A DNA stretch of 61,449 bases, from NCBI GenBank assembly GCA_035711865.1, contig DASTBT010000052.1, positions 1 to 61,449 on the forward strand, in the 5' to 3' direction. The stretch is from Actinomycetota bacterium (GTDB lineage: Bacteria; Actinomycetota; UBA4738; HRBIN12). The notes under the pieces are model-generated. The model saw only the letters and a program-made list of their open reading frames with translations. It was not told the origin of the DNA and did no database searches. Positions 1 through 61,449 of this stretch are shown in pieces; position 1 is the stretch's first letter; each line of letters starts with the position of its first letter. The translations under genes and the position numbers were made by a program.

Positions 1-185
1 AGCGTGCCGAGGTTGATCGGCTCGCCTGCGGCGACCTCGACGGTGCCGAACTCGTCGACCGCGGCGGTCTCCGTGTCGGTGCCTTCGCCACCGCCGCCCC
101 CGTCGTCGTCGTTGGAACAAGCGCTCGCCACCAGGGCGAGCACGGCTACGGTGGCGACCCCCGTGAGCCAGCGTCGACGCTTCAT
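1..185 (-). CDS. 5' part of a secreted lipoprotein, probably an ABC-transporter substrate-binding protein (gene continues beyond window start)
   Basis: Reverse-strand ATG at 185 is preceded by AAGGGAAGGGGG. Translation MKRRRWLTGVATVAVLALVASAC-SNDDDGGGG shows a basic n-region, a hydrophobic core and a lipobox-like Cys. The following GTVEVAAGEPINLG resembles Leu/Ile/Val-type binding proteins. Absent from the ORF track because no stop lies in the window. Confidence 0.55.
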   Translation of the reverse strand, partial: MKRRRWLTGVATVAVLALVASACSNDDDGGGGGEGTDTETAAVDEFGTVEVAAGEPINLGT

Positions 186-322
186 CGGGCCCCCTTCCCT
201 TTCATCCATTCGAGACGGGTCGTTTGGTACCACATCCCGAACCCTCAGGCCAATCACTTCGGTCCGACCGGCCCGCACGTGCATACGTGTCGGAGGTCCC
301 GGCGGGATGCCGACGGGCGGGG

Positions 323-1099
323 TCACCGGCCGGTCGGGAGCGCGGAGCGGAACGTCTCGACCAGGCCGATCACGCCGTCGACATCGCCTTCGACCATCCG
401 CGCCATGAGGGCGCTGCCCACGATGACTCCGTCGGCGAACGCGCTCGCCTCCCGTGCCTGCTCGGGGGTGCCGATCCCCACGCCCACGAGGAGCGGAAGG
501 TCCGTCAGGGGACGGAGCTCGGCAACGAGATCCTGTGCGGTGCTGCCCAGCTCGTCCCTGGCGCCGGTGACCCCGTAGGTCGCGACGCAGTAGACGAACC
601 CGCTCGCGCGGGCGGCGATCTCGCCGAGCCGCGCGCCTGATGCCCCCGGTGCGGCAAGTAAGACGACGTCGATGTTCCTTGCGGCGCAGGCCTTCCTCAA
701 CTCTTCTGATTCATCGACCGGAAGGTCCGGCACGATCACGCCGTCGACACCGGCGGCCGTGGCCTCGTCGAGGAACGTCTCGAGCCCTCTCCGGAGCACG
801 GGGTTCACGTACGTCATCACCGCAACCGGGACCGGCAGATCGGCCTCATGGATCGTCGCGAGCACGTCCGCCGGCCGCGCGCCGGCGGCGAGCGCCGCCG
901 ACGACGTCTCCTGGATCACGCCGCCGTCCATCACGGGGTCGGAGTGCGGCACACCGACCTCGATCGCGTCGACACCCGCCGCGGCGACGGCCCGAAGCAA
1001 CGTCACGTCGACGCCGGGGAAGCCGCCCGTCAGATAGGGCACGAACGCCGAGCCTCCGGCGTCTCGCCGCTCGCGGAGGGCGATCTCGAGGGCGCCCAT
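323..1099 (-). CDS. trpA: Tryptophan synthase alpha chain
   Basis: C-terminal 258 aa of the over-extended 529-aa ORF 323..1912. ATG at 1099 overlaps the trpB stop (ATGA). Blocks: FVPYLTGGFP, IEVGVPHSDPVMDG, GFVYCVATYGVTG, VGVGIGTPEQA. Confidence 0.95.
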   Translation of the reverse strand: MGALEIALRERRDAGGSAFVPYLTGGFPGVDVTLLRAVAAAGVDAIEVGVPHSDPVMDGGVIQETSSAALAAGARPADVLATIHEADLPVPVAVMTYVNPVLRRGLETFLDEATAAGVDGVIVPDLPVDESEELRKACAARNIDVVLLAAPGASGARLGEIAARASGFVYCVATYGVTGARDELGSTAQDLVAELRPLTDLPLLVGVGIGTPEQAREASAFADGVIVGSALMARMVEGDVDGVIGLVETFRSALPTGR

Positions 1100-2310
1100 C
1101 AGGCGCGTCGTCGGAGGGCGGTGAGCACGGTGTCGAGATCCTTGTCGCCGCGACCGGACAGGCACACGAGCACGCGCGAGCCCTCGGGGAGCGGCCGGCG
1201 CAACAGCCACCCGATCACATGCGAAGGCTCGAGCGCCGGCAGGATGCCCTCGGTCCGCGCGAGCGCCTGGAACCCGGCCAGCGCGTCGTCGTCGGAGGCG
1301 ACGACATATTCGGCGCGTCCGGCATCGTGGAGCCAGGCGTGCTCGGGACCCACCCCCGGGTAGTCGAGCCCGGCCGAGATCGAGTGCGTTTCGACGATCT
1401 GACCGTCCGGGTCCTGCAGCAGGTAGGTCATCGCTCCATGGAGGACACCGGGCTCCCCCTGCGTGATCGAGGAGCAGTGTTCCCCCAGGTTCATGCCGCG
1501 GCCGCCGGCTTCCACGCCGATCAAGCGCACCTCGTGGGCGGGGACGAACGCCGTGAACATGCCGATCGCGTTCGACCCACCCCCGACGCACGCGACCACG
1601 ACCTGCGGGTCGGCGCCGATCCGCTCCGCGTATTGCTCGCGCGCCTCGTCGCCGATCACCCGTTGCAGGTCGCGCACGAGCTGCGGGAACGGGTGCGGCC
1701 CCACGACCGACCCGATGATGTAATGCGTGTCGGCCACCGTGGCGGCCCAGTCGCGCAGAGCCTCGTTCACGGCTTCCTTGAGCGTTCGGGAGCCGGCCGT
1801 CACCGGCACCACTTCGGCGCCGAGCAGCTCCATGCGGGCGACGTTCGGGGCCTGGCGGCGGATGTCCTCCTCGCCCATGTAGACCACGCAGGGCAGTCCG
1901 AGGAGCGCGCATGAGGTCGCCGTGGCCACGCCGTGCTGACCCGCGCCGGTCTCGGCGATGATGCGGCGCTTCCCGAGCCGCTCGGCCAGCAACGCCTGGC
2001 CGAGCGCGTTGTTGATCTTGTGGGCGCCGGTGTGCGCGAGGTCCTCACGCTTGAGCCAGACGTCGTAGCCGAGCTCCGCCGAGAGGCGCTCGGCATGCGT
2101 GATCGGGGTCGGCCGCCCGACGAAGTCGCGGCCCAGGGAGCCGAGCTCCGAGCGGAACCCGGGGTCGTCTCGAAGCGTCGCCCACGCCTGCGTCAGCTCG
2201 TCGAGCGCGGGGATCAGGACCTCGGGGACGTAGCGGCCCCCGTAGTCGCCGAAACGCCCCTGCGCATCGGGCTCCGCCGTCGGCGTCACTGTGGCGTTCC
2301 CGGTGCTCAT
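1099..2310 (-). CDS. trpB: Tryptophan synthase beta chain
   Basis: 403-aa ORF. PLP-lysine block [11 protein letters not shown], plus [10 protein letters not shown] and CLSGRGDKD. Start overlaps the trpC stop (ATGA). Confidence 0.97.
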
Positions 2311-3110
2311 GCGGAGCCGTCACCTCCCTCGTGGGATCCGATCGGGGCCGAGAAGCTGCGCGCCGCGGCCTGCGGGTCGCCGGCGCGCATCAAGGCCTCG
2401 CCTATCAGGATGGCACACGCGCCGCGGGCCACGCCGGCCTCGACGTCGGCACGGGTCCGCACCCCCGACTCGAGCACCGCGATCCGATCCGTCGGCACGC
2501 GACGGAGCCGCTCGAGCGCGAGCGGCACGTCGACCTCGAGCGACTCGAGGTCGCGCGCGTTGACCCCGACGATCTCCGCGCCGCTCGCGAGGGCACGATC
2601 GAGCTCCTCGTCGCTGTGGGTCTCGACGAGCGCCGACATGCCCAGATCGCCGGCGATCGCGAGCATGGCCGCGAGCTCACGATCGGTGAGGCAGGCGGTG
2701 ATCAGCAGGACGGCGTCGGCCCCGTGCGCCCTCGCCTCGATCACCTGCCCCGGATGCACCAGGAAGTCCTTGCGCAGCAGCGGAGACCGCACAGCCGCGC
2801 GGACCGCATCGAGGTCGGTCAGCGACCCGAGGAAATGCCTGGGTTCGGTCAGCACCGAGATCGCGGCCGCACCGCCTGCCTCGTACGCCATGCCCAGTGC
2901 GACAGGATCGGCGTCGCCGGCGATCGCTCCGGCGCTCGGGGATGCGCGCTTGACCTCCGCGATCAGCGCCGGGGTGTTCGCGCGAAGCGCCGCCGCCAGA
3001 TCACGGGCGGGCGCCCGCGCGGACGCACGGGCGAGCAGCGCACCCTCGTCCAGGGGATGCGCGTCGAGGTCACGCCGCACGCCGGCCACGAGATCGGTGA
3101 GGAAGCCCAT
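2307..3110 (-). CDS. trpC: Indole-3-glycerol-phosphate synthase
   Basis: ATG at 3110 ([11 protein letters not shown]...) inside ORF 2307..3197; 267 aa. Blocks: [32 protein letters not shown]. Confidence 0.93.
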
Positions 3111-3129
3111 CGGGCAGCGAGTGTAGCCC

Positions 3130-3837
3130 TCACTCGGAGCCGAGCAGCTCTTCCAAGGGAAGGCCGCCGTCGAGGAAGGCGCGACCGACCACCGCACCCG
3201 TCGCGCCGGCCCCGCGCACGGCCCGCAGGTCGTCGGTCGACGCGATGCCGCCCGCGGCGATCACGGGGCGGCCGGCCCGGACCACCCTCCGCACGGTGTC
3301 GACGTCGGGGCCCTCCAGGCTTCCGACGCGAGCGATCGCGGTCACCAGGAAGGCGCGCGCCCCCGCGGCGACGATCCAGCCCAGCGTCTGGACCAGCGGG
3401 AGGTCGACGTGCCGACCTCCGCGAGACCGGATGCGGTCCCCTTCGACCTCGATGCCGATCAGCGCGCTCTCGGCGAGCTCGGCGATCAACTGTGAGGCAC
3501 CGGCTTCGTCGGCGAGCGCTCCCGAGCCGAGCACCACACGGTCGGCGCCGGCATCGAGCACGGCCCGCGCATCCTCCACCGTGCTGATCCCCCCGCTCCC
3601 CTGCACCCGGACATCGAGGGCCGCGATCGCTCGCACGGTCTCGAGGTTGCGGGGCCCGTCGGAGAACGCGAGGTCGAGGTCGACCACGTGCAGCCGCCGC
3701 GCGCCCGCTGCCACGTATGCCCGCGCCGCGGCGAGCGGGTCGCCGCCGAACGCGTCGGAGGAGGCCGGGCCCTCGCTTGTGAACACGGCGAGCCTCCCCG
3801 CGGCGACGTCGATCGCCGGGATCAGCTCGAAGCTCAT
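3130..3837 (-). CDS. HisA/PriA-fold (beta/alpha)8 phosphoribosyl isomerase, positioned as a TrpF equivalent
   Basis: ATG at 3837 (MSFELIPAIDVAAGRL...) inside ORF 3130..4131; 235 aa. HisA-type N-terminal IPAIDV Asp, GSGGISTVEDA, and C-terminal AAGGIAS...GAVVGRAFLDG phosphate-binding blocks. Lies 19 nt upstream of trpC. Confidence 0.8.
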   Translation of the reverse strand: MSFELIPAIDVAAGRLAVFTSEGPASSDAFGGDPLAAARAYVAAGARRLHVVDLDLAFSDGPRNLETVRAIAALDVRVQGSGGISTVEDARAVLDAGADRVVLGSGALADEAGASQLIAELAESALIGIEVEGDRIRSRGGRHVDLPLVQTLGWIVAAGARAFLVTAIARVGSLEGPDVDTVRRVVRAGRPVIAAGGIASTDDLRAVRGAGATGAVVGRAFLDGGLPLEELLGSE

Positions 3838-3887
3838 GCGTTCCACCCTAGCGGCCGAGCGGCACCCGACCGCGCGTCTTCGTTGGA

Positions 3888-6800
3888 CTACCGGGCCACG
3901 GCTCCTGCGGACTCGCGCTCCCCCCGGTCCGGATCGCGCTCCAGCCGAGCGGCGTCGCCGCCGAGGAGCGAGCCGAGCTCGCCGAGCAACGGCCCCGCGG
4001 GGTGAACGCGGTAGGTGCCCAGCTCGAGCGGCGTGACTCCGGTCGACGACAGGAACCGCACCCGGACCGGCGCGCCGCCCGGGTGGGCCTCGAAGAGCTC
4101 CTTGAGTCTGGCCAGCACCGACGGCGTACACGCCGCCGCCGGCAGGTCGACCACGAGTGCCTCAGGTGCGCCGATCGTCACCGCGGTCCCGAGGTCGGGC
4201 TCTCGGACCTCGGTCGCCCGGATCTGCAGCTCCCGACCGCGAAGATCGATGCGCCCGGTCGCCAACACGATACGGTCGGTCTCGATCATGCCCGGCACCG
4301 CCTCGTACACGCTGGGGAAGGCCACGACGTGGACGCCGCCGGCCAGTCCTTCGAGCCGGAACTGGGCGTATGGCTCCCCGCGCTTCGTGTACTTCCGCGC
4401 GACCGCCCCGATGATGCCCCCGATCGTGACGAGGTCGCCGTCGCCCAACGACTCGAGGTCGGCGATCTCATGCGTGCACTTGGAGGACAGCGCCTCTCGG
4501 ACCTCGAGCAGCGGATGGTCGGTGACGAACTGCCCGAGCATCTCCTTCTCGAGCCGAAGCAGCGTGCGCTTGTCGAACTCCTCGGCTTCGAGCACCGACT
4601 CGTCGATCGCGGCCGGGCCGCCCTCGTCGCCGCTCGACCCGAACAACGAGAACTGCCCGGCGGCTTCGGCCTTGCGCTCGGCGAGGATCGGCCCGGAGAC
4701 CTTGTCCTGGCCCACCAACAGGCCCTGGCGCGTGTAGCCGAGCGAGTCGAACGCGCCCGCCTGCACCAACGATTCGATCACCCGCTTCGTGAGCACGCCG
4801 GGGTCGACCCTGGTGCAGAAGTCGGAGAACGTTGCGAACCCGCCTCCGGCTCGGCGGGCCTCGATGATCTTCGTGACCGCCCCCTCCCCGACGTTGCGCA
4901 CGGCGGACAGGCCGTACCGGATCGCCGGCTCGTCGCCTGGCGCCGGGGCGAAATCGGTCTCCGAGCCGTTCACGTCGGGCGGCAACACCTCGATGCCCAT
5001 GCCGCGGCACGCGTACAGGTAGTACGGCTTGCGGTCCTTGTCGTCCTTGACCGAGGTGAGGATCGCCGCCATGTACTCGACCGGGTGGTGCGCTATCAGG
5101 TAGGCGGTCTGGTAGGCGACGTAGCCGTAGGCGCAGGCGTGCGAGGCGTTGAACCCGTAATCGGCGAAGGGCACGATCATCTCGAACAGCTCGGCCGCGA
5201 GCTGCCGTTGGTAGCCCTTGCCGACGGCGCCGGCGATGAACTGTTCCTTGAACGGCATGAGCACATCGAGCTTCTTCTTGCCCATCGCCTTGCGGAGGGT
5301 GTCGGCCTGGCCCATCGAGAACCCGGAGAGCGCGACGGCGACCTGCATCACCTGCTCCTGGTAGATCATCACGCCGTACGTATCGCGCAGGATCGGCTCG
5401 AGGTCGTCGTGCGGATAGGTGACCTGGCGCCGGCCGTGCTTGCGCTCGGCGTATTCGGTGTGCAGCCCGTTGTTCAGGGGGCCCGGACGGTACAGCGCCA
5501 CGAGCGCCATCATGTCCTCGAACCGGTCGGGCTTGAGCACCTTGATCAGCTGGCGCATGCCGGCCGATTCCATCTGGAAGACGCCGGTCGTCTCGGCGCG
5601 CTGCAGCATCGCGTAGGTGTCGGGATCGTCGAGCGGCACGTGGTCGATGTCGAGGTCGACACCTCGCGCGCGGAGATGCCGCAGGGTGTCCTCGATCACC
5701 GAGAGGTTCCGCAGGCCGAGGAAGTCCATCTTCAGCAGGCCGAGCGCCTCGACCCCGTTCATGTCGAACTGGGTGACCACCTTCTTGGAATCGTCGCGCG
5801 AGTCCTTCGAGAGCTTGAGCGGCAGGTAGTTCACGAGCGGCGCGTCGCCGATCACGACGCCCGCCGCATGCACCGAGTCCTCGCGCCGGAGGCCCTCGAG
5901 CGCCCGGGCGGTCTCGACGATCTCCTTGGCCTCGGGCTCGCGCTCGTACGCGTTCGCGAGGTCGGGCGAGAGCTTCAGCGCGTCCTCGATGGGGTAGTCG
6001 CGTCCCATCACCGCCGGCGGGTACATCTTGCAGAGCCGGTCGCCCACGACCGGCGGGAAGCCGAGCACGCGCGCGGCGTCGCGGATGCCCTGCTTCCCCT
6101 TGATCGTCTGGAACGTGACGATCTGTGCGACGTGGTCGGCGCCGTAGCGTTCGGTGGCGTAGCGGATCACCTCGTCGCGCCGACGCTCGTCGAAGTCCAT
6201 GTCGATGTCGGGCATCTGGATGCGTTCCGGATTGAGGAACCGCTCGAACAGCAGCCCGTAGCGCAGCGGATCGAGGTCGGTGATGCGCAGCGCGTAGCTC
6301 ACGACCGAACCCGCGGCCGACCCGCGGCCGGGGCCGACCCGGATGCCCTGCTCGCGCGCGTGCCGGATCAGGTCCCAGACGATCAGGAAGTACCCGCCGA
6401 AGCCCATGCTCGTGATCACGTCGAGCTCGTGGTCGATCCGCTGCCGGATCTCGGGCGTGATGGTGCCGAACCGCTCCGCCGCCCCGTCGTCGACGAGCCG
6501 GCGGAGGTACTCGTCGCGTGCGATGCCTCCGGGGGTCTCGAACCGCGGCAGGTGGTACCGCTGGTCGGACGGCGCACGGTCGCCGTAGACGAGGTCGAGC
6601 TCGACGCTCTCGGCGATCCTCAGCGTGTTGTCACAGACCTCGGGGGTCTCCGCGAACACGTGCCGCATCTCCTCGGGACCCTTCAGGTAGAACTCGTCGG
6701 CGTCGAACTTCAACCGCTTCAGATCGGTCTGCACCTTCTGCTGCTGGATGCACAGCAGCACGTCGTGCGGCTTCGCGTCTTCCTTCAGCGTGTAGTGCAG

Positions 6801-7460
6801 GTCGTTCGTGGCCACGACCGGGATGCCGAGCTCGCGACCCAGATCGAACTGCTGCCGCAGGATGCGGCGCTGGTCGCCGATGCCATGGTCTTGAACCTCG
6901 ATGAAGTACCCGTCGGCACCGAAGATGTCCCGGTACTCGTCGGCGACCCGGCGAGCTCGATCGGCCTGACCGTTCAGGAGCAGCACCGACAGTTCGCTGG
7001 ATAGGCATCCTGACAGGCACGTGATGCCTTCGGCGTGTTCGGCCATCAGCGCCTTGTCCATGCGCGGCCGGTGGTAGAAGCCCTCGAGATGCGCCGCCGA
7101 GACCAGCTTCAACAGGTTCCGGTACCCGGTCTCGTTCCGGGCCAGCAGCGTGAGGTGGTAGTACTTCTCCTCGCTCTCCCCGAGGGTGCGGTCGAAGCGC
7201 GAGCCGGGCGCCACGTAGGCCTCGACCCCGATGATCGGCTTCACGCCCGCCTCGCGGGCGGCCTCGAAGAACTTCAGGGCGCCGAACATCGCTCCGTGGT
7301 CGGTGACCGCCACGGCGGGCATGCCCAGACGTCGGGCCTCGCTGAAGATCGTCGGCGCGCCCGGGTTCGAGGCCGGAGGATCGATGCGCGCTGCCCCGTC
7401 GAGCAGGGAGAACTCGGAGTGGACGTGGAGGTGGACGAAGGTGTCGGTCTGTGGAGTCAT
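3888..7460 (-). CDS. dnaE: DNA polymerase III alpha subunit (replicative DnaE1)
   Basis: 1202-aa ORF 3888..7496 opens with GTG. The ATG at 7460 is preferred because AGGAG lies 14 nt upstream; the start is uncertain by 12 codons. PHP motif HLHVHSEFSLLDG, a full pol III alpha core and an OB-fold tail. Confidence 0.95.
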   Translation of the reverse strand: MTPQTDTFVHLHVHSEFSLLDGAARIDPPASNPGAPTIFSEARRLGMPAVAVTDHGAMFGALKFFEAAREAGVKPIIGVEAYVAPGSRFDRTLGESEEKYYHLTLLARNETGYRNLLKLVSAAHLEGFYHRPRMDKALMAEHAEGITCLSGCLSSELSVLLLNGQADRARRVADEYRDIFGADGYFIEVQDHGIGDQRRILRQQFDLGRELGIPVVATNDLHYTLKEDAKPHDVLLCIQQQKVQTDLKRLKFDADEFYLKGPEEMRHVFAETPEVCDNTLRIAESVELDLVYGDRAPSDQRYHLPRFETPGGIARDEYLRRLVDDGAAERFGTITPEIRQRIDHELDVITSMGFGGYFLIVWDLIRHAREQGIRVGPGRGSAAGSVVSYALRITDLDPLRYGLLFERFLNPERIQMPDIDMDFDERRRDEVIRYATERYGADHVAQIVTFQTIKGKQGIRDAARVLGFPPVVGDRLCKMYPPAVMGRDYPIEDALKLSPDLANAYEREPEAKEIVETARALEGLRREDSVHAAGVVIGDAPLVNYLPLKLSKDSRDDSKKVVTQFDMNGVEALGLLKMDFLGLRNLSVIEDTLRHLRARGVDLDIDHVPLDDPDTYAMLQRAETTGVFQMESAGMRQLIKVLKPDRFEDMMALVALYRPGPLNNGLHTEYAERKHGRRQVTYPHDDLEPILRDTYGVMIYQEQVMQVAVALSGFSMGQADTLRKAMGKKKLDVLMPFKEQFIAGAVGKGYQRQLAAELFEMIVPFADYGFNASHACAYGYVAYQTAYLIAHHPVEYMAAILTSVKDDKDRKPYYLYACRGMGIEVLPPDVNGSETDFAPAPGDEPAIRYGLSAVRNVGEGAVTKIIEARRAGGGFATFSDFCTRVDPGVLTKRVIESLVQAGAFDSLGYTRQGLLVGQDKVSGPILAERKAEAAGQFSLFGSSGDEGGPAAIDESVLEAEEFDKRTLLRLEKEMLGQFVTDHPLLEVREALSSKCTHEIADLESLGDGDLVTIGGIIGAVARKYTKRGEPYAQFRLEGLAGGVHVVAFPSVYEAVPGMIETDRIVLATGRIDLRGRELQIRATEVREPDLGTAVTIGAPEALVVDLPAAACTPSVLARLKELFEAHPGGAPVRVRFLSSTGVTPLELGTYRVHPAGPLLGELGSLLGGDAARLERDPDRGERESAGAVAR

Positions 7461-7574
7461 CTGCTGCGCGCGAGCTCCTGACGGCAGGATATCCACAGCT
7501 CCCCGACGGACTGTGGAGAACTACACCGGTGTGATTCGAGCGGAGCCTCAACCTACGCCCGGTCGTCTGAGCCG

Positions 7575-8477
7575 TCAAGGCTGCAGGTCACGGGCGCGCT
7601 CGAGCGCTCGCGCGAGGTCGTCGGGGAGCGCCTCGTCGATCTCGATCCGCTCCCCTGTGATCGGGTGGTCGAAGGCGATGCGCCAGGAGTGCAGGAACGG
7701 ACGAGCGAGGCCGAGCGCGGTCGCGTCGTCCCCCCCTCCCCCGTACGCCCGGTCCCCAAGGATCGGGTGACCGATCGCCCGCAGGTGCACGCGGATCTGA
7801 TGTGTGCGGCCGGTTCGAGGTGCCGCCTCGAGGAGCGTCGCGCGGGCGAACCGCTCCTTCGTCTCGAACACGGTCTCGGCGGCCCGCCCTTCGCTGCGGT
7901 CCACGACGACCCGGTCGGCACGGCGGCCGAGCGGGGCCTCGACCGAGAACGTGTCGTGCTCGAGGCGCCCGCGCGTGAGCGCGAGGTACCGGCGCTCGAC
8001 GTCGTGACGGCGCATCATGCCCGCGAGGCCCTCGTGTGTTGGGTCGTCTTTCGCCACGAGCATCAACCCCGACGTGCCGGCATCGAGGCGGTGCACGATG
8101 CCCGGCCGGAGCTGCCCGCCGATGCTCGAGAGCGGCATGCCCATGCCGAGGAGTCGGTTCACCAGCGTGCCGGTCCTGCGCCGCTCCGTCGGATGCACGA
8201 TCAACCCGGTGGGTTTGGCGATCACCGCCAGATGACCGTCCTCGAAACGGACCGGCACGGGCGGGCCCTCGGGGGCGAGCGGCGGCGGTGCCGACCCGAT
8301 CTCCACCTCGAGCCGCTCACCCCCCCGCAGCCGGAAGGACTTCGGTCGCTCGGCGCCGTCGACGAGCACCGCCCCGTCGGCGATCGCACGCTGCACGTCG
8401 GCCCGGGGAAGGCCGGTCAGTCGCGCCACGACGGCGTCGAGCCGGCCGGGCTCGCCGGCGAGGACTTCAACGCCCAT
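7575..8477 (-). CDS. rluD: RluA-family 23S rRNA pseudouridine synthase (RluD-like) with N-terminal S4 domain
   Basis: ATG at 8477 (MGVEVLAGEPGRLD...) overlaps the lspA 3' end by 11 nt. Catalytic block HRLDAGTSGLMLVAK, plus TGRTHQIRVHL. Confidence 0.9.
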   Translation of the reverse strand: MGVEVLAGEPGRLDAVVARLTGLPRADVQRAIADGAVLVDGAERPKSFRLRGGERLEVEIGSAPPPLAPEGPPVPVRFEDGHLAVIAKPTGLIVHPTERRRTGTLVNRLLGMGMPLSSIGGQLRPGIVHRLDAGTSGLMLVAKDDPTHEGLAGMMRRHDVERRYLALTRGRLEHDTFSVEAPLGRRADRVVVDRSEGRAAETVFETKERFARATLLEAAPRTGRTHQIRVHLRAIGHPILGDRAYGGGGDDATALGLARPFLHSWRIAFDHPITGERIEIDEALPDDLARALERARDLQP

Positions 8478-9009
8478 CTGCGGACGGTGCGTCGGACCGC
8501 AGCGGCGACGCCGCGTCGCCGCCTCGGCGTTCCGGCCGGTCACCGAGGAAGGATCCGACGGCCAGCACGATCGCGCCGATCACGATCGCCGAGTCGGCCA
8601 CGTTGAAGACCGGCCAGATCTGCAGATCGATGAAGTCCACGACATGGCCTGTGAAGTCCTCGCCCCTCGTGTACCGGTCCGTCAGGTTGCCCAGCGCCCC
8701 TCCGAGGACGAGCCCCAAGGCGACGGCGGTGACCGGGTTCGTATGACGGAACGCGGTCACCACGATCAGCACTGAGACGACCACCGTGGCGCCGACGAAG
8801 AACCAGGGGATGTCCTGGCCGAGGCTGAACGCACCTCCTGGGTTCGTCGCGAACCGGAACGACAGCACACCCGGGATCACGTCGATCGGGTCGTCGGGAA
8901 GCGTCCGCTCGGCCCAGAGCTTCGTGACCCTGTCGAGCAGGTACACGACCACGGCCACCGAGAAGAGCCAGATCGCCGCGCGCCTGCGTGCGCGGAGCAC
9001 GGCCGTCAC
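8467..9009 (-). CDS. lspA: Lipoprotein signal peptidase II
   Basis: GTG at 9009 overlaps the stop of the upstream gene (GTGA); 180 aa. Blocks: NPGGAFS, LGNLTDR, FNVADSAIVIGA. Confidence 0.9.
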   Translation of the reverse strand: MTAVLRARRRAAIWLFSVAVVVYLLDRVTKLWAERTLPDDPIDVIPGVLSFRFATNPGGAFSLGQDIPWFFVGATVVVSVLIVVTAFRHTNPVTAVALGLVLGGALGNLTDRYTRGEDFTGHVVDFIDLQIWPVFNVADSAIVIGAIVLAVGSFLGDRPERRGGDAASPLRSDAPSADGR

Positions 9010-9389
9010 CGGCGCGACTGCGCCTGCGCGTCCTTGATGCAGAGATCGACGTAGGGAAGGGCCTTGATGCGGGCCTTCTCGATCGGCTTGCCGCACCGTT
9101 CGCAGATGCCGTAGCTGCCGTCGTCGATCCGACCGAGCGCACGGTCGATCTTGGCCAACAGGTCGCGCACGTTGTTCTCGATCGACAGGTCCTTCTCGCG
9201 TTCGAACGTGGCGGTTCCGGCGTCGGCCGACTCGTCATCGAGGCCGACGTCGCCGGAGAGCTCGGATTGGGTGGCGGCGAATGCCTCTTCCTCGATCGTG
9301 GTGAGTTGCTCCCGCAGCTCGCCGCGTTCCACTTCGAGGCGACCTTTGAGGTCGCCGATCTCCTTCGCGGTGAGCTTGGTCTGGGCCAT
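9006..9389 (-). CDS. TraR/DksA-family zinc-finger protein
   Basis: 127-aa ORF with a coiled-coil N-terminal part and C-terminal YGICERCGKPIEKARIKALPYVDLCIKD. The same position (upstream of lspA) is seen in other actinobacteria. Confidence 0.85.
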   Translation of the reverse strand: MAQTKLTAKEIGDLKGRLEVERGELREQLTTIEEEAFAATQSELSGDVGLDDESADAGTATFEREKDLSIENNVRDLLAKIDRALGRIDDGSYGICERCGKPIEKARIKALPYVDLCIKDAQAQSRR

Positions 9390-9438
9390 GGTCGGCGAAG
9401 GGTAGCAGATGGGGCCGTTCGCGGCGCATCATCGCAGG

Positions 9439-9702
9439 TCAGAGCCCATCTATGACCTCGCTGAGACGGTCCTGGGAAACCCCGTCGACCACGAAGATCT
9501 TGATCCGCGAGCGAGCGCCGCTGCGGAGCGTCACCGCGCTCTTTGGCAGGCCCAGCAGGGACGCCAACGCGGCGGCCGCCTGAGCCGTGGCCCTGCCTCC
9601 TTCCGGCGCGGACCGCACACGGATGACGACCTCACCTCCCGGACCACGCAGCACCTGCGTGCGGCCGGATCTCGGGATGACCCGCACGGTCACGATCGCC
9701 AT
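9439..9702 (-). CDS. DUF167 (YggU/UPF0235) family protein
   Basis: C-terminal 87 aa of artefactual ORF 9439..10281: MAIVTVRVIPRSGRTQV...SAPEGGRATAQ...LRSGARSRIKIFVV matches the YggU pattern. An alternative ATG at 9714 adds 4 aa. Confidence 0.75.
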   Translation of the reverse strand: MAIVTVRVIPRSGRTQVLRGPGGEVVIRVRSAPEGGRATAQAAAALASLLGLPKSAVTLRSGARSRIKIFVVDGVSQDRLSEVIDGL

Positions 9703-9734
9703 GGCGTGGAGCATGCCCTCCCACAGGCGCCGGA

Positions 9735-9902
9735 TCAGCGTGCGGCGCGCGGACGACGCCTCGCCCGCAGGTGCCTGAGCCACCCGTCGGCCAGGGCCAC
9801 CATCGAAAGGACGCCGGCGACGATCGAGATGCCGAGGATCGTCGCGCCCTGCTCGATCGCCAGTCCCGTGACCAAGGTCACCAGGCAGGCCATGCCCAGC
9901 AC
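9735..9902 (-). CDS. Candidate small two-TM membrane protein (55 aa)
   Basis: Below the ORF-track size cut-off. From GTG at 9902: VLGMACLVTLVTGLAIEQGATILGISIVAGVLSMVALADGWLRHLRARRRPRAAR. About 90 % G/C at third codon positions. Fits the gap between the divIVA stop (9965) and the DUF167 start. No clear SD, so the start is uncertain. Confidence 0.35.
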   Translation of the reverse strand: MLGMACLVTLVTGLAIEQGATILGISIVAGVLSMVALADGWLRHLRARRRPRAAR

Positions 9903-9964
9903 GAACGCCGCGAGATAGCGCCGCGCGACATCGCGACCGTACGAGGCTCGACCCAGCTTCGGGG

Positions 9965-10705
9965 TCAGTCCTCGCCCCAGAAGAGGTCCCGAAGCGAACG
10001 GTCGCCTTCGGATTCCCCGTCGGCGCGCGCCCCGGCCGTGGCGGGCTCCTCGATCCGGACGGTGTCCTCACCGTCGGAGGCGCGCTCGACCGGCGTGTCG
10101 CCGGCGGGCTGTTCCGAGGCCTCCTCCGGGACGGATCGGGACTTCGCGGCCGCTTGCGAGACGGCGGTCTCGGGAGCCGTGGCCGCATCGGACGTCGCAG
10201 TCGCCGTGGCGCTCTCGCCAGCCGCGGCGGTCGTCGGAGGGCGACGCGACGACCTCGCCATGTCCTTGACCGTCTCGGCATGCTCCTGCACGAGCCCGGC
10301 GAGCGACTGCAGGAACTCCCGTTCGCGGACGATGAAGGCGTTCACGGCCGTTCGATCCTTCGGTCCGGCCGCGGCTGCCAGCGCACCGGCGCCGGCACGC
10401 GCTTCGGCGGCGATGCGCGTCGCCTCGGCGCGAGCGCGAGCGATGATCTCGTCCGCCTGCCTGGAGACGTCGTCGAGGTCGGGCGAACCCACGACCGGGG
10501 CGGCGCCGCCGGCACGGAGCCGCTCGATGTCGGCGGACATCGCCGAGAACGTGTCGGTGATCTGGTCGAGGAACTCGTCGACGTCGCGCATCTTGTAGCC
10601 CCCGAAACGCGAGACCCGGAACTCCTTCTGCTGGATGTCCATCGGCGTCAGGCGCGACGACGGAGCCGCGGACGCCTCACCCGTCTGCCTGTCCTTCTTC
10701 CCCAT
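9965..10705 (-). CDS. divIVA: DivIVA/Wag31 cell-pole and septum scaffold protein
   Basis: 246-aa ORF with GGGAGG 5 nt upstream. N-terminal DivIVA domain LTPMDIQQKEFRVSRFGGYKMRDVDEFLDQI, followed by coiled-coil and Ala-rich regions. Confidence 0.9.
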   Translation of the reverse strand: MGKKDRQTGEASAAPSSRLTPMDIQQKEFRVSRFGGYKMRDVDEFLDQITDTFSAMSADIERLRAGGAAPVVGSPDLDDVSRQADEIIARARAEATRIAAEARAGAGALAAAAGPKDRTAVNAFIVREREFLQSLAGLVQEHAETVKDMARSSRRPPTTAAAGESATATATSDAATAPETAVSQAAAKSRSVPEEASEQPAGDTPVERASDGEDTVRIEEPATAGARADGESEGDRSLRDLFWGED

Positions 10706-10717
10706 GAGCCCCTCCCG

Positions 10718-10978
10718 TCAGCGGCACAACGCCGTCTGCAGCACGAAGATGATGATGAACGCCACCACGACCGAGAGGTCGAACATACCGGCCGGGGGAA
10801 GGATGCGACGCAGCGCGCGCAGCGGTGGTTCGGTCACGTCGTACAACAGCTCGTAGGCAGAGCGTAGCGGACCGGTGGCCGGTGGTCGCCACCCTGCGAG
10901 CTGGATCCAGCTCAGGATGACGCGCACCAGCAGGATCACCCAGAGGAGCGTGAGCGCGACGCAGACGAGCCGGATCAT
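10718..10978 (-). CDS. YggT-family membrane protein
   Basis: 86-aa ORF with two TM helices flanking YELLYDVTEPPLRALRRILPPAGMFDLS. Canonical position between sepF and divIVA. Confidence 0.85.
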   Translation of the reverse strand: MIRLVCVALTLLWVILLVRVILSWIQLAGWRPPATGPLRSAYELLYDVTEPPLRALRRILPPAGMFDLSVVVAFIIIFVLQTALCR

Positions 10979-11032
10979 CGGGTCGAGAGGCTAACAGCAG
11001 CGCCGCGTGCGGTTCCTGCGGAGCGCGAGCGC

Positions 11033-11503
11033 TCAGAACTGGTTGTAGAACCCGGTGCCGGCCAGGCGCTCGCGCTCTTCGGCCGAGACCTCGACGTCGG
11101 CGGGGCTGAGCAGGTACACGCGGTTGGCCACCAGCTCGATCTTGCCGTCGAGCCCGTAGACGAGCCCGCTGGCGAAGTCGACGAGGCGACGAGCGATCGC
11201 ATCCTCGGTCGACTGCAGGTTCATGATCACCGCGGTGCCGTCCTTGAACCGATCGGCGACCTCCCGGGCCTCGTTGAAGCGCTTCGGCTCGGACTTGTGG
11301 ATCGAGCTCGTGCCCGCCGAGACGGGCCTCGGCGAGGCGATCGTTCGCACGACCCCCTCGGCCTCCGCGGACACCTCACGGACGGCCTGGGGACGCATCC
11401 GCCGCACGGGTGCGGGCTCGGCCTCGGGCATGTCGTCGACGAAATCCTCGTCCTCCTCGACGAGCCCAAGGTAGTTCAGCGTCTTCTTCCACACGCCGGC
11501 CAT
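11033..11503 (-). CDS. sepF: Cell division protein SepF
   Basis: ATG at 11503 (MAGVWKKTLNYLGLVEEDEDF...) inside ORF 11033..11617; 156 aa. C-terminal FtsZ-binding domain GTAVIMNLQ...ARRLVDFASGLVYGLDGKI. Confidence 0.92.
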   Translation of the reverse strand: MAGVWKKTLNYLGLVEEDEDFVDDMPEAEPAPVRRMRPQAVREVSAEAEGVVRTIASPRPVSAGTSSIHKSEPKRFNEAREVADRFKDGTAVIMNLQSTEDAIARRLVDFASGLVYGLDGKIELVANRVYLLSPADVEVSAEERERLAGTGFYNQF

Positions 11504-11543
11504 CTCCCGTTCCTCTCGTTTCCCTCGGCCGCGTCGGCGCCGT

Positions 11544-12242
11544 TCATCGCTCGCCCGCCCGCCCTCTCGGCCCGAACAACGCTGTTCCGATGCGGACCAT
11601 CGTAGCGCCTTCCTCAACGGCGACCTCGTAATCCAACGACATCCCCATGCTCAAGTCCACCACGCGGGGGTGGTTCTCTCCGACGCGGTCCCGCAGCTCG
11701 CGGAGCCCCACGAACCAGGGACGCGCATCCTCGGCGGTGGCTCCTGCCGGTGGGATCGTCATCAGGCCCCGCAGGTCGAGCCCGTGGAGGTCGCCCACGC
11801 GGTCGGCGAACGAGCAGACGTCACGGGGTGCCACGCCGGCCCTCGTTCCCGTGAAGTCGACCTCGATCAGGCACTCCATCGTCTTTCCGGCCTCGGCGGA
11901 GCGGCGCGCCAGGCGCTCCGTGGCGCGGACCCCGGACACGGTCTCGACCACGTCGGCGAGGGCCGCCACATGGTGGGCGGAATTCGTCTGCAGCGCGCCG
12001 ATGTAGTGCCATCGGGCGCCCGGCACCGCATCGTGCACGTCGCGGAGCTCCCGCACGTAGTTCTCCCCGATCGACGTGACCCCGGACTCGACGACCCACC
12101 GGATCGGCTCGGGAGGCTGGGTCTTCGCGGCCGCGACCAGCCGGATCGACGAGGGATCCCGCTGCGCCCGCACGCACGCTCGTTCGATCCGCCGTCGGAT
12201 CGACGCGAGGTTGGCGAGCACCTCGTCCCGGCTGCCGTGCAT
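11544..12242 (-). CDS. yggS: YggS-family pyridoxal-phosphate homeostasis protein
   Basis: 232-aa ORF. PLP-Lys block RLVAAAKTQP, plus WHYIGALQTNS and LSMGMSLDYEVAVEEGATMVRIGTALFG. Confidence 0.92.
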   Translation of the reverse strand: MHGSRDEVLANLASIRRRIERACVRAQRDPSSIRLVAAAKTQPPEPIRWVVESGVTSIGENYVRELRDVHDAVPGARWHYIGALQTNSAHHVAALADVVETVSGVRATERLARRSAEAGKTMECLIEVDFTGTRAGVAPRDVCSFADRVGDLHGLDLRGLMTIPPAGATAEDARPWFVGLRELRDRVGENHPRVVDLSMGMSLDYEVAVEEGATMVRIGTALFGPRGRAGER

Positions 12243-12312
12243 GCAGATATCGTGCCACGCCCGGCCGGCCGCCCTCGATCGCCTCGCGCGCGCGCCGTCG
12301 TCGGGAACGAAC

Positions 12313-12384
12313 GGGGGCGGGGAGGTCTCTCGGCCAAGAGGCGGGGGAAGGGCGCCTCCTCGCGTGGGATACCTCCCCGCCCCC
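12313..12384 (-). other. GC-rich 14-bp perfect inverted repeat with nested 6-bp hairpin, in the ftsZ-yggS intergenic region
   Basis: GGGGGCGGGGAGGT (12313-12326) is the exact reverse complement of ACCTCCCCGCCCCC (12371-12384). An inner hairpin pairs GAGGCG (12338-12343) with CGCCTC (12353-12358). Lies 39 nt downstream of the ftsZ stop. Confidence 0.8.
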
Positions 12385-12422
12385 AGGTCCCTCGCGGGGC
12401 CGGCGGAGCGAGGACCGTTCGT

Positions 12423-13607
12423 TCAGCTCTTCAAGAAGTCGGGGATGTCGAGATCCTCCTCGGCGTCGAACGACACCGACGGTCGCGCCTCCTGCTCACC
12501 GGTGGTGAAGACATCACCCTCCTCGTCGCCCTCCTCGGCCAGGATCGACGGGAGCGGCTCGCGGGTCCCCTGGCCCTCCCCCTCGCCCTCGCCGGGAACG
12601 GGCTCCTCGAGCCGGCGCGACAAGCGCGACTCGAACTGGTTCCCGCCGGCCGCGTTCGGCGCCACCTTGTCGAAGCCGGCCGCGACGACCGTGACGCGGA
12701 CCTCTTCTCCCAGGGCGTCGTCGACGACCGCGCCGAAGATGATGTTGGCGTCGGGGTGGGCGACCTTGGTGATCGCGTCGGCGGCCTGGTTCACTTCGTG
12801 CAGCGTCAGGTCCGTCGGGCCCGCGATCGAGAGCAGCACACCCTTGGCGCCGTCGATCGAGCTCTCCAACAACGGCGAGCTGATCGCGCCCTTCGCCGCC
12901 TCCGTCGCGCGGTCGGCACCGCTTCCGATCCCGATGCCCATGAGCGCCGAGCCCGCCCCGGACATCACCGACTTGACGTCGGCGAAGTCGAGGTTGATGA
13001 GGCCGGGCGTCGTGATCAGTGAGGTGATGCCGTCGACGCCCTGGTACAGCACCTGGTCCGCCATGCGGAAGGCCTCGACCATCGGCATGTTCGGATCGGC
13101 CACCTGCAGCAACCGATCGTTCGGTACGACGATCAGGGTGTCGACCGCCTTCTTGAGCTCGGTGATGCCGAGGTCGGCCTGCGTGGCCCGCTTGCGCCCC
13201 TCGAAGCCGAACGGGCGAGTGACCACACCGATCGTGAGGGCCCCCAGGCCGCGCGCGATCTCGGCGACGACGGGTGCACCTCCGGTGCCGGTGCCGCCGC
13301 CTTCTCCGGCGGTGATGAACACCATGTCTGCGCCCTTGAGGATCTCCTCGACCTCGTCGGCGTGTTCCGTGGAGGCGCCCTTGCCCACGTCCGGGTCGGA
13401 GCCGGCCCCCAGACCCCGGGTCGTCTCCCGTCCGATGTCGAGCTTCACCTCCGCATCGGACATCAACAGCGTCTGCGCGTCGGTGTTGACGGCGATGAAC
13501 TCGACGCCCCGCAGGCCTGCCTCGATCATGCGGTTCACCGCGTTCACGCCGCCACCACCGATGCCCACCACCTTGATGACGGCGAGGTAGTTCTGGGGAA
13601 CGTCCAT
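12423..13607 (-). CDS. ftsZ: Cell division GTPase FtsZ
   Basis: ATG at 13607 is preferred over the GTG at 13625 because GGAGGAAGG lies 7 nt upstream. 394 aa. Tubulin signature [14 protein letters not shown], plus [15 protein letters not shown]. Confidence 0.98.
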
Positions 13608-13672
13608 CTGCCTGCCTTCCTCCACGGGCCCCGGCCCGTTCTACCTGGGGAGATGATCGCGTGTCCGGTTGC

Positions 13673-13707
13673 GATATAACCGTCAACTTGACACTGATTG
13701 TTATATC
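13673..13707. repeat. Nested palindrome in the AT-enriched ftsQ-ftsZ spacer
   Basis: GATATAAC (13673-13680) and GTTATATC (13700-13707) are perfect reverse complements. They enclose the palindrome GTCAAcTTGAC. A CTACG-tga-CGTAG hairpin is adjacent at 13707-13719. Confidence 0.8.
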
Positions 13708-13756
13708 TACGTGACGTAGAGTTCAGCAACCTACTAAGGATGCACAGGTCCGTCAA
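13700..13756 (-). promoter_or_regulatory. Two candidate SigA-type ftsZ promoters
   Basis: Reading the minus strand: TTGACG (13756-13751), 17 nt, TAGGTT (13733-13728). A second pair: TTGCTG (13729-13724), 18 nt, TATAAC (13705-13700). The region is much less GC-rich than its surroundings. Confidence 0.4.
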
Positions 13757-13804
13757 GTCGAGGGTCGAACCCTATTGTGCCTTCTGATGACAGTTCTCGC
13801 GGCC

Positions 13805-14779
13805 TCAGGGAGAGGGTGCGGGATCGTCAGCCGTTTCCCCGGTTCCGCCCGATCGGTCCTCGTCGCCACCTCGGCGGGCTCCGCCGTTCGACGTCACCTC
13901 GACGTCGGCGGAGGGATCGGGCCCCATCGAGATCGGCTGGGAGCCGACGAACCGAGCCGTCGGAGCAGCCGGCGACGAGAGATCGACGGACAGCAGGGGC
14001 CGCGCTCGCTCGTCGGCGTAGTCCAGGATGGCGCGAAGGGCCTGGGCCTTCGCGGACGCCTCGACGACCGCCCCGTAACGAACCTGGACGCCGGCGTCGA
14101 CCACGAGCGAGACCTCGCCCGCGGACACCGCGATCGATCGCACACGGACGCGGAGGGCGGGAGGCATCGCCTGCACGACCTTGCCCACGCTCGCGATCTC
14201 CGCCGTCCCGAACGACTGGCCCGAAGCGGCCAGGACCTCGGGGAGGGCGACCGTGCCGGGAGCTCGACCGAGCACGGTCCCGTCGGCGGCGACCAGCCGT
14301 CGCTCGTCGTCGGAGACCACCACGAGCACGGGTGAACGTTCCCGGATCGTGATCGTGATCGTGCCCGGCAGTTCCGTGGCGACGGTCGCATCGAGGATCC
14401 AGCGATCCGCCTCCAGCCGGGCCTCGGCGGCCCCGGTATCGAGATGGAACACGTTCGTTCCCGCCTCGATCTCGGCGAGCCGCATCACACGTCGAGGCGC
14501 GAGGCGCCGTGCACCCTCGACCTCGACCGTGCGAGCACCGAGTATGGAGGTGTAGCTGAGGGAGACGCTTCCCGTCACGAGCGCGATGCCCACGGCACCT
14601 GCGATCGCCCATGGGCGCAGGCGGCGACGGCGTGCCTCGTCGATCCGCAGAACGGAGGCCGGTTCCCGTCGGGGTCCCCGCTCGAGCGAACGATCTTCGC
14701 GGTCGGTGACGTCGTCGGCCGGCGCTGCCGAGGTGGGCGGGCCCTGCGAGCCCGGGGTGTCGGCCTCATCCGGTGACAT
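13805..14779 (-). CDS. ftsQ: Cell division protein FtsQ (POTRA domain)
   Basis: 324-aa ORF; the ATG overlaps the murB 3' end by 14 nt. Basic cytoplasmic tail, one TM (WAIAGAVGIALVTGSVSL), then a POTRA-like segment VEVEGARRLAPRRVMRLAEIEAGTNVFHLD. Confidence 0.85.
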   Translation of the reverse strand: MSPDEADTPGSQGPPTSAAPADDVTDREDRSLERGPRREPASVLRIDEARRRRLRPWAIAGAVGIALVTGSVSLSYTSILGARTVEVEGARRLAPRRVMRLAEIEAGTNVFHLDTGAAEARLEADRWILDATVATELPGTITITIRERSPVLVVVSDDERRLVAADGTVLGRAPGTVALPEVLAASGQSFGTAEIASVGKVVQAMPPALRVRVRSIAVSAGEVSLVVDAGVQVRYGAVVEASAKAQALRAILDYADERARPLLSVDLSSPAAPTARFVGSQPISMGPDPSADVEVTSNGGARRGGDEDRSGGTGETADDPAPSP

Positions 14780-15695
14780 GGTCGAAGCCCCCGATCATCT
14801 GCACCTCGGGTTCCAGCGTGACGCCGGAGCGGGACTCGACCTCACGCCGGACGAGGTCGATCAACGCTTTCACGTCTTCCGCGCGTGCCCGTTCGTCGGC
14901 CACGACGAAATTCGCATGCTTCGTCGACACCTGCGCGCCGCCGACACGGGCGCCCTTCAGACCCGATCCCTCGATCAGGGCCGCCGCATGGCCCTCGGGC
15001 GGGTTCTTGAACACGCTGCCGCAGTTGGGTTCGGCCAGCGGCTGGGTGCGCTTGCGCCAGGCACGCGCCTCGTCCATCGCCGCGCGGATCGCCGCGGCGG
15101 AACCGACAACGAGCTCGGCCGTCGCCGCCGTGACCACGGCATCGGCCGGCAGTGCGGAGCGACGGTAGGAGAATCCGGCATCCGCGGCGGTCACGTGGTC
15201 GGTGACGCCTTCGCTCAGCCGGAAGACCTCGATGTCGACGACCACGTCGGCGATCTCGCCGCTGTGGGCACCGGCGTTCATCTTCACGGAGCCTCCGAGC
15301 GTTGCCGGGATCGCCACCCCGAACTCGAGGCCGGCGAGGCCGTGCCGCAACGCGACCCCCGCCAGCGCCGGGAGCGGCATCGACCCACCTGCCGAGAGCC
15401 GGTCGCCGTGGCGCGCCGCCCACCGGTAGGCTCGCCCGAGCCGGAGCACGAGGCCGTCAAACCCTCGGTCGGAGACCAGCACGTTCGACCCCTTGCCGAT
15501 CACGACGTGCGGCAGGCCGGAGGCGGCCAGGGCCTGCGCGGCCGCCTCCAGGTCGGCCTCGGACTCCGGCTCGAGGTAGAGGGCTGCCGGGCCGCCGATG
15601 CGGAACGTCGTCAGCGGGGCCATCGGGAACGCCGTGCGGATCCGGTCGCCGCACGCTGCGCGCAGGATCGCCTCGGCTCGGGCGAGGGAGCTCAT
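14766..15695 (-). CDS. murB: UDP-N-acetylenolpyruvoylglucosamine reductase
   Basis: ATG at 15695 overlaps the murC stop (ATGA); 309 aa. Blocks: TTFRIGGPA, IGKGSNVLV, GGSVKMNAGAH, CGSVFKNP. Confidence 0.93.
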   Translation of the reverse strand: MSSLARAEAILRAACGDRIRTAFPMAPLTTFRIGGPAALYLEPESEADLEAAAQALAASGLPHVVIGKGSNVLVSDRGFDGLVLRLGRAYRWAARHGDRLSAGGSMPLPALAGVALRHGLAGLEFGVAIPATLGGSVKMNAGAHSGEIADVVVDIEVFRLSEGVTDHVTAADAGFSYRRSALPADAVVTAATAELVVGSAAAIRAAMDEARAWRKRTQPLAEPNCGSVFKNPPEGHAAALIEGSGLKGARVGGAQVSTKHANFVVADERARAEDVKALIDLVRREVESRSGVTLEPEVQMIGGFDHVTG

Positions 15696-17116
15696 CCCTC
15701 TCCCCCGAGTCGCTCGATCGCAGCGTCGCCGAGCATCCAGACGTCGCCGCATCCCATCGTGACCACGAGATCACCGGGCCGCACCTCGCGGTCGAGGTAG
15801 TCGACGACCTCGGCGCGATGGGGGAGGTACACGACGGGGGTGGTGGGCGAGGCGAGCGTCACGCCGTCAGCGACCAGCTTGCCCGTCACGCCGGGGATCG
15901 GCTGCTGTGCCGCGCCGTAGACGTCGGTCACGAGCACCAGGTCCGCGCCGGAGACGCTCGCGCCGAGCTCGCGCCAGAACGCCTGCACGCGCCAGTACCT
16001 GTGCGGCTGCACGAGGGCGATCACACGGCCCCGTGAACGGCGTCGCGCGGTCTCGATCGTCACGGCCATCTCGGCCGGGGTCTGACCGTAGTCATCGAAG
16101 AAGTCCGCGTCCCGCGCGCTGCCGCGAAGCTCGAAACGGCGATGCACGCCGGCGAAGGAGCCGAGGGCGTCGGCCGCCGTCTCGAGGGGCACACCCAGTT
16201 CGCGTCCGACGCCGATCGCCGCCGCCGCGTTCAAGAGGTTGTGTGCCCCGTCGACGCGCAGACGCACGGTCGCATCGACACCGTCCGGGGTGCGAACCCG
16301 CCCGCGGGCGCCGGCCGGCCCGAGCTCGTCGACCGAGACGACGAGGTCGTTCTGCTCGGCCTCGCCGTATCGGATCGCTCGCACCCCCGCGTCTCGAAGC
16401 ACCGAACGGACGCCGGGGTCGTCACCGCACGCCACGATGCAGCCGGAGCGAGCCGCGAACGACTCGAACGCCGACTCGATCTCCGCGCGCCCGCCCGGGT
16501 AGAAGTCCACGTGGTCGACGTCGACGTTGGTCACCACCCCGACGTGCGGCCGTGCGAGCAGGAAGGATCCGTCGCTCTCATCGGCCTCGAAGACGAACAG
16601 GTCCCCGCCGCCGCTCCTCGCACCGCTGCCGCTCTCGTTCATGTCGCCGCCGACCAGGTAGCTGGGATCGAGCCCCGCGCGCTCGAGCATCACCGCGATC
16701 ATCGATGTCGTGGTCGTCTTGCCATGGGTGCCGGCCACCGCGATGGCCCGTCGTCCGGCGGCGAGGGCGGCCAGCGCCTGTTGCCGTGCCCACACCGGGA
16801 TGCCTTGCGCTCGTGCCACCGTGAGCTCGGGATTCTGCTCGGAGATCGCGCTCGAGACGATCACCACGTCCGGCGATCCCAAACGCGCGGCGTCGTGGCC
16901 GACCCAGACGTGGGCGCCGATCCGCTCCAGCTCGTCGAGTCCGCTCGAGTGTTTCATGTCGGAGCCGTACACCGCGATGCCTCGAGCCCGCAGCAGCCGC
17001 GCGAGGTTGCGCATGCCGGCGCCGCCGATGCCGATCAAGTGCACGCGGCCGACACCGTCGAGCGTGGGCACAGGCAACGTCGGGATGCTGCCGGAGGGCG
17101 GGACGTAGGGGCTCAT
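15692..17116 (-). CDS. murC: UDP-N-acetylmuramate--L-alanine ligase
   Basis: ATG at 17116 overlaps the murG stop (ATGA); 474 aa. Blocks: HLIGIGGAGMRNLARLL and AVAGTHGKTTTTSM. Confidence 0.95.
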   Translation of the reverse strand: MSPYVPPSGSIPTLPVPTLDGVGRVHLIGIGGAGMRNLARLLRARGIAVYGSDMKHSSGLDELERIGAHVWVGHDAARLGSPDVVIVSSAISEQNPELTVARAQGIPVWARQQALAALAAGRRAIAVAGTHGKTTTTSMIAVMLERAGLDPSYLVGGDMNESGSGARSGGGDLFVFEADESDGSFLLARPHVGVVTNVDVDHVDFYPGGRAEIESAFESFAARSGCIVACGDDPGVRSVLRDAGVRAIRYGEAEQNDLVVSVDELGPAGARGRVRTPDGVDATVRLRVDGAHNLLNAAAAIGVGRELGVPLETAADALGSFAGVHRRFELRGSARDADFFDDYGQTPAEMAVTIETARRRSRGRVIALVQPHRYWRVQAFWRELGASVSGADLVLVTDVYGAAQQPIPGVTGKLVADGVTLASPTTPVVYLPHRAEVVDYLDREVRPGDLVVTMGCGDVWMLGDAAIERLGGEG

Positions 17117-18213
17117 GCCTCGACCTCGACCACGAGCTCGGCGATGCGTTCGTCCGCCCGTGGCCTCGCCCACGCGAGCATGGCCCGGCGCATCGCCACG
17201 CGACGCGGCTCGTCCGCGAGCAGGATCGAGACGATCTCCGCCAGTGACCCGGGGGTCAGCGACGCCTCGGCCGCGACCTGGGCTCCGCCGTCCCGCTCCA
17301 CCTCGCGGGCGTTGGCATCCTGATGGTTCTCGGTCGCATGAGGGTACGGCACCAGGATCGACGGCACGCCCGCGGCCGCCAGCTCCGCGATCGTTCCCGA
17401 TCCGGCCCTTGCGACCGCGACGTCCGAGACGGCCAGCGCGAGATCCATACGATCGATGAACCCCTCCACGTGAACCAGCAGCTGGCTCCACGGCCCGCTC
17501 GCGGGGGCCACCTCGGCGACGTGTGCAGGACCGGCCGCCACCAGCAGCTGCAGGTCCCGCCGCTCACGAAGCTCCTCGGCCGCCCCGGCAACCAAGCGGT
17601 CGAGCTGGCGCGCACCCTGGCTCCCCCCGAAGACCGATACCGTCTGCCGCTCACCATCGAGCTCGAACGCCCGGATGGCCTCGTCACGTCGGCGCGCACG
17701 CTCCTCCGGCACCGCCGCGATCTCGCGACGCACGGGGTTCCCGGTTCGGACCACGTTGGCGCTCGCCGGCAGCCGCGCCGCCGTGGCTTCGAACGTGGTC
17801 GCGACGGCCCGTGCCCACCGCGCCGCGAGGCGATTCACCACCCCGGGCACGGCGTTCTGCTCGATCAGCACGATGGGCGTCCCCCAGCGTCGTGCCGCGA
17901 GGATCGCCGGCGCGCTCGCGTAGCCGCCGATCCCGACGACGACGTCGGCGGAGCGCACGGTCGGCCCGATCGCCCGAGCCGCGATGAGCGCCATGAACAC
18001 CGCCTTCACCGCACGGAGCGAAAGGCGCGTCTGCGCCGAAGCCACGCGGACGGGGTGGAACGGGAACCCCGCGGCGGGCACGAGCGAGGCTTCCTGCCCG
18101 GTGGCCGAGCCGACGAATCGCACGTCGTGGCCGGATCCGCGCAGGCGCTCGGCGACCGCCAGCGCCGGGAAGACGTGGCCGGCGGTCCCGCCTCCCGACA
18201 TCAAGATCCTCAT
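17113..18213 (-). CDS. murG: Lipid II-forming UDP-GlcNAc transferase MurG
   Basis: 366-aa ORF. Blocks: SGGGTAGHVFPALAVAE and ARAGSGTIAELAAAGVPSILVPYP. Start overlaps the ftsW stop (ATGA). Confidence 0.95.
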   Translation of the reverse strand: MRILMSGGGTAGHVFPALAVAERLRGSGHDVRFVGSATGQEASLVPAAGFPFHPVRVASAQTRLSLRAVKAVFMALIAARAIGPTVRSADVVVGIGGYASAPAILAARRWGTPIVLIEQNAVPGVVNRLAARWARAVATTFEATAARLPASANVVRTGNPVRREIAAVPEERARRRDEAIRAFELDGERQTVSVFGGSQGARQLDRLVAGAAEELRERRDLQLLVAAGPAHVAEVAPASGPWSQLLVHVEGFIDRMDLALAVSDVAVARAGSGTIAELAAAGVPSILVPYPHATENHQDANAREVERDGGAQVAAEASLTPGSLAEIVSILLADEPRRVAMRRAMLAWARPRADERIAELVVEVEA

Positions 18214-19550
18214 CGGACCGCCTTCCCGCTAGCGGCCTTCACCTTGCTCTTCGCCGGTCTCGCCCTCGCCGGCGTCGCGCCCGCGCGACCGATCGATGCA
18301 TGTGGTGCGCGTCGCGCGCCCGCGCGCGCGATGCCACCGAGCGCCCCGATCCCCCCGAGGGTCACGACGAGCGCGGTGCCCCCGAACGAGAGGAGCGGCA
18401 GCGGTACGCCGGTGATGGGCATCAGGCCGGTGACCGCTCCGAGGTTGATGATCGTCTGCAACCCGATCCACCCGGTGATGCCGGCGGCCATCAGCCGGCC
18501 GAACGTATCGGGAGCAGCGATCGCGATTCGGATGCCCGCGAAGAGCAACAACGCGAACATCGCCAGCACGAACAACGCGCCGAGCAGGCCGAGCTCCTCG
18601 CCGACGATCGCGAAGATGAAGTCCGAGTGTGCGTTCGGCAGGTAGTCCCATTTCTGCCGGCTCGCGCCGAGGCCCACGCCGGTCCACCCGCCCGATCCGA
18701 ACGCGATCATGCCCTGGATCAGCTGGAACCCCGCGCCGTCGGGATCGCTCCATGGATCGAGGAACGCATCGACGAACCGCGTGCGACGGTAGGCCTCTCC
18801 GAAGATCAGGAACGCGGTGCCCGCGAGGGCGACCGCGCCCGTGACGATGAGGTAGCGCAGCCGCACGCCGGCCGCGAACAGCAGCACGAACACCGAGCCG
18901 CAGATGATCACCGTGCTGCCCAGGTCGCGTTGCAGGATCACGAGCAGCGCCACCACCAGCACGACGGGTGCGAGCGGGATCAGCAGGTGCGCAGGGTCGT
19001 CGAGCCTTCTCCACTTCTTCGTCAGCACCGTGGCGGTGAACGCCACCATCGCGAACTTCACGAACTCCGAAGGCTGCAGCGTCACCGGCCCCAGGTCGAT
19101 CCATCGCGAGGCGCCGTACAGCGACGAGCCCGACGACGGATGCAGCGCGATCACCATGAGCGGCAGCAGCACGAGCAGCATCGGCACGGCCAGCCGTTGC
19201 CACGCCGTGTGGGGAAGCCGGATCGCGACGATCATCGCCACGACGCCGGCGGCGGCATAGACGAGCTGGCGGTTGAAGTACCAGAAGCTGGTGCCGTACC
19301 CCTCGACCGCCGAGATCGAGCCGGCCGAGAGGATCATCGCCAGTCCGAGCACCGTGAGCACCGCGGTCGGCGCCAGCAGCAGCAGCATGTTGACGCGCGC
19401 GGCATGCATCGCGTCTGCCCTGGCGGGTTGGCGCACGATCCGCAGATTCGGCGAGCGGCGCGATCGACGCGGTCGGGCGGACGACCCCGCTGTCCGAACC
19501 CTCCACCGCCGGCCAGCGGATGCCCGGCGCGAGGATCGGTCACCGGTCAC
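18210..19550 (-). CDS. ftsW: SEDS-family peptidoglycan polymerase FtsW
   Basis: C-terminal 446 aa of the 741-aa ORF. GTG at 19550 has AGGAGG 9 nt upstream and overlaps murD by 11 nt; an alternative ATG lies at 19409. Blocks: QPSEFVKFAMV and PNAHSDFIFAIVGEELG. Confidence 0.92.
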   Translation of the reverse strand: MTGDRSSRRASAGRRWRVRTAGSSARPRRSRRSPNLRIVRQPARADAMHAARVNMLLLLAPTAVLTVLGLAMILSAGSISAVEGYGTSFWYFNRQLVYAAAGVVAMIVAIRLPHTAWQRLAVPMLLVLLPLMVIALHPSSGSSLYGASRWIDLGPVTLQPSEFVKFAMVAFTATVLTKKWRRLDDPAHLLIPLAPVVLVVALLVILQRDLGSTVIICGSVFVLLFAAGVRLRYLIVTGAVALAGTAFLIFGEAYRRTRFVDAFLDPWSDPDGAGFQLIQGMIAFGSGGWTGVGLGASRQKWDYLPNAHSDFIFAIVGEELGLLGALFVLAMFALLLFAGIRIAIAAPDTFGRLMAAGITGWIGLQTIINLGAVTGLMPITGVPLPLLSFGGTALVVTLGGIGALGGIARAGARRAPHASIGRAGATPARARPAKSKVKAASGKAVR

Positions 19551-20892
19551 CGGCGCTCGCCTCCTGCCGCAGGCCCCGGGCCGCGGCCGCGAACCGGTCG
19601 CCGCGCTCGGCGTAGTCCCGGAACTGGTCCCAGCTGGCGCACGCGGGCGCCAGCAGCACCGTGCCGTCCGGCCGCGCGAGGTCGAACGCGGCTCGCACCG
19701 CGTCCTCGATCGAGGCGGCGGCCCGAGCCGGCAACACGCCCTCGAACACCCGCATGATCTCGGGCCCGGCCTCGCCGATCGCGACGACCGCCCGGAGCCG
19801 GTCGGCGCGGTCGACGAGCGGCGACAGGTCGACGCCTTTCGCCGTGCCGCCCGCGACCAGCACCGCATCGTCGACGCCGCCGAGAGCGGCCAGGGCCGCA
19901 TGGACGTTCGTCGCCTTCGAGTCGTCGATGAACCGCACGCCGTCGACGATCGCCGCGACCTGCCCTCGGTGCGGGGCCGACTCGAACCCCCGGAGCCCGT
20001 CGCGCACCGCACGGGGGGTCGCGCCGAACGCGAGCGACGCCGCGGCGGCCGCCGCGGCGTCGGCCCGGAACCCCGCGCCGCCGACGACCCGACCGAGACG
20101 CTCGGGCTGGGGGGTGAGATGCGCGACGAGTTCTTCGCCGTCGAAGCCGACCTCCCGCTCCCCCGGCCGACCCGCCCGGAACCACACCACGTCGCACGCC
20201 GCCATCGACGAGCGTGCGGCCGCCGCGGGATCGTCGCGATTGCCGACGTGCGTCTCGTCGCGCGCCTGGCGGGCGAAGATCCGCGCCTTCGCGTCGGCAT
20301 ACGCATCGAACGAGCCGTGCTCGTCGAGGTGGTCGGGCGCGAGGTTGAGCAGCACCGACACCCGGGGGTGGAACGATCGCTGCATGCGCAGCTGGAACGA
20401 GGAGCACTCCACGACGAGCACCTCGTGTTTTTCATGGACGGCCTGCGGGAACGGGTGGCCGATGTTGCCGCAGGCCACCGCGTCGACGCCCCAGGCCCGC
20501 AGGCAGGCCTCGATCATGCCCGTCGTCGTTGTCTTCCCGTTCGTGCCGGTCACCGCGATGTAGGGGACCTCCGCGAGCCGAGCGCCGAGCTCCATCTCGC
20601 TCCACACCGGGAGGCTGCGCTCGCGGGCCCAGGCGAGGATCGGCGAACGGATGGGCACTCCCGGGCCGGTCACGACGAGCGACGCCCCGTCGAGGTGTGA
20701 GGGGTCGTGGCCGCCGGTCAGCATCTCGACCCCGGCCTCGCGAAGCGCGGCCACCGTGGACAGCTCCGACTCGGGCCGGGCATCGGTCACGCGGACCGTC
20801 GCGCCCTCGGCGGCGAGCACGCGTGCGGCCGAAGCTCCGGCGACACCCGCGCCGACGACGACGACCCGCTGCCCGGCGAACCGGCCGCTCAC
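19540..20892 (-). CDS. murD: UDP-N-acetylmuramoylalanine--D-glutamate ligase
   Basis: GTG at 20892 overlaps the mraY stop (GTGA); 450 aa. Blocks: VVVVGAGVAGASAA, AVTGTNGKTTTTGM and DDSKATN. Confidence 0.95.
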   Translation of the reverse strand: MSGRFAGQRVVVVGAGVAGASAARVLAAEGATVRVTDARPESELSTVAALREAGVEMLTGGHDPSHLDGASLVVTGPGVPIRSPILAWARERSLPVWSEMELGARLAEVPYIAVTGTNGKTTTTGMIEACLRAWGVDAVACGNIGHPFPQAVHEKHEVLVVECSSFQLRMQRSFHPRVSVLLNLAPDHLDEHGSFDAYADAKARIFARQARDETHVGNRDDPAAAARSSMAACDVVWFRAGRPGEREVGFDGEELVAHLTPQPERLGRVVGGAGFRADAAAAAAASLAFGATPRAVRDGLRGFESAPHRGQVAAIVDGVRFIDDSKATNVHAALAALGGVDDAVLVAGGTAKGVDLSPLVDRADRLRAVVAIGEAGPEIMRVFEGVLPARAAASIEDAVRAAFDLARPDGTVLLAPACASWDQFRDYAERGDRFAAAARGLRQEASAGDR

Positions 20893-21956
20893 TCGAGCCC
20901 GCCTCGCTGGATGAAGTCGGCGTAGAACAGCCCCAGCCCGACGGCGACGCAGAGGCCCGCGATGATCCAGAACCGCACGATCACGGTGAACTCGGGCCAG
21001 CCGGCCAGCTCGAAATGGTGATGGATGGGCGACATGCGGAAGATCCGCCGTCCGAACCCTCGGAACGAGATCACCTGCAGGATCACCGACATCGTCTCGA
21101 TCACGAACAGCCCACCGAGGATGACGAGGAGCAGCTGGGTGTTCGTCGTGATCGCGAGCGCGCCGAGCAGACCGCCGATCGCGAGCGAGCCCGTGTCGCC
21201 CATGAAGATGCGCGCCGGGGCCGCGTTCCACCACAGGAAACCGGCCAACGCCCCCATCATGCCCGACGCGACGACGGCGTTGTCGAGCATCGCCGCGCCG
21301 TTCACATCGAAGCATCCCTGTCTCGCGATGCCTTCCGCCCCCACGCACAGGTGGCGGAACTCCCAGAACGCGATGACCACGTACGAGGCGAACACGAGGG
21401 CGCTCGACCCGGCGGCGAGCCCGTCCAGCCCATCGGTGAGGTTCACCGCGTGCGAGGAGGCGGTCAGCATCAAGAAGACCCACACCAGGAAGAAGACGCC
21501 GAGCGCGAGCGCGGTCGGGCGGATGAAGGAAAGGTTGGTCGAGATGCCGGTCTGGGAGCTCGACCGCGCCACGATCCATCCGAACAGTACCGAGACGATC
21601 GCGGTGCCACCGAACTTCTGGACCTTCGTGAGCCCGAGCGAGCGACGGTTCCGCACCTTCATGAAGTCGTCGAGGAACCCCACCAGCCCGAAGCCGACGA
21701 CCGCGATCACCAGCGCCAGCCCCACCACGGTGGGGGCTCCGCTCGTGACGCGGGCCGCGAGATACGCGAGGAGCAGCCCGACGAGGATCACGATGCCTCC
21801 CATCGTCGGCGTGCCCATCTTCTCCATGTGCGTGTGCGGACCGTCCTCGCGGATCCGCTGGCCCCATCCCCAGACGGTGAACGCCCGGATCGCGAGGGGG
21901 GTGCCGAGAAGCGTGACGGCCAAGCCGATCGCGCCCGCCACGAGGATGGAGATCAC
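20889..21956 (-). CDS. mraY: Phospho-N-acetylmuramoyl-pentapeptide transferase
   Basis: GTG at 21956 overlaps the murF stop (GTGA); 355 aa. Blocks: KMGTPTMGGIV, NLTDGLDGLA and FMGDTGSLAIGG. Confidence 0.96.
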   Translation of the reverse strand: MISILVAGAIGLAVTLLGTPLAIRAFTVWGWGQRIREDGPHTHMEKMGTPTMGGIVILVGLLLAYLAARVTSGAPTVVGLALVIAVVGFGLVGFLDDFMKVRNRRSLGLTKVQKFGGTAIVSVLFGWIVARSSSQTGISTNLSFIRPTALALGVFFLVWVFLMLTASSHAVNLTDGLDGLAAGSSALVFASYVVIAFWEFRHLCVGAEGIARQGCFDVNGAAMLDNAVVASGMMGALAGFLWWNAAPARIFMGDTGSLAIGGLLGALAITTNTQLLLVILGGLFVIETMSVILQVISFRGFGRRIFRMSPIHHHFELAGWPEFTVIVRFWIIAGLCVAVGLGLFYADFIQRGGLE

Positions 21957-23314
21957 CGCAGCGCCTCCGCCAGCGACTCGAGTCCGGCGACGCGGGATCC
22001 CTTCACCAGTACCACGTCGCCGGGGCGCGCGTGGGCGCGCACGTCGCTCAGGGCGTCGCCGGCATGGTCGTACGCGGCGACGTCGTCGGGTCGCAAGCCC
22101 TCGCGGATGGCAGCCATCGCGATCAGCCTCGCGGGTTCGCCGACGGCGACGAGCCGGTCGACGCGGAGCCGCGCCGCGAGGTCGCCGAGCCGCTCGTGCT
22201 CCTCGTCGGCGATCGGTCCCAGCTCGGCCATGTGTCCGAGCACCGCGATCATGCGACCCCCCCGTGCCATCGCCCGCGCCGCCTTCAGGGCAGCGGCCAT
22301 CGACTCGGGATTCGCGTTGTACGCGTCGTTGATCACCACGACGCCGCCGGGCGTCGAGAACGTCTCCATGCGCCAGCGGGAGACCGTTGCCGAACACAGT
22401 GCCCGCGCCACCTCGTCGAGCGGCACGCCGAGGATCGACCCGACGGCAGCGGCCGCGAGCGCGTCGGGCACCATGTGCTCACCCGCGACCGCGAGCGTGA
22501 CCGGCGCGCGGCCCTCGTCGGTCTGCAACGTGAACGACGCCGCGCCGTGGTTGCCCATCGAGACGTCGGCGGCGCGCACATCGGCGCCCGGATGTTCGCC
22601 GAAGGTCATGACGCGGCCCGTGTGACGCGATCCGAGCCCGGCGACGACCGGGTCGTCGGTGTTCAACACCGCCCACCCGTCGGGCGCGAGGGCCTCAACG
22701 GGCTCGGCCGCGGCCTCCACGATCGCGTCCCACGACCCGAAGATCTCGAGGTGCGCGAGCCCGACGTTGGTCACGACGACGATCGACGGCCTCACGACCT
22801 CGCACAGAGCGGCGACGTCGCCTTTGCGCCGCGCCCCCATCTCGGCGACGATCACCTCGGTCTCGGCGGTCGCGCCGAGCAGGGTCATCGGCAGACCGAT
22901 CTCGTTGTTGAACGAGCCGGGGCTCGCGTGGGTGACGAACCTCACCGAGGCGACCGCCGCCGTCATGTCCTTCGTGCTGGTCTTCCCGTTGGCGCCGGTC
23001 ACGGCCACGACGCGTGCGGTCAGCCGCCTCGCCTCGGCGGCACCGAGCCTGACGAGCGCCGCGTCGGTGGAGCCGACGAGGATGGCCGGGCCGGCCGATG
23101 CGGTTCCCTCGGGCACGATCGCTCCCACCGCGCCGGCGCGGAAGGCGTCGTCGAGGTAGTCCGCTCCGTCGGCACGTTCGCCCCTGAGCGCCACGAACAG
23201 GGCGCCGGGTCGCGCCACCCGGGAGTCGGTGACCACGTGGGTCACCTGTGCGTCGGTTCCGACGAGCCTGCCGCCGACCTCCCCGGCGATCGTCGAGAGC
23301 GGCCGCGCGATCAT
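21953..23314 (-). CDS. murF: UDP-MurNAc-tripeptide--D-alanyl-D-alanine ligase
   Basis: ATG at 23314 overlaps the murE stop (ATGA); 453 aa. Blocks: AVTGANGKTSTKDM and INDAYNANPESM. Confidence 0.94.
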   Translation of the reverse strand: MIARPLSTIAGEVGGRLVGTDAQVTHVVTDSRVARPGALFVALRGERADGADYLDDAFRAGAVGAIVPEGTASAGPAILVGSTDAALVRLGAAEARRLTARVVAVTGANGKTSTKDMTAAVASVRFVTHASPGSFNNEIGLPMTLLGATAETEVIVAEMGARRKGDVAALCEVVRPSIVVVTNVGLAHLEIFGSWDAIVEAAAEPVEALAPDGWAVLNTDDPVVAGLGSRHTGRVMTFGEHPGADVRAADVSMGNHGAASFTLQTDEGRAPVTLAVAGEHMVPDALAAAAVGSILGVPLDEVARALCSATVSRWRMETFSTPGGVVVINDAYNANPESMAAALKAARAMARGGRMIAVLGHMAELGPIADEEHERLGDLAARLRVDRLVAVGEPARLIAMAAIREGLRPDDVAAYDHAGDALSDVRAHARPGDVVLVKGSRVAGLESLAEALR

Positions 23315-24855
23315 CTGGAACCCCCGAGCGACCGAAGGGCGCGCCGAGCCTCCTCGCGATCGTCGAACTCGATCGTGCGGTCCGCGAATTCCTGGTAGCG
23401 CTCGTGACCCTTGCCGGCGATCACCACGGCATCGCCGGGCTCCGCCGTCGCGACGGCGCGATCGATCGCGGCTCGCCGGTCGGGCTCGATCACGTAATCG
23501 CCACCGCCTTCGGTGGCGCCCCGCTCGATCTCGGCGATGATCGCGAGCGGGTCCTCCGAGCGCGGGTTGTCGCTGGTGACGACCGTCAGATCTGCCGCCG
23601 ATGTGGCGGCCTTCCCCATCAGGGGTCGCTTGGCGCGGTCGCGGTCCCCCCCACAACCGAACACGACGATGAGCCGGCCCGATGTCAGCGGGCGCGTGGC
23701 CTGCAGCACGCCGAGGATGCTATCCGGCGTGTGCGCGTAATCCACCACCACCAGGAACTCCTGCCCCTCCTCGATCGGCTCGACGCGGCCGGGGACCTCG
23801 CTCACGTCGGCGATGCCCGCGAGGATCGCGTCGTCGTCCAGCCCCGCGGCCCTGGCCAGGGCGATCGACGCGAGACAGTTCGAGACGTTGAACCCGCCCC
23901 GCAACCGGGAACGGACCAGCAGCTCGTCGACCCGGAACTCCAGCCCCGTCCGCGACACGTGCACGTCGGTCGCTCGCAGATCCGATCCGGCCGCCACCGA
24001 GAACGTCGAGACCGGGATCGTCGCGGACACCGCGAGCCGCCGGCCCCAGGGGTCGTCGGCGTTCGAGATGCCTCGCCGGGCGTGCGACGGCGTGAAGAGG
24101 TCGGCCTTCGCCGAGAAGTACTCCTCCATCGACGTGTGGTAATCGAGATGATCCTGGGACAGGTTCGTGAACGCGACCGCGTCGAACATCACACCGCCGA
24201 CGCGGTCTTGATCGAGGGCGTGGGACGAGACCTCCGTCGCCACGACCTCGACCTCGGCTTCCCGCATGCGAGCGAGCAGCCGGTGCAGGTCGGGGGCCTC
24301 CGGTGTCGTCCGGTCGAGGGGCACGAGGGCCCCGTCGACACGGGCGCCGGTCGTGCCGATCATCCCCGGTCGCTGGCCGGCCCGGCGCACGATCGCCTCC
24401 AAGAGATGGGTGACCGTCGTCTTCCCGTTCGTCCCGGTCACCCCGAGCATCGTCATGCCGGCCGCCGGGTCGCGGAACGCGATGGCCGAGATCGGCCCCA
24501 TCGCCGCACGCACGGAGGGCACGCATACCTGGGTGGCGGGCAGATCGAGCCAGCGCTCCACCACGATCGCGGCGGCCCCGGCATCGAGTGCGTCCCGCGC
24601 GTAGTCGTGCCCGTCCACCGATCCGCCTGGCACGCAGAAGAACACGGCGCCGGCTCCGGCCGCACGAGAGTCGTACGCCACGTCGAGGATGGACACGGCG
24701 AGATCGCCGCGCGTCACGGCCGCCGGCACGGCCTCGACGAGCGCCGACAGCGGTATCGGCGGGAACGCAGGCGAGGACACCTTCGAGGGGGAACCAGGAG
24801 GGGAAGACACCGGTTCGGAGCTTACCCGTGCTCCCGGCCTCCGGCCGGTAGCCAT
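23311..24855 (-). CDS. murE: UDP-MurNAc-L-Ala-D-Glu--2,6-diaminopimelate ligase
   Basis: ATG at 24855 shares 1 nt with the ftsI stop (TGATG); 514 aa. Blocks: GVTGTNGKTTVTHL, DYAHTPDS and DNPRSEDP. Confidence 0.95.
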   Translation of the reverse strand: MATGRRPGARVSSEPVSSPPGSPSKVSSPAFPPIPLSALVEAVPAAVTRGDLAVSILDVAYDSRAAGAGAVFFCVPGGSVDGHDYARDALDAGAAAIVVERWLDLPATQVCVPSVRAAMGPISAIAFRDPAAGMTMLGVTGTNGKTTVTHLLEAIVRRAGQRPGMIGTTGARVDGALVPLDRTTPEAPDLHRLLARMREAEVEVVATEVSSHALDQDRVGGVMFDAVAFTNLSQDHLDYHTSMEEYFSAKADLFTPSHARRGISNADDPWGRRLAVSATIPVSTFSVAAGSDLRATDVHVSRTGLEFRVDELLVRSRLRGGFNVSNCLASIALARAAGLDDDAILAGIADVSEVPGRVEPIEEGQEFLVVVDYAHTPDSILGVLQATRPLTSGRLIVVFGCGGDRDRAKRPLMGKAATSAADLTVVTSDNPRSEDPLAIIAEIERGATEGGGDYVIEPDRRAAIDRAVATAEPGDAVVIAGKGHERYQEFADRTIEFDDREEARRALRSLGGSR

Positions 24856-26558
24856 CAGGACGTTCCCGCGTGCGGCGGAAGTGCCACCGGTGGTGCGGCG
24901 GGGATCGCGAGACGCTGGATCGCGTAGCGCGCGATCTCCTGGAACAGCGGCGCGGCCGCGAGGCCGCCGTAGACCGTGCGGGGCTCGTCGATCGAGACCG
25001 CGATCACGACGCGAGGGTCGGCGGCGGGCAGGAACCCCGCGAACGACGCGTGGTAGCGCTGCACGTACCGCCCGGCCTCGAGCTTGCGTGAGGTTCCGGT
25101 CTTGCCCGCCACCTGGTACCCGGGGATCTGCGCGTTCACCCCGGTCCCCTCTTCCACGGCCGCCGCGAGCATCCGGGTGAGCAGCGCCGCCGTATCGGGG
25201 CGGATCACCCGCCGATCCTTCCGCGTCGACGCCCGATCGAACGTGCCGTCGGGCCTTTCGAACCCCCGCACGAGCTTCGGCTGCCTCCACACGCCCTCGT
25301 TGGCGATGGTCGCGTAGACGTTCGCCAGCTGCAGGGGCGTCACCGAGATGCCTTGGCCGTAGGAGACCGTCGCCCGGATCACATCGTCCCATCGGTCTCC
25401 CGGCAGGAGCACGCCGGACGCCTCGCCGGGGAAGCCGATCCCGGTCGCCCGTCCGTAGCCGAACTTCCTCATGAAGGAGTCGAGGGTCACGCTCCCAACC
25501 TGTTCGGCGATCAAGGCGGCTCCGATGTTGCTCGACTCGGTGATGATGTCGCCGATCGTCATCGACTCCACCGGGTGAACGTGCGAGTCGCGGATCGTGA
25601 ACGGGCCGACCTCCATGCTCGCCGGAACGGCGAACCGGCGCTGCAACGAGACCGCGCCGGTCTCGAGGGCCGCGGCGGCCGTGATGATCTTGTTCACCGA
25701 GCCCGGCTCGAAGGCGTCGGTCACGGCGCGGTTGCGCATCGCCTCGAGCGGAGCGTCACCGAAGTCGTTGGGGTCGAACCATGGGTAGGTCCCCATGGCG
25801 AGCACCTCGCCGGTCGTTGGATCCATCACGACCGCCGTGCCGCCCAGCGCGCCGTTCGCCCTCACCGCGCGTTCCAGGGCCGCCTGGACCATGTACTGCA
25901 TCTGCCGGTCCAGCGTGGTCTGGACCGTCGACCCCGGAACGGGCTCGACCGTCCGGTCCAGGCCCGTCGAGATCGCGAGACCGTCGGCCGACAGCTCGAC
26001 CGTCCGCTCCCCCGGGGTGCCGGCGAGCTCGTCGTCGAAGGCGCTCTCGAGCCCGGCCGCCCCTTCCCCGTCGATGTTGACGAACCCGAGCACCTGGGCC
26101 GCGAGCACGTCGGCCGGGTAGTAGCGCTCCGCCACCTCGAGGAAGCCGATGCCCGGCAGCGCGAGGGCCTCGAGGTCCTCGGCCACCTCCAGGTCGACCT
26201 GGCGGTCGATGTAGACGAACGTGCCGTCGCCCTCCAGCGCTCGCCGCACCTCTCGCGCAGGCAGATCCAACACCTCCGCGATCGTCTCCGCCTCGCCCTC
26301 GGGGTCGACGACGTAGCTCGGATCGACGTAGATGTCCCGCGCCTCGCGTGACACGGCCAGCGGCACGCCGGAGCGATCGACGATCTCGCCGCGCGCGGCA
26401 GGCAGCGTGATCGACCGCACGCGTTGCTGCAGGCCCAGCGCCTCGAGCTCCGGATTGTCACGCACCTGCAGGGATGCCAGCCGCACCACGATCCCCGCGA
26501 ACGCCAGCAGCATCAGGGCCAGCATCGCGACGAGCCTGGTGACCGGCGGGCGCCTCAT
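24855..26558 (-). CDS. ftsI: Class B penicillin-binding protein (septal transpeptidase FtsI/PBP3)
   Basis: ATG at 26558 overlaps the ftsL-like stop (ATGA); 567 aa. One N-terminal TM, then SVNK (SxxK), ESSN (SxN) and KTGTS motifs. Confidence 0.93.
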   Translation of the reverse strand: MRRPPVTRLVAMLALMLLAFAGIVVRLASLQVRDNPELEALGLQQRVRSITLPAARGEIVDRSGVPLAVSREARDIYVDPSYVVDPEGEAETIAEVLDLPAREVRRALEGDGTFVYIDRQVDLEVAEDLEALALPGIGFLEVAERYYPADVLAAQVLGFVNIDGEGAAGLESAFDDELAGTPGERTVELSADGLAISTGLDRTVEPVPGSTVQTTLDRQMQYMVQAALERAVRANGALGGTAVVMDPTTGEVLAMGTYPWFDPNDFGDAPLEAMRNRAVTDAFEPGSVNKIITAAAALETGAVSLQRRFAVPASMEVGPFTIRDSHVHPVESMTIGDIITESSNIGAALIAEQVGSVTLDSFMRKFGYGRATGIGFPGEASGVLLPGDRWDDVIRATVSYGQGISVTPLQLANVYATIANEGVWRQPKLVRGFERPDGTFDRASTRKDRRVIRPDTAALLTRMLAAAVEEGTGVNAQIPGYQVAGKTGTSRKLEAGRYVQRYHASFAGFLPAADPRVVIAVSIDEPRTVYGGLAAAPLFQEIARYAIQRLAIPAAPPVALPPHAGTS

Positions 26559-26983
26559 GCGCCGTCGCCCTGCGCGCCCGAGGTGTCGGGGCGTTCGCCG
26601 GGCACTCGCAGGATCACGGAATCCCCCGGGGCCGGCACGGCCATGCCCACCGTGTCGGCCCATTCCCCGATGCGGGAGGGCGATGAGAGGCGAGCGGCCT
26701 CGACGCCCAGCTCATCGTTCACCTCGCGCAACCGCCGGACCTGGCTCTGCACGGCGGTCGTCCGGTAGGTCGCGTCCACGACGACCGCGTTCAGGGCGAC
26801 CACGGTGAACACGAGCGAGGAGACGACGACCGCGGCAAGGACCCAGAACGCGGGGGTGGACCCGCGGCGCGCCCGACGCTGGGGAGGGGTGGAGGGGATC
26901 GGGCGCGCCGCGGGGCGCCGCGTCACCGGCGCTTCACGTTCCGCGGCACTGGGTGGAGGGAGCTGTCTGGCCGGGATGCTCAC
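26555..26983 (-). CDS. ftsL: FtsL-like bitopic cell-division protein
   Basis: 142-aa ORF; GTG overlaps the rsmH stop (GTGA). Pro/Arg-rich tail, a single TM (FWVLAAVVVSSLVFTVVAL), then a short helical region QSQVRRLREVNDELGVEAARL. Assigned mainly from position between rsmH and ftsI. Confidence 0.6.
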   Translation of the reverse strand: MSIPARQLPPPSAAEREAPVTRRPAARPIPSTPPQRRARRGSTPAFWVLAAVVVSSLVFTVVALNAVVVDATYRTTAVQSQVRRLREVNDELGVEAARLSSPSRIGEWADTVGMAVPAPGDSVILRVPGERPDTSGAQGDGA

Positions 26984-27873
26984 GCCGCCGCCTCGGCACG
27001 TTCGGCGGCCCGCAGGATCGCGCTGCGCGACCGTGGGTTGCGCGCGACCTCTTCATCGGAGGGACGGACGGGCTTCCTGGTCAACACCGTGAGACGGTCG
27101 TCGTCGCGGAAGGCCCGCTTGACGATGCGGTCTTCCACGGAGTGGTACGCGATCGTCACCACGCGGCCCCCGGGAGCGAGGAGCCCGGCCGCCTGAGGCA
27201 GGGAGGCGGCGAGCTCCTCGGTCTCCCGGTTGACCGCGATGCGGAGCGCCTGGAACGTGCGACGCGCGGGGTGGGGGCCCCCCGGTCGTCGTCCAACGGC
27301 GCCCACGATCACTCCGGCGAGCTGGTCGGTGGTCGTGATCGGCCGCCGGCGCACGATCGCGCGCGCGATGCGGCGCGACCGGCGCTCGTCGCCGAGCTCG
27401 AAGATCAGGTCCGCCAGCTCGCCTTCGGGCAAGGTGTTACAGAGGTCGGCGGCCGACGGCTCGTCGACGCCCGCGCCGGCCATCCGCATGTCGAGCGGCC
27501 CGTCGGCTCGATAGCCGAAGCCGCGCTCGGGGGTGTCGAGCTGCATCGACGAGACGCCGAGGTCGTAGAGCACCCCGTCGACCGGTCCGCCGGTGACCCC
27601 GGCGTCCACCTCCGCGAAGGTCGTGCGGACCGAACGGAACCGCTCGCCGAACGGCGCCAGCCCTTCGTGGGCCAGGGCCAGCGCATCCGGATCGCGGTCG
27701 ATCCCGATCACGTTCCCGACGCCGGCGGCCAGCAGCGCATGCGTGTGCCCGCCGGCGCCGAGCGTCATGTCCACGACCGTGGCCCTGGGGACGCCGCCGA
27801 CCAGGAAGTGCAGGACCTCGGCCACCATGACCGGTTCATGAGGCGGACCGCCGACCCGGCGCCGTTCATCCAC
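26980..27873 (-). CDS. rsmH: 16S rRNA (cytosine1402-N4)-methyltransferase
   Basis: 297-aa ORF starting with GTG. Blocks: HEPVMVAEVL, VDMTLGAGGH, YDLGVSSMQLD and SYHSVEDRIVK-like IAYHSVEDRIVK. Confidence 0.96.
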   Translation of the reverse strand: MDERRRVGGPPHEPVMVAEVLHFLVGGVPRATVVDMTLGAGGHTHALLAAGVGNVIGIDRDPDALALAHEGLAPFGERFRSVRTTFAEVDAGVTGGPVDGVLYDLGVSSMQLDTPERGFGYRADGPLDMRMAGAGVDEPSAADLCNTLPEGELADLIFELGDERRSRRIARAIVRRRPITTTDQLAGVIVGAVGRRPGGPHPARRTFQALRIAVNRETEELAASLPQAAGLLAPGGRVVTIAYHSVEDRIVKRAFRDDDRLTVLTRKPVRPSDEEVARNPRSRSAILRAAERAEAAA

Positions 27874-27874
27874 G

Positions 27875-28015
27875 TCAACCCAACTGCCCGGCGAGGATGC
27901 CGATGCCGATCGAGACGAGCAACGTCAACGCCGTCATGCCGATCAGCGACAGGCTCTGCCGCACCTCGGTGCCGAGCTTCGTCTGCTCGGCGGCATCCGG
28001 ATCGGTCGTCGCCAT
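27875..28015 (-). CDS. Candidate 46-aa single-TM protein between mraZ and rsmH
   Basis: ATG at 28015 has AGGAGG 10 nt upstream, inside the mraZ end. The stop lies 1 nt before the rsmH GTG. Sequence: MATTDPDAAEQTKLGTEVRQSLSLIGMTALTLLVSIGIGILAGQLG. Third-position G/C is high. The ORF-track entry 27875..28120 is an over-extension. Confidence 0.45.
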   Translation of the reverse strand: MATTDPDAAEQTKLGTEVRQSLSLIGMTALTLLVSIGIGILAGQLG

Positions 28016-28022
28016 GTGCGCG

Positions 28023-28451
28023 CTACCTCCTGGGATCGAGCGCACCGGTCTGGTACGCGTCGGCGAAGCCCTGCGTGTAGCTCTCGTACGTCTGGCGATC
28101 CCAGACCTCCATGCGATCACGCACGCCGAGCACCACGACTTCCTTGTCGATGCCGACGGCCTCGCGCACTCGCTGCGGGATCGTCACCCGCCCCTGCCCG
28201 TCGAGCTTCGCTTCCTCGGAGGAGCCGAAGAACAGGCGCGAGTATGCCCGGCCGTCCGCGTCGGAAAGGGGTGAAGACGCGACCTCGTCGGAGCGCCGCT
28301 CCCACTCGGCCCTGGGGAAGACGTAGAGGCAGCGGTCCTGTCCCACGGTGATCCAGCAGCCGTCGACGAACGCGGCCCGGAACTTCGCCGGGAGCGAGAC
28401 CCTGCCCTTCGGGTCGAGCTGGTAGCTGTGCGTGCCGAGCAGTTCGGCCAC
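28023..28451 (-). CDS. mraZ: Transcriptional regulator MraZ
   Basis: GTG at 28451 (VAELLGTHSYQLDPKGR...) with GGGGAGGAGG immediately upstream; the ORF-track start is 28472. Two SpoVT/AbrB-like halves: LDPKGRVSLPAKFR and LDGQGRVTIPQRVRE. Confidence 0.93.
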   Translation of the reverse strand: MAELLGTHSYQLDPKGRVSLPAKFRAAFVDGCWITVGQDRCLYVFPRAEWERRSDEVASSPLSDADGRAYSRLFFGSSEEAKLDGQGRVTIPQRVREAVGIDKEVVVLGVRDRMEVWDRQTYESYTQGFADAYQTGALDPRR

Positions 28452-28468
28452 GCCTCCTCCCCTTTCCT

Positions 28469-28512
28469 CCACTGAGCCACACGTTTATGCCACCAACCCT
28501 CCACCACGTCAA
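28469..28512 (-). promoter_or_regulatory. Candidate mraZ (Pmra) promoter with overlapping GTGG direct repeats (possible MraZ operator)
   Basis: Reading the minus strand: TTGACG (28512-28507), 17 nt, CATAAA (28489-28484). GTGG-containing repeats appear as plus-strand CCAC at 28501-28507, 28490-28494, 28477-28480 and 28469-28472, spaced 8-13 bp. They overlap the -35, the spacer and the +1 region. Confidence 0.4.
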
Positions 28513-28627
28513 CGTGAACATGTGTTCGACGCCCGGGTCTCCCGGGTCACGACGGCGTCGAAGGGATGGCAGGGTCGTTGAGCCGCACCGGATCGGCACG
28601 GCGGCTCGGGGCGGGTGCCGGTCGGGT

Positions 28628-29110
28628 CTAGATCAGGAAGGATTCCCAGCCCGGCTCGAGATGGCCGAGCGTGAGGTGGAAGCCGTCACGCGGCGCATAG
28701 GGCTGGCGTCGCAGTCGGAAGCCGGCCTCGGCGGGCGTGCGGTCCTCCTTCTTCGCGTTGCACCGGCGGCAGGCCGCGACGACATTCTCCCATGCGTGTA
28801 TGCCCCCTCGGGACCGTGGCAGGACGTGATCGAGGTTCTCGGCCGTGGACCCGCAGTACTGACAGGCCCACTCGTCGCGAGCGAAGACCGCCCTGCGGGT
28901 GAGGGGCGCGTGCGGCCGGTAGGGCACGCGGACGTATCGCCGCAGGCGCACGACCGAGGGCGCCTCGAGCACGAGATGCTCCGAGTGGAAGATCATGCCG
29001 TTGGAGAGCACCACCTCGGCCTTCTCCTTCAGCACGAGCACCACTGCACGGCGCGCCGGCACGACCGCCAGCGGCAGGTCGGTCGCGTTGAGGACGAGCG
29101 CACGTCCCAT
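28628..29110 (-). CDS. HNH endonuclease (McrA-like)
   Basis: ATG at 29110 (MGRALVLNATDLPL...) inside ORF 28628..29155. HNH/zinc motif CQYCG...NLDHVLPRSRGG...NVVAACRRCNAKK. Confidence 0.85.
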   Translation of the reverse strand: MGRALVLNATDLPLAVVPARRAVVLVLKEKAEVVLSNGMIFHSEHLVLEAPSVVRLRRYVRVPYRPHAPLTRRAVFARDEWACQYCGSTAENLDHVLPRSRGGIHAWENVVAACRRCNAKKEDRTPAEAGFRLRRQPYAPRDGFHLTLGHLEPGWESFLI

Positions 29111-29395
29111 GGCGGCAAGTCTACCGGCGGCTCGCCGCGCAGGAGGTCTCGACACGCAGAATCACAACGGTGTAATCTCTCGAGCGGCGGCCGGGCCGCA
29201 CGCGATGCCTGGAGTTGCGAAGGGGCCGCGCGGGGCGTCCGCGGATCCCGGCCCGGTCGCCGACACCCATCGCCGTCGATCGCGGCCTCCCTCCCGGTCG
29301 CGGAGGCGCGGGACGGACCTCTGTCTTCCACGGCATCTGGCGTACCATGACCGGGTTGCCCCTGTCGGAGCCGCGCGGCGAGTCGGAGGTGTTGT

Positions 29396-30373
29396 TTGGA
29401 GGTCGAGGAACGCTCCCAAGATTGGACGCGGTTCGCCGCTCGCTTCCACGAGATCGAGGCGAACGTCGAGCGGGTCGTGCGCGGCAAACACGCCGAGATC
29501 CGACTCGCACTCGTCGCGCTGATCGGCGAAGGGCATCTGTTGATCGAGGACGTGCCCGGCGTCGGCAAGACGATGCTCGCCAAGTCGATCGCTCGGTCGA
29601 TCGACTGTTCGTTCCGGCGCATCCAGTTCACGCCGGATCTGTTGCCCACCGACGTGACCGGCGTGAACGTGTTCAACCAGGAACAGCGCGACTTCGAGTT
29701 CAAGCCGGGTGCGATCTTCGCGAACATCGTGCTGGGCGATGAGATCAATCGCGCGTCGCCGAAGACCCAGTCGGCGCTGCTGGAGTGCATGGAGGAGCGT
29801 CAGGTCACGATCGACACCGAGACCCATCCGCTCGGAACCCCGTTCATGGTCATCGCGACGCAGAACCCGATCGAACACGAGGGAACGTATCCGCTGCCCG
29901 AGGCACAGCTCGACCGGTTCATGATGCGCTTGTCGATCGGGTATCCGAGCGCCGACATCGAGGCGCAGATCCTCGACAGCCACACCACCGAAGCGCGCCC
30001 GCTCGAGGAGATCTCGGCGGTGAACGACGCCCCGGGCGTCGCCGAGATGATCGATCAAGCACGGCGGGTGCACGTGGCGCCCGCGCTCCGCCGCTACATC
30101 GTCGACATCGTCGAGGCCACCCGGCGTCACGGCGACGTCTACCTGGGCGCGAGCCCGCGGGCGTCGCTGATGATCCTTCGAGCGGCGCGGGCCTTCGCGG
30201 CGGCCGACGAACGCGACTTCGTGATCCCCGACGACGTCAAGGCGCTGGCCGTGCCGGCGTTGGCGCACCGCATCATCGTGACGGCCGATGCCGTGATGAC
30301 GGGTCGATCCACAGACGTGGTGCTCGAGGAGATCCTCGACGAGGTGGCGGTCCCGGTGGCGGAGAACCCCTGA
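29396..30373 (+). CDS. moxR: MoxR-family AAA+ ATPase
   Basis: 325-aa ORF; TTG start with GGAGG 6 nt upstream. Walker A EDVPGVGKT and Walker B VLGDEINRASPKTQSALLE, followed by ATQNPIEHEGTYPLPEAQLDRF. Confidence 0.95.
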   Translation: MEVEERSQDWTRFAARFHEIEANVERVVRGKHAEIRLALVALIGEGHLLIEDVPGVGKTMLAKSIARSIDCSFRRIQFTPDLLPTDVTGVNVFNQEQRDFEFKPGAIFANIVLGDEINRASPKTQSALLECMEERQVTIDTETHPLGTPFMVIATQNPIEHEGTYPLPEAQLDRFMMRLSIGYPSADIEAQILDSHTTEARPLEEISAVNDAPGVAEMIDQARRVHVAPALRRYIVDIVEATRRHGDVYLGASPRASLMILRAARAFAAADERDFVIPDDVKALAVPALAHRIIVTADAVMTGRSTDVVLEEILDEVAVPVAENP

Positions 30374-31602
30374 TGCCGTCGGGCCGGGGGCTCGTCGTCT
30401 TCGGTGCCGGCTTGGCGATGTGGGTCGCGGCGCGGATCGTGGGCTCCTCGGGCATCGAGGTCGTCGGCATCGGCCTCGTGGCGCTACCGTTCCTCTCCGG
30501 GGCGTTCGTGCGGTGGGGGCGAACGAGACTCCGCATCCGACGCCGGCTCTCCGACGTCCGCGTGCCGCCGGGAACCAGGGTGACGGTGCAGCTCGAGATC
30601 GAGAACGAGGCTCCTGTTCCCTCGCCGTTCCTGATGCTCGAGGACCGGCTGCCCGCCGACCTCGGCCGGCCCGCCAGGCTCGTGGTCTCGGGTCTGCCTG
30701 CCAGGGACCACGAGCGGGTCGCCTATTCGGTGCTGCCGCAGACGCGCGGGCGTTACCGGCTCGGGCCGCTCTCGGTCGATGTCACCGATCCCTTCGCGCT
30801 CACGCGCCAGCGTCTGGAGTTCGATGAGATCGACGAGCTGCTCGTCACGCCGGAGATCGAGGATCTGTTCGCCGACCCCGACCAGGGGCTCGGACCGAAC
30901 TGGGGGGCCGCGCGGGCCCGGCAGCTGTTCCGCACCGGCGAGGAGTACTACACGATGCGGCAGTACCAGGTCGGCGACGACCTGCGCCGCATCCACTGGC
31001 CATCGGTCGCTCGCACCGGCGACCTGATGATCCGGCAGGACGAGTCGTCCAAGCGCGCCACGGGACTCGTCTTCCTCGACAATCGAGGACATACGTTGGG
31101 GCATTCCCGTTCACCGGCGTTCGAGCGAGCCGTGTCGGTGGCGGCCACGCTCGGAGTGCAGCTCGCGCGGAGGGGATTCGGGCTCCGCCTCGGCACGACG
31201 GAAGCGCCGCCCGCGGGCGTCAGCGAGGAACGGCTCCTCGACGCCCTCGCGGGCATCACACACGCCTCGGCACGTTCGGTCGGCCCGTCGCTGGCGCACC
31301 TACGGACCGGCGCCTCGGCCGAGACCTCCCTCGTGTACGTGGCCGCGCCGCCCGCGCCCGGGGAACTCCCCTCGTTGATCCGCGCCGGGGCCGGGTTCGG
31401 CCCGAAGCTCGTGGTCCTCGTGCACCCGGTCGATCCGCCGAGCCTCCCGCCCGGACGCGCCGCCCAGCTCGAGGGTCGTGCGACCCAGGCGACGCTGGCG
31501 TTCGCCCGCGCCGGATGGGACTGCATCGTCTTGACCCCCTCGACGACGTTGAAGGAACGATGGCACGCACCCAGGGAACGTCCGCTCGCACGCAGCGTCT
31601 GA
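30373..31602 (+). CDS. DUF58 domain protein (MoxR-associated, vWA-like)
   Basis: ATG at 30373 shares 1 nt with the moxR stop (TGATG); 409 aa. Two N-terminal TM helices. Signature block MRQYQVGDDLRRIHWPSVARTGDLMIRQ. Confidence 0.88.
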   Translation: MPSGRGLVVFGAGLAMWVAARIVGSSGIEVVGIGLVALPFLSGAFVRWGRTRLRIRRRLSDVRVPPGTRVTVQLEIENEAPVPSPFLMLEDRLPADLGRPARLVVSGLPARDHERVAYSVLPQTRGRYRLGPLSVDVTDPFALTRQRLEFDEIDELLVTPEIEDLFADPDQGLGPNWGAARARQLFRTGEEYYTMRQYQVGDDLRRIHWPSVARTGDLMIRQDESSKRATGLVFLDNRGHTLGHSRSPAFERAVSVAATLGVQLARRGFGLRLGTTEAPPAGVSEERLLDALAGITHASARSVGPSLAHLRTGASAETSLVYVAAPPAPGELPSLIRAGAGFGPKLVVLVHPVDPPSLPPGRAAQLEGRATQATLAFARAGWDCIVLTPSTTLKERWHAPRERPLARSV

Positions 31603-33854
31603 CCGCCGGCGTGGCGACCGCGCTCGTCGCCGCGGCGTCGGCGCTCGCCCTCGGGCGGGTCTTCGAGGGCAACGGCCCGACCCTCCGCCTGCTCCTCGCG
31701 GGCGTGATCTCCGCCGTGATCGCCACCCTGCTGGAGCGCCGGAGCCTCGTGCTCGCCTCGATCGCGAGCCTTATCGGCTTCTCGATCGCGATCGGGCTGC
31801 TCGTCTTCCCCGACACGACATGGTTCGGGCTCCCGACGGCCGAGACGCTCCGGGCAGCGCTCGATGCAGCAGCCCGCGTGGGCGACCAAGCGAGGGTGCA
31901 GGTCGCGCCGGCCCCGCCCCTGCGGCCGTTGATGCTGGCGGGCGTGGCAGGGGTGTGGGCCGCGGTCTTCGCTGCGCATTCCCTGGCGTTTCGGGCCGGC
32001 AGCCCGCTGCTCGCGTTGATGCCGCCCATCGCCCTGGTCGGGTTCGCCGACTCCGTGCTCGAGGACGTGATCAGGCCGATCTTCGGGTTGCTGTTCCTAG
32101 CCGCCGCCGCCGCCATGCTGTTCGCGGACGGACTCCGGCGCGTGCAGGGCTGGGGTCCAGTCTGGACCGGCCCCGGCCGGGCCGCCCGGCTCGACGTCGC
32201 GGCAGGGCGGGGCGCGAGGCGTGTCGCCGCGGGGGCCGTCATGGTCGCCGCGTTGGCCCCGATCGTCGTTCCGGGCTTCGGATCGCAAGGGGTGATCGAC
32301 TTCTCGACCCCGGGCGACGACCGGCTCCGGATCGACCCGCTCGTCTCGGTGCAGAACGGGCTGCAGCGCGACGACCAGGTTCCCTACTTCGAGGTGGAGA
32401 CCGAGGTGGGGCGGTACTGGCGCCTCGTCGCCCTTCCGAACTTCGACGGCCGCGTCTGGAGACCGGATGCCGATCCGCCGGTCGTGCCGGTGGTGCCGGG
32501 AGGACAGCTCGTCTCCTCAGCGCCCGCCGACCGGACCGAGAAGACGACCGAGGTGACGTTCACGACGACCGGTGAGCTCGATCTTCCCTGGCTCCCGATG
32601 CCTCATCCCCCGCTGTCGACCACGGCGCCGATCGACGGCATGCGGTGGGATCCCGAGGGAGGCTCGATCGCCATCGACGAGGGCCTCGGCGAGGGCGTCA
32701 CGTATTCCGTGACCGCCGACGTCGTCCAGCCGACCCCCGACGAGCTGCGTCAGGAACAGCCGACCGCGACCCAGGGCGGTGTCCGGTACACCCTCGTGCC
32801 GCCCGATCTGCCGGAGGAGATCGGGAACGAGGCTGCGCGATGGACGCTCGGCTCGGGCGCGACCATGTACGACAAGATCATCGCGATCCAGGAACGGCTC
32901 ACCGATACCAGCGAGTTCACCTACGACGAAGACGTGCCCGCCTCGTCGAGCGAACGGGCGATGGTGGAGTTCCTGACCGTCACGAAGCGGGGGTTCTGCC
33001 AGCAGTTCGCGGCCACGATGGCCACGATGCTCCGCACACTGAGCATCCCCGCGAGGCTGGCCGTGGGATTCACCCCGGGAGAGATCAAGGGCTCCTCCGA
33101 TCGGTTCGTCGTCACCAACCACAACCTGCACGTGTGGGTCGAGGTGCTGTTCCCGTCCTACGGTTGGGTGCCGTTCGAGCCGACCCCCAACCGCCAGAAC
33201 CTGGTCGCCTATCCCTATCTCGACCCCGACAGCGAGGAGCCCTGCGTGAACGCCGACGGCTCCCCGTGCGCTCCGACCGAGGGACGCGATCCGAGGGGAC
33301 CGGTCTACGACCTGGAGAACCCCTTCGGCCTCACCGCTGCCGAGCGGGAGGGCATCGCCGGGCGTGGCCCGATCCGAGGTCCCGGGGAGCCGCTGTTGAT
33401 CGGCGTCGCGAACGCGGCGCCCGGTCCCGGTCCCCTTTCGGCCCGCAACGCCGGGCTCGCCGGTCTGGTCGCGCTCGTCGTGGGGCTGGCCGTCGTCCCG
33501 CCGGCCAGGGCATGGCGCCGCCGCCGGCGGCTGCGCCGGGCCGCGGGGGTCCCGCGCAGCCTGATCCTGGCCACGTACGACGTGTTCACCGAACGCGCGG
33601 CCGACCTCGGGCACCCGCGGCTGCCCGGCCAGACGCTCGAGGAGTACCGGCGAACCGTGGAAGCCACGGGAACGCTGCGCGACGGCGACCTCGCCCGGCT
33701 GACCCAGGTCACGACCGATGCGGCGTACGCCGCGTGGGATCCCGGCGTGGCGGACGCAGAGGTCGCGACCCGGTCCTCCCGCGCAGTGGTCAAGGAGATG
33801 CGGCGCCAGGCGGGCTGGGTGCAGCGCCTGACCGGCCCCTACCGACGGCCCTGA
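31560..33854 (+). CDS. Transglutaminase-domain membrane protein (TgpA-like)
   Basis: ORF 31515..33854. The ATG at 31560 (MARTQGTSARTQRL...) and the ATG at 31515 are both possible. Multi-TM N-terminus. Cys-His-Asp core GFCQQFAATMATMLR...HVWVEVLF...GWVPFEPT. C-terminal TM plus a DUF4129-like tail. Confidence 0.88.
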   Translation: MARTQGTSARTQRLTAGVATALVAAASALALGRVFEGNGPTLRLLLAGVISAVIATLLERRSLVLASIASLIGFSIAIGLLVFPDTTWFGLPTAETLRAALDAAARVGDQARVQVAPAPPLRPLMLAGVAGVWAAVFAAHSLAFRAGSPLLALMPPIALVGFADSVLEDVIRPIFGLLFLAAAAAMLFADGLRRVQGWGPVWTGPGRAARLDVAAGRGARRVAAGAVMVAALAPIVVPGFGSQGVIDFSTPGDDRLRIDPLVSVQNGLQRDDQVPYFEVETEVGRYWRLVALPNFDGRVWRPDADPPVVPVVPGGQLVSSAPADRTEKTTEVTFTTTGELDLPWLPMPHPPLSTTAPIDGMRWDPEGGSIAIDEGLGEGVTYSVTADVVQPTPDELRQEQPTATQGGVRYTLVPPDLPEEIGNEAARWTLGSGATMYDKIIAIQERLTDTSEFTYDEDVPASSSERAMVEFLTVTKRGFCQQFAATMATMLRTLSIPARLAVGFTPGEIKGSSDRFVVTNHNLHVWVEVLFPSYGWVPFEPTPNRQNLVAYPYLDPDSEEPCVNADGSPCAPTEGRDPRGPVYDLENPFGLTAAEREGIAGRGPIRGPGEPLLIGVANAAPGPGPLSARNAGLAGLVALVVGLAVVPPARAWRRRRRLRRAAGVPRSLILATYDVFTERAADLGHPRLPGQTLEEYRRTVEATGTLRDGDLARLTQVTTDAAYAAWDPGVADAEVATRSSRAVVKEMRRQAGWVQRLTGPYRRP

Positions 33855-33878
33855 CGCGAGGACACGCCCGGCTCGGAA

Positions 33879-34364
33879 CTACCTGGTGCCGGTCACCGTC
33901 TGCGCGGCGGCCTCCCTCAACGCTCGCACGAATCGCTCGCGGTCCTCGCGGAACTGACGCACGTCGGTCTCGACCCCGCTCGCGATGTCGTCGATCGCCA
34001 CGAAGAATGCCATCTGCCCCTCGCGGAGCGCGTCGATGACCTCCCCGTCGCGGCGGCAGATCTTGAAGATGCTCTGGCCGTCGGTGACGAGTTTCACCTC
34101 GGACAGGTGCTTGTCCATGCCCGCCTTGTCGTTGAGGAACTCCCACGACCGACGGACCCGCTGCAGCGACATGCCGCCGTCGAGGAGCGACTTCACGACC
34201 CGAAGGGCGACCAGGTCGCGGAACGCGTAGAGGCGGGGCACCCCGGGACGGCCTCCGGTCCCCTGGACGGATGGTTGCACCAGCCCGATCTGGTCCCAGT
34301 ACCTGAGCTGGCGAGGCGTGCAGCCGGTGAACTTGCAGGCCTGGTGGGTGGTGAATCCCTCCAT
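33879..34364 (-). CDS. MerR-family transcriptional regulator
   Basis: ATG at 34364 (MEGFTTHQACKFTGCTPRQLRYWDQIGLV...) inside ORF 33879..34511; 161 aa. Winged HTH plus an unrelated C-terminal domain. Confidence 0.85.
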   Translation of the reverse strand: MEGFTTHQACKFTGCTPRQLRYWDQIGLVQPSVQGTGGRPGVPRLYAFRDLVALRVVKSLLDGGMSLQRVRRSWEFLNDKAGMDKHLSEVKLVTDGQSIFKICRRDGEVIDALREGQMAFFVAIDDIASGVETDVRQFREDRERFVRALREAAAQTVTGTR

Positions 34365-34567
34365 CCTGTTCGCGTGTCCCCTCGGTCTCGTCCGTCGTCG
34401 ATCTCGCCATCGGCACGGATCGCCGAAGGACGGTTCGGTGCACCGGCCGACGACTTCGCGCCCAGGGGGAAGGGGACACCCGTTGTACAACAGCGCCGGG
34501 GAGGGCGGCAAGCCGTGAGGTCACGATGGTCGCGGAACCATCCGAACGGGCTATGCCGCGGAGCCCG

Positions 34568-34936
34568 CTAGCCGTCGTCGGAGGATGCGGGCGGCCGGAA
34601 CCGTGACGCGAGCCGTCCGATGATGCCCGTGAACGAGCCGCCGTCGGATTGCATCGCGCGGATCTGATCGCGGCCGAGTTGCCCGAGGTACCGGTAGATC
34701 AGCATGGCCGAGCCGATCATCATGATGAACCCGACGGCCGCGATCCAGGCGCTGACCACGAACAGCAGCAGGAGCACGCACCCGAGCACGAACGCGATCG
34801 CGGCGAGGCGGATGCGCCGGGCGAGGTGGGTGTACAGGTCGGTACGGCCCACCTGCTCGACGAGCTTCGGATCGTCCTCGGCGAGCCGGCGCTCGATCTC
34901 GTCGAGGATGCGCTGTTCGTGTTCACTCAGGGGCAT
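34568..34936 (-). CDS. DUF3040 family membrane protein
   Basis: ATG at 34936 with GGAGGAA 5 nt upstream; 122 aa. Typical MPLSEHEQRILDEIERRLAEDDPKL N-terminus followed by two TM helices. Confidence 0.8.
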   Translation of the reverse strand: MPLSEHEQRILDEIERRLAEDDPKLVEQVGRTDLYTHLARRIRLAAIAFVLGCVLLLLFVVSAWIAAVGFIMMIGSAMLIYRYLGQLGRDQIRAMQSDGGSFTGIIGRLASRFRPPASSDDG

Positions 34937-34994
34937 CCGGCTTCCTCCGGCGAGGGCTCCTTCGGTCCGTGGCGGGGTTCCCCCGACCCTCCGA

Positions 34995-36242
34995 TTATAG
35001 GGAGGCTTCCGGACCTGGGAACCCAGGCGCCGGGTCGGGCGGGGAGCGCCGGGTGCGATCGAGCAACGACGCCGGGGTCGCCGCGCCGCGGCCGAAGCGG
35101 TGCTCGATGCGGTCGACGGCCCGTTCGACGTCGCCCCAACGCTCCCCGCGAAGTAAAACGAGCTGCTCCGCACCGGCGGGCACCAACCCGCTTGCCTGCA
35201 CGCCGAGCAGGCGCACCCGGTGCCGTTCCCCCGGCAGGTTCCGGTAGAGCTCGGAGACCGTCTGGTAGAGGTCCGCACCGACGTCGGTCGCATCGGCCAG
35301 GGTCTTCGAACGCGTGAGCGTGGTGAACGTGGCGAGGCGGACCTTCAACGTCGCCGTGCGCGCCTGGTAACCGTCGGCGCGGAGCCTCGATGCGACCCGG
35401 CCCGAGAGCGCGAGCAACTCGCGGAGCAGCGTCTCGTCGTCGTCGAGATCGTGGTCGAAGGTCTCCTCGTGACCGACCGACTTCGGCGCCTCGTAAGGCA
35501 CCACGTCGCGAGCGTCGATGCCGTGGGAGAGCTGCGACAGGTGCCGGGCGTGCTGCTCGCCGAGCAGGCGGGCGAGGATCGGCTCGGGCGTGGCCGCGAG
35601 GTCGCCGATCGTCCGCACGCCCAAGCGCGAGAGCACCTCGCCGGTCTTCTCCCCCACACCCCACAGGCGGCCCACCGGCAACGGCTCGAGGAACGCGAGC
35701 ACGTCGTCGGCGGGCACGACGAGCTCGCCGTTCGGTTTGCAGTGGTCGCTCGCGAGCTTGGCCACGAACTTCGTCGGCGCCACGCCGACCGAGCACGTGA
35801 CCCCCACCTCACGTTCGACCTCGGCCCTGATGCGCGCCGCGATCGCACGTGGGGTCCCGAACAGCATCGACGCCCCGCCCACGTCGAGGAAGGCCTCATC
35901 GAGCGAGATGGGCTCGACGAGAGGGGTGTGAGCGAGCAACACCTCGCGGAAGCGGTTCGAATGAGCTTGGTACGCCTCGAAGTCGGGGGGCAGGAATATG
36001 CCGTCGGGGCAGAGCCTGCGAGCGCGCACGGTCGGCATCGCCGAGCGCACCCCGTATGCACGGGCCTCGTAGGACGCCGAGCTCACGACGCCGCGCCCCC
36101 CGACCCCGCCGACGATCACCGGCTTCCCGGCGAGCGCCGGGTCCTTCAGCGCCTCGACCGAGGCGTAGAACGCGTCGAGGTCGGCGTGAAGGATCGGTTC
36201 GGCTGCTCGTTCGCTCGGCAGTGCCCCCGGTGGATCGGTCAT
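34995..36242 (-). CDS. dinB: DNA polymerase IV (Y-family, catalytic residues intact)
   Basis: 415-aa ORF. Blocks: HADLDAFYASVE, SSASYEARAYGVRSAMP and SLDEAFLDV. Starts 7 nt after the dnaE2 stop. Confidence 0.94.
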   Translation of the reverse strand: MTDPPGALPSERAAEPILHADLDAFYASVEALKDPALAGKPVIVGGVGGRGVVSSASYEARAYGVRSAMPTVRARRLCPDGIFLPPDFEAYQAHSNRFREVLLAHTPLVEPISLDEAFLDVGGASMLFGTPRAIAARIRAEVEREVGVTCSVGVAPTKFVAKLASDHCKPNGELVVPADDVLAFLEPLPVGRLWGVGEKTGEVLSRLGVRTIGDLAATPEPILARLLGEQHARHLSQLSHGIDARDVVPYEAPKSVGHEETFDHDLDDDETLLRELLALSGRVASRLRADGYQARTATLKVRLATFTTLTRSKTLADATDVGADLYQTVSELYRNLPGERHRVRLLGVQASGLVPAGAEQLVLLRGERWGDVERAVDRIEHRFGRGAATPASLLDRTRRSPPDPAPGFPGPEASL

Positions 36243-36249
36243 GTCGTCA

Positions 36250-39200
36250 TCATCCCGCGGAGCCGGGGCTCGCGTGCCAGAGGGCTCGCGGCCCGGCGCC
36301 GGGGGCGGGAGCGTTCGAGCCCGGAGCCGCCCAGCCGCGGAGCGCCTCGCGCAACCGACCCTCGCCCCGGGCTCGGTGCAGGACCGAGAGGTCCCAGACC
36401 TCCTCGGCCACCACGCTCACCCCTGCGACCCCGGTTCGGCGGAGCTCCCCCGCGACCGCGAGCGCGTATCCGTGGAACACCGTCTTCGCGACCCTGGGCT
36501 GCACCGACTCGAACACCGTGACCTCGACCGGGCCGGTCGCGTCGTCGAGCGTGAGGAAGATGATGCGCTGGCCGCTGCGGATCGCCGGAGTCTGCGAGGC
36601 CACCTTCACGCCGGCGACGATCACCCCCGAGCCACCGCGCGTGCGGCGCAGATCCTTCGCCCGCGTCACTTCGAGGTCGGCGAGGACGGGCTCGAAGAAA
36701 CTCACGATGTGCCGGGTGGCGTCGAGTCCCATCACCTCGATCTCGGCGCGCACGACCTCGGCATCGGAGTAGTCCTTGAAGCGATGCCCCGCTGCGGGGT
36801 CGGCACCCATGGCGAGGGTGAGCTGGTCGCCTTCCCGCAGGGGTTCTGCGGTCATCGCCACGTACAGGTGTCGCCGGCGGGCCGGCTCGAGCGCGTCGAA
36901 CGCGCCTGCGTGGGCGAGCGCCTCGGTCACCGGCCGGCTCACGGTCGTGCGCCGCATGAAGTCGCCCACGTCGCGGAACGCGCGGTCGGCGCGCGCCGTC
37001 TGGATCGATCGGATCTCGGCGTCGCTGATGCCGTGCACGTCCTGGAGGCCGAGCCGGATACCGAAGGAGCCGGCGGTGCCGCCCTCACCCCCTGGCACCG
37101 GCTCCACCACGTACTCCGGCTCGCTCGCGTTCACGTCGAGCGGCAGGATCGCGATGCCGTGACGCCGCGCGTCGTCGAGGATCGTGCGACGCGGGTACAT
37201 GCCGGGGTCGTGGGTCAACAGGCCCGCGTACAGGTGCGCCGGGTAGTGCGCCTTCAGCCATGCGCTCTGGTAGGTCGGCACCGCGAACGCCGCCGCGTGC
37301 GCTTTGCAGAACCCGAACGAGGCGAACTGGGTCACCCCGTGCCACACCTTCACCGCCGCGTCGCGGTCCACGCCCCGGGCCGCCGCGCGCTCCACGAAAT
37401 CGGCCTCGAAGCCCGGCAGCATCTCCTCGCGGTCGAGGTGGCGCCGGATGTGGTCGGCGTAGGTCTCGGTGTACCCGGCGATCGCCGCGAGCGCCCGGAT
37501 CACCTGCTCGTGGAAGACGATCACCCCGTAGGTCTCCTGCAGCGGCCCGCGCAGGCCCGGATGGATGTAGCTCGGCCGCTCGAACGCCGATCGCCGCCGC
37601 AAGTACGGCGTGATCATGTCGGATTTCACCGGCCCGGGCCGGAACAGCGAGATGTCGACGATCAGATCTTCCCAGCGGTCGGGCTGCAGCTTCTGCAGCA
37701 GCTCGCGTTGGCCGGGCGACTCGATCTGGAAGCACCCGAGCGTGTCGGAGGCGCGGACGAGCTCGAACGTGGCGGGGTCGTCGAGCGCGATGCGGTCGAG
37801 GTCGACCTTCTCCCCCGTGGTGCGCGCGATCTCGTCGAGCGCGTGGCGCATCGAGCTCAGCATGCGCACGCCGAGGATGTCGAGCTTCAGGTAGCCGAGC
37901 AGCTCGACATCGTCCTTGTCGGCCTGGACCATTCGATGGCCGTTCGCGCTGCGTTCCAGCGGCACCCGCTCGACCAGGTCGTGGCTCGCGAGCACGATGC
38001 CGCACGGATGCAGCGCGATGTGCCGCGGGAACCCGGCCACCTTCTCCGCGACCCGGATCAACCGCTCCATCTGCTCGAAGCGCAGGTTGATGCCCGCCAG
38101 CTCTGGCAGGCGGTCGATCGCCTCGCGCAGATGCCTGGCCGAGATGTGCGGGAACGACGTCGCGACGACGCCGACCTCGACCTCGGGCAGCCCGAGCGCC
38201 TTGCCCACCTCGCGGATCGCCGAACGTGCCAGGTACGTGTCGATCATCGCGACGCAGCCCGCGCGCTCGGTGCCGTGACGGCCGAGGATCATGTCGTAGA
38301 CGTCTTCCCGCCTCGCCGACTCCACATCGATGTCGATGTCGGGCAGGTCCTCGCGCATCGGGTTCATGAACCGTTCGAACGACAGGTCGTGACGGAGCGC
38401 GTCGACGTCGGAGATGCCGGTCAGGTAGCACACGAGCGAGCCCGCCGCGCTCCCCCGGCACGCGGCGCGGATGCCCATCGCCTTCACGTCGGCGACGATG
38501 TCGGCCACGGTGAGGAAGTACGCCGCGAACCCCATGCGCCGGATCATCGAGAGCTCGTGGTGCAGCCGATCGCGCAGACGTTCGTCGACGTGCATCTCGC
38601 GGTCGTACACGCCGCGCCAGCACCGTTCGGCGAGCACGGCGTCGGCGCCGCGGCCTTGCGGCGTCGGGAAGTCGGGGAAGTGGATGCGCTCGAGCCCGAG
38701 GTCGTATCGGCACATGTCCGCGACGGCCAGGGTTCCGTCGCACAGATCGGGCCGCTCGGCGAAGAGCGCTCGCATCTCGGCTGCGGGCTTCAACCAACCC
38801 TCGGCGTTGCGGCGGGTCACGTTCGTCTCGGCGAGCGGCACGATGCGCCGTATGCACTCGAGCACGTCGGCCACGAACGCGTCGGCGGGCTCCAGGTACC
38901 GGACGGGGTTCGTCGCGACGGCGCGCACCCCGACGCGCTCGGCCAGGCGCAGCATCGACCTGATCTCGTGGGACGAGCCGCGCTCGAACCGGTGCTCGAC
39001 GCCGACGAGCAGGCGGTCGCGCCCGAACGCCTCGCGGAAGGGATCGAGCAGCCGCGCGGCGTGGTCGACGCGGCCGGCGACCGCCGCCCGCCCCGGGTGC
39101 GACCCTGGCCCGGCGATCGCGACGAGACCTGCCGCGTGCGCGCATATCTGCACCGCGTCGACCCACGGATCGCCGCGGTCGCCGAGCATGTGGGCGTCGG

Positions 39201-39531
39201 TGATCAGCCGGCAGAGGTTGGCGTAGCCGGTGTCGTCGGACGCGAGCAGCACGACGTGGGCATCGTGTTCGCTCCCCCGCCCACCCGGCGTGGGGGTTCG
39301 CACCGTGACCGATGCGCCGAGGATCGGCCGCACTCCCTCGGCCTCGCACGCTCGCACGAACCGCGCGGCGCCGTAGAGTCCGTCGCGGTCGGTCATCGCC
39401 ACGGTCGGCTCGTTCGTTCCGGCTGCTCGGCCGAGCACCCCCGCGCGGGACACGAGCTGCTCCGGCGTGAACGCGCCTTCCTTCAAGGAGAAGCACGAGC
39501 GCACATCGAGGTGCACGAACGATGCCGACAT
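36250..39531 (-). CDS. dnaE2: Error-prone DNA polymerase DnaE2 (ImuC)
   Basis: 1093-aa ORF. N-terminus MSASFVHLDVRSCFSLKEGAFTPEQLV and a pol III alpha core (FGFCKAHAAAFA). Size and lack of a C-terminal tau/beta-binding extension are typical of DnaE2 rather than DnaE1. Confidence 0.95.
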   Translation of the reverse strand: MSASFVHLDVRSCFSLKEGAFTPEQLVSRAGVLGRAAGTNEPTVAMTDRDGLYGAARFVRACEAEGVRPILGASVTVRTPTPGGRGSEHDAHVVLLASDDTGYANLCRLITDAHMLGDRGDPWVDAVQICAHAAGLVAIAGPGSHPGRAAVAGRVDHAARLLDPFREAFGRDRLLVGVEHRFERGSSHEIRSMLRLAERVGVRAVATNPVRYLEPADAFVADVLECIRRIVPLAETNVTRRNAEGWLKPAAEMRALFAERPDLCDGTLAVADMCRYDLGLERIHFPDFPTPQGRGADAVLAERCWRGVYDREMHVDERLRDRLHHELSMIRRMGFAAYFLTVADIVADVKAMGIRAACRGSAAGSLVCYLTGISDVDALRHDLSFERFMNPMREDLPDIDIDVESARREDVYDMILGRHGTERAGCVAMIDTYLARSAIREVGKALGLPEVEVGVVATSFPHISARHLREAIDRLPELAGINLRFEQMERLIRVAEKVAGFPRHIALHPCGIVLASHDLVERVPLERSANGHRMVQADKDDVELLGYLKLDILGVRMLSSMRHALDEIARTTGEKVDLDRIALDDPATFELVRASDTLGCFQIESPGQRELLQKLQPDRWEDLIVDISLFRPGPVKSDMITPYLRRRSAFERPSYIHPGLRGPLQETYGVIVFHEQVIRALAAIAGYTETYADHIRRHLDREEMLPGFEADFVERAAARGVDRDAAVKVWHGVTQFASFGFCKAHAAAFAVPTYQSAWLKAHYPAHLYAGLLTHDPGMYPRRTILDDARRHGIAILPLDVNASEPEYVVEPVPGGEGGTAGSFGIRLGLQDVHGISDAEIRSIQTARADRAFRDVGDFMRRTTVSRPVTEALAHAGAFDALEPARRRHLYVAMTAEPLREGDQLTLAMGADPAAGHRFKDYSDAEVVRAEIEVMGLDATRHIVSFFEPVLADLEVTRAKDLRRTRGGSGVIVAGVKVASQTPAIRSGQRIIFLTLDDATGPVEVTVFESVQPRVAKTVFHGYALAVAGELRRTGVAGVSVVAEEVWDLSVLHRARGEGRLREALRGWAAPGSNAPAPGAGPRALWHASPGSAG

Positions 39532-39584
39532 CGGCTACCCAGACCTGGGGAAGCGATGACGACCTTCGTCGACCGAGACGCCCC

Positions 39585-40274
39585 TCAGCGCTGCCAGATC
39601 GCGGGGTCGTGGGCGAAATGAACGCGGACGGGGTCGAGCCCCCGTAGGCGATCGACCGACCGTGCGTACGCGTCGGGATCTGGTGAGCTCGTTCGTCCCG
39701 ATGCCTCGGAGCCCTCGGCCCCTAGCCACTCGGCGCGGGACTGTACCGCCTGACCGGCGAGCACGATCGCACCGCCGGGTGCGTCGACGACCAACGACTG
39801 ATGCCCGGCGGTATGTCCCGGCGTCGGCACCAGCCGCATGCCCGGCGCGACCTCGGTCTCGCCGTCGAGGAGCTCGTAGGTGAGCCCCGGCACGTCGATC
39901 CACTCGGGAACCGTGTAGCCGGGCTCGTGGACCTTGGCCCACTCCGCGCGCTGCACGAAGATCGGCATGCCTCGGAGCCGGGCGTTCTGCCCCGAGTGGT
40001 CGAAGTGCAGGTGGCAGTTGGCCGCGCCGGTCACGTCGGCGAGCGAGATGCCGGCTTCCTCGAGCGCATCGTCGACCGGACGGACCCGTGGGGAGAACCT
40101 CGTCTCGACCTCGGCGTCGCCGAAGCCGGCGCCGTTGTCGAACAGGAAGATCCCGTCGGGATGCTCGACCGCGTGGCCGTACGACGGCCACCATTCCATC
40201 GCCAGGAGCTCCCGTTCCGCATCTGGCAGCCGCAGCTCGGACACCAGGAACGGGATGACTCGCACGTCGCTCAC
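39585..40274 (-). CDS. Metallo-beta-lactamase-fold hydrolase (AHL-lactonase-like)
   Basis: 229-aa ORF starting with GTG. Blocks: HLHFDHSGQ (HxHxDH), TPGHTAGH, and late His/Asp ligands HFAHD. Confidence 0.88.
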   Translation of the reverse strand: MSDVRVIPFLVSELRLPDAERELLAMEWWPSYGHAVEHPDGIFLFDNGAGFGDAEVETRFSPRVRPVDDALEEAGISLADVTGAANCHLHFDHSGQNARLRGMPIFVQRAEWAKVHEPGYTVPEWIDVPGLTYELLDGETEVAPGMRLVPTPGHTAGHQSLVVDAPGGAIVLAGQAVQSRAEWLGAEGSEASGRTSSPDPDAYARSVDRLRGLDPVRVHFAHDPAIWQR

Positions 40275-40290
40275 GGCACCACGCTACCTT

Positions 40291-40362
40291 CATGCATGCG
40301 CTACCGCTTCGCTGCATGAGCGCGTGCATGCATGCGCTACCGCTTCGCTGCTTGAGCGCGTG
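40291..40362. repeat. Tandem direct repeat, 2 x 36 bp (35/36 identical)
   Basis: 40291-40326 is catgcatgcgctaccgcttcgctgcAtgagcgcgtg. 40327-40362 is identical except A to T at unit position 26. Each unit opens with the palindrome CATGCATG. A partial extra copy (acgctacc) lies at 40281-40288. The repeat sits between the 86-aa gene stop (40365) and the MBL start (40274). Confidence 0.95.
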
Positions 40363-40364
40363 CG

Positions 40365-40625
40365 CTAGTCCCACAAGCGCTCCATGTGCCAGCGGTCCCT
40401 GCCGCGGTCGAAGTAGAGATCCCAGACCGCGCCGCCGCGCGCTTCCACGCGCCAGTACTCGCGATCGCGGCCGTCGGACCACCATCGGCCCTCGATCTTC
40501 CACCGGCCGATCACGTCGGCGACCTCGTAGCGGCGGCCCCGCCACTCGAACGCGCTCGGCATGCCGGTGTCACGTTCGACCCTGATCTCCTCGTCGAATC
40601 GCTTCGTCACCGTGACGGTCCTCAC
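40365..40625 (-). CDS. 86-aa Trp/Arg-rich protein resembling the C-terminal domain of ImuB (DUF6504-like)
   Basis: ORF starting with GTG. Sequence: FEWRGRRYEVADVIGRWKIEGRWWSDGRDREYWRVEARGGAVWDLYFDRGRDRWHMERLWD. First gene downstream of the LexA box. Family assignment is from memory of ImuB C-termini (WW...R.Y[YW]RVE...W.L[FY].D...RW.[LM]...[FW]) and has not been searched. Confidence 0.6.
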   Translation of the reverse strand: MRTVTVTKRFDEEIRVERDTGMPSAFEWRGRRYEVADVIGRWKIEGRWWSDGRDREYWRVEARGGAVWDLYFDRGRDRWHMERLWD

Positions 40626-40653
40626 AGTCGAAAGGGTCGTGCCCGTTCATGAA

Positions 40654-40669
40654 TCGAACGTATGTTCGA
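40654..40669. promoter_or_regulatory. LexA operator (SOS box)
   Basis: TCGAAC-GTAT-GTTCGA is a perfect 6+4+6 palindrome matching the actinobacterial/Gram-positive consensus TCGAAC-N4-GTTCGA. It lies 29 nt upstream of the 86-aa gene start. Confidence 0.75.
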
Positions 40670-40679
40670 GCGGAGGACG

Positions 40680-40709
40680 AATGTACGCCCGGGTTCCGAC
40701 ATCCGTCAA
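40680..40709 (-). promoter_or_regulatory. Candidate SOS-regulated promoter
   Basis: Reading the minus strand: TTGACG (40709-40704), 18 nt, TACATT (40685-40680). The LexA box begins 10 nt downstream of the -10 element. Confidence 0.45.
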
Positions 40710-40746
40710 GGCGGGTCGGGGCGAGGAGAGGCCTATCATCTGGAGC

Positions 40747-42012
40747 ATGACCACCGTGGCCGATCCGAACGAGCAGCTCACGCCCACCGCCCTCCCGACC
40801 TCCACCGAGCAGCAGATCGAGCTCGTCGACCACTACTCCGCGCACAACTACCACCCGCTGCCCGTCGTGGTCGCCGAGGCCGAGGGGGCGTGGGTCACCG
40901 ACGTCGAGGGCAAGCGCTATCTCGACATGCTGGCCGCCTACTCCGCGCTCAACTTCGGCCACCGCCACCCCGACCTGATCGCGGCGGCCCATGCACAGCT
41001 CCACCGGCTCACGCTCACGAGCCGGGCGTTCCACAACGACCGGATGGGGCTGTTCTGCCGGGATCTCGCCGAGCTCTGCGGCATGGAGATGGTGCTGCCG
41101 ATGAACTCGGGTGCCGAGGCGGTCGAGACCGCCGTGAAGACCGCCCGTCGTTGGGGGTACGACGTCAAGGGTGTGCCCGAGGACCGCGCGAAGATCGTCA
41201 CCTGTGAGGGGAACTTCCACGGGCGCACGATCACGATCGTGAGCTTCTCGACCGACCCGAGCGCCAAGGGCGGGTTCGGGCCGTTCACCCCCGGGTTCGA
41301 GACGGTGCCCTACGGCGACACCGAGACGCTCGAGACCGCGCTCGCCGACCCCGACGTGGTCGCGTTCCTCGTCGAGCCGATCCAGGGCGAGGCGGGGGTG
41401 ATCGTGCCGCCCGAGGGGTACCTGCGACGGGCCAGAGAGCTCTGCGACGCGAACCGCGTGCTGCTGATCGCCGACGAGATCCAGTCGGGGCTGGGGCGCA
41501 CCGGTCGCACGTTCGCGTGCGACCACGAGGGGGTCCGCCCAGACGTGTACGTCGTCGGCAAGGCGCTGGGCGGCGGCATCGTGCCCCTGTCGGCGGTCGT
41601 CTCGACCCGCGACGTGCTGGGGGTGTTCCGTCCGGGCGAGCACGGATCGACGTTCGGCGGCAACCCGCTGGCGTCCGCGATCGGCCTCGAGGTGCTGCGG
41701 CTCCTCGGCACGGGCGAGTTCCAGCGACGATCCGACGACCTCGGAAGCGCGTTGATCGCCCGGCTGCGTGCCGAGGCCCCGCCGGGGGCGGTCGTCGAGG
41801 TGCGCGGCAAGGGCTTGTGGGTCGGCATCGAGCTCTCGTCCGAGGCCGCGCCGGCTCGCGAGGTCTGCGAGCGGTTGATGGAGATGGGCGTGCTCGCCAA
41901 GGACACGCACGAGACCACCGTGCGGCTCGCTCCCCCGCTCTGCGTGACGCCGGAGGACCTGGATTGGGCGGCGGACCGGATCCTCACGGCCCTGGCCGAG
42001 CGGCTCGGCTGA
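40747..42012 (+). CDS. rocD: Ornithine aminotransferase
   Basis: ORF 40561..42012. The ATG at 40747 (MTTVADPNEQ...) fits family length. An alternative ATG at 40681 has GGAGG 4 nt upstream. Blocks: HNYHPLP, LNFGHRHP, DEIQSGLGRTG, GKALGGG and STFGGNPLA. Confidence 0.92.
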   Translation: MTTVADPNEQLTPTALPTSTEQQIELVDHYSAHNYHPLPVVVAEAEGAWVTDVEGKRYLDMLAAYSALNFGHRHPDLIAAAHAQLHRLTLTSRAFHNDRMGLFCRDLAELCGMEMVLPMNSGAEAVETAVKTARRWGYDVKGVPEDRAKIVTCEGNFHGRTITIVSFSTDPSAKGGFGPFTPGFETVPYGDTETLETALADPDVVAFLVEPIQGEAGVIVPPEGYLRRARELCDANRVLLIADEIQSGLGRTGRTFACDHEGVRPDVYVVGKALGGGIVPLSAVVSTRDVLGVFRPGEHGSTFGGNPLASAIGLEVLRLLGTGEFQRRSDDLGSALIARLRAEAPPGAVVEVRGKGLWVGIELSSEAAPAREVCERLMEMGVLAKDTHETTVRLAPPLCVTPEDLDWAADRILTALAERLG

Positions 42013-42095
42013 TCGGCGAGATCGACGGCGGCGAGCGAGAACCGTTCGCTCCGGGCGCCGTCGTCACGCTCACCGAGACCTGGCGGGGACGGGCG

Positions 42096-42647
42096 ATGTC
42101 GATGCGCCCGGTGCGGGTCGTCGAGGACGTGCCGCACCACCATCGCGCCTTCTACCTCTCCCCGGGATCGCGATGGCTGAACGACCCGCGCGACCACGGC
42201 GAGGTCCGGTTCCACGACGCCGCTTGGGAGCTCGAGTCCAAGGTGCGCGAGCGCCCCGTGCTCTCGTTCGCGTTCCCCGAGACCGCGTACGCCGTGCTGC
42301 TCTCGTGGACGGTCGAGTGGGAATTCGAGGGCTACTACGTGAACATCCAGTCGCCGCTGCGGGAACGGGGCGCCACGCTCGAGTTCACGGACTGGTTCCT
42401 CGACGCCCGTATCCCGCCGGCCCGCGACGCCTACGAGTGGAAGGACGAGCACGAGCTCGCCGAGGCGGTCCGGCGCGGGTTCCTCACCGAGGCAGACGCC
42501 CATGGCGTGCGATGGGCGGGGGAACGCGCGATCGAGCAGGTGCTCCTGCACGAGCCTCCGTTCGACGACGCTTGGGAAGCGTGGCGGCCCGATCCGGCGT
42601 GGGGGCGCCTCGATCTGCCGTCCGATCGGGCTCCGGACCCCTTCTGA
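42096..42647 (+). CDS. DUF402 (FomD-like nucleoside diphosphatase fold) protein
   Basis: First ATG in frame (MSMRPVRVVEDVP...) within ORF 41517..42647; 183 aa. Core block FEGYYVNIQSPL...EFTDWFLDARIP...WKDEHELAEAVRRGFLTEADA. Confidence 0.7.
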   Translation: MSMRPVRVVEDVPHHHRAFYLSPGSRWLNDPRDHGEVRFHDAAWELESKVRERPVLSFAFPETAYAVLLSWTVEWEFEGYYVNIQSPLRERGATLEFTDWFLDARIPPARDAYEWKDEHELAEAVRRGFLTEADAHGVRWAGERAIEQVLLHEPPFDDAWEAWRPDPAWGRLDLPSDRAPDPF

Positions 42648-42725
42648 CCGAGCGCGTCGCATCCCACACCTCGGGAGGGCGAGGCGTAGGATGCTCGCCG
42701 TCGGTTCGAGAAGGGGGATCCCATC

Positions 42726-43592
42726 ATGGACAACTCGGGTGGCTTCACCACCCCGCCCCCGCCTCCGCCGCCGCCCGGCGGCGAGGGAGGCGCAGGAGGG
42801 TCGGGCCTCCCGCCGCGCGGCATCGGCGAGATCCTGAGCACCGCGTTCGAGATCTATAAGGCGAACGCCGCGAACCTGCTGATGATCGTCGCGATCGTCG
42901 TGGTTCCGTTGACGTTCATCAGCGCGTTCCTCTCCGGGGTCGTGTTCGCCCCCGAGACCAGCACCGAGGTGGTCTTCGGGCAGGAGATCGAGGTGTCCTC
43001 GCAATCGGCCGCCGCCGCCCTCCTCGTGGCGGCGATCGCGGCGGTGATCGCGGTGATCATCTCCGCGGTCCTGCAGGCGGCGATCATGCGTGGCGCCGCA
43101 CAGGGCAGCATCGGCGATCAGGTCGACATCGACGCCTCGTACAAGTGGGGCTTCGCGCGGTTCGGCAGCGTGCTGCTGATCTCGATCCTCGTCGGCCTCA
43201 CGGTGCTGGTGGGCCTGCTGCTGTTCATCATCCCCGGCATATTCCTGGCCGTGATGTTCTCGGTGGCGATCCCGGCGCTCGTCGTCGAGAACCGCCGCGG
43301 CACCGACGCGATGGGGCGCTCGTGGAACCTGGTGAAGGGCCACTTCTGGCACGCGTTCGGCCTGTTCATCGTCACGTTCATCCTCGTCGCGGTGGTCGGA
43401 GGCATCATCGGGGCGATCGGCGGCGCGATCAGCGACAACTGGTTCGTGACGTGGATCTTCAGCTCCATCGCACAGATCATCGTGGCGCCGTTCTCCGCGC
43501 TGGTCAGCGTGTTGCTGTACCTGGACCTGCGCGCTCGCACCGAGGCGCTCACCGCCGACGGGCTGCGAGGGGAGCTGAACCGAGCCGTCTAG
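42726..43592 (+). CDS. Multi-pass membrane protein with Pro/Gly-rich N-terminus (function unknown)
   Basis: 288-aa ORF with GAAGGGGGA 7 nt upstream. N-terminal PPPPPPPPGGEGGAGGSG, then about 6 hydrophobic helices. High third-position G/C. Confidence 0.75.
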   Translation: MDNSGGFTTPPPPPPPPGGEGGAGGSGLPPRGIGEILSTAFEIYKANAANLLMIVAIVVVPLTFISAFLSGVVFAPETSTEVVFGQEIEVSSQSAAAALLVAAIAAVIAVIISAVLQAAIMRGAAQGSIGDQVDIDASYKWGFARFGSVLLISILVGLTVLVGLLLFIIPGIFLAVMFSVAIPALVVENRRGTDAMGRSWNLVKGHFWHAFGLFIVTFILVAVVGGIIGAIGGAISDNWFVTWIFSSIAQIIVAPFSALVSVLLYLDLRARTEALTADGLRGELNRAV

Positions 43593-43618
43593 TTCACGCA
43601 TCTCGACCACGAAACCTC

Positions 43619-43647
43619 GAGAGGGCGTCCCGATGGGGCGCCCTCTC
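43619..43647 (+). terminator. Candidate intrinsic (I-shaped) terminator hairpin
   Basis: GAGAGGGCGTCCC-gat-GGGGCGCCCTCTC forms a 13-bp stem (one G-U pair) with a 3-nt loop, 24 nt after the membrane-protein stop. There is no U-tract, as is common in high-GC actinobacteria. Confidence 0.55.
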
Positions 43648-43727
43648 CGCATCCGAGATCCGGTCGCTCCCCGGTGAGCCGATCCGGTTGTCGGCCATGC
43701 CCGGCGCGAGCGATGGTATGGATCGTG

Positions 43728-44978
43728 ATGGCCGTGCCCGACCTCTCCGCGCTGCGATCCCGGTTCCCCGCACTCGCGAGGACCCAGGGAGGACGCACCG
43801 TCGTCTACGCCGACGCCCCAGGCGGCTCCCAGGTGCCCGACACCGTCATCGAGGCGGTCGCGGGCCACTACCGCGGCGGCATCTCGAACATGGACGGGGT
43901 GTTCGCCGCCAGCGAGGAGCTCGAGGCGGCCGTCGGGGCGGCACGCAGGGCGGGCGCCGACCTCGCCGGGGTCGAGCCCGGCCAGGTCGTCTTCGGGTCC
44001 AACTCCACGTCGCTGCTGTTCCACCTGTCGCGTTCGTTCGCCCGCACGATCGGGCCCGGCGACGAGGTCGTGGTCACCCGTCTCGATCATGACGCGAACG
44101 TGCGACCGTGGCTGCTGGCCGCGCGGGACGCCGGCGCGACGGTACGCTGGGTCGACGTGCGGCCCGACGACGCCACGCTCGACCTCGAGTCGTTCGACGC
44201 CGCACTCGAGCGGCGTCCCCGGCTCGTGGCGTTCACGCTCGCGTCGAACGCGGTCGGCACCATGACGCCCGCCTCCGCCCTGGTGGCTCGGTCGAAGGCG
44301 GCCGGCGCCTTGGTCGCGGTCGACGGGGTGCACGTCGCTCAGCATCGCTCGATCGACCTCACGGCGATCGGCGCCGACATCGTGACGATCTCCCCGTACA
44401 AGGTATTCGGCCCACACATGGGCATGGTCGCGGCGTCCCCCGAGGTCCTCGACGGCTGGGACCCGTACCGGGTTCGTCCCGCCGATCGCTACCCGTCGCC
44501 GGAGCGCTGGGAGACGGGGACGCAGAACCACGAGGCGATGGCGGGGTTCATCGCCGCGGTCGACTATCTCGCCGAGCTCGGCGCCCTGCACGGCCATCCG
44601 GCCGACGGGTCGCGGCGCGCGGCCGTGGTCGCCGCATACGTGGCGATCGGCGCGCACGAACACGAGCTGGCACGGCGGTTCCTCGAGGGCATCGGTCGCA
44701 TCTCGGGCGTCAGCCTGTTCGGCATCGCCGACCCGGAGCGGCTCGACGAACGCACGCCCACGTTCGCGGTGCGCGTGGGCGACCGGCATCCGCGCGAGAC
44801 CGCCAAGGCGCTCGCGGAGCAGGGGATCTTCGTCTGGGACGGGCACTACTACGCGATCGAGCTGCTCGAGCGGCTCGGGCTGCTCGAGAGCGGCGGCGCG
44901 GTGCGCATCGGCTTCTGTCACTACCACTCCGCCGACGAGGTCGATCGGGTGCTCGAGTCGCTGGACGGCCTCGCCTAG
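43728..44978 (+). CDS. Class-V aminotransferase / cysteine desulfurase-like PLP enzyme
   Basis: ATG at 43728 (MAVPDLSALRSRFPAL...) inside ORF 43674..44978; 416 aa. Blocks: LASNAVGT, VDGVHVAQH, SPYKVFGPHMG (PLP Lys) and RIGFCHYHSADEVDR. Confidence 0.88.
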   Translation: MAVPDLSALRSRFPALARTQGGRTVVYADAPGGSQVPDTVIEAVAGHYRGGISNMDGVFAASEELEAAVGAARRAGADLAGVEPGQVVFGSNSTSLLFHLSRSFARTIGPGDEVVVTRLDHDANVRPWLLAARDAGATVRWVDVRPDDATLDLESFDAALERRPRLVAFTLASNAVGTMTPASALVARSKAAGALVAVDGVHVAQHRSIDLTAIGADIVTISPYKVFGPHMGMVAASPEVLDGWDPYRVRPADRYPSPERWETGTQNHEAMAGFIAAVDYLAELGALHGHPADGSRRAAVVAAYVAIGAHEHELARRFLEGIGRISGVSLFGIADPERLDERTPTFAVRVGDRHPRETAKALAEQGIFVWDGHYYAIELLERLGLLESGGAVRIGFCHYHSADEVDRVLESLDGLA

Positions 44979-45108
44979 CTCGGAACCGGCGGTCGCATCG
45001 AGGACCGCACCGACCGGTGCGCAACCACCGCGTTCGCCCCGGTTCCCTCTCGTAGGATGGGGCGACGTCCTCGGGCGTGCTCGATGGAACATCGCTGAAA
45101 GGAACGAC

Positions 45109-46284
45109 ATGCGCATCCTGATCCTGGGCGGCGACGGCTATCTCGGATGGCCGACCGCGATGCGGTTCTCGAACCGTGGCCACCAGGTCCATGTGGTCGA
45201 CAACTACCTGCGGCGAACCGCTCACCGAGAGGCGGGCTCCGACTCGCTCACCCCGATCGGGGCGAACCTTCCCGAGCGGGTTGCCGCCTGGAAGGACGTG
45301 ACCGGTCTCGACATCGGCCTCACCGAGGGCGACCTCACGGAGTGGGACGTGGTCGAGGACCTGTTCACCACGTTCCGGCCCGAGGCGGTCGTGCACTACG
45401 GCGAGATCCCGAGCGCCCCGTACTCGATGAAGGATCGAGAGCACGCGGTGTTCACCCAGACGAACAACGTCGTGAACACCTTGAACGTGCTCTATGCGAT
45501 CCGCGACATCACGCCCGACGCCCACCTCGTCAAGCTCGGCACGATGGGCGAGTACGGCACCCCGAACATCGACATCGAAGAGGGGTACATCGAGATCCGC
45601 CACAACGGGCGTGAGGACTACCTGCCGTTCCCGAAGGTGCCGGGATCGATGTACCACCTGTCGAAGGTCCACGATTCCCACAACATGCACTTCGCCTGCC
45701 GTGTGTGGGGCATGCGGGCCACCGATCTGAACCAGGGTGTGGTCTACGGCGTGCACACCGACGAGACGCGGTTCGACGACCGGCTGCTCACGCGGTTCGA
45801 CTACGACGACGTCTTCGGAACCGCGTTGAACCGGTTCTGCCTGCAGGCCGTGATCGGTCACCCGCTCACGGTGTACGGCAAGGGCGGGCAGACGCGCGGC
45901 TACCTGAACATCGTCGACACGCTGCAGTGCATCGAGCTCGCCGTGGCCCATCCGGCCGAGCGCGGAGAGATGCGCGTCTTCAACCAGTTCACCGAGTCGT
46001 TCTCGATCCTCGAGCTCGCCCAGCTCGTGCAGAAGGCCGGCGCGGAGGTCGGCCTCGACGTCGATGTCGAACCGATCGACAACCCCCGGTTCGAGGCCGA
46101 GGAGCACTACTACAACCCCGTGCACACGAAGCTGCTCGACCTGGGGCTCGAACCGCACCTGTTGTCGGAGACGCTGATCGAGTCCGTCTTCGCAGAGATC
46201 CAGCGGCATCGGCGCCGCGTGATCGCCGACCACATCCTGCCTCGCGATCGGTGGAGCCCGGTCGCCGAGACGACCACGTCGTAG
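45109..46284 (+). CDS. sqdB: UDP-sulfoquinovose synthase (SQD1/SqdB/Agl3 family SDR)
   Basis: 391-aa ORF with near-continuous family blocks: ILGGDGYLGWPTA, SLTPI, HYGEIPSAPYSM, KLGTMGEYGTPNIDIEEGYIEI, MYHLSKVHDSHN, ATDLNQGVVYGV, FGTALNRFCLQAVIGHPLTVYGKGGQTRGYL and NPRFEAEEHYYNPVHTKLLDLGLEPH. Confidence 0.93.
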   Translation: MRILILGGDGYLGWPTAMRFSNRGHQVHVVDNYLRRTAHREAGSDSLTPIGANLPERVAAWKDVTGLDIGLTEGDLTEWDVVEDLFTTFRPEAVVHYGEIPSAPYSMKDREHAVFTQTNNVVNTLNVLYAIRDITPDAHLVKLGTMGEYGTPNIDIEEGYIEIRHNGREDYLPFPKVPGSMYHLSKVHDSHNMHFACRVWGMRATDLNQGVVYGVHTDETRFDDRLLTRFDYDDVFGTALNRFCLQAVIGHPLTVYGKGGQTRGYLNIVDTLQCIELAVAHPAERGEMRVFNQFTESFSILELAQLVQKAGAEVGLDVDVEPIDNPRFEAEEHYYNPVHTKLLDLGLEPHLLSETLIESVFAEIQRHRRRVIADHILPRDRWSPVAETTTS

Positions 46285-46287
46285 ACC

Positions 46288-47340
46288 ATGTGGGCGTTGC
46301 GGCTGCTCGCCGGCGCGGCCGCGGTCGCGTTCTTCCTCGTGGCGGCCCGTTCGTACCAGCGCCGGAACATCAGCCGGCTGAGCCTGTTGACCGCGTTCGT
46401 CGCGGCGACCGCCGTCGTCGTGCTCGCCGCGTTCCCGAACCTGTTCGACCCGGTCTTCGACACGTTCAACTTCCAGCCCGGCGACAACCGGCGGCTCGTC
46501 GCGCTGCTGCTGGGCGCGGTGGTCGTGCTCTTCCTGTTGCTGTTCCGGCTGCAGGGCCACTCCGATCGCAGCGAACGCGCGATCCAACAGCTGGTCGAGG
46601 CGCTCACCGTCGAGCGGTTCGACTGGGACGAGGCGGACCGGCGGGTGCCGGTCGGCCCCAAGGTGGTGACGATATCCCCCGCCTACAACGAGGCCGAGAA
46701 CGTCGGCGCGGTGATCGAAGCGATGCCGAAGGAGATCTCCGGCTACCACGTGGTGCCGATCGTGATCGACGACCGCTCCGACGACGGCACGTCCGACGCG
46801 GCCCGTGTCGCCGGCGCCTTCACGGCCACCCTGCCGATCCGCCGTGGGGGCGGCATGGCGCTGCGGGTGGGCTACGAGATCGCCCTGCAGCTCGGCGCCG
46901 ACATCGTGGTCTCGCTCGACGCCGACGGTCAGCACCTGCCCGAGGAGATCCCGGTGTTGATCGCGCCGATCCTCGAGGATCGCGCCGACCACGTGAACGG
47001 ATCCCGCATGCTCGGCGACTTCGAGCGCGGCGGGTCTCCGATCCGCCACGCCGGTGTGCACTTCTTCTCGTGGATGGTCACGATCCTCACCGGGCAACGC
47101 ATCACCGACATCTCGAGCGGCTATCGCGCCACCCGGGCCGAGACCCTCCGGAAGCTGATCCTGGTGCAGGATCAGTTCTGGAGCTCGGAGATCACGATCG
47201 AGGCGCTTCGACAGCGGGCCCGGATCGTCGAGGTGCCGGTGACGTTCCTGACCCGGCGCGGCGGCGAGTCGAAGAAGCCGAAGAGCCTGCGTTACGCCTG
47301 GAACTTCTCGAAGGCGATCGGCAAGACCTGGCTCAGGTGA
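46288..47340 (+). CDS. GT2 glycosyltransferase (polyprenyl-phosphate glycosyltransferase-like) fused to an N-terminal multi-TM (DUF2304-like) domain
   Basis: 350-aa ORF starting 3 nt after the sqdB stop. About 95 aa of TM helices precede the GT-A blocks ISPAYNEAENV, VIDDRSDDGTSD and SLDADGQHLPEEI. Confidence 0.88.
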   Translation: MWALRLLAGAAAVAFFLVAARSYQRRNISRLSLLTAFVAATAVVVLAAFPNLFDPVFDTFNFQPGDNRRLVALLLGAVVVLFLLLFRLQGHSDRSERAIQQLVEALTVERFDWDEADRRVPVGPKVVTISPAYNEAENVGAVIEAMPKEISGYHVVPIVIDDRSDDGTSDAARVAGAFTATLPIRRGGGMALRVGYEIALQLGADIVVSLDADGQHLPEEIPVLIAPILEDRADHVNGSRMLGDFERGGSPIRHAGVHFFSWMVTILTGQRITDISSGYRATRAETLRKLILVQDQFWSSEITIEALRQRARIVEVPVTFLTRRGGESKKPKSLRYAWNFSKAIGKTWLR

Positions 47341-47364
47341 GCGGCACCGGGGCCGCCCCAGACG

Positions 47365-48273
47365 TCACCGCCGCTCCGCCAGCGCGACGGCCACCTCGGC
47401 GGCGACCCGCGCGTTGTCCTCGAGCAGCGCGAGGTTCGCCTCGAGGCTCCGGCCGCCCGTGAGCTCGGCGAGCGCCGAGAGCAGGAACGGCGTCCTGGCC
47501 TTGCCGCCCACCCCCGCCGCATCGGCCCGAGCCTCGGCGTCGGCGGCCGCCGCGGCCACCTCGTCGACATCCATCGCAGAGGCGGCGGGGACGGGGTTCG
47601 CGAGCAGGATCGTGGACCGCGTGCCGAGCGCGAACGCTGCGTCGGCGAACGCCGCGGCCTCGGCCGCCGACGCGACGACGTGCTCCAGCTCGACCGGCGC
47701 GTGCGGAGCCAGGAAGAACGGCAGCCGATCGACGACGTGGCCCACCGTGACCACCCCGAGCTCCTCGAGGCGCTCCGCGGTGGCCACGGGGTCGATGATC
47801 GACTTCGGGCCCGAGCACACGAGCAGGCCGGGGGTGCGCGCGAGCTCGAGCAGGTCCGCGCTCACATCGGGGTCCTCGCCCGGGTGCACACCCCCGATGC
47901 CCCCGGTCGCGCCCACGGGGACGCCCGCACGAGCCGCCGCCCAGATCGTGGCGCTCACCGTCGTGGCTCCCAGGACGCGGGTCGCGACCGCGGCCGGCAG
48001 GTCACGCCGGGCCACCTTCGCGGCCACGCCCGGCTCGCAGAACCGCGCGAGCTGCCCGTCGTCGAGGCCGACGACGAGCCGTCCGTCCACCGTCCCGATC
48101 CACGCGGGCACCGCCCCGGCCGCGCGGATCGCGCCGCTCATGCGGGTCACGCACTCCGCGTTGCGGGGCACGGGGAGCCCCTGGCCGATCACGCTCGTCT
48201 CGAGGGCGACGGCGCCCGGGCCGCGGTCGATCGCCGCACGCACCTCCTCGGCGATCTCGAACGCATCAGCCAC
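47365..48273 (-). CDS. psuG: Pseudouridine-5'-phosphate glycosidase
   Basis: GTG at 48273 (VADAFEIAEEV...) overlaps the psuK end by 8 nt; 302 aa. Blocks: ALETSVIGQGLP, GATGGIGGVH and CSGPKSI. Confidence 0.92.
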   Translation of the reverse strand: MADAFEIAEEVRAAIDRGPGAVALETSVIGQGLPVPRNAECVTRMSGAIRAAGAVPAWIGTVDGRLVVGLDDGQLARFCEPGVAAKVARRDLPAAVATRVLGATTVSATIWAAARAGVPVGATGGIGGVHPGEDPDVSADLLELARTPGLLVCSGPKSIIDPVATAERLEELGVVTVGHVVDRLPFFLAPHAPVELEHVVASAAEAAAFADAAFALGTRSTILLANPVPAASAMDVDEVAAAAADAEARADAAGVGGKARTPFLLSALAELTGGRSLEANLALLEDNARVAAEVAVALAERR

Positions 48274-49156
48274 GCGCCGTCGCCTCTGGATGCGGCCACG
48301 TCTCGCGGTCGGCGGCGGCCAGAGCTCCCGCATGACAGGCGCGGGCGAGAGCCTCGGCCGGTGGTGCCCCGGCCACGAGCATCGCGAGCAGGACGCCGTC
48401 GAACGCGTCGCCGGCGCCGGTGGGATCGGCCTCCGCGACCGGCTCGGCGTCGGCCACGAACAGCTCGCCACGAACGCAGAGCGCGGCCCCACGTGCATCG
48501 AGCTTCACGGCCGCGAACTCGAACGACTCCCCGAGCGTCGCGGCGGCGTCGCCACCCGTGCGGCCGCCGGTCAGGACCTCGGCTTCCCGGGCGTTGGCGA
48601 GCACGGCGTTCGCGTTCGCGGTCTCCTCGAGGTAGCGGCCGGCGCCGAACGCCTCGACGAGGGGCCACGAGGCCGCCTCGGCCGCCACGACGGGTGCCCG
48701 CGCCCGATCGAGGGCCGCCACGCCGGCGTCGTGCCCCGGTTCTTGCAGGAGGAGGTAGCCGGAGACGAGCACGGCTCCCGCCTCGATCGTCGCCGGGAGG
48801 TCGTCGGGCACGAGACGAGCGTTCGCGCCACGGTCGGCGACCATCGATCGCTCCCCCGGCTCGTGCACGACGAGCATCGTGCCGGTGGGCGCTCGGGGGT
48901 CGACCGTCAGCGCCGCGTCGATGCCGCGCTCCTCGAGCTCACCATGAACCGTTCGGCCCTGCAGGTCGTCGCCGATCCTGCCGAGCACGCGGGTCGAGGC
49001 GCCGGCCCACGCCCCCCAGGCTGCGGCGTTCGCCGACGTGCCACCCGGCTGCAGCATCACACGCCCATGCACGTCCCCGCCACGCTTGAGTGCCTCGGCG
49101 TCCACACGGATGTCGAGCATCACGTCGCCCACGCACACGAGGTCCACGGCGCACAC
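48266..49156 (-). CDS. psuK: PfkB-family carbohydrate kinase, probably pseudouridine kinase
   Basis: 296-aa ORF starting with GTG. Blocks: CVGDVMLDI, GGTSANAA and DPTGAGDAF. The psuK call rests on coupling to psuG. Confidence 0.85.
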   Translation of the reverse strand: MCAVDLVCVGDVMLDIRVDAEALKRGGDVHGRVMLQPGGTSANAAAWGAWAGASTRVLGRIGDDLQGRTVHGELEERGIDAALTVDPRAPTGTMLVVHEPGERSMVADRGANARLVPDDLPATIEAGAVLVSGYLLLQEPGHDAGVAALDRARAPVVAAEAASWPLVEAFGAGRYLEETANANAVLANAREAEVLTGGRTGGDAAATLGESFEFAAVKLDARGAALCVRGELFVADAEPVAEADPTGAGDAFDGVLLAMLVAGAPPAEALARACHAGALAAADRETWPHPEATARG

Positions 49157-49185
49157 CCTAGCCGCGTCGCCGGCGGCGGGCGTCC

Positions 49186-50016
49186 CTACGCCCCGTCTTC
49201 GACCGGCTCCGCGGGGAGCGCGCTCGGACCGGATCGTGGGATCTGGGATCCGCCGGTGACGCGGGCCACCTCGGCGGGCGAGGCGCCGGGTTCGAGCGCC
49301 GCGCGCCGCCGGCGCGCGATCGCCTTCTCACGGCGGAACTTCTTCCAGTCGCTCGCCTTCGTGCTGACCAGCACGTCGGTGACGATCTGGAGCGCGCCGT
49401 ACCCGGCGAGCGCCGCGGCCGCCCACCAGGGGACGCCCGAGACGGGCCAGAACGCGAGCGCCACGAACGGAGCGAGCTTCGTGGCGATCGCCCCGCTCGC
49501 GTGCATCCAGGCCCTGGAGTCGGGATCGGCGCGCAGGTAGGTGCCGTAATCCGACTTCAATCCCGGCCGGGGCGGCGGCGGCCCACCGAGGAAGTAGTCG
49601 GTCCATCCGATCCCGACCAGGACGCCCGCGAGCCAATGCGTCGGCGAGTGGACGCACAGCGACCAGATCAGGCCCGCCGCGATCAGCGCGAGTCCCTTCC
49701 ACATAGGGGTCTGCCACACGTACGCAGCCCACACGGCCAGCCCACCCGCGACGACACCGGCCAGCAGCAGGGCGTTCCCCGCCCAGACGGGCAGGCGCAC
49801 GCGGATGCGAGCCCGGAAGGCGGAGGCATCGATGCGCCCGATCTGCTCGGCATGCTCACCGGTCAGCGCCCGGTCGAGCTTGACGGCGCGAACGATCTCC
49901 CAGAGCCCCAGCCCGGCCAGATCTGTGTTCCCCGCAGCCACGGCGGCTTCGATCCGGTCGAGATCGGCACCGATCTCCCCGGGATCCCTCGGCGACGGAG
50001 TTGTCCGAACCTCCAC
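49186..50016 (-). CDS. Integral membrane protein of unknown function
   Basis: 276-aa ORF; GTG with GGAAGGGGG 7 nt upstream. A soluble N-terminal segment of about 90 aa precedes about 5 TM helices. No family recognised. Confidence 0.7.
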   Translation of the reverse strand: MEVRTTPSPRDPGEIGADLDRIEAAVAAGNTDLAGLGLWEIVRAVKLDRALTGEHAEQIGRIDASAFRARIRVRLPVWAGNALLLAGVVAGGLAVWAAYVWQTPMWKGLALIAAGLIWSLCVHSPTHWLAGVLVGIGWTDYFLGGPPPPRPGLKSDYGTYLRADPDSRAWMHASGAIATKLAPFVALAFWPVSGVPWWAAAALAGYGALQIVTDVLVSTKASDWKKFRREKAIARRRRAALEPGASPAEVARVTGGSQIPRSGPSALPAEPVEDGA

Positions 50017-50140
50017 GATCCAGCCCCCTTCCGGCTATACGATTCGCGCGGCGCCACACGACGCGAGGCGCGGCGTTCCTGCGGAGAACGCTTCCCCGAG
50101 AGTGCAGGAGGGCATCACGTCCAGGAGTATCGCGCAGTCG

Positions 50141-52027
50141 GTGCCGTCGGGCGTCGTGCAGGGCCATGCGCTCGTCACGCTCGACGGGCGCTACGCGGTC
50201 GTGGAGCGCATCGCCTCGGGTGGCATGGGCGAGGTGTTCCGTGCACGCGACACCGTGCTGGCTCGTGACGTCGCGATCAAGGTGCTGCACCGGTCGCTCG
50301 CCGGCGACCAGGCGTTCGTCGATCGCTTCCGCACCGAGGCCCGGGCCGCGGCCGGCCTCTCGCACAACAACATCGTGGCCGTCTTCGACTGGGGCTCGGT
50401 CGACGGCATCTACTACATGGTGATGGAGTACGTCCGCGGCCAGGGCCTTCGAGCCCTGCTGAACCGGGAGGGTCGTCTCGAGCCGGGGCTGACGGCCGAT
50501 GTCGTTCGGCAGACCCTGCTCGCGCTCGAGCACGCGCACGGCCAGGGCATCGTGCACCGCGACATCAAGCCGGAGAACATCCTCGTCACGACCGACGGGG
50601 TCGTGAAGGTGGCCGACTTCGGGCTCGCTCGCGCCTACGCCGAAGGCCGTCAGACTCAGGCGGGCACCGTGACGGGCACCGTGCAGTACCTGGCACCCGA
50701 ACAGATCCGAGGTGAGCCGGCCGACCCTCGCAGCGACCTCTACTCGCTCGGCATCGTGAGCTACGAGCTGCTCACCGGGAAGTTACCGTTCACCGGCGAG
50801 ACCGCGATGTCGATCGCGTACAAGCACCTGTCGGGACGGGTCCCGATGCCCGGCACCACCGTCCCCTCGATCCCACCGGAGCTCGACGGGTTCGTTGCCA
50901 GCGCGACCGATCGCGATCGCGAGATGCGGCCGGAATCCGCCCTCGCGATGCGCCGAGACATGGACGCGTTCGCATCCTCGCTGCCGCCGGCTCAGGCCCT
51001 GGCCTCGATCGTCGACGATGCGCCTGCCGTGAGTCCCCTGCCGACCGACGGCACCACGACCGACGTCGTCGTGCTCGGCGACGCGGCCGAGATCGACGAG
51101 CTCGAGACCACGACCGCAACGATCGCCCGGGTCGAGCGCGGCACCCGCCGACGGTGGCGCCGGCGACTGGGCGTCGTGCTGCTCGTCGCCGCCTTGGCGG
51201 CCACAGCGTGGGGCGTGTGGACCTACCTGATCCCCCACCGCGCCGACGGTCCCGTGCTCTCCGGCGGCACCGTCGAGGCCGCGCGCGACCGGCTCTCCGA
51301 CCTCGGATTCGTCGTCCGCATCACCGACGGTCAACACTCCGACCGGGTGCCCGAGGGCGGCGTGCTGCGCGTTGAACCCGACGCGGGCACCTCCCTCGAG
51401 TTGGGTGAGACGGTCACGATCGTGCCATCGCTCGGCCCTCCCCCGGTCAAGGCGCCGAAGGTCGTCGGCCTGACCTTCGAGAAGGCGGCGAGCTCCCTGG
51501 AGCGCCTCGGCCTGGAGCCATCGGTCGCCCGGCGCCGGTTCCACGACGAGATCCCCGAGGGCCGCGTGATCGAACAGTTGCAGTCGGGCATGGTGCCCGC
51601 CGGCAGCACGGTGGAGCTGATCCTGAGCAAGGGGCACGCTCCGGTGCCCGTCCCCAAGGTCGCGGGGGCGACGGAGTCCCGTGCGACCGAGACCCTCCAA
51701 GCCGCCGGCTTCTCCGTGACGACCGAGACCACGTTCTCGAACCGGGTGGAGCGCGGCTCGGTGGTCGGTGTCAGCCCCAAGGCGGGCACCGTGGCTCCCT
51801 ACGCGTCCAGGGTGACCCTCACGATCTCGCTGGGCCCCGAGCGGTTCCCCCTGCCGAGCTTCATCGGGCTCTCGAAGTCGGCGGCCGAGGCCAAGGCGAC
51901 CTCTTACGGTCTCGACGTGTCGTTCTTCGTGGTCCCGAACACGACGGGCTCGCTCGTGATCAGTCAGACCCCGGCGCCGAACGTCACCGTCTCCTACGGC
52001 GACGGCGTCACGCTGTTCATCGCGTGA
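50141..52027 (+). CDS. pknB: PASTA-domain Ser/Thr protein kinase (PknB-like)
   Basis: In ORF 49805..52027. GTG at 50141 is chosen 13 aa before LDGRYAVVERIASGGMGEVF; GTGs at 50102 and 50156 are also possible. Blocks: VAIKVL, HRDIKPENIL, DFGLAR and GTVQYLAPEQ. One TM, then four PASTA repeats. Confidence 0.9.
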   Translation: MPSGVVQGHALVTLDGRYAVVERIASGGMGEVFRARDTVLARDVAIKVLHRSLAGDQAFVDRFRTEARAAAGLSHNNIVAVFDWGSVDGIYYMVMEYVRGQGLRALLNREGRLEPGLTADVVRQTLLALEHAHGQGIVHRDIKPENILVTTDGVVKVADFGLARAYAEGRQTQAGTVTGTVQYLAPEQIRGEPADPRSDLYSLGIVSYELLTGKLPFTGETAMSIAYKHLSGRVPMPGTTVPSIPPELDGFVASATDRDREMRPESALAMRRDMDAFASSLPPAQALASIVDDAPAVSPLPTDGTTTDVVVLGDAAEIDELETTTATIARVERGTRRRWRRRLGVVLLVAALAATAWGVWTYLIPHRADGPVLSGGTVEAARDRLSDLGFVVRITDGQHSDRVPEGGVLRVEPDAGTSLELGETVTIVPSLGPPPVKAPKVVGLTFEKAASSLERLGLEPSVARRRFHDEIPEGRVIEQLQSGMVPAGSTVELILSKGHAPVPVPKVAGATESRATETLQAAGFSVTTETTFSNRVERGSVVGVSPKAGTVAPYASRVTLTISLGPERFPLPSFIGLSKSAAEAKATSYGLDVSFFVVPNTTGSLVISQTPAPNVTVSYGDGVTLFIA

Positions 52028-52866
52028 GGTTCGGCGCGCACGTGCGCCGCGGCTCCGAGGTCACGACCGGCGTCGTCGAGGAATGCCGGCGCCGCGGCGC
52101 CGATTGCGCGCAGATCTTCCTGTCGAGCCCGCGTGCGTGGGCTCCGCCGTCGTTCACCGACGAAGCAGCCGCACGGTTCCGCGAGGGGTGGGCCGCGAGC
52201 GGGCTCGGCCCCCTGGCGGCGCACGCTCCCTACCTGGTGAACATCGCCTCGCCGAACCACGGCTTCCTCTCGAGGTCGCGGGCCCTCGCGCGTGCGACGG
52301 CTCGAGCGTGCGACCGGCTCGGTGTCGATCTGCTGGTGCTGCACGCGGGGGCGGGCGGCGACGACGAGCCGGCGACGGCCCGCCACCGCGCCGCGGTCTC
52401 GCTGGGACAGGTCCTGCGCTCGGCCGTCGGCGTGCGCGTGCTCGTCGAGCTCCTGGCGGGCACGCGCGGGGCGGTGGCCTCGACGATCGGCGAAGCCGCC
52501 GTGCTGCTCGAAGAAGCGGGCGACGATCGGCTGGGACTGTGCCTCGACATCTGCCACCTGTTCGCCGCCGGGTACGGCCTCGACGAACCAGACGGGGTCG
52601 ACGAGCTGTTCTCGGAGCTCGCCGAGCGCGGCCTCACGGACCGGGTCGCCCTCGTGCATGCGAACGATTCGGGGTTCCCCCGGGGAGATCGCCGGGACCG
52701 GCACGCGCCGGTCGGCGAGGGGTTCGTGGGCCCGGGCGGATGGCGGGCGATCCTGTCGCGGTCGGAAGCGGCCGACCTGCCGTTCGTGCTCGAGACCCCC
52801 GGCGACGCGGCCTCACATGCCGAACAGATCGAGAGGCTCCGCGCGCTCGCCCCGCCCGAGCCGTGA
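52024..52866 (+). CDS. nfo: Endonuclease IV (AP endonuclease, TIM barrel)
   Basis: 280-aa ORF; GTG overlaps the pknB stop (GTGA). Blocks: FGAHV, HAPYLVNIASP, LVLHAG, LDICHLFAAGY, VHANDS and ETP. Confidence 0.9.
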   Translation: MRFGAHVRRGSEVTTGVVEECRRRGADCAQIFLSSPRAWAPPSFTDEAAARFREGWAASGLGPLAAHAPYLVNIASPNHGFLSRSRALARATARACDRLGVDLLVLHAGAGGDDEPATARHRAAVSLGQVLRSAVGVRVLVELLAGTRGAVASTIGEAAVLLEEAGDDRLGLCLDICHLFAAGYGLDEPDGVDELFSELAERGLTDRVALVHANDSGFPRGDRRDRHAPVGEGFVGPGGWRAILSRSEAADLPFVLETPGDAASHAEQIERLRALAPPEP

Positions 52867-52905
52867 CGGAGGCCCCGCCCGGGCGAGTGACGATCCGCGC
52901 CGCGG

Positions 52906-53529
52906 TCAGGGCACGAACTCGGCCCTCGGGCCCTCCTGGTAGCTGTAGCGTTCTTCGGCGAACGGCTCGGCGTGCACGTGATACCCCCGCAGCTCCCAGA
53001 AGCCTCGCTCGTTCCGATCGCTGAAGCGCAGTCCGGTGAGCCACTTCGCGCTCTTCCACGCGTAGCGCTTGGGCACGACCAGACGCAGCGGCCAGCCGTG
53101 CTCGGGCGTGAGATCCTCGCCGTGGTTACGCCACGCGAGCACCACGTCGTCGTCGCTCATCGCCTCGAGCGACAGGTTCGACGTGTAGCCGTTGGGGCTC
53201 TCCGCGATCACCCACTTCGCCTCGGAGGTGGGCCGAGCACGCTCGAGGATCGTCCCGAACGCCACACCCTCCCACGTGTTGTCGAGCGTGGTCCATCCGG
53301 TGACGCAATGCATGTCGGCATCGACGGTGACCGTCGGCATGGCCCGAAGCTCGTCGTAGCTCAGCCGGAAGGGGTGCTCCACGAGGCCCGAGACCTCGAC
53401 ATCCCAGTCCGTGCCGTCGAAGCTCGGGATCGGACCGTAATGCAGCACCGGCCAGGTCTTCACCAGCCGCTGACCCGGTGGGATGCGCGGGGCGATCTCG
53501 GGCGGGTAGTTCTTCGTGAACAGGCCCAT
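52906..53529 (-). CDS. Sulfite-oxidase-family molybdopterin oxidoreductase (catalytic domain only)
   Basis: ATG at 53529 shares 1 nt with the ltaE stop; 207 aa. Blocks: MHCVTGWT (Mo-ligand Cys), HGWPLRLVVPKRYAWKSAKWL and FWELRGYH. Confidence 0.85.
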   Translation of the reverse strand: MGLFTKNYPPEIAPRIPPGQRLVKTWPVLHYGPIPSFDGTDWDVEVSGLVEHPFRLSYDELRAMPTVTVDADMHCVTGWTTLDNTWEGVAFGTILERARPTSEAKWVIAESPNGYTSNLSLEAMSDDDVVLAWRNHGEDLTPEHGWPLRLVVPKRYAWKSAKWLTGLRFSDRNERGFWELRGYHVHAEPFAEERYSYQEGPRAEFVP

Positions 53530-54611
53530 CAGTTCTCCTCCTCGAGGTCGCGGCCGGCCCGTCGAGCCGCACGGGCGACGACACCCCACGCTTCGAGGGC
53601 GGCCCCGATGCCGTCATCGCTCACGTCGGCGTGGGTCACCATGCGCACGCGCGTGCCGGTGTGCGTCACGCCCACGCCGAGGGCGGCGAGCCGCTCGACG
53701 GTGTCGAGCACGCCCAGCCCCGCCGCTTCCGTGTCGACGAGGACCATGTTCGTTGCAGCCTGTTCGGGATCGATCGAGCCGGGAAGTCGCTCCCCGACCC
53801 CCTCCGCGAGCCGACGAGCACGCTCGTGGTCCTCGGGCAGGCGTTCGGGGCCCCGCTCCAGAGCGACGATGCCGGCGGCCGCCACGATGCCGGCCTGGCG
53901 CCAGGCGCCCCCGAACAGGATCCACTGTCGCCTGGCCTCGGGCATCAGGTCGGCGGGCCCGCACAGCAGCGATCCGATGGGTGCTCCGAGGCCCTTCGAC
54001 ACGCAGAACATCACGGTATCGGCCTGGTCGGCGAACTCGGCGGCGTCGAGGCCCGCCGCGGCGGCGGCGTTGAACAGCCTGGCACCGTCGAGGTGCACGG
54101 GCACGCCGGCGTCGTCGGCGACCTTCCGCACGGCCTGCAGCTCCTCGAGCGGCATCACGCGACCGCCCGCTCCGCCCACGGTGTTCTCGACCGAGAGCAG
54201 ATCGACGACCTCGACGTCGTAGTACGAGTCGGGCTCGAGCAGGGCGCGCGCCTGTTCGGCGTCGATCCACCCGCGGGGTCCGGGATCGGTCGTGCGGAAC
54301 GCGATGCCCGACAACGCCGCCGATGTCATGACCTCGGTGCCGGCGACGTGCGAGAGCTCCGAACATGCCACCAGGTGTCCACCCGTTCGCACGTGGAGCG
54401 CGAGCGCGATCTGGTTGGCCATCGTGCCGGTGGGCACGTAGAGGGCGGCTTCCTTGCCCAGACGTTCGGCGGCGAGCTCCTGCAGCCGGTTGACGGTTGG
54501 GTCGTCGCCGTACCAGGCGTCGCCCACCTCGGCCTCGGACATCGCCCGACGCATCTCGGGCGTCGGCGTGGTGACGGTGTCGGAACGCAGATCGACCCGG
54601 AACCGGCTCAT
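53529..54611 (-). CDS. ltaE: Low-specificity L-threonine aldolase
   Basis: ATG at 54611 inside the fused 789-aa ORF; 360 aa. Blocks: [33 protein letters not shown] and [13 protein letters not shown] (PLP Lys). Confidence 0.92.
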
Positions 54612-54643
54612 GGCCTGCAGTCTACCGACGGCCGGGGGCCGGC

Positions 54644-55792
54644 TCAGTACAGGAACATCGGCTTGCCGTCGACGTGTTGGATCTTGGGCCGGTAGCTCTC
54701 GCGGTCGTAGAGCGCGTCGACGTCGACGCGCTTGACCCCCTGGCCGAGCACCGAGATCGGGACGTTCACGTAGTTGCCGTTGCGCAGCGCCACCAGCCGG
54801 CCGTGCACGCCCTCGATCGCGAGATCGGCCGCCATCACGGCGTAGTTGATCGCGACCATGAGATCGAGGGAATCGGGCGAGCCCGAACGCATCAGGTAAC
54901 CGAGCTGCTGGTAGATCGTGTCGGACCCGGTGCGTTCCTTCAGCAGGGCGCTCGTGAGCTGGCCGATGCCGCCCAGCTTGCGGTGGCCGTAGGCGTCCTC
55001 GTCGCCCGCCTGCATCATCTCCCCGCCGGCGAGCGTCGCGCCCTCGGAGATCGTCATCATCGCGTAGTTGCTGGGGTTCGCCCCCTTGTCGCGCAGCAGC
55101 AGCTCGCCCAGGCGGCCGACGTCGAACGGCACCTCGGAGATGATCGCGCGCTCGACGCCGGACAGGTAGGCCGACACGAGCGAGGTCTCGCCGCTGTAGC
55201 GGCCGAAGACCTCGACCACCGCGAGCCGTTCGTGGGAGCCGGCGCTCGTGCGCAGCTGGTGGACGAAGTTCACGGTACGGGTCACCGCCGTCGAGAACCC
55301 GATGCAGTAGTCGGTGCCGTGCACGTCGTTGTCCATCGTCTTGGGGATCGCGACCACCGGCACGCCCTCCTGGTGCAGGCGCAGACCGAACGAGAGCGTG
55401 TCGTCGCCGCCGATCGGGATCAACGCGTCGAGGCCGAGCGCTTCGATCACTCGCAGCACGTGCGCGGTGTGATCGCGGGGCCCGTCGTCGGTGCGCCCCT
55501 CCGCCAGGAACGCCGGCTCGTCGGCGGGACCCACCTTGGCCGGGTTCGTGCGCGACGTGTGCAGGAACGTGCCGCCCGTGCGGTCGATCGTGCGCACCAC
55601 GCCGGGGTCGAGCCTCAACGAGTTGGCCGCGAGGCTCTCGAGATCGTTCGGATCGGCTTCGAGCAGCCCACCCCACCCGCGGCGGATGCCGAGCACCTCG
55701 TGGCCCTCGGCGACCACCCGCGACACGGCCGCCTTGATCGAGGCGTTCAGACCCGGCACGTCGCCGCCTCCGGTCAGGATGCCGAGCCGCAT
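54644..55792 (-). CDS. 6-phosphofructokinase, PPi-dependent-type signature
   Basis: 382-aa ORF. Blocks: [19 protein letters not shown] (GGDD rather than GGDG) and IPKTMDNDV (Lys at the position that is Gly in ATP-PFKs). Confidence 0.9.
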
Positions 55793-55839
55793 CTCGGCAG
55801 CCTACGAGAGGCGGGCCAGCACGGTCGGGGACGCGGGGC

Positions 55840-56862
55840 TCAATCGCACAGGACCTGGGGGATCTCCCACAGCTCCTTGGGGACGAGCCGCGGCTCACGA
55901 CCGACCCCTGCGAGGGGGGTGGTCACGGACTCCTGGCCGACGATCCCGACCATCGATCCCCAGCCGTTCCGGCTCGCTTCTTCGACCGCCGCGATGCCGA
56001 GTCGCGTCGCGAGCACGCGGTCCGCGGCGACGGGTGAACCTCCCCGCTGCACATGCCCGAGCACCGTGATGCGCGATTCCACGGCGTTGCGCGACGCGAG
56101 CTCATCCGCGACCAGCCCGCCGATGCCGCCCAGGCGCGGCCACCCGTTCTCGTCCAGCGGGTAGTCGGGCACCTCCAACGTGCCGGGCACCGGCATCGCG
56201 CCCTCAGAGACGACGACGATCGAGAACCGGCGGTCCTCGAGCATGTGCTGTTTGACGCGGCGAGCCACCGATGAGATGTCGAACGGGTGCTCGGGCAGCA
56301 GGATCACGTCGGCCGCGCCCGCGATGCCGGCCTCGAGCCCGATCCAGCCGGCGCTGCGCCCCATGACCTCACAGACCATCACCCGGCGGTGGCTCTCGGC
56401 TGTGCTGTAGAGCCGGTCGATCAGGTCGGCGGCGACCTGCACCGCGGTCTGGAACCCGATGCTGCGGTCGGTGCCTGCGATGTCGTTGTCGATCGTCTTC
56501 GGCACACCGATGATCGGCACGTCGGGCATCGCGGCGCAGGCTCCCATCGTGCCCTCGCCTCCGATCACGATGAAGCCGTCGAGCCGATGCACCTCACGCG
56601 CCTCGCGGACGCGGTCGACGCCGTCGGCCGACCGGAAGGGCTGCACCCCCGAGGTGCCCAGGATCGTGCCGCCGCGCGTCAGCAGGCCACGCACGTCGTC
56701 ACGCGTGAGCTCGTCGGCCGTGCCTTCCATGACGCCGCGCCAGCCGTCGCGGAAGCCGTACACGGTCGCGCCGTGGGAGTCCTGCGCGAAGCGCACGATC
56801 GCTCGGATCGCCGCGTTCAGTCCTGGACAGTCCCCCCCGCCGGTGAGCAGCCCGAGTCGCAT
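55840..56862 (-). CDS. pfkA: 6-phosphofructokinase, actinobacterial ATP-dependent PfkA type
   Basis: 340-aa ORF. Blocks: [28 protein letters not shown] and EVMGRSAGW. Close in pattern to mycobacterial PfkA. Confidence 0.93.
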
Positions 56863-56918
56863 GGCGCAGAGACTACGACGCGAACGAGCTCGGTTCGGCC
56901 CGACCTGCCTTCGGTACG

Positions 56919-57095
56919 ATGTCGCCGATGCCCGACATCACCGTGCTCGCGAGCTTCTTCCCCGACATCGAGGGGTGGCTGGAGGCCATCTTCGTCGGGC
57001 TGCTGGTGCTGCTCGCGGGCGCCGTCGGCGTCTTCGCCCTGTTCGTGATCGCGCAGCAGTTCCGCAATCCGGGACGCCGGGGCGGATCGAACTAG
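56919..57095 (+). CDS. Candidate 58-aa single-TM protein
   Basis: Below the ORF-track cut-off. Sequence: MSPMPDITVLASFFPDIEGWLEAIFVGLLVLLAGAVGVFALFVIAQQFRNPGRRGGSN. Third-position G/C is very high. Its TAG stop overlaps the arcC TAG on the other strand (CTAG). No SD; an alternative ATG lies at 56928. Confidence 0.4.
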   Translation: MSPMPDITVLASFFPDIEGWLEAIFVGLLVLLAGAVGVFALFVIAQQFRNPGRRGGSN

Positions 57096-58042
57096 CCGTC
57101 GGCCGGCACGATCGTCGTGCCCGTCTCGCCGCGCAGGGCCCCGGTGGCGTCGTCGAGGTCGGCGATCACCGCCCTGGCTCCGCCGTCGCGGACGAATCCC
57201 GCCGCCGCCTCGACCTTCGGGCCCATCGACCCGGCGCCGAACTCCCCCCGTTCGATGAGCTCGAACGCCTCGCCGACGTCCATGCGTTCGATGTCCTCGG
57301 GGTACAGCGACCCGTAACCGCGCTGCACCTTCTTCACGTCGGTGAGGATCAGCAGGGTGGTCGCGCCGACCTCCTTCGCGAGGATCGCGGCGGCCAGATC
57401 CTTGTCGACGACCCCTTCCTTGCCGATCAGGCGTGGGCCGTCCTCGATCACCGGAACGCCGCCGCCGCCGCTCGCGATCACGACCACGTCGTCGGCCACG
57501 AGGTTCGTGATCACCGGTGTCTCGACGATCGAGTACGGCCGCGGGCTCGGCACGACGCGACGCCATCCACCGTGCGGATCGGCTCGCACCGTGTAGCCTC
57601 GCTCCGCCTCGAGGAGCCGGGCCTCGGCCTCCTCGTAATAGGGACCGACGAACTTCGTGGGATCCGCGAAGGCGGGGTCGTCGGGCCGCACCCTCGTCAG
57701 CGTCAGGACCATGGCGACCGGACGCTCCATGCCGCGCTCGAAGAAGACGTCGCCGAGCGTGACCTGCAGCAGGTACCCGATCTGCCCCTGGCTCTGGGCG
57801 CCGCAGACGTCGAGGGGCATGGGCTGCACGGTCGCGGCGGCGGCTTCCTGCTGCAGCAGGATGCGACCGACCTGGGGGCCGTTGCCATGGGTCACGACCA
57901 CCTGCCACCCGTCGGCGGCGATGTCGGCGATGCGCTCGGCCGCCTCGCGGCACGCCCGATACATCTCCTCGAACGTGTCGTCGGCACCGCGCCGGAGCAG
58001 AGCGTTACCACCGAGGGCGACCACGACACGCTCCAACGACAT
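57092..58042 (-). CDS. arcC: Carbamate kinase
   Basis: 316-aa ORF. Blocks: VVALGGNAL, VVTHGNGPQVG, GGGGVPV and DKDLAAAILA. Confidence 0.93.
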   Translation of the reverse strand: MSLERVVVALGGNALLRRGADDTFEEMYRACREAAERIADIAADGWQVVVTHGNGPQVGRILLQQEAAAATVQPMPLDVCGAQSQGQIGYLLQVTLGDVFFERGMERPVAMVLTLTRVRPDDPAFADPTKFVGPYYEEAEARLLEAERGYTVRADPHGGWRRVVPSPRPYSIVETPVITNLVADDVVVIASGGGGVPVIEDGPRLIGKEGVVDKDLAAAILAKEVGATTLLILTDVKKVQRGYGSLYPEDIERMDVGEAFELIERGEFGAGSMGPKVEAAAGFVRDGGARAVIADLDDATGALRGETGTTIVPADG

Positions 58043-58067
58043 CAGCTCCTCGGCCGGCGAGCCCGGC

Positions 58068-59384
58068 TCAGCCCAGCACGGGTGCGAGCACGTCGATCAG
58101 CGTCGGAGACTCCGGCAGCACGTCGAGGTCGTAGCGCACGCGCACGGCCGGCTTGCCGATGTCGATCACGCTCCGGAGGTCGATCGGCGTTCCCACCACG
58201 ACCAGATCGGCCTCGGCCGAGTCGATGATCTTCGAGAGCTCGTCGAGCTGTCCCTCGCTGTACCCCATCGCGGGCAACACCGCTCCGACGTCGTACTTCT
58301 CGTACGTCTCGGCGATCGTGCCGAACGCCCATGGGCGCGGATCGACGATCTCCGCCGCGCCGTTGCGCTCGGCCGCCACGACACCCGCGCCGATCTTCAT
58401 CGATCCGTGGGTGAGGGTGGGGCCGTCCTCGACCACCAGGACGCGTTTGCCCTGGATCGCCTCGGGGTCGTCGACGGTGACCCTCGAGTTCGCCTTGACC
58501 ACGGTCGCCGTGGGGTTCACATCGGCGATCGTCGCGTCGAGCTGGGCGACCTGCTCCGGCGTCGCCGAATCCATCTTGTTCACGACGATCACGTCGGCCG
58601 CCCGCAGGTTGGCCTCGCCCGGGTGGTAGGTGAGCTCGTGGCCGGCTCGCAGGGGATCCACGAGCGTGATCCACACATCGGGGGTGTAGAACGGCAGATC
58701 GTTGTTCCCGCCGTCCCACAGCAGCACGTCGGCCTCGGACTGAGCCTGCTCGAGGATCGCCCCGTAGTCGACGCCGGCGTAGATCACCGTGCCGCTCGTG
58801 ATGTGGGGCTCGTACTCCTCGCGCTCCTCGATCGTCGTGTGGTATCGGTCGAGATCGGCGAGCTCCCCATAGCGCTGCACGCGTTGCGCCACGAGGTCGC
58901 CGTAGGGCATCGGATGCCGCACGGCGACGACCCGCTTCCCGGCACCCCTGAGCACGCCGGCGATCGCACGGGTCGTCTGGCTCTTGCCGACGCCGGTGCG
59001 CACGGCGACGACCGCCACGGTCGGGATCGAGGCCCGGATCATCGTGTCGTCGGTCCCGAGCAGCACGAAGTTCGCGCCGGCGGCCAGCACCTCGTTGGCC
59101 TTGTGCATCACGTACTCGTGCGAAACGTCGGAGTAGCTGAACACCACGTCGTCGACCTCGAGGTCACGGATCAGCCCGGCCAACTCGGACTCGTCGTAGA
59201 TCTGGATGCCCTCGGGGTAGTTCGCACCTGCGATCTCCGCGGGGTACTTCCGGTCGTCGATGAACGGGATCTGGGTCGCCGTGAACGCCACCACCTGCAC
59301 GTCGGGGTCGTCGCGATACACGGTGTTGAAGTTGTGGAAGTCGCGACCCGCGGCTCCCATGATGAGGACGCGTCGCTTCGCCAT
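58068..59384 (-). CDS. COG2403-type P-loop protein (cyclic 2,3-diphosphoglycerate synthetase-like)
   Basis: ATG at 59384 with GGGAG 6 nt upstream, inside ORF 58068..59612; 438 aa. Blocks: MGAAGRDFHNFN, VRTGVGKSQTT (P-loop), RHPMPYGDL and LWDGGNNDLPF. The family name is from memory. Confidence 0.8.
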   Translation of the reverse strand: MAKRRVLIMGAAGRDFHNFNTVYRDDPDVQVVAFTATQIPFIDDRKYPAEIAGANYPEGIQIYDESELAGLIRDLEVDDVVFSYSDVSHEYVMHKANEVLAAGANFVLLGTDDTMIRASIPTVAVVAVRTGVGKSQTTRAIAGVLRGAGKRVVAVRHPMPYGDLVAQRVQRYGELADLDRYHTTIEEREEYEPHITSGTVIYAGVDYGAILEQAQSEADVLLWDGGNNDLPFYTPDVWITLVDPLRAGHELTYHPGEANLRAADVIVVNKMDSATPEQVAQLDATIADVNPTATVVKANSRVTVDDPEAIQGKRVLVVEDGPTLTHGSMKIGAGVVAAERNGAAEIVDPRPWAFGTIAETYEKYDVGAVLPAMGYSEGQLDELSKIIDSAEADLVVVGTPIDLRSVIDIGKPAVRVRYDLDVLPESPTLIDVLAPVLG

Positions 59385-59520
59385 GACGAACTCCCTTCGG
59401 CTCCAGGCCAGCAGTGTCGGAAGCGTCTGATGCGCGGAGGCGACGCGCCTCGGGGCTGGTGCGCCGCCGGCGCCGTCCCCGCTCTTCATCGCGGAGCCTA
59501 CCCCACCCCGCACGGGCGAG

Positions 59521-60369
59521 TCAGGAGGCTTCGGCCCCGGCCCCGGCAGGACCCATCGACCGCCAGCCGGCCCCGTCGACCCGGCCGAACGGACGAGCGA
59601 AGTGCGGCACACCCACGAGCCACCCCTCTCCGGCCGCCCGGGTCAGGAGCGCTGCCCTGGAAGCCGCACCGGTCTCCGGCTCCTCGTCGTGGCTCGACGG
59701 CCACTCCGGGTGTGCCGCCTGGATCGGGATGTGCAGCAGGTCGCCGGTGATCACGACACGGTCGTCGCCGGCCTCGAGCACGATGCTGCGGTGCCCGGGT
59801 GTGTGCCCGGGTGTATGCACCACCCGTAACCCGGGCGCCACCTCGCGATCTGCGGCGTCGAGGTCGAGCAGATCCAGCTCACGGAGCCGCTGCACCTCCG
59901 GGACGGCCGCGTAGGGTTCGTGTCGATCGGCGAACAACGCCAGGTCGGCCTCGTGCAGCACGACCCGCGCGTTCGGGAAGCGTGGCCCCTCGCCGGCCCA
60001 GACGCCGCCGGCGTGGTCGGCATGCAGGTGCGAGAGCACGACGAGCCCGACCTCCGCCGTCTCGAGCCCCAGCTCGTCGTACGCAGCCTCGGCGCTTCGC
60101 CCCGATCGCCCGGCCCAGGGCCGGTACGGCGGGTAGGAGCCGACCCCCGTGTCGATCGCCGCCACGCCCCATGGTCCGCGGGCGACGAACCCGTGCACGT
60201 GCCAGCGCCACGATCGCTCGTCGTGGAAGGCCCACGGGTGCCTCGCGCGCTCCGCCCGCCAATCCACGTCCTGGCCGGGGCATTCCTCCGATAGGAGCAG
60301 CCGCGCGTATCCCTGGCACATCGCCGAGATCTCGATCGGGCCGACGCGGAGCGGTTCGACGTGGGTCAC
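59521..60369 (-). CDS. Metallo-beta-lactamase-fold hydrolase
   Basis: 282-aa ORF. Blocks: LSHLHADHAGG (HxHxDH), HTPGHTPGH and ITGD. Confidence 0.85.
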   Translation of the reverse strand: MTHVEPLRVGPIEISAMCQGYARLLLSEECPGQDVDWRAERARHPWAFHDERSWRWHVHGFVARGPWGVAAIDTGVGSYPPYRPWAGRSGRSAEAAYDELGLETAEVGLVVLSHLHADHAGGVWAGEGPRFPNARVVLHEADLALFADRHEPYAAVPEVQRLRELDLLDLDAADREVAPGLRVVHTPGHTPGHRSIVLEAGDDRVVITGDLLHIPIQAAHPEWPSSHDEEPETGAASRAALLTRAAGEGWLVGVPHFARPFGRVDGAGWRSMGPAGAGAEAS

Positions 60370-60378
60370 GGGCCGACC

Positions 60379-61002
60379 CTACGTCAGGTCGAGATCCGAC
60401 GCCTCGTCGATGTCGCGCAGCGTGACGCGCTCGGGATCGAGCGCGACCCAGGTCGGCTCCTCGACCACGGTCGGGCCCATCGCTCGCAGCCACGCCCGCA
60501 GCGATCGATCGCCGTCGCGCAGGAGGCGCTCGGCCGCCGTGCGGGCCGGTGCCACCCGGACCACCGCGGGGAGCGGTCGGAACCGGTCTCCGTCCCGGAG
60601 CGCGACCGCGTCGGCGGGGGCGTCGACGGCGACCCGCACCATCGCTCGCAGCACGGCGTCCGACAGCCCCGGCATGTCGCCCCCCGCGACCACCGCGAGC
60701 TCCCGGTCGACGATCGCGAGACCAGCGAGGGCGCCCTCGAGCGGCCCCTCGCCCTCGCGGGTATCACGGGCGATCCGCACCGGCGCGCCGGCCGGCAGCG
60801 CCGGCTCCGGCCGGCCGGGCGCGATCACGACCACCACGTCGCCGGTCACCTCGGCGAGTCGGCGGATCGGGTGATGGAGCAGCGGGATGCCGTCGACCTC
60901 GGCACGCAGCTTGTCCTCGCTCCCGAACCGGGACGATCGACCCCCGGCGAGCACGACACCGCTCGCGAGGTCAATAGTCTGACCCAGACTAGGTCGCCTC
61001 AT
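60379..61002 (-). CDS. mobA: Molybdenum cofactor guanylyltransferase
   Basis: 207-aa ORF. Blocks: VVLAGGRSSRFG, GPLEGALAGL and VVAGGDMPGL. Confidence 0.88.
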   Translation of the reverse strand: MRRPSLGQTIDLASGVVLAGGRSSRFGSEDKLRAEVDGIPLLHHPIRRLAEVTGDVVVVIAPGRPEPALPAGAPVRIARDTREGEGPLEGALAGLAIVDRELAVVAGGDMPGLSDAVLRAMVRVAVDAPADAVALRDGDRFRPLPAVVRVAPARTAAERLLRDGDRSLRAWLRAMGPTVVEEPTWVALDPERVTLRDIDEASDLDLT

Positions 61003-61449
61003 GCTCCCGCGGACGTTTCGCTCGGCGGGTCGGGTCGTCTTCCCTGCGGGACTGCACGTAAGCGAAGCCGAACCGTCCCTTGACGCAGAGATGCCCGCTG
61101 GTGACCGAGTGATCGGAGGGGCTCGTGACCTTCACGATCTCGTTGTCCTGCACGTGCAGCTCCAGCTCGCAGCCCACGCCGCAGTAAGGGCAGATCGTGT
61201 TGGTGACGGTCTGATCCTGCTCGTCCCAGGTGCCGGCCTCGCGCATCTCGTGCTCGCTCGTGAACATCAATGCCCCGGTCGGGCAGACACCGATGCAGTT
61301 GCCGCAGTAGACGCACGCCGACTCGTCGAGCGGCACGGCGTACTCGGTCGAGATGCGAGCGTCGAACCCTCGTCCGGCGACGGCGATCGCGAACGTGTTC
61401 TGCGCGTCGACGCCGCAGGCCTCGACGCACTTGTAGCAGAGGATGCAGC
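60989..61449 (-). CDS. Fe-S N-terminal module of a formate dehydrogenase alpha / NuoG-like protein; 5' end outside the window, reading frame stops before any molybdopterin domain
   Basis: The frame is open from the window edge: CILCYKCVEACGV...ACVYCGNCIGVCPTGAL (two ferredoxin-type clusters). This is followed by the MopB Fe4S4 domain CPYCGVGCELE...GHLCVKGRFGF. After about 20 more residues the frame ends in TAG at 60989, overlapping mobA. Confidence 0.8.
   Translation of the reverse strand, partial: CILCYKCVEACGVDAQNTFAIAVAGRGFDARISTEYAVPLDESACVYCGNCIGVCPTGALMFTSEHEMREAGTWDEQDQTVTNTICPYCGVGCELELHVQDNEIVKVTSPSDHSVTSGHLCVKGRFGFAYVQSRREDDPTRRAKRPREHEAT

Follow-up and report, generated by a model that had tools for sequence, protein, structure and literature searches.

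The locus described here raises the question of whether an SOS-box-fronted operon without imuA or imuB, in which a small Trp-rich protein and an MBL-fold hydrolase precede dnaE2 and an active-looking dinB, is an undescribed architecture of the SOS mutasome, as the original prediction had it. That architecture proves to have been published already (PMC3765255, PMC6511836, PMC12926913). We found that the window, by which we mean the whole 61,449-bp stretch analysed, very probably carries a chromosomal, LexA-repressed translesion-synthesis operon of an uncultured high-GC actinobacterium, of the type DnaE2B-PolY-ImuB-C-RecA as far as its proteins can be judged from sequence. Such an operon would provide damage-inducible error-prone DNA copying of a type already described in Actinobacteria, and the MBL gene, present in about one-quarter of related species, is its only part that had not been described before.

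Four minus-strand ORFs encoding 86, 229, 1093 and 415 aa follow one another in that order with gaps of 90, 53 and 7 nt, bearing out the predicted row of co-directional, close-packed genes, and codon-position GC picks their frames as coding; no Pfam family matches an overlapping 336-aa ORF. Pfam profiles recognise all four products, as listed here with the other features of the locus:

40680-40709, minus strand: putative promoter-like pair from a motif scan, TTGACG (-35) and TACATT (-10) with an 18-nt spacer
40654-40669, no strand assigned: predicted LexA (SOS) box, TCGAACGTATGTTCGA, a palindromic TCGAAC-N4-GTTCGA
40365-40625, minus strand: imuB-C, stand-alone ImuB C-terminal domain protein, an 86-aa ORF with 8 Trp (Pfam DUF6504, E 1e-14)
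40291-40363, no strand assigned: 36-nt tandem duplication, 2.0 copies, 97% identical
39585-40274, minus strand: MBL-fold hydrolase, AiiA-lactonase-like, 229 aa (Pfam Lactamase_B)
36250-39531, minus strand: dnaE2, DnaE2B-type error-prone C-family polymerase, 1093 aa (Pfam PHP, DNA_pol3_alpha, finger, HHH_6 and OB)
34995-36242, minus strand: polY/dinB, active-looking Y-family polymerase, 415 aa (Pfam IMS, IMS_HHH and IMS_C)

No homologue of imuA, imuB or recA is found in the 61-kb window, and at this scale the claim that the locus has neither a RecA-fold ImuA-like gene nor a dead full-length ImuB holds. The 86-aa Trp-rich protein, which had been thought foreign to the cassette, is by homology a known component: the ImuB C-terminal domain, here with a gene of its own. 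A family profile of 66 ImuB-C sequences aligns end-to-end with the C-terminus of the ImuB of a recA-like/imuB/dnaE2 cassette (hhalign probability 95.7%, E 1e-8), and tblastn of the same ImuB on the window places its polymerase part on the PolY gene and residues 431-466 on the 86-aa gene. The protein is also 36% identical to the published ImuB-C of Tessaracoccus lapidicaptus (VEP41449, E 1e-7), and with the DUF6504 match these homologies rule it out as a novel mutasome subunit. Against the C-terminus of a Streptomyces plasmid ImuB the family reaches a probability of only 33%, and its tie to the actinobacterial type of ImuB is weak. Searching 1.8 billion representatives with a profile gave 1177 hits, nearly all of them stand-alone proteins of 80-130 aa, together with 2 long degenerate PolY proteins matched at the C-terminus. 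The AF2 model of the 86-aa protein (pLDDT 84) is an all-beta, six-stranded fold without a counterpart in the PDB, just as ImuB-C is reported to be without a PDB homologue (PMC12926913). Translation probably starts at a GTG at 40610, with GAGGA 8 nt upstream, giving 81 aa; many homologues begin there.

The 1093-aa polymerase appears to belong to DnaE2 group B and not to the ImuA/ImuB-linked group A, a call based on best-reference matching and NCBIfam scores. The best reference for its N-terminal 400 aa is T. lapidicaptus DnaE2B, at 40% identity and 222 bits, compared with 29-33% and 140-146 bits for the DnaE2A references. On the NCBIfam error-prone and DnaE models it scores 780 and 744 bits, both under the cut-off, whereas two cassette (ImuB-linked) DnaE2s reach 1146 and 1203 bits on the error-prone model and pass. 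Seven of its nine PHP metal ligands are replaced, and its PDIDID catalytic motif is intact.

The Y-family polymerase encoded downstream of dnaE2 is apparently catalytically intact: the motifs DLDAFYASVE and SLDEAFLDV are there as predicted and are at least 90% conserved among orthologues, and the protein passes the NCBIfam model for DNA polymerase IV (395 bits, cut-off 367) and shares 46.5% full-length identity with T. lapidicaptus PolY. Its tail, AEQLxLLRGERWGDVERAVDRIExRFGRGAA, shows conservation of 80-90% or more at most positions among 60 species and joins a QLxLL clamp-like motif to a RecA-NT-like motif. An hhalign comparison of 22 PolY tails with RecA sets VERAVDRIExRFGRGAA in register with RecA residues 5-28 at a weak E of 0.038, and the match of the tail to Pfam DUF4113 (E 0.097) is under threshold. 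The tail is also conserved in T. lapidicaptus PolY, which has been modelled bound to RecA (PMC12926913).

ImuA-less variants with a stand-alone ImuB-C, DnaE2 and a PolY that is active or inactive and bears a RecA-NT motif have been described (PMC3765255, Aravind 2013; PMC6511836, Timinskas & Venclovas 2019), and the class "DnaE2B-PolY-ImuBC-RecA" is restricted to Actinobacteria, with T. lapidicaptus as its representative (PMC12926913, NAR 2026); in the published ImuA-less type, RecA is proposed to take the place of ImuA. The T. lapidicaptus system shares with the window the three core genes in the order imuB-C, dnaE2, polY (36%, 40% and 46.5% identity; consecutive accessions VEP41449 to VEP41451), an active PolY, a stand-alone ImuB-C, a DnaE2 outside the ImuA/ImuB-linked group and an actinobacterial host. 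However, the window comes from a separate, uncultured group of Actinomycetota, the T. lapidicaptus DnaE2B is longer (1277 versus 1093 aa), and the published system is without the MBL gene that stands between imuB-C and dnaE2 in about one-quarter of window-lineage species. The main text of PMC12926913 contains no LexA-box analysis of this type.

The canonical ImuA(ImuA')-ImuB-DnaE2 mutasome of M. tuberculosis and C. crescentus likewise joins an SOS-box cassette, a DnaE2-type polymerase and an ImuB-C domain, and presumably has the same task, damage-induced mutagenic bypass. The window does not conform to it: there is no ImuA/ImuA' hit, a separate intact PolY and ImuB-C take the place of ImuB, the sole Y-family gene is active-looking and lies downstream of dnaE2 and not upstream, and its DnaE2 stays under the error-prone cut-off that cassette DnaE2s pass. 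The LexA-controlled, UV-inducible dnaE2-dinB2 operon of Streptomyces, known since 2011 (Tsai et al., PMC3273824), also has dnaE2 followed by a dinB-type gene with an SOS box upstream, and its induction by UV and MMS was shown by experiment in S. coelicolor. Its DinB2 is classed as an inactivated PolY in the type DnaE2B-iPolY-RecA, with no ImuB-C (PMC12926913), whereas in the window the PolY motifs are intact and ImuB-C heads the operon, setting it apart from that type. [quoted passage not shown]

The SOS box is perfect, as predicted, and is the single perfect match to TCGAAC-N4-GTTCGA in the window, where 0.00 would be expected from 100 shuffles. The TTGACG-18-TACATT pair, one of 2 promoter-like sites in 34800-40900 (6.1 kb, 0.1 expected), was likewise found to read on the minus strand from 40709 to 40680, toward imuB-C, its -10 hexamer ending 10 nt before the box. 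Perfect, unique and just 3' of a promoter-like pair, the predicted site fits the operator of the actinobacterial LexA regulon. The window lineage is known from metagenome-assembled genomes only. Our comparison set consists of 80 related species loci, all from uncultured Actinomycetota MAGs. All 80 have a LexA box (at most 1 mismatch) no more than about 55 nt 5' of imuB-C, and the gene order imuB-C, dnaE2, polY is kept nearly throughout, with direct junctions of 4-36 nt in many; the MBL gene is present in 20 of the 80 species. The downstream neighbours DUF3040, MerR and TgpA are conserved too, indicating that the locus is chromosomal and vertically inherited.

From the cited papers we infer how the operon would work, from the binding of LexA and co-transcription through assembly of the complex and recruitment of RecA to mutagenic bypass. 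DNA damage would lead to RecA filaments and self-cleavage of LexA, whose loss would free the promoter at 40709-40680, so that a single transcript spans imuB-C, the MBL gene, dnaE2 and polY. ImuB-C, as a small beta-barrel protein, would be a separate-polypeptide stand-in for the ImuB C-terminal domain of the canonical mutasome and would form a bridge to both the degenerate DnaE2 PHP domain and the Y-family partner. PolY would keep its catalytic site, and through its tail, with the clamp-binding-like and RecA-N-terminus-like motifs, a RecA monomer is proposed to replace ImuA. The resulting complex would perform error-prone lesion bypass.

Other readings of the polymerase and of the box carry little weight. 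If the 1093-aa protein were a spare replicative DnaE copy placed next to dinB by coincidence, its nearly equal error-prone and replicative scores, its best plasmid matches, which are annotated dnaE (about 42% identity), and an N-terminus 34% identical to the window DnaE1 would be accounted for. However, this is scarcely credible for a protein that has lost most of its PHP ligands, whose top reference match is a published DnaE2B, whose alignment to the DnaE model ends at 1064 of 1146 where the window DnaE1 spans positions 3-1140, and whose gene stands under a conserved LexA box, always with polY and imuB-C. Moreover, the window already has a true DnaE1 at 7496-3888, scoring 1355 bits on the DnaE model. 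We consider it very improbable, too, that the box controls the 86-aa gene alone or the divergent aminotransferase, the downstream genes having unregulated promoters of their own. The 90-nt and 53-nt gaps do have room for promoters, and imuB-C and the class-III aminotransferase gene diverge from the intergenic region that holds the box, but a scan of 34800-40900 found no promoter-like site in the gaps and no terminator-like site between the four genes, the sole minus-strand hit being a weak stem of 5 bp within the MBL ORF, and junctions in relatives are only 4-36 nt. By our own tally, 20 of the 27 non-MBL loci that have at least 700 nt of other genes between imuB-C and dnaE2 carry a second LexA box no more than 250 nt upstream of dnaE2, and a second box (at up to 1 mismatch) occurs in none of 18 MBL-containing operons. 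This pattern argues for selection to keep dnaE2-polY under LexA, with the box upstream of imuB-C as the normal source of that control.

The claim that two proteins not normally found in the cassette sit upstream of dnaE2 survives for the MBL gene, which goes unmentioned in the ImuB-C/DnaE2/PolY literature (PMC3765255, PMC6511836, PMC12926913), and fails for ImuB-C. That both are new subunits replacing ImuA and ImuB in a previously undescribed mutasome is nevertheless very improbable. Such a reading would suit a window without imuA and imuB and an MBL orthologue that shares one slot in its 20 species, typically 10 nt past imuB-C and never with its own LexA box, and whose homologues at 73-75% identity were, in 3 of 3 sampled metagenome contigs, seen only in that slot. 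Yet the small protein and the ImuA-less architecture are both known already, and the MBL protein is closest to small-molecule lactonases rather than to nucleases or to RecA/ImuA-like proteins. About three-quarters of otherwise identical operons are without the MBL gene, many with imuB-C directly abutting dnaE2, and the gene is scattered over the DnaE2 tree, which excludes an obligatory subunit; it looks like an old, often-lost accessory. A neutral hitch-hiker in a permissive insertion site, unrelated to DNA damage, is a serious possibility, although we lean against it. Besides the patchy distribution of the MBL gene, it would explain why the imuB-C/dnaE2 slot elsewhere holds a family-4-type UDG, a 123-aa membrane protein, a class-III aminotransferase, DUF2630 or PIN/RHH toxin-antitoxin pairs, and why a second slot, at the dnaE2/polY junction, holds an MFS transporter in 11 species. 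However, MBL orthologues reach as far back as DnaE2 (identity to the window 63-93% for the MBL proteins and 66-95% for DnaE2) and occur on the deepest DnaE2 branch; this depth, the fixed position, the typical 10-nt spacer and strong residue conservation over 120 homologues indicate purifying selection within the LexA unit. We therefore read the MBL gene as an accessory of that unit, outside the conserved core, and most likely as a damage-co-induced small-molecule hydrolase rather than a polymerase-complex subunit.

The MBL protein shares the HxHxDH motif and distal histidines with the AiiA-type N-acyl-homoserine lactonases of the MBL superfamily, and in the PDB it matches AiiA lactonases best (E 2e-19), but its context is an SOS operon and not quorum quenching. 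In an alignment with what we take to be the AiiA sequence, a conserved Gln occupies the position of Asp191, and the equivalent of Tyr194 is lost. Identification as an AiiA-type AHL lactonase was rejected on these residues and on the NCBIfam score, AiiA being the best match at 95 bits against a 375-bit cut-off (NF045699). The spacer between imuB-C and the MBL gene, which in relatives is typically 10 nt and never exceeds 52 nt, is lengthened to 90 nt in the window by the 36-nt tandem duplication.

Four co-directional genes lie on the minus strand of the window behind a promoter-like pair and a LexA box, arranged as follows.

40709-40680, minus strand: promoter-like pair TTGACG-18-TACATT, reading toward imuB-C
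40669-40654: LexA box TCGAACATACGTTCGA, 10 nt past the promoter-like pair
40625-40365, minus strand: imuB-C ORF (86 aa)
40274-39585, minus strand: MBL hydrolase ORF (229 aa)
39531-36250, minus strand: dnaE2 ORF (1093 aa)
36242-34995, minus strand: polY ORF (415 aa)

The LexA box, the promoter-like pair, the four genes and their intergenic gaps of 90, 53 and 7 nt are all present as the original prediction had read them, and the HMM searches it called for returned Pfam DUF6504 for ImuB-C, Lactamase_B for the MBL hydrolase, the complete DnaE domain set for DnaE2 and the complete Y-family set for PolY. The perfect form of the box, TCGAAC-N4-GTTCGA, occurs once in the whole window and in none of 100 dinucleotide-preserving shuffles. 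GC content at third positions is 0.86-0.92 in the four frames of this 70.7% GC sequence, so the frames are coding, while a 336-aa ORF at 40545-39535 that overlaps both imuB-C and the MBL gene was judged not to be a gene, being Arg/Pro-rich, devoid of Pfam matches and in the wrong GC3 frame. No terminator-like sites were found in the gaps between the four genes, and an Rfam scan of the window returned no RNA family. The window, which also encodes ftsZ, sepF, divIVA, mraZ and the replicative dnaE1, is a segment of an actinobacterial chromosome.

Two details of the promoter-proximal region are worth recording. The second GTG (40610), preceded by GAGGA at a distance of 8 nt, is the probable start of imuB-C and would give an 81-aa product; many homologues start at the equivalent MTKRF or MSKRY. 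The imuB-C/MBL spacer is widened to about 90 nt by a 36-nt unit present 2.0 times at 97% identity (40291-40363), and the spacers of relatives (10-52 nt, typically 10 nt) are made of similar 'GCGCTCAAGCAGC..GGTAGCG' pieces, which suggests that this sequence is slippage-prone.

A profile of 22 close homologues of the 86-aa protein, run against 1.84 billion representative proteins, retrieved 1177 relatives, nearly all of 80-130 aa, and the two long ones are degenerate Y-family proteins matched at the C-terminus only. One of these two long proteins, the database homologue P0244, reads ImuB-like '...VRIPRFPIGAV' near its start, where the catalytic DxD motif is expected, and RecA-NT-like 'ALERLRAELGTGAIVR' directly before the domain matching the 86-aa family. 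Its 3.5-kb contig carries no informative neighbouring genes; P0244 itself, searched against plasmids with tblastn, yielded just two weak matches, both leading to annotated imuA/imuB/dnaE2 cassettes. The plasmid reference cassettes encode recA-like, PolY-family and error-prone polymerase proteins in Granulicella, and hypothetical, PolY-family and error-prone polymerase proteins in Streptomyces. Since the Pfam DUF6504 model barely detects cassette ImuB (E 0.055 for Granulicella, no match for the Streptomyces plasmid protein), custom profiles were needed to link the two families. A 66-sequence DUF6504-family profile aligned with the C-terminus of Granulicella ImuB over 89 columns, through the last residue (hhalign 95.7%, E 1e-8), and actinobacterial-type ImuB aligned weakly in the same register (hhalign probability 33%). 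In tblastn of the window, residues 116-296 of Granulicella ImuB match the PolY gene and residues 431-466 match the 86-aa gene at 50% identity. The AF2 model of the 86-aa protein (pLDDT 84) is an all-beta domain of six strands and agrees with the literature, where ImuB-C is described as a beta-barrel with a novel fold; a PDB sequence search gave chance-level matches only, Foldseek found nothing at E <= 0.001, and a literature search on DUF6504 returned no papers. By homology, the 86-aa protein is thus ImuB-C, separately encoded. The ImuB that had been reported missing is encoded as a split gene, with Granulicella ImuB mapping onto the PolY gene plus the 86-aa gene.

Layouts of this kind have precedents. 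Aravind et al. 2013 (PMC3765255) defined ImuB-C and noted that it also occurs as a stand-alone protein, in operons alongside DinB and alongside DnaE2, and Timinskas and Venclovas 2019 (PMC6511836) described variants of ImuA-ImuB-DnaE2 without ImuA, in which a PolY, either active or inactive, has a RecA-NT motif and occurs with stand-alone ImuB-C and/or DnaE2. A Streptomyces dnaE2-dinB2 pair with an SOS box responds to UV and MMS with an induction of about 6-fold (Tsai et al., PMC3273824). The NAR 2026 survey (PMC12926913) recognises three DnaE2 groups (A, B and X), reports imuA and imuB to be absent from DnaE2B genomes, and confines a 'DnaE2-[ImuB-C]-PolY-RecA' type to Actinobacteria. Its example is Tessaracoccus lapidicaptus, where ImuB-C (VEP41449), DnaE2B (VEP41450) and PolY (VEP41451) are encoded by consecutive genes according to the supplement, and whose tetramer with RecA was modelled confidently (ipTM ~0.8).

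The window shares the order imuB-C, dnaE2, polY with T. lapidicaptus, and its proteins resemble those of that species: 36% identity for ImuB-C (E 1e-7), 40% for the N-terminal 400 aa of DnaE2, the top value among the references tried, and 46.5% for full-length PolY. The 1093-aa polymerase scores 780 bits on the NCBIfam 'error-prone DNA polymerase' model (cut-off 939), on which two ImuB-linked DnaE2s reach 1146 and 1203 bits, and 744 bits on the DnaE model (cut-off 1002), on which the DnaE1 of the window reaches 1355. Such intermediate scores fit a DnaE2 outside group A. Relative to DnaE1, the PHP domain carries substitutions at seven of nine metal-ligand positions (HLHVHS to HLDVRS, D to E, H to R, E to S, C to P and DxH to PxR), and the PDIDID polymerase motif is kept. 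PolY exceeds the NCBIfam Pol IV cut-off and retains both acidic motifs. Across 60 species, its tail AEQLxLLRGERWGDVERAVDRIExRFGRGAATPASLLDR is conserved mostly at 80-90% or more, and the last ~20 residues are not. The QLxLL motif resembles QLVLGL, the clamp motif of E. coli Pol IV. The segment that follows it lies in register with RecA residues 5-28 at a sub-threshold score (hhalign E 0.038), and Pfam DUF4113 gives a match that is likewise sub-threshold (E 0.097); this putative RecA-NT segment is conserved, also in the T. lapidicaptus orthologue. On gene order and similarity, we assign the operon to the published DnaE2B-PolY-ImuB-C-RecA type, in an uncultured lineage. The claim of an undescribed SOS mutasome architecture is thus unsupported, as the type without ImuA was already in the literature, and with it goes the false lead of a missing ImuB; what is gained is the extension of a recently defined system to a large uncultured lineage of Actinomycetota.

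Scanning a single genome for each species turned up close ImuB-C relatives in at least 263 species representatives, and the best 80 of these loci, all from uncultured Actinomycetota or Actinomycetes MAGs, were compared. The order imuB-C, dnaE2, polY, whose conservation in relatives had been named as a test, is held in nearly all loci long enough to judge, and in many species imuB-C directly adjoins dnaE2 with gaps of 4-36 nt. The downstream DUF3040, MerR and TgpA genes are also conserved, which marks the locus as part of the chromosome and as vertically inherited. A LexA box (<= 1 mismatch) lies within ~55 nt upstream of imuB-C in 80/80 loci. A second box, counted if it had <= 1 mismatch and stood no more than 250 nt before dnaE2, is found in 20 of 27 loci that lack the MBL gene and in which other genes separate imuB-C from dnaE2 by at least 700 nt, in none of seven such MBL-less loci with same-strand insertions of 300-700 nt, and in none of 18 MBL-containing operons. 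This pattern suggests that selection maintains LexA control of dnaE2-polY and that the MBL gene lies within a single LexA-controlled unit. Predicted LexA control of the operon is well supported by comparison among loci, and the invariance of the box together with its duplication before dnaE2 in broken operons, evidence missing from the main text of the papers, argues indirectly but strongly for SOS control of both operon halves. One related-species locus, L015 (JBBEAY010000059.1), has imuB-C and a LexA box with neither dnaE2 nor polY within 10 kb downstream, and may be either rearranged or an ImuB-C context that lacks DnaE2.

Two upstream proteins had been considered foreign to the cassette; this view fails for the 86-aa protein, a known component, and holds for the MBL hydrolase, which is not mentioned in PMC3765255, PMC6511836 or PMC12926913. 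Nothing relevant emerged from a literature search for MBL or lactonase genes, whether within LexA regulons or beside dnaE2. On the proposed check of co-occurrence with dnaE2, orthologues 63-93% identical to the window protein occupy the slot directly after imuB-C in 20/80 species. The whole MBL subfamily comprises 3762 homologues at E <= 1e-10, and all three further ones sampled on metagenome contigs (73-75% identity) lie in a DUF6504-MBL-DnaE2-PolY context. We therefore rejected a one-off insertion in this genome and regard the gene as a real, recurrent and previously undescribed accessory of the operon in this lineage. It is also dispensable, and a core subunit was rejected because the gene is missing from about three-quarters of the 80 species and scattered on the DnaE2 tree; a role as a polymerase subunit is unlikely. 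In the neighbour-joining tree of DnaE2, MBL-bearing operons fall in at least seven separate places, the deepest branch included, among MBL-less ones, and MBL identity roughly parallels DnaE2 identity across loci. Both patterns make an ancient gene with repeated loss more likely than repeated gain.

As to function, the nearest relatives of the MBL hydrolase are AiiA lactonases (PDB E 2e-19), and it keeps HxHxDH and the distal histidines. We do not class it as an AHL lactonase: the protein scores 95 bits on the NCBIfam model with a cut-off of 375, a conserved Gln replaces the bridging Asp191 of AiiA, and Tyr194 is lost. One possibility is that it inactivates a lactone- or ester-containing genotoxin, and another that its substrate is a damaged nucleotide or nucleic acid; either role, if true, would make the operon an undescribed combined 'bypass plus detoxify' SOS mutasome module. 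That selection has kept the enzyme as a functional partner of the operon, induced by damage, and that it is not a passenger, strikes us as doubtful, at perhaps one chance in a few.

The slot after imuB-C holds other genes in other species, including UDG, a 123-aa membrane protein, a class-III aminotransferase, DUF2630 and PIN/RHH pairs. Between dnaE2 and polY, 11 species carry a ~428-aa MFS transporter on the same strand (related-species loci L010, L024, L028, L037, L042, L049, L052, L069, L079, L083 and L084), of which L028, L037 and L083 combine it with the MBL gene, the MFS gene being inferred there from dnaE2-polY gaps of 1.2-1.3 kb. Among non-polymerase cargo in the 80 loci, MBL is found in ~25% of species and MFS in ~14%. 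The remaining novelty is thus a lactonase-like hydrolase in the operon and a habit of small-molecule-handling cargo, which merits modest follow-up and yields a testable hypothesis that the SOS response of soil actinobacteria is tied to small-molecule detoxification.

Start-codon annotation in the ImuB-C family is systematically in error: the N-terminal extensions of the database homologues P0008, P0024, P0034, P0086, P0097, P0103, P0107, P0109 and P0119 are spurious translations of the upstream LexA box, reading SNIRS, EHMFD and RTYVRF. In the window, a class-III aminotransferase gene (40747-42012, plus strand) diverges from the SOS-box intergenic region. Nine related species have a class-III aminotransferase between imuB-C and dnaE2 on the opposite strand, most of them with dnaE2 closely preceded by a second LexA box, and from these placements the aminotransferase may share LexA control. 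A DUF3040-family gene follows polY (34589-34936, minus strand, 116 aa), hidden inside a longer ORF, and its product is 69% identical to the counterpart at the related-species locus L003. It probably has its own promoter, given a strong promoter-like site (TTCCCA-16-TATAAT, 34994-35021) over the polY stop codon, ~58 nt upstream. Farther along, GTGAACATGTGTTCGA (28514-28529) has an intact GAAC-N4-GTTC core with two flank mismatches to the LexA consensus; mraZ (28472-28023, minus strand), which opens a division and cell-wall cluster, follows 42 nt downstream of it. This site could reflect a link between SOS and cell division, or chance, with 22 LexA-like sites of <= 2 mismatches observed in the window and 4.3 expected. 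An ORF with an HNH-endonuclease domain (28628-29155, minus strand, 175 aa) lies between mraZ, just downstream, and the MoxR/DUF58/TgpA genes.

What the first reader, a model, noticed from the sequence alone, without database searches (positions are those of the whole stretch)
40365..40625. Free-standing ImuB-C-terminal-like domain protein as first gene of the SOS operon
- The 86-aa product is dominated by Trp/Arg motifs: FEWRGRRYEV...GRWKIEGRWWSDGRDREYWRVEARGGAVWDLYFDRGRDRWHMERLWD.
- From memory, ImuB proteins end with a very similar pattern: WW, R-[DE]-Y-[YW]-RVE, an aromatic-L-[FY]-R/D segment, and a terminal RW-x-[LM]-x-x-[LI]-[FW].
- In mycobacteria, the ImuB C-terminal region mediates contacts with DnaE2 and ImuA'.
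- A stand-alone copy encoded with DnaE2 and an active DinB would amount to a split adaptor-plus-polymerase arrangement.
Basis: inference. Interest (0 to 1): 0.62.

Follow-up and report, generated by a model that had tools for sequence, protein, structure and literature searches.

The report
Stand-alone ImuB-C subunit of SOS mutasome
The small tryptophan-rich gene is a real, conserved, free-standing copy of the ImuB C-terminal domain that heads a LexA-controlled imuB-C / hydrolase / dnaE2 / active Y-polymerase gene cluster in an uncultured actinobacterium, an arrangement already described in the literature, so it is a correct but ordinary finding.

Summary
The ORF lies on the minus strand. Its conserved start is probably the GTG at 40610 (81 aa), not the GTG at 40625 (86 aa).

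- **Family:** it matches Pfam DUF6504 (E 1e-14). A profile of 71 stand-alone homologues aligns to the last 91 residues of a canonical ImuB (hhalign 96%, E 2e-9).
- **Gene status:** it is under purifying selection. It is predicted as a confident six-strand all-beta domain with no similar solved structure.
- **Regulation:** a perfect LexA box (40654-40669) lies just downstream of a promoter-like site. An equivalent box precedes the gene in 85 of 85 related loci.
- **Linkage:** dnaE2 follows on the same strand in 60 of 61 relatives, and the Y-family polymerase follows dnaE2 in 47 of 47.
- **Polymerase:** it keeps its catalytic acidic residues and has a RecA-N-terminus-like tail.
- **Genome:** I found no ImuB and no ImuA.

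This is the published "DnaE2B-[ImuB-C]-PolY-RecA" module (NAR 2026), built on stand-alone ImuB-C proteins described in 2013 and 2019. What I add is the start-codon correction, the universal LexA box, and a variable cargo slot between imuB-C and dnaE2, here holding an MBL hydrolase.

The parts
40365..40625 (-). imuB-C: stand-alone ImuB C-terminal domain protein (DUF6504). The longest ORF is 86 aa. The conserved start is probably the GTG at 40610, giving 81 aa.
   Evidence: ORF. Pfam PF20114 at E 1.1e-14. hhalign to the ImuB C-terminus at 96.3%. Codon-position bias and start-codon conservation. AlphaFold model with pLDDT 89 and six beta strands.
40654..40669 (.). LexA (SOS) box TCGAACGTATGTTCGA, a perfect palindrome. 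It lies 28 nt upstream of the GTG at 40625 and 43 nt upstream of the GTG at 40610.
   Evidence: The same motif lies upstream of this genome's own lexA (two boxes) and recA. A box with at most 1 mismatch lies upstream of imuB-C in 85 of 85 related loci, within about 70 nt in 84.
40680..40709 (-). Promoter-like site, TTGACG - 18 nt - TACATT. Its -10 element ends 10 nt upstream of the LexA box.
   Evidence: Consensus scan. Two sites were found in 6.1 kb against 0.1 expected in shuffles. This is a consensus match only.
40620..40623 (-). GAGG Shine-Dalgarno-like element, 9 nt upstream of the conserved GTG at 40610.
   Evidence: Read directly from the sequence.
40291..40363 (.). 36-bp x 2 tandem duplication that fills the imuB-C/MBL spacer. 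The minus-strand RNA folds strongly but has no U tract.
   Evidence: TRF: 2.0 copies, 97% match. Fold energy -41.4 kcal/mol. Single-copy core in relatives L012, L019 and L032.
39585..40274 (-). MBL-fold metallo-hydrolase (lactonase-like) occupying the variable slot between imuB-C and dnaE2.
   Evidence: Pfam Lactamase_B at E 7.8e-13. The NCBIfam AiiA hit is far below its cut-off. The gene is present in the same position in 17 of 72 related loci, never with its own LexA box.
36250..39531 (-). dnaE2, the error-prone C-family DNA polymerase (1093 aa).
   Evidence: Pfam PHP, DNA_pol3_alpha, finger, HHH_6 and OB domains. NCBIfam NF004225 'error-prone DNA polymerase' at 780 bits, below that model's 939-bit cut-off. 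It lies downstream of imuB-C in 60 of 61 related loci.
34995..36242 (-). Catalytically intact Y-family polymerase (DinB/Pol IV type, 415 aa). Its tail carries a clamp-motif-like QLVLL followed by a RecA-NT-like motif, VDRIEHRFGRGAATPASLL.
   Evidence: Pfam IMS, IMS_HHH and IMS_C. NF003015 at 395 bits against a 367-bit cut-off. Alignment with ImuB shows DLDAFYASVE and SLDEAFLDV retained and the tail aligned to the ImuB RecA-NT motif. The genome's own RecA N-terminus is LQQIEKQFGKGAVMKLG. This gene follows dnaE2 in 47 of 47 loci.

Best explanation
The gene encodes a free-standing ImuB-C domain, a small (about 81 aa) all-beta, Trp/Arg-rich protein. It is the non-catalytic adaptor subunit of an SOS-induced translesion ('mutasome') module.

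Shown:
- The gene belongs to the ImuB-C family.
- It is under purifying selection.
- It always carries a LexA box.
- It is almost always followed by dnaE2 and a catalytically intact Y-family polymerase.
- In this window one LexA box in front of imuB-C serves the whole four-gene cluster.

Inferred:
- After DNA damage, RecA-stimulated LexA cleavage derepresses the promoter at about 40680-40709, and imuB-C, the MBL gene, dnaE2 and polY are co-transcribed.
- By homology with the ImuB C-terminal domain, ImuB-C then docks on the PHP domain of DnaE2.
- The Y-family polymerase contributes the beta-clamp contact and, through its RecA-NT-like tail, binds RecA in place of the missing ImuA.
- Together they form a DnaE2-[ImuB-C]-PolY-RecA complex that performs error-prone lesion bypass.

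This is a 'split ImuB' in which the polymerase half has stayed active.
For: - **Family membership:** Pfam DUF6504 at 55 bits. The 71-homologue profile aligns to the last 91 residues of S. meliloti ImuB, which is encoded next to ImuA (hhalign 96.3%, E 1.7e-9).
- **Structure:** a confident six-strand beta model (pLDDT 89.2, pTM 0.78) with no PDB neighbour (best Foldseek E 0.27) and no PDB sequence match. This agrees with the published description of ImuB-C as a beta-barrel of novel fold that contacts the DnaE2 PHP domain (PMC12926913).
- **Regulation:** a perfect LexA box at 40654-40669 lies behind a promoter-like site. The same motif lies in front of this genome's lexA and recA. The box is conserved in 85 of 85 relatives.
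- **Co-regulation under rearrangement:** there is no second box when imuB-C and dnaE2 are adjacent (0 of 20) or separated only by MBL-type inserts (0 of 17). A second box sits directly before dnaE2 in 22 of 27 loci with other large inserts.
- **Linkage:** dnaE2 lies downstream in 60 of 61 loci and polY follows dnaE2 in 47 of 47. In the one unlinked case, dnaE2 (87% identity) is still present on another contig of the same genome.
- **Polymerase:** PolY is active-type and carries a RecA-NT-like tail.
- **No ImuA/ImuB:** the genome has one DUF6504 match, three Y-family genes of which none is fused to DUF6504, and only RecA hits the ImuA model.
[quoted passage not shown] The Geobacter lexA-imuB-C-polY operon is damage-induced and transcribed as one unit (PMC6511836).
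Against: - No physical interaction was tested here.
- Nobody has shown genetically that a stand-alone ImuB-C is needed for mutagenesis. In Deinococcus only imuY and dnaE2 were deleted.
- The genome is a 92%-complete MAG, so the absence of ImuA/ImuB is not absolute. The ImuA model is also insensitive: it passes its cut-off in none of the control genomes.
- A strong hairpin-forming 36-bp duplication lies between imuB-C and the MBL gene and could reduce read-through.
- Stand-alone ImuB-C genes elsewhere occur without DnaE2, for example with Pol IV, Ku/ligase or SplB. DnaE2 binding therefore cannot be the family's only role.
Confidence: 0.8

Rival explanations
1. ImuB-C is a general SOS damage sensor or DNA-binding recruiter rather than a dedicated DnaE2 adaptor. 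It would recognise damaged or stalled DNA and recruit whichever repair enzyme is at hand (the Aravind 2013 proposal). Its linkage to dnaE2 in this lineage would be one of several contexts.
For: - Stand-alone ImuB-C genes elsewhere sit with Pol IV alone, UmuC/YolD, Ku plus ligase, SplB photolyase-like enzymes or SRAP (PMC3765255).
- The gene keeps its own LexA box even when foreign genes separate it from dnaE2, or when it lies on a different contig.
- Arg makes up 16 of 81 residues, and conserved Trp residues could stack on bases.
Against: - The calculated pI is about 6.6 (18 basic against 18 acidic residues), so it is not a typical basic DNA binder.
- In this lineage dnaE2 is linked in 60 of 61 loci and is present in the one exception.
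- Published AlphaFold models place ImuB-C on the DnaE2 PHP domain.
Confidence: 0.12
2. ImuB-C acts as a brake rather than a bridge. It would be an SOS-induced small inhibitor or gatekeeper that occupies the DnaE2 PHP surface or the RecA/PolY interface. That would limit mutagenic synthesis until damage is severe.
For: - It is transcribed first and sits nearest the promoter.
- A strong hairpin follows it in this window, which could make it more abundant than the polymerases.
- Because the Y-family partner is catalytically active, a passive scaffold is less obviously needed.
Against: - In ImuB the homologous C-terminal region is required for mutasome function and binds DnaE2 and ImuA' (summarised in PMC6511836).
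- The hairpin duplication is specific to this genome. Close relatives have one copy or none.
- There is no precedent for an inhibitory ImuB-C.
Confidence: 0.04
3. The ORF is a chance open frame in 70%-GC DNA and the Trp/Arg pattern is compositional.
For: - High-GC genomes carry many spurious long ORFs.
- The query also gives repeated weak hits to PQQ/beta-propeller-like repeat proteins, which reflect composition.
Against: - Differences concentrate at the third codon position, and synonymous changes outnumber non-synonymous ones by 1604 to 740.
- The Pfam match is at twice the cut-off score.
- 215 species genomes encode a relative, with conserved synteny and a conserved LexA box.
- The AlphaFold model is confident.
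Confidence: 0.01

Closest known systems
DnaE2B-[ImuB-C]-PolY-RecA association module of Actinobacteria (Nucleic Acids Res 2026, PMC12926913; representative Tessaracoccus lapidicaptus)
   Same: [quoted passage not shown]
- A separately encoded ImuB-C family protein.
- A DnaE2, in a genome without ImuA or ImuB.
- An actinobacterial host.
All of these were verified here.
   Different: - The host is an uncultured soil Actinomycetota lineage, not a cultured Tessaracoccus.
- Gene order is imuB-C first, with an MBL-fold hydrolase gene inserted between imuB-C and dnaE2.
- I could not compare the sequences directly with the paper's representative.
- I did not place this DnaE2 on the paper's DnaE2A/B/X tree.
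Canonical ImuA(ImuA')-ImuB-DnaE2 mutasome (Caulobacter, Pseudomonas, Mycobacterium, Sinorhizobium)
   Same: - SOS/LexA control.
- DnaE2 as the error-prone polymerase.
- An ImuB-C domain homologous to this protein (hhalign 96.3% to the S. meliloti ImuB C-terminus).
- A RecA-NT-like motif in the Y-family component.
   Different: - There the ImuB-C domain is fused to a catalytically dead Y-family domain, and a RecA paralogue (ImuA) is present.
- Here ImuB-C is a separate 81-aa protein, the Y-family polymerase keeps its catalytic residues, and no ImuA is found.
[quoted passage not shown]
   Same: - A stand-alone ImuB-C of about 80 aa is encoded with DnaE2 and a Y-family protein.
- There is no ImuA.
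- The cassette is RecA/LexA-controlled.
- tblastn of the window protein finds Deinococcus DUF6504 genes next to DnaE2 and Y-family genes.
   Different: - ImuY is predicted to be inactive, whereas the polymerase here is active-type.
- lexA is part of that operon, whereas here lexA lies elsewhere (contig C108).
- Gene order differs: there imuB-C lies between imuY and dnaE2.
- Sequence identity is only about 30-37%.
Geobacter sulfurreducens lexA-imuB-C-polY operon (GSU0042-like; PMC6511836, PMC3765255)
   Same: [quoted passage not shown]
   Different: There is no DnaE2 in that operon, lexA is included, and the host is a deltaproteobacterium.

Membership tests
ImuB-C / Pfam DUF6504 (PF20114) | Significant match to the family profile above the curated cut-off. 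| tested here: met
   E 1.1e-14, 55 bits against a 24.2-bit cut-off, covering residues 7-84. The genome scan gives 53.8 bits.
ImuB-C / Pfam DUF6504 (PF20114) | Homology to the C-terminal region of bona fide ImuB proteins. | tested here: met
   The stand-alone profile A1 aligns to residues 427-517 of the 518-aa S. meliloti pSymB Y-family protein, which is encoded next to an ImuA family protein (hhalign 96.3%, E 1.7e-9). PF20114 hits the same ImuB at residues 439-514. tblastn gives E 7e-3.
ImuB-C / Pfam DUF6504 (PF20114) | Conserved signature: WRGR..Y.V, a WW pair, R.Y.RV, a C-terminal invariant Trp and a terminal D, in an all-beta architecture. | tested here: met
   In the 71-sequence alignment W79 is invariant, and W42, W48, W49 and D86 are at least 90% conserved. 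The model has six strands at pLDDT 89.
DnaE2B-[ImuB-C]-PolY-RecA module (NAR 2026) | ImuB-C is encoded as a separate protein, not fused to a Y-family domain. | tested here: met
   The open frame is 93 codons from stop to stop. The Y-family gene lies 4 kb away and ends after its RecA-NT motif.
DnaE2B-[ImuB-C]-PolY-RecA module (NAR 2026) | The associated Y-family polymerase has an intact active site. | tested here: met
   DLDAFYASVE and SLDEAFLDV are retained, whereas the aligned ImuB has a gap and TDGLFLDI. NF003015 'DNA polymerase IV' scores above its cut-off. That these are the catalytic motifs rests on established knowledge of DinB.
DnaE2B-[ImuB-C]-PolY-RecA module (NAR 2026) | The Y-family polymerase carries a RecA-NT-like motif in its C-terminal tail. 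| tested here: met
   VDRIEHRFGRGAATPASLL aligns with the ImuB motif VDKVSARFGPGCLMQATL. It also resembles the genome's own RecA N-terminus, LQQIEKQFGKGAVMKLG.
DnaE2B-[ImuB-C]-PolY-RecA module (NAR 2026) | The genome lacks ImuA and ImuB. | tested here: met
   There is one DUF6504 match, and it is stand-alone. None of the three Y-family genes is fused to DUF6504. The ImuA model hits only RecA, below its cut-off. Caveats: the MAG is 92% complete and the ImuA model is insensitive.
DnaE2B-[ImuB-C]-PolY-RecA module (NAR 2026) | The DnaE2 belongs to the DnaE2B phylogenetic group. | not tested
I showed only that the protein's best NCBIfam hit is the error-prone DnaE2 model (NF004225, 780 bits, below its 939-bit cut-off).
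DnaE2B-[ImuB-C]-PolY-RecA module (NAR 2026) | The components form a physical complex. | not testable with these tools
   The structure tool takes one natural chain only. The literature reports AlphaFold-Multimer and AlphaFold 3 models above threshold for representatives of every module type.
LexA (SOS) regulon member | An actinobacterial LexA operator TCGAAC-N4-GTTCGA in the promoter region, matching the genome's own lexA/recA operators. | tested here: met
   The box at 40654-40669 is perfect. lexA has two boxes and recA one box of the same type. The box is conserved in 85 of 85 relatives. LexA binding itself was not tested.
Canonical ImuB | An inactive Y-family domain fused to ImuB-C and encoded with ImuA. 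| tested here: not met
   The protein has 81-86 residues and no Y-family domain, and there is no ImuA. It is a homologue of one ImuB domain, not an ImuB.

The most novel reading that the evidence does not exclude
The module may be a true two-polymerase machine rather than a 'split ImuB' scaffold. The free ImuB-C would dock on DnaE2 and on the RecA-bound tail of a catalytically active Pol IV-type enzyme, and would hand the primer end from one polymerase (insertion opposite the lesion) to the other (extension).

A related possibility is that ImuB-C has a DnaE2-independent, SOS-wide role. This would explain why it keeps its own LexA box wherever it is displaced from dnaE2. The recurrent MBL hydrolase in the operon slot could also be a functional accessory rather than a passenger.
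Probability: 0.15. Interest if true: 0.55.

Novelty: already known. Interest (0 to 1): 0.22.

Why it matters
DnaE2-based mutasomes drive damage-induced mutagenesis, including the emergence of drug resistance in mycobacteria. The role of the ImuB C-terminal domain is the least understood part of that machine.

Naturally split systems such as this one give the domain as an 81-residue, probably soluble protein. That makes binding, structural and genetic tests simpler than with full-length ImuB. The point has already been made in the literature, so this locus adds another clean example rather than a new concept. It also adds a large uncultured soil actinobacterial clade in which 21 of 22 sampled genomes of the same order carry the gene.

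The comparative result that a LexA box accompanies both imuB-C and dnaE2 through every rearrangement is useful supporting evidence that the two must be co-expressed.

Tried and rejected
1. **PDB sequence search.** Only chance-level hits (E at least 0.05), so no solved relative exists.
2. **Foldseek of the model against PDB.** Nothing at E of 0.001 or below, and the best TM-score normalised to the query was 0.44. SH3-like or lipocalin-like assignments are not supported.
3. **The exhaustive phmmer search** listed mostly stand-alone proteins. No full-length ImuB appeared in the top 150. Long multi-stretch hits (P0142, P0152, P0196 and others) turned out to be PQQ/beta-propeller-like repeat proteins or to have no Pfam family, so I rejected them as composition or repeat artefacts. 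The link to ImuB had to be shown by profile comparison instead.
5. **ImuA search with NF033429.** It hits only RecA below the cut-off. The model also fails its cut-off in every control genome, so this negative result is weak.
6. **A conserved extra partner in the slot between imuB-C and dnaE2.** Naive ORF calling in 70%-GC DNA was noisy. The only recurring cargo is the MBL hydrolase, with an aminotransferase and a uracil-DNA-glycosylase-family gene on the opposite strand in a few loci. No universal fourth subunit emerged.
7. **An internal LexA box in the window.** The 1-mismatch site at 38984 lies about 550 nt inside the dnaE2 coding region. I treated it as chance.

Full report
**What is there**

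The finding's coordinates hold an 86-codon ORF, but on the minus strand. Read on that strand, the region shows in order:
- a promoter-like TTGACG-18-TACATT (40709-40680);
- ten bases later, a perfect 16-bp palindrome, TCGAACATACGTTCGA as read on the minus strand (40654-40669 in plus-strand coordinates);
- the ORF (40625..40365);
- a 90-nt spacer made almost entirely of a 36-bp tandem duplication;
- an MBL-fold hydrolase gene (40274..39585);
- a 53-nt spacer;
- dnaE2 (39531..36250);
- seven bases later, a Y-family polymerase gene (36242..34995).

**Is it a gene?**

Yes.
- It matches Pfam DUF6504 at 55 bits against a 24.2-bit cut-off.
- There are 218 close homologues in the protein collection, all carrying PF20114, and 215 species-level genomes encode a relative.
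- Against 73 ungapped homologous genes, nucleotide differences fall 779/501/1819 on codon positions 1/2/3. Synonymous codon changes outnumber non-synonymous ones 1604 to 740.
- A start codon at the position of residue 6 is present in all 73 homologues, but one at residue 1 in only 15. GAGG lies 9 nt upstream of that second GTG. The product is therefore most likely 81 aa, beginning at 40610.

**Is it ImuB-C?**

Yes.
- A profile built from 71 diverse stand-alone homologues (27-83% identical to the query) aligns end to end with the last 91 residues (427-517 of 518) of the Sinorhizobium meliloti pSymB Y-family protein. The hhalign probability is 96.3% and E is 1.7e-9. That protein is annotated next to an ImuA family protein.
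- Pfam DUF6504 hits the same stretch of that ImuB.
- The family consensus (WRGR.Y.V ... W ... WW ... R.Y.RV ... LY.D ...
- With that alignment AlphaFold2 gives a confident six-strand all-beta domain (pLDDT 89.2, pTM 0.78).
- Nothing in the PDB resembles it by fold (best Foldseek E 0.27) or by sequence. This agrees with the 2026 description of ImuB-C as a beta-barrel of novel fold.

**Regulation**

- The palindrome is the TCGAAC-N4-GTTCGA operator type. The same genome has two such boxes upstream of its lexA and one upstream of its recA.
- In 85 of 85 related loci with enough upstream sequence, a box with at most one mismatch lies upstream of the imuB-C start, within about 70 nt in 84 of them.
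- The window has no other strong box in front of the MBL gene, dnaE2 or polY. The only 1-mismatch site lies deep inside dnaE2.

**Linkage and operon logic**

I compared 80 loci from uncultured Actinomycetota MAGs.
- dnaE2 lies downstream on the same strand in 60 of 61 loci with at least 7 kb of room.
- The Y-family gene follows dnaE2 in 47 of 47.
- In 20 loci imuB-C and dnaE2 are directly adjacent (7-150 nt apart), which looks like the basic arrangement.
- The space between the two genes is a variable slot. It holds the MBL gene in 17 loci, as in the window, and unrelated genes in others, often on the opposite strand.
- A second LexA box directly before dnaE2 is absent in all 20 adjacent loci and all 17 MBL-type loci. 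It is present in 22 of 27 loci with other large inserts.
- So whenever the operon is broken, dnaE2-polY acquires or retains its own operator. When it is not broken, as here, the single box before imuB-C serves the whole cluster.
- In the one genome where dnaE2 is not downstream, it is still present on another contig at 87% identity.

**The partners**

- The window's Y-family polymerase keeps DLDAFYASVE and SLDEAFLDV, which by established knowledge of DinB contain the catalytic acidic residues. The aligned ImuB lacks them.
- After the little-finger domain comes QLVLL, which is clamp-motif-like (my inference). Then comes VDRIEHRFGRGAATPASLL, which aligns with the ImuB RecA-NT motif and resembles the genome's own RecA N-terminus.
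- The polymerase ends about 25 residues after that motif, whereas ImuB continues on to its ImuB-C domain.
- The genome (2.7 Mb, 92% complete) has one DUF6504 match and three Y-family genes, none fused to DUF6504. It has one RecA and no ImuA-like hit other than RecA itself.

**Most likely mechanism**

Inferred from homology and the literature, not shown here:
- LexA cleavage derepresses the cluster.
- ImuB-C binds the PHP domain of DnaE2.
- PolY supplies clamp and RecA contacts.
- The resulting DnaE2-[ImuB-C]-PolY-RecA assembly carries out error-prone bypass.

The near-neutral pI of about 6.6 fits a protein-protein adaptor better than a basic DNA binder. The DNA-damage-sensor idea of 2013 is not excluded.

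**Comparison with the literature**

- Stand-alone ImuB-C proteins were defined in 2013, including operons with DinB and with DnaE2 (PMC3765255).
- In 2019 ImuA-less variants were catalogued that combine active or inactive Y-family polymerases, stand-alone ImuB-C and/or DnaE2 (PMC6511836).
- The 2026 survey explicitly lists an Actinobacteria-only "DnaE2-[ImuB-C]-PolY-RecA" module with an active PolY. It reports AlphaFold complex models above threshold (PMC12926913).
- In Deinococcus the related cassette is RecA/LexA-induced, and imuY and dnaE2 are required for UV mutagenesis (PMC8072749).

- The strand and start-codon corrections.
- The universal LexA box and its behaviour under rearrangement.
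- The variable slot, with a recurrent MBL hydrolase.
- The gene's near-universality in this uncultured order: 21 of 22 sampled genomes, and 116 of 301 across the phylum.

**Limits**

No multimer modelling was possible. The genome is an incomplete MAG.

**Verdict**

This is a real feature, correctly interpreted, of a known kind, and of low novelty.

Noticed in passing
window 40291-40363 (also G000 contig C18:9130-9205; loci L012, L019, L032): The 36-bp x 2 tandem repeat after the imuB-C stop is a duplication of a spacer element, GCGCTCAAGCAGCGA[AC]GCG[GA]TAGCGC. Relatives L012, L019 and L032 carry it once, and L011, L016, L018 and L031 lack it. A similar core, again as a pair spaced 36 bp apart, sits just upstream of a gene on contig C18. 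The spacer RNA folds to -41 kcal/mol without a U tract, so it may act as an attenuator or a small dispersed repeat.
   Followed up: partly
window 39585-40274 (-): An MBL-fold, lactonase-like hydrolase lies between imuB-C and dnaE2 with no LexA box of its own. The same gene holds this position in 17 of 72 related loci. It may be a passenger or an accessory of the SOS cluster, and its function is unknown.
   Followed up: partly
G000 contig C121:38877-39341 (+): A second Y-family polymerase in the genome has its own LexA-like box (GCGAACATACGTTCG) immediately upstream and a RecA-NT-like tail (LDEVQDRFGPAAVTRAVLLG). A third, on C51:7070-7501, has no C-terminal tail.
   Followed up: partly
G000 contig C108:5208-5257 and 21690-21705: The genome's lexA has two LexA boxes upstream and its recA has one. 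This confirms the operator motif used to call the box at 40654-40669.
   Followed up: yes
loci L015, L029, L033, L042, L045, L047, L054, L057, L075, L089, L090: In these relatives about 1.3 kb, probably one membrane or MFS-like gene, is inserted between dnaE2 and the Y-family polymerase gene. This is a second variable slot in the cluster.
   Followed up: partly
window 40737-42012 (+): A divergent class-III aminotransferase gene (ornithine aminotransferase-like) shares the intergenic region with imuB-C. In six relatives a homologous gene sits on the opposite strand between imuB-C and dnaE2, so it appears to move around this locus.
   Followed up: no
proteins P0142, P0152, P0196, P0224, P0250: Long proteins (455-1012 aa) match the C-terminal half of the query in 6-8 separate stretches. 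Two of them (P0152, P0196) show PQQ/beta-propeller-like repeats; the other three have no Pfam family. I judged the hits a Trp/Arg/Gly-Asp composition or beta-hairpin repeat artefact, not ImuB-C homology.
   Followed up: partly
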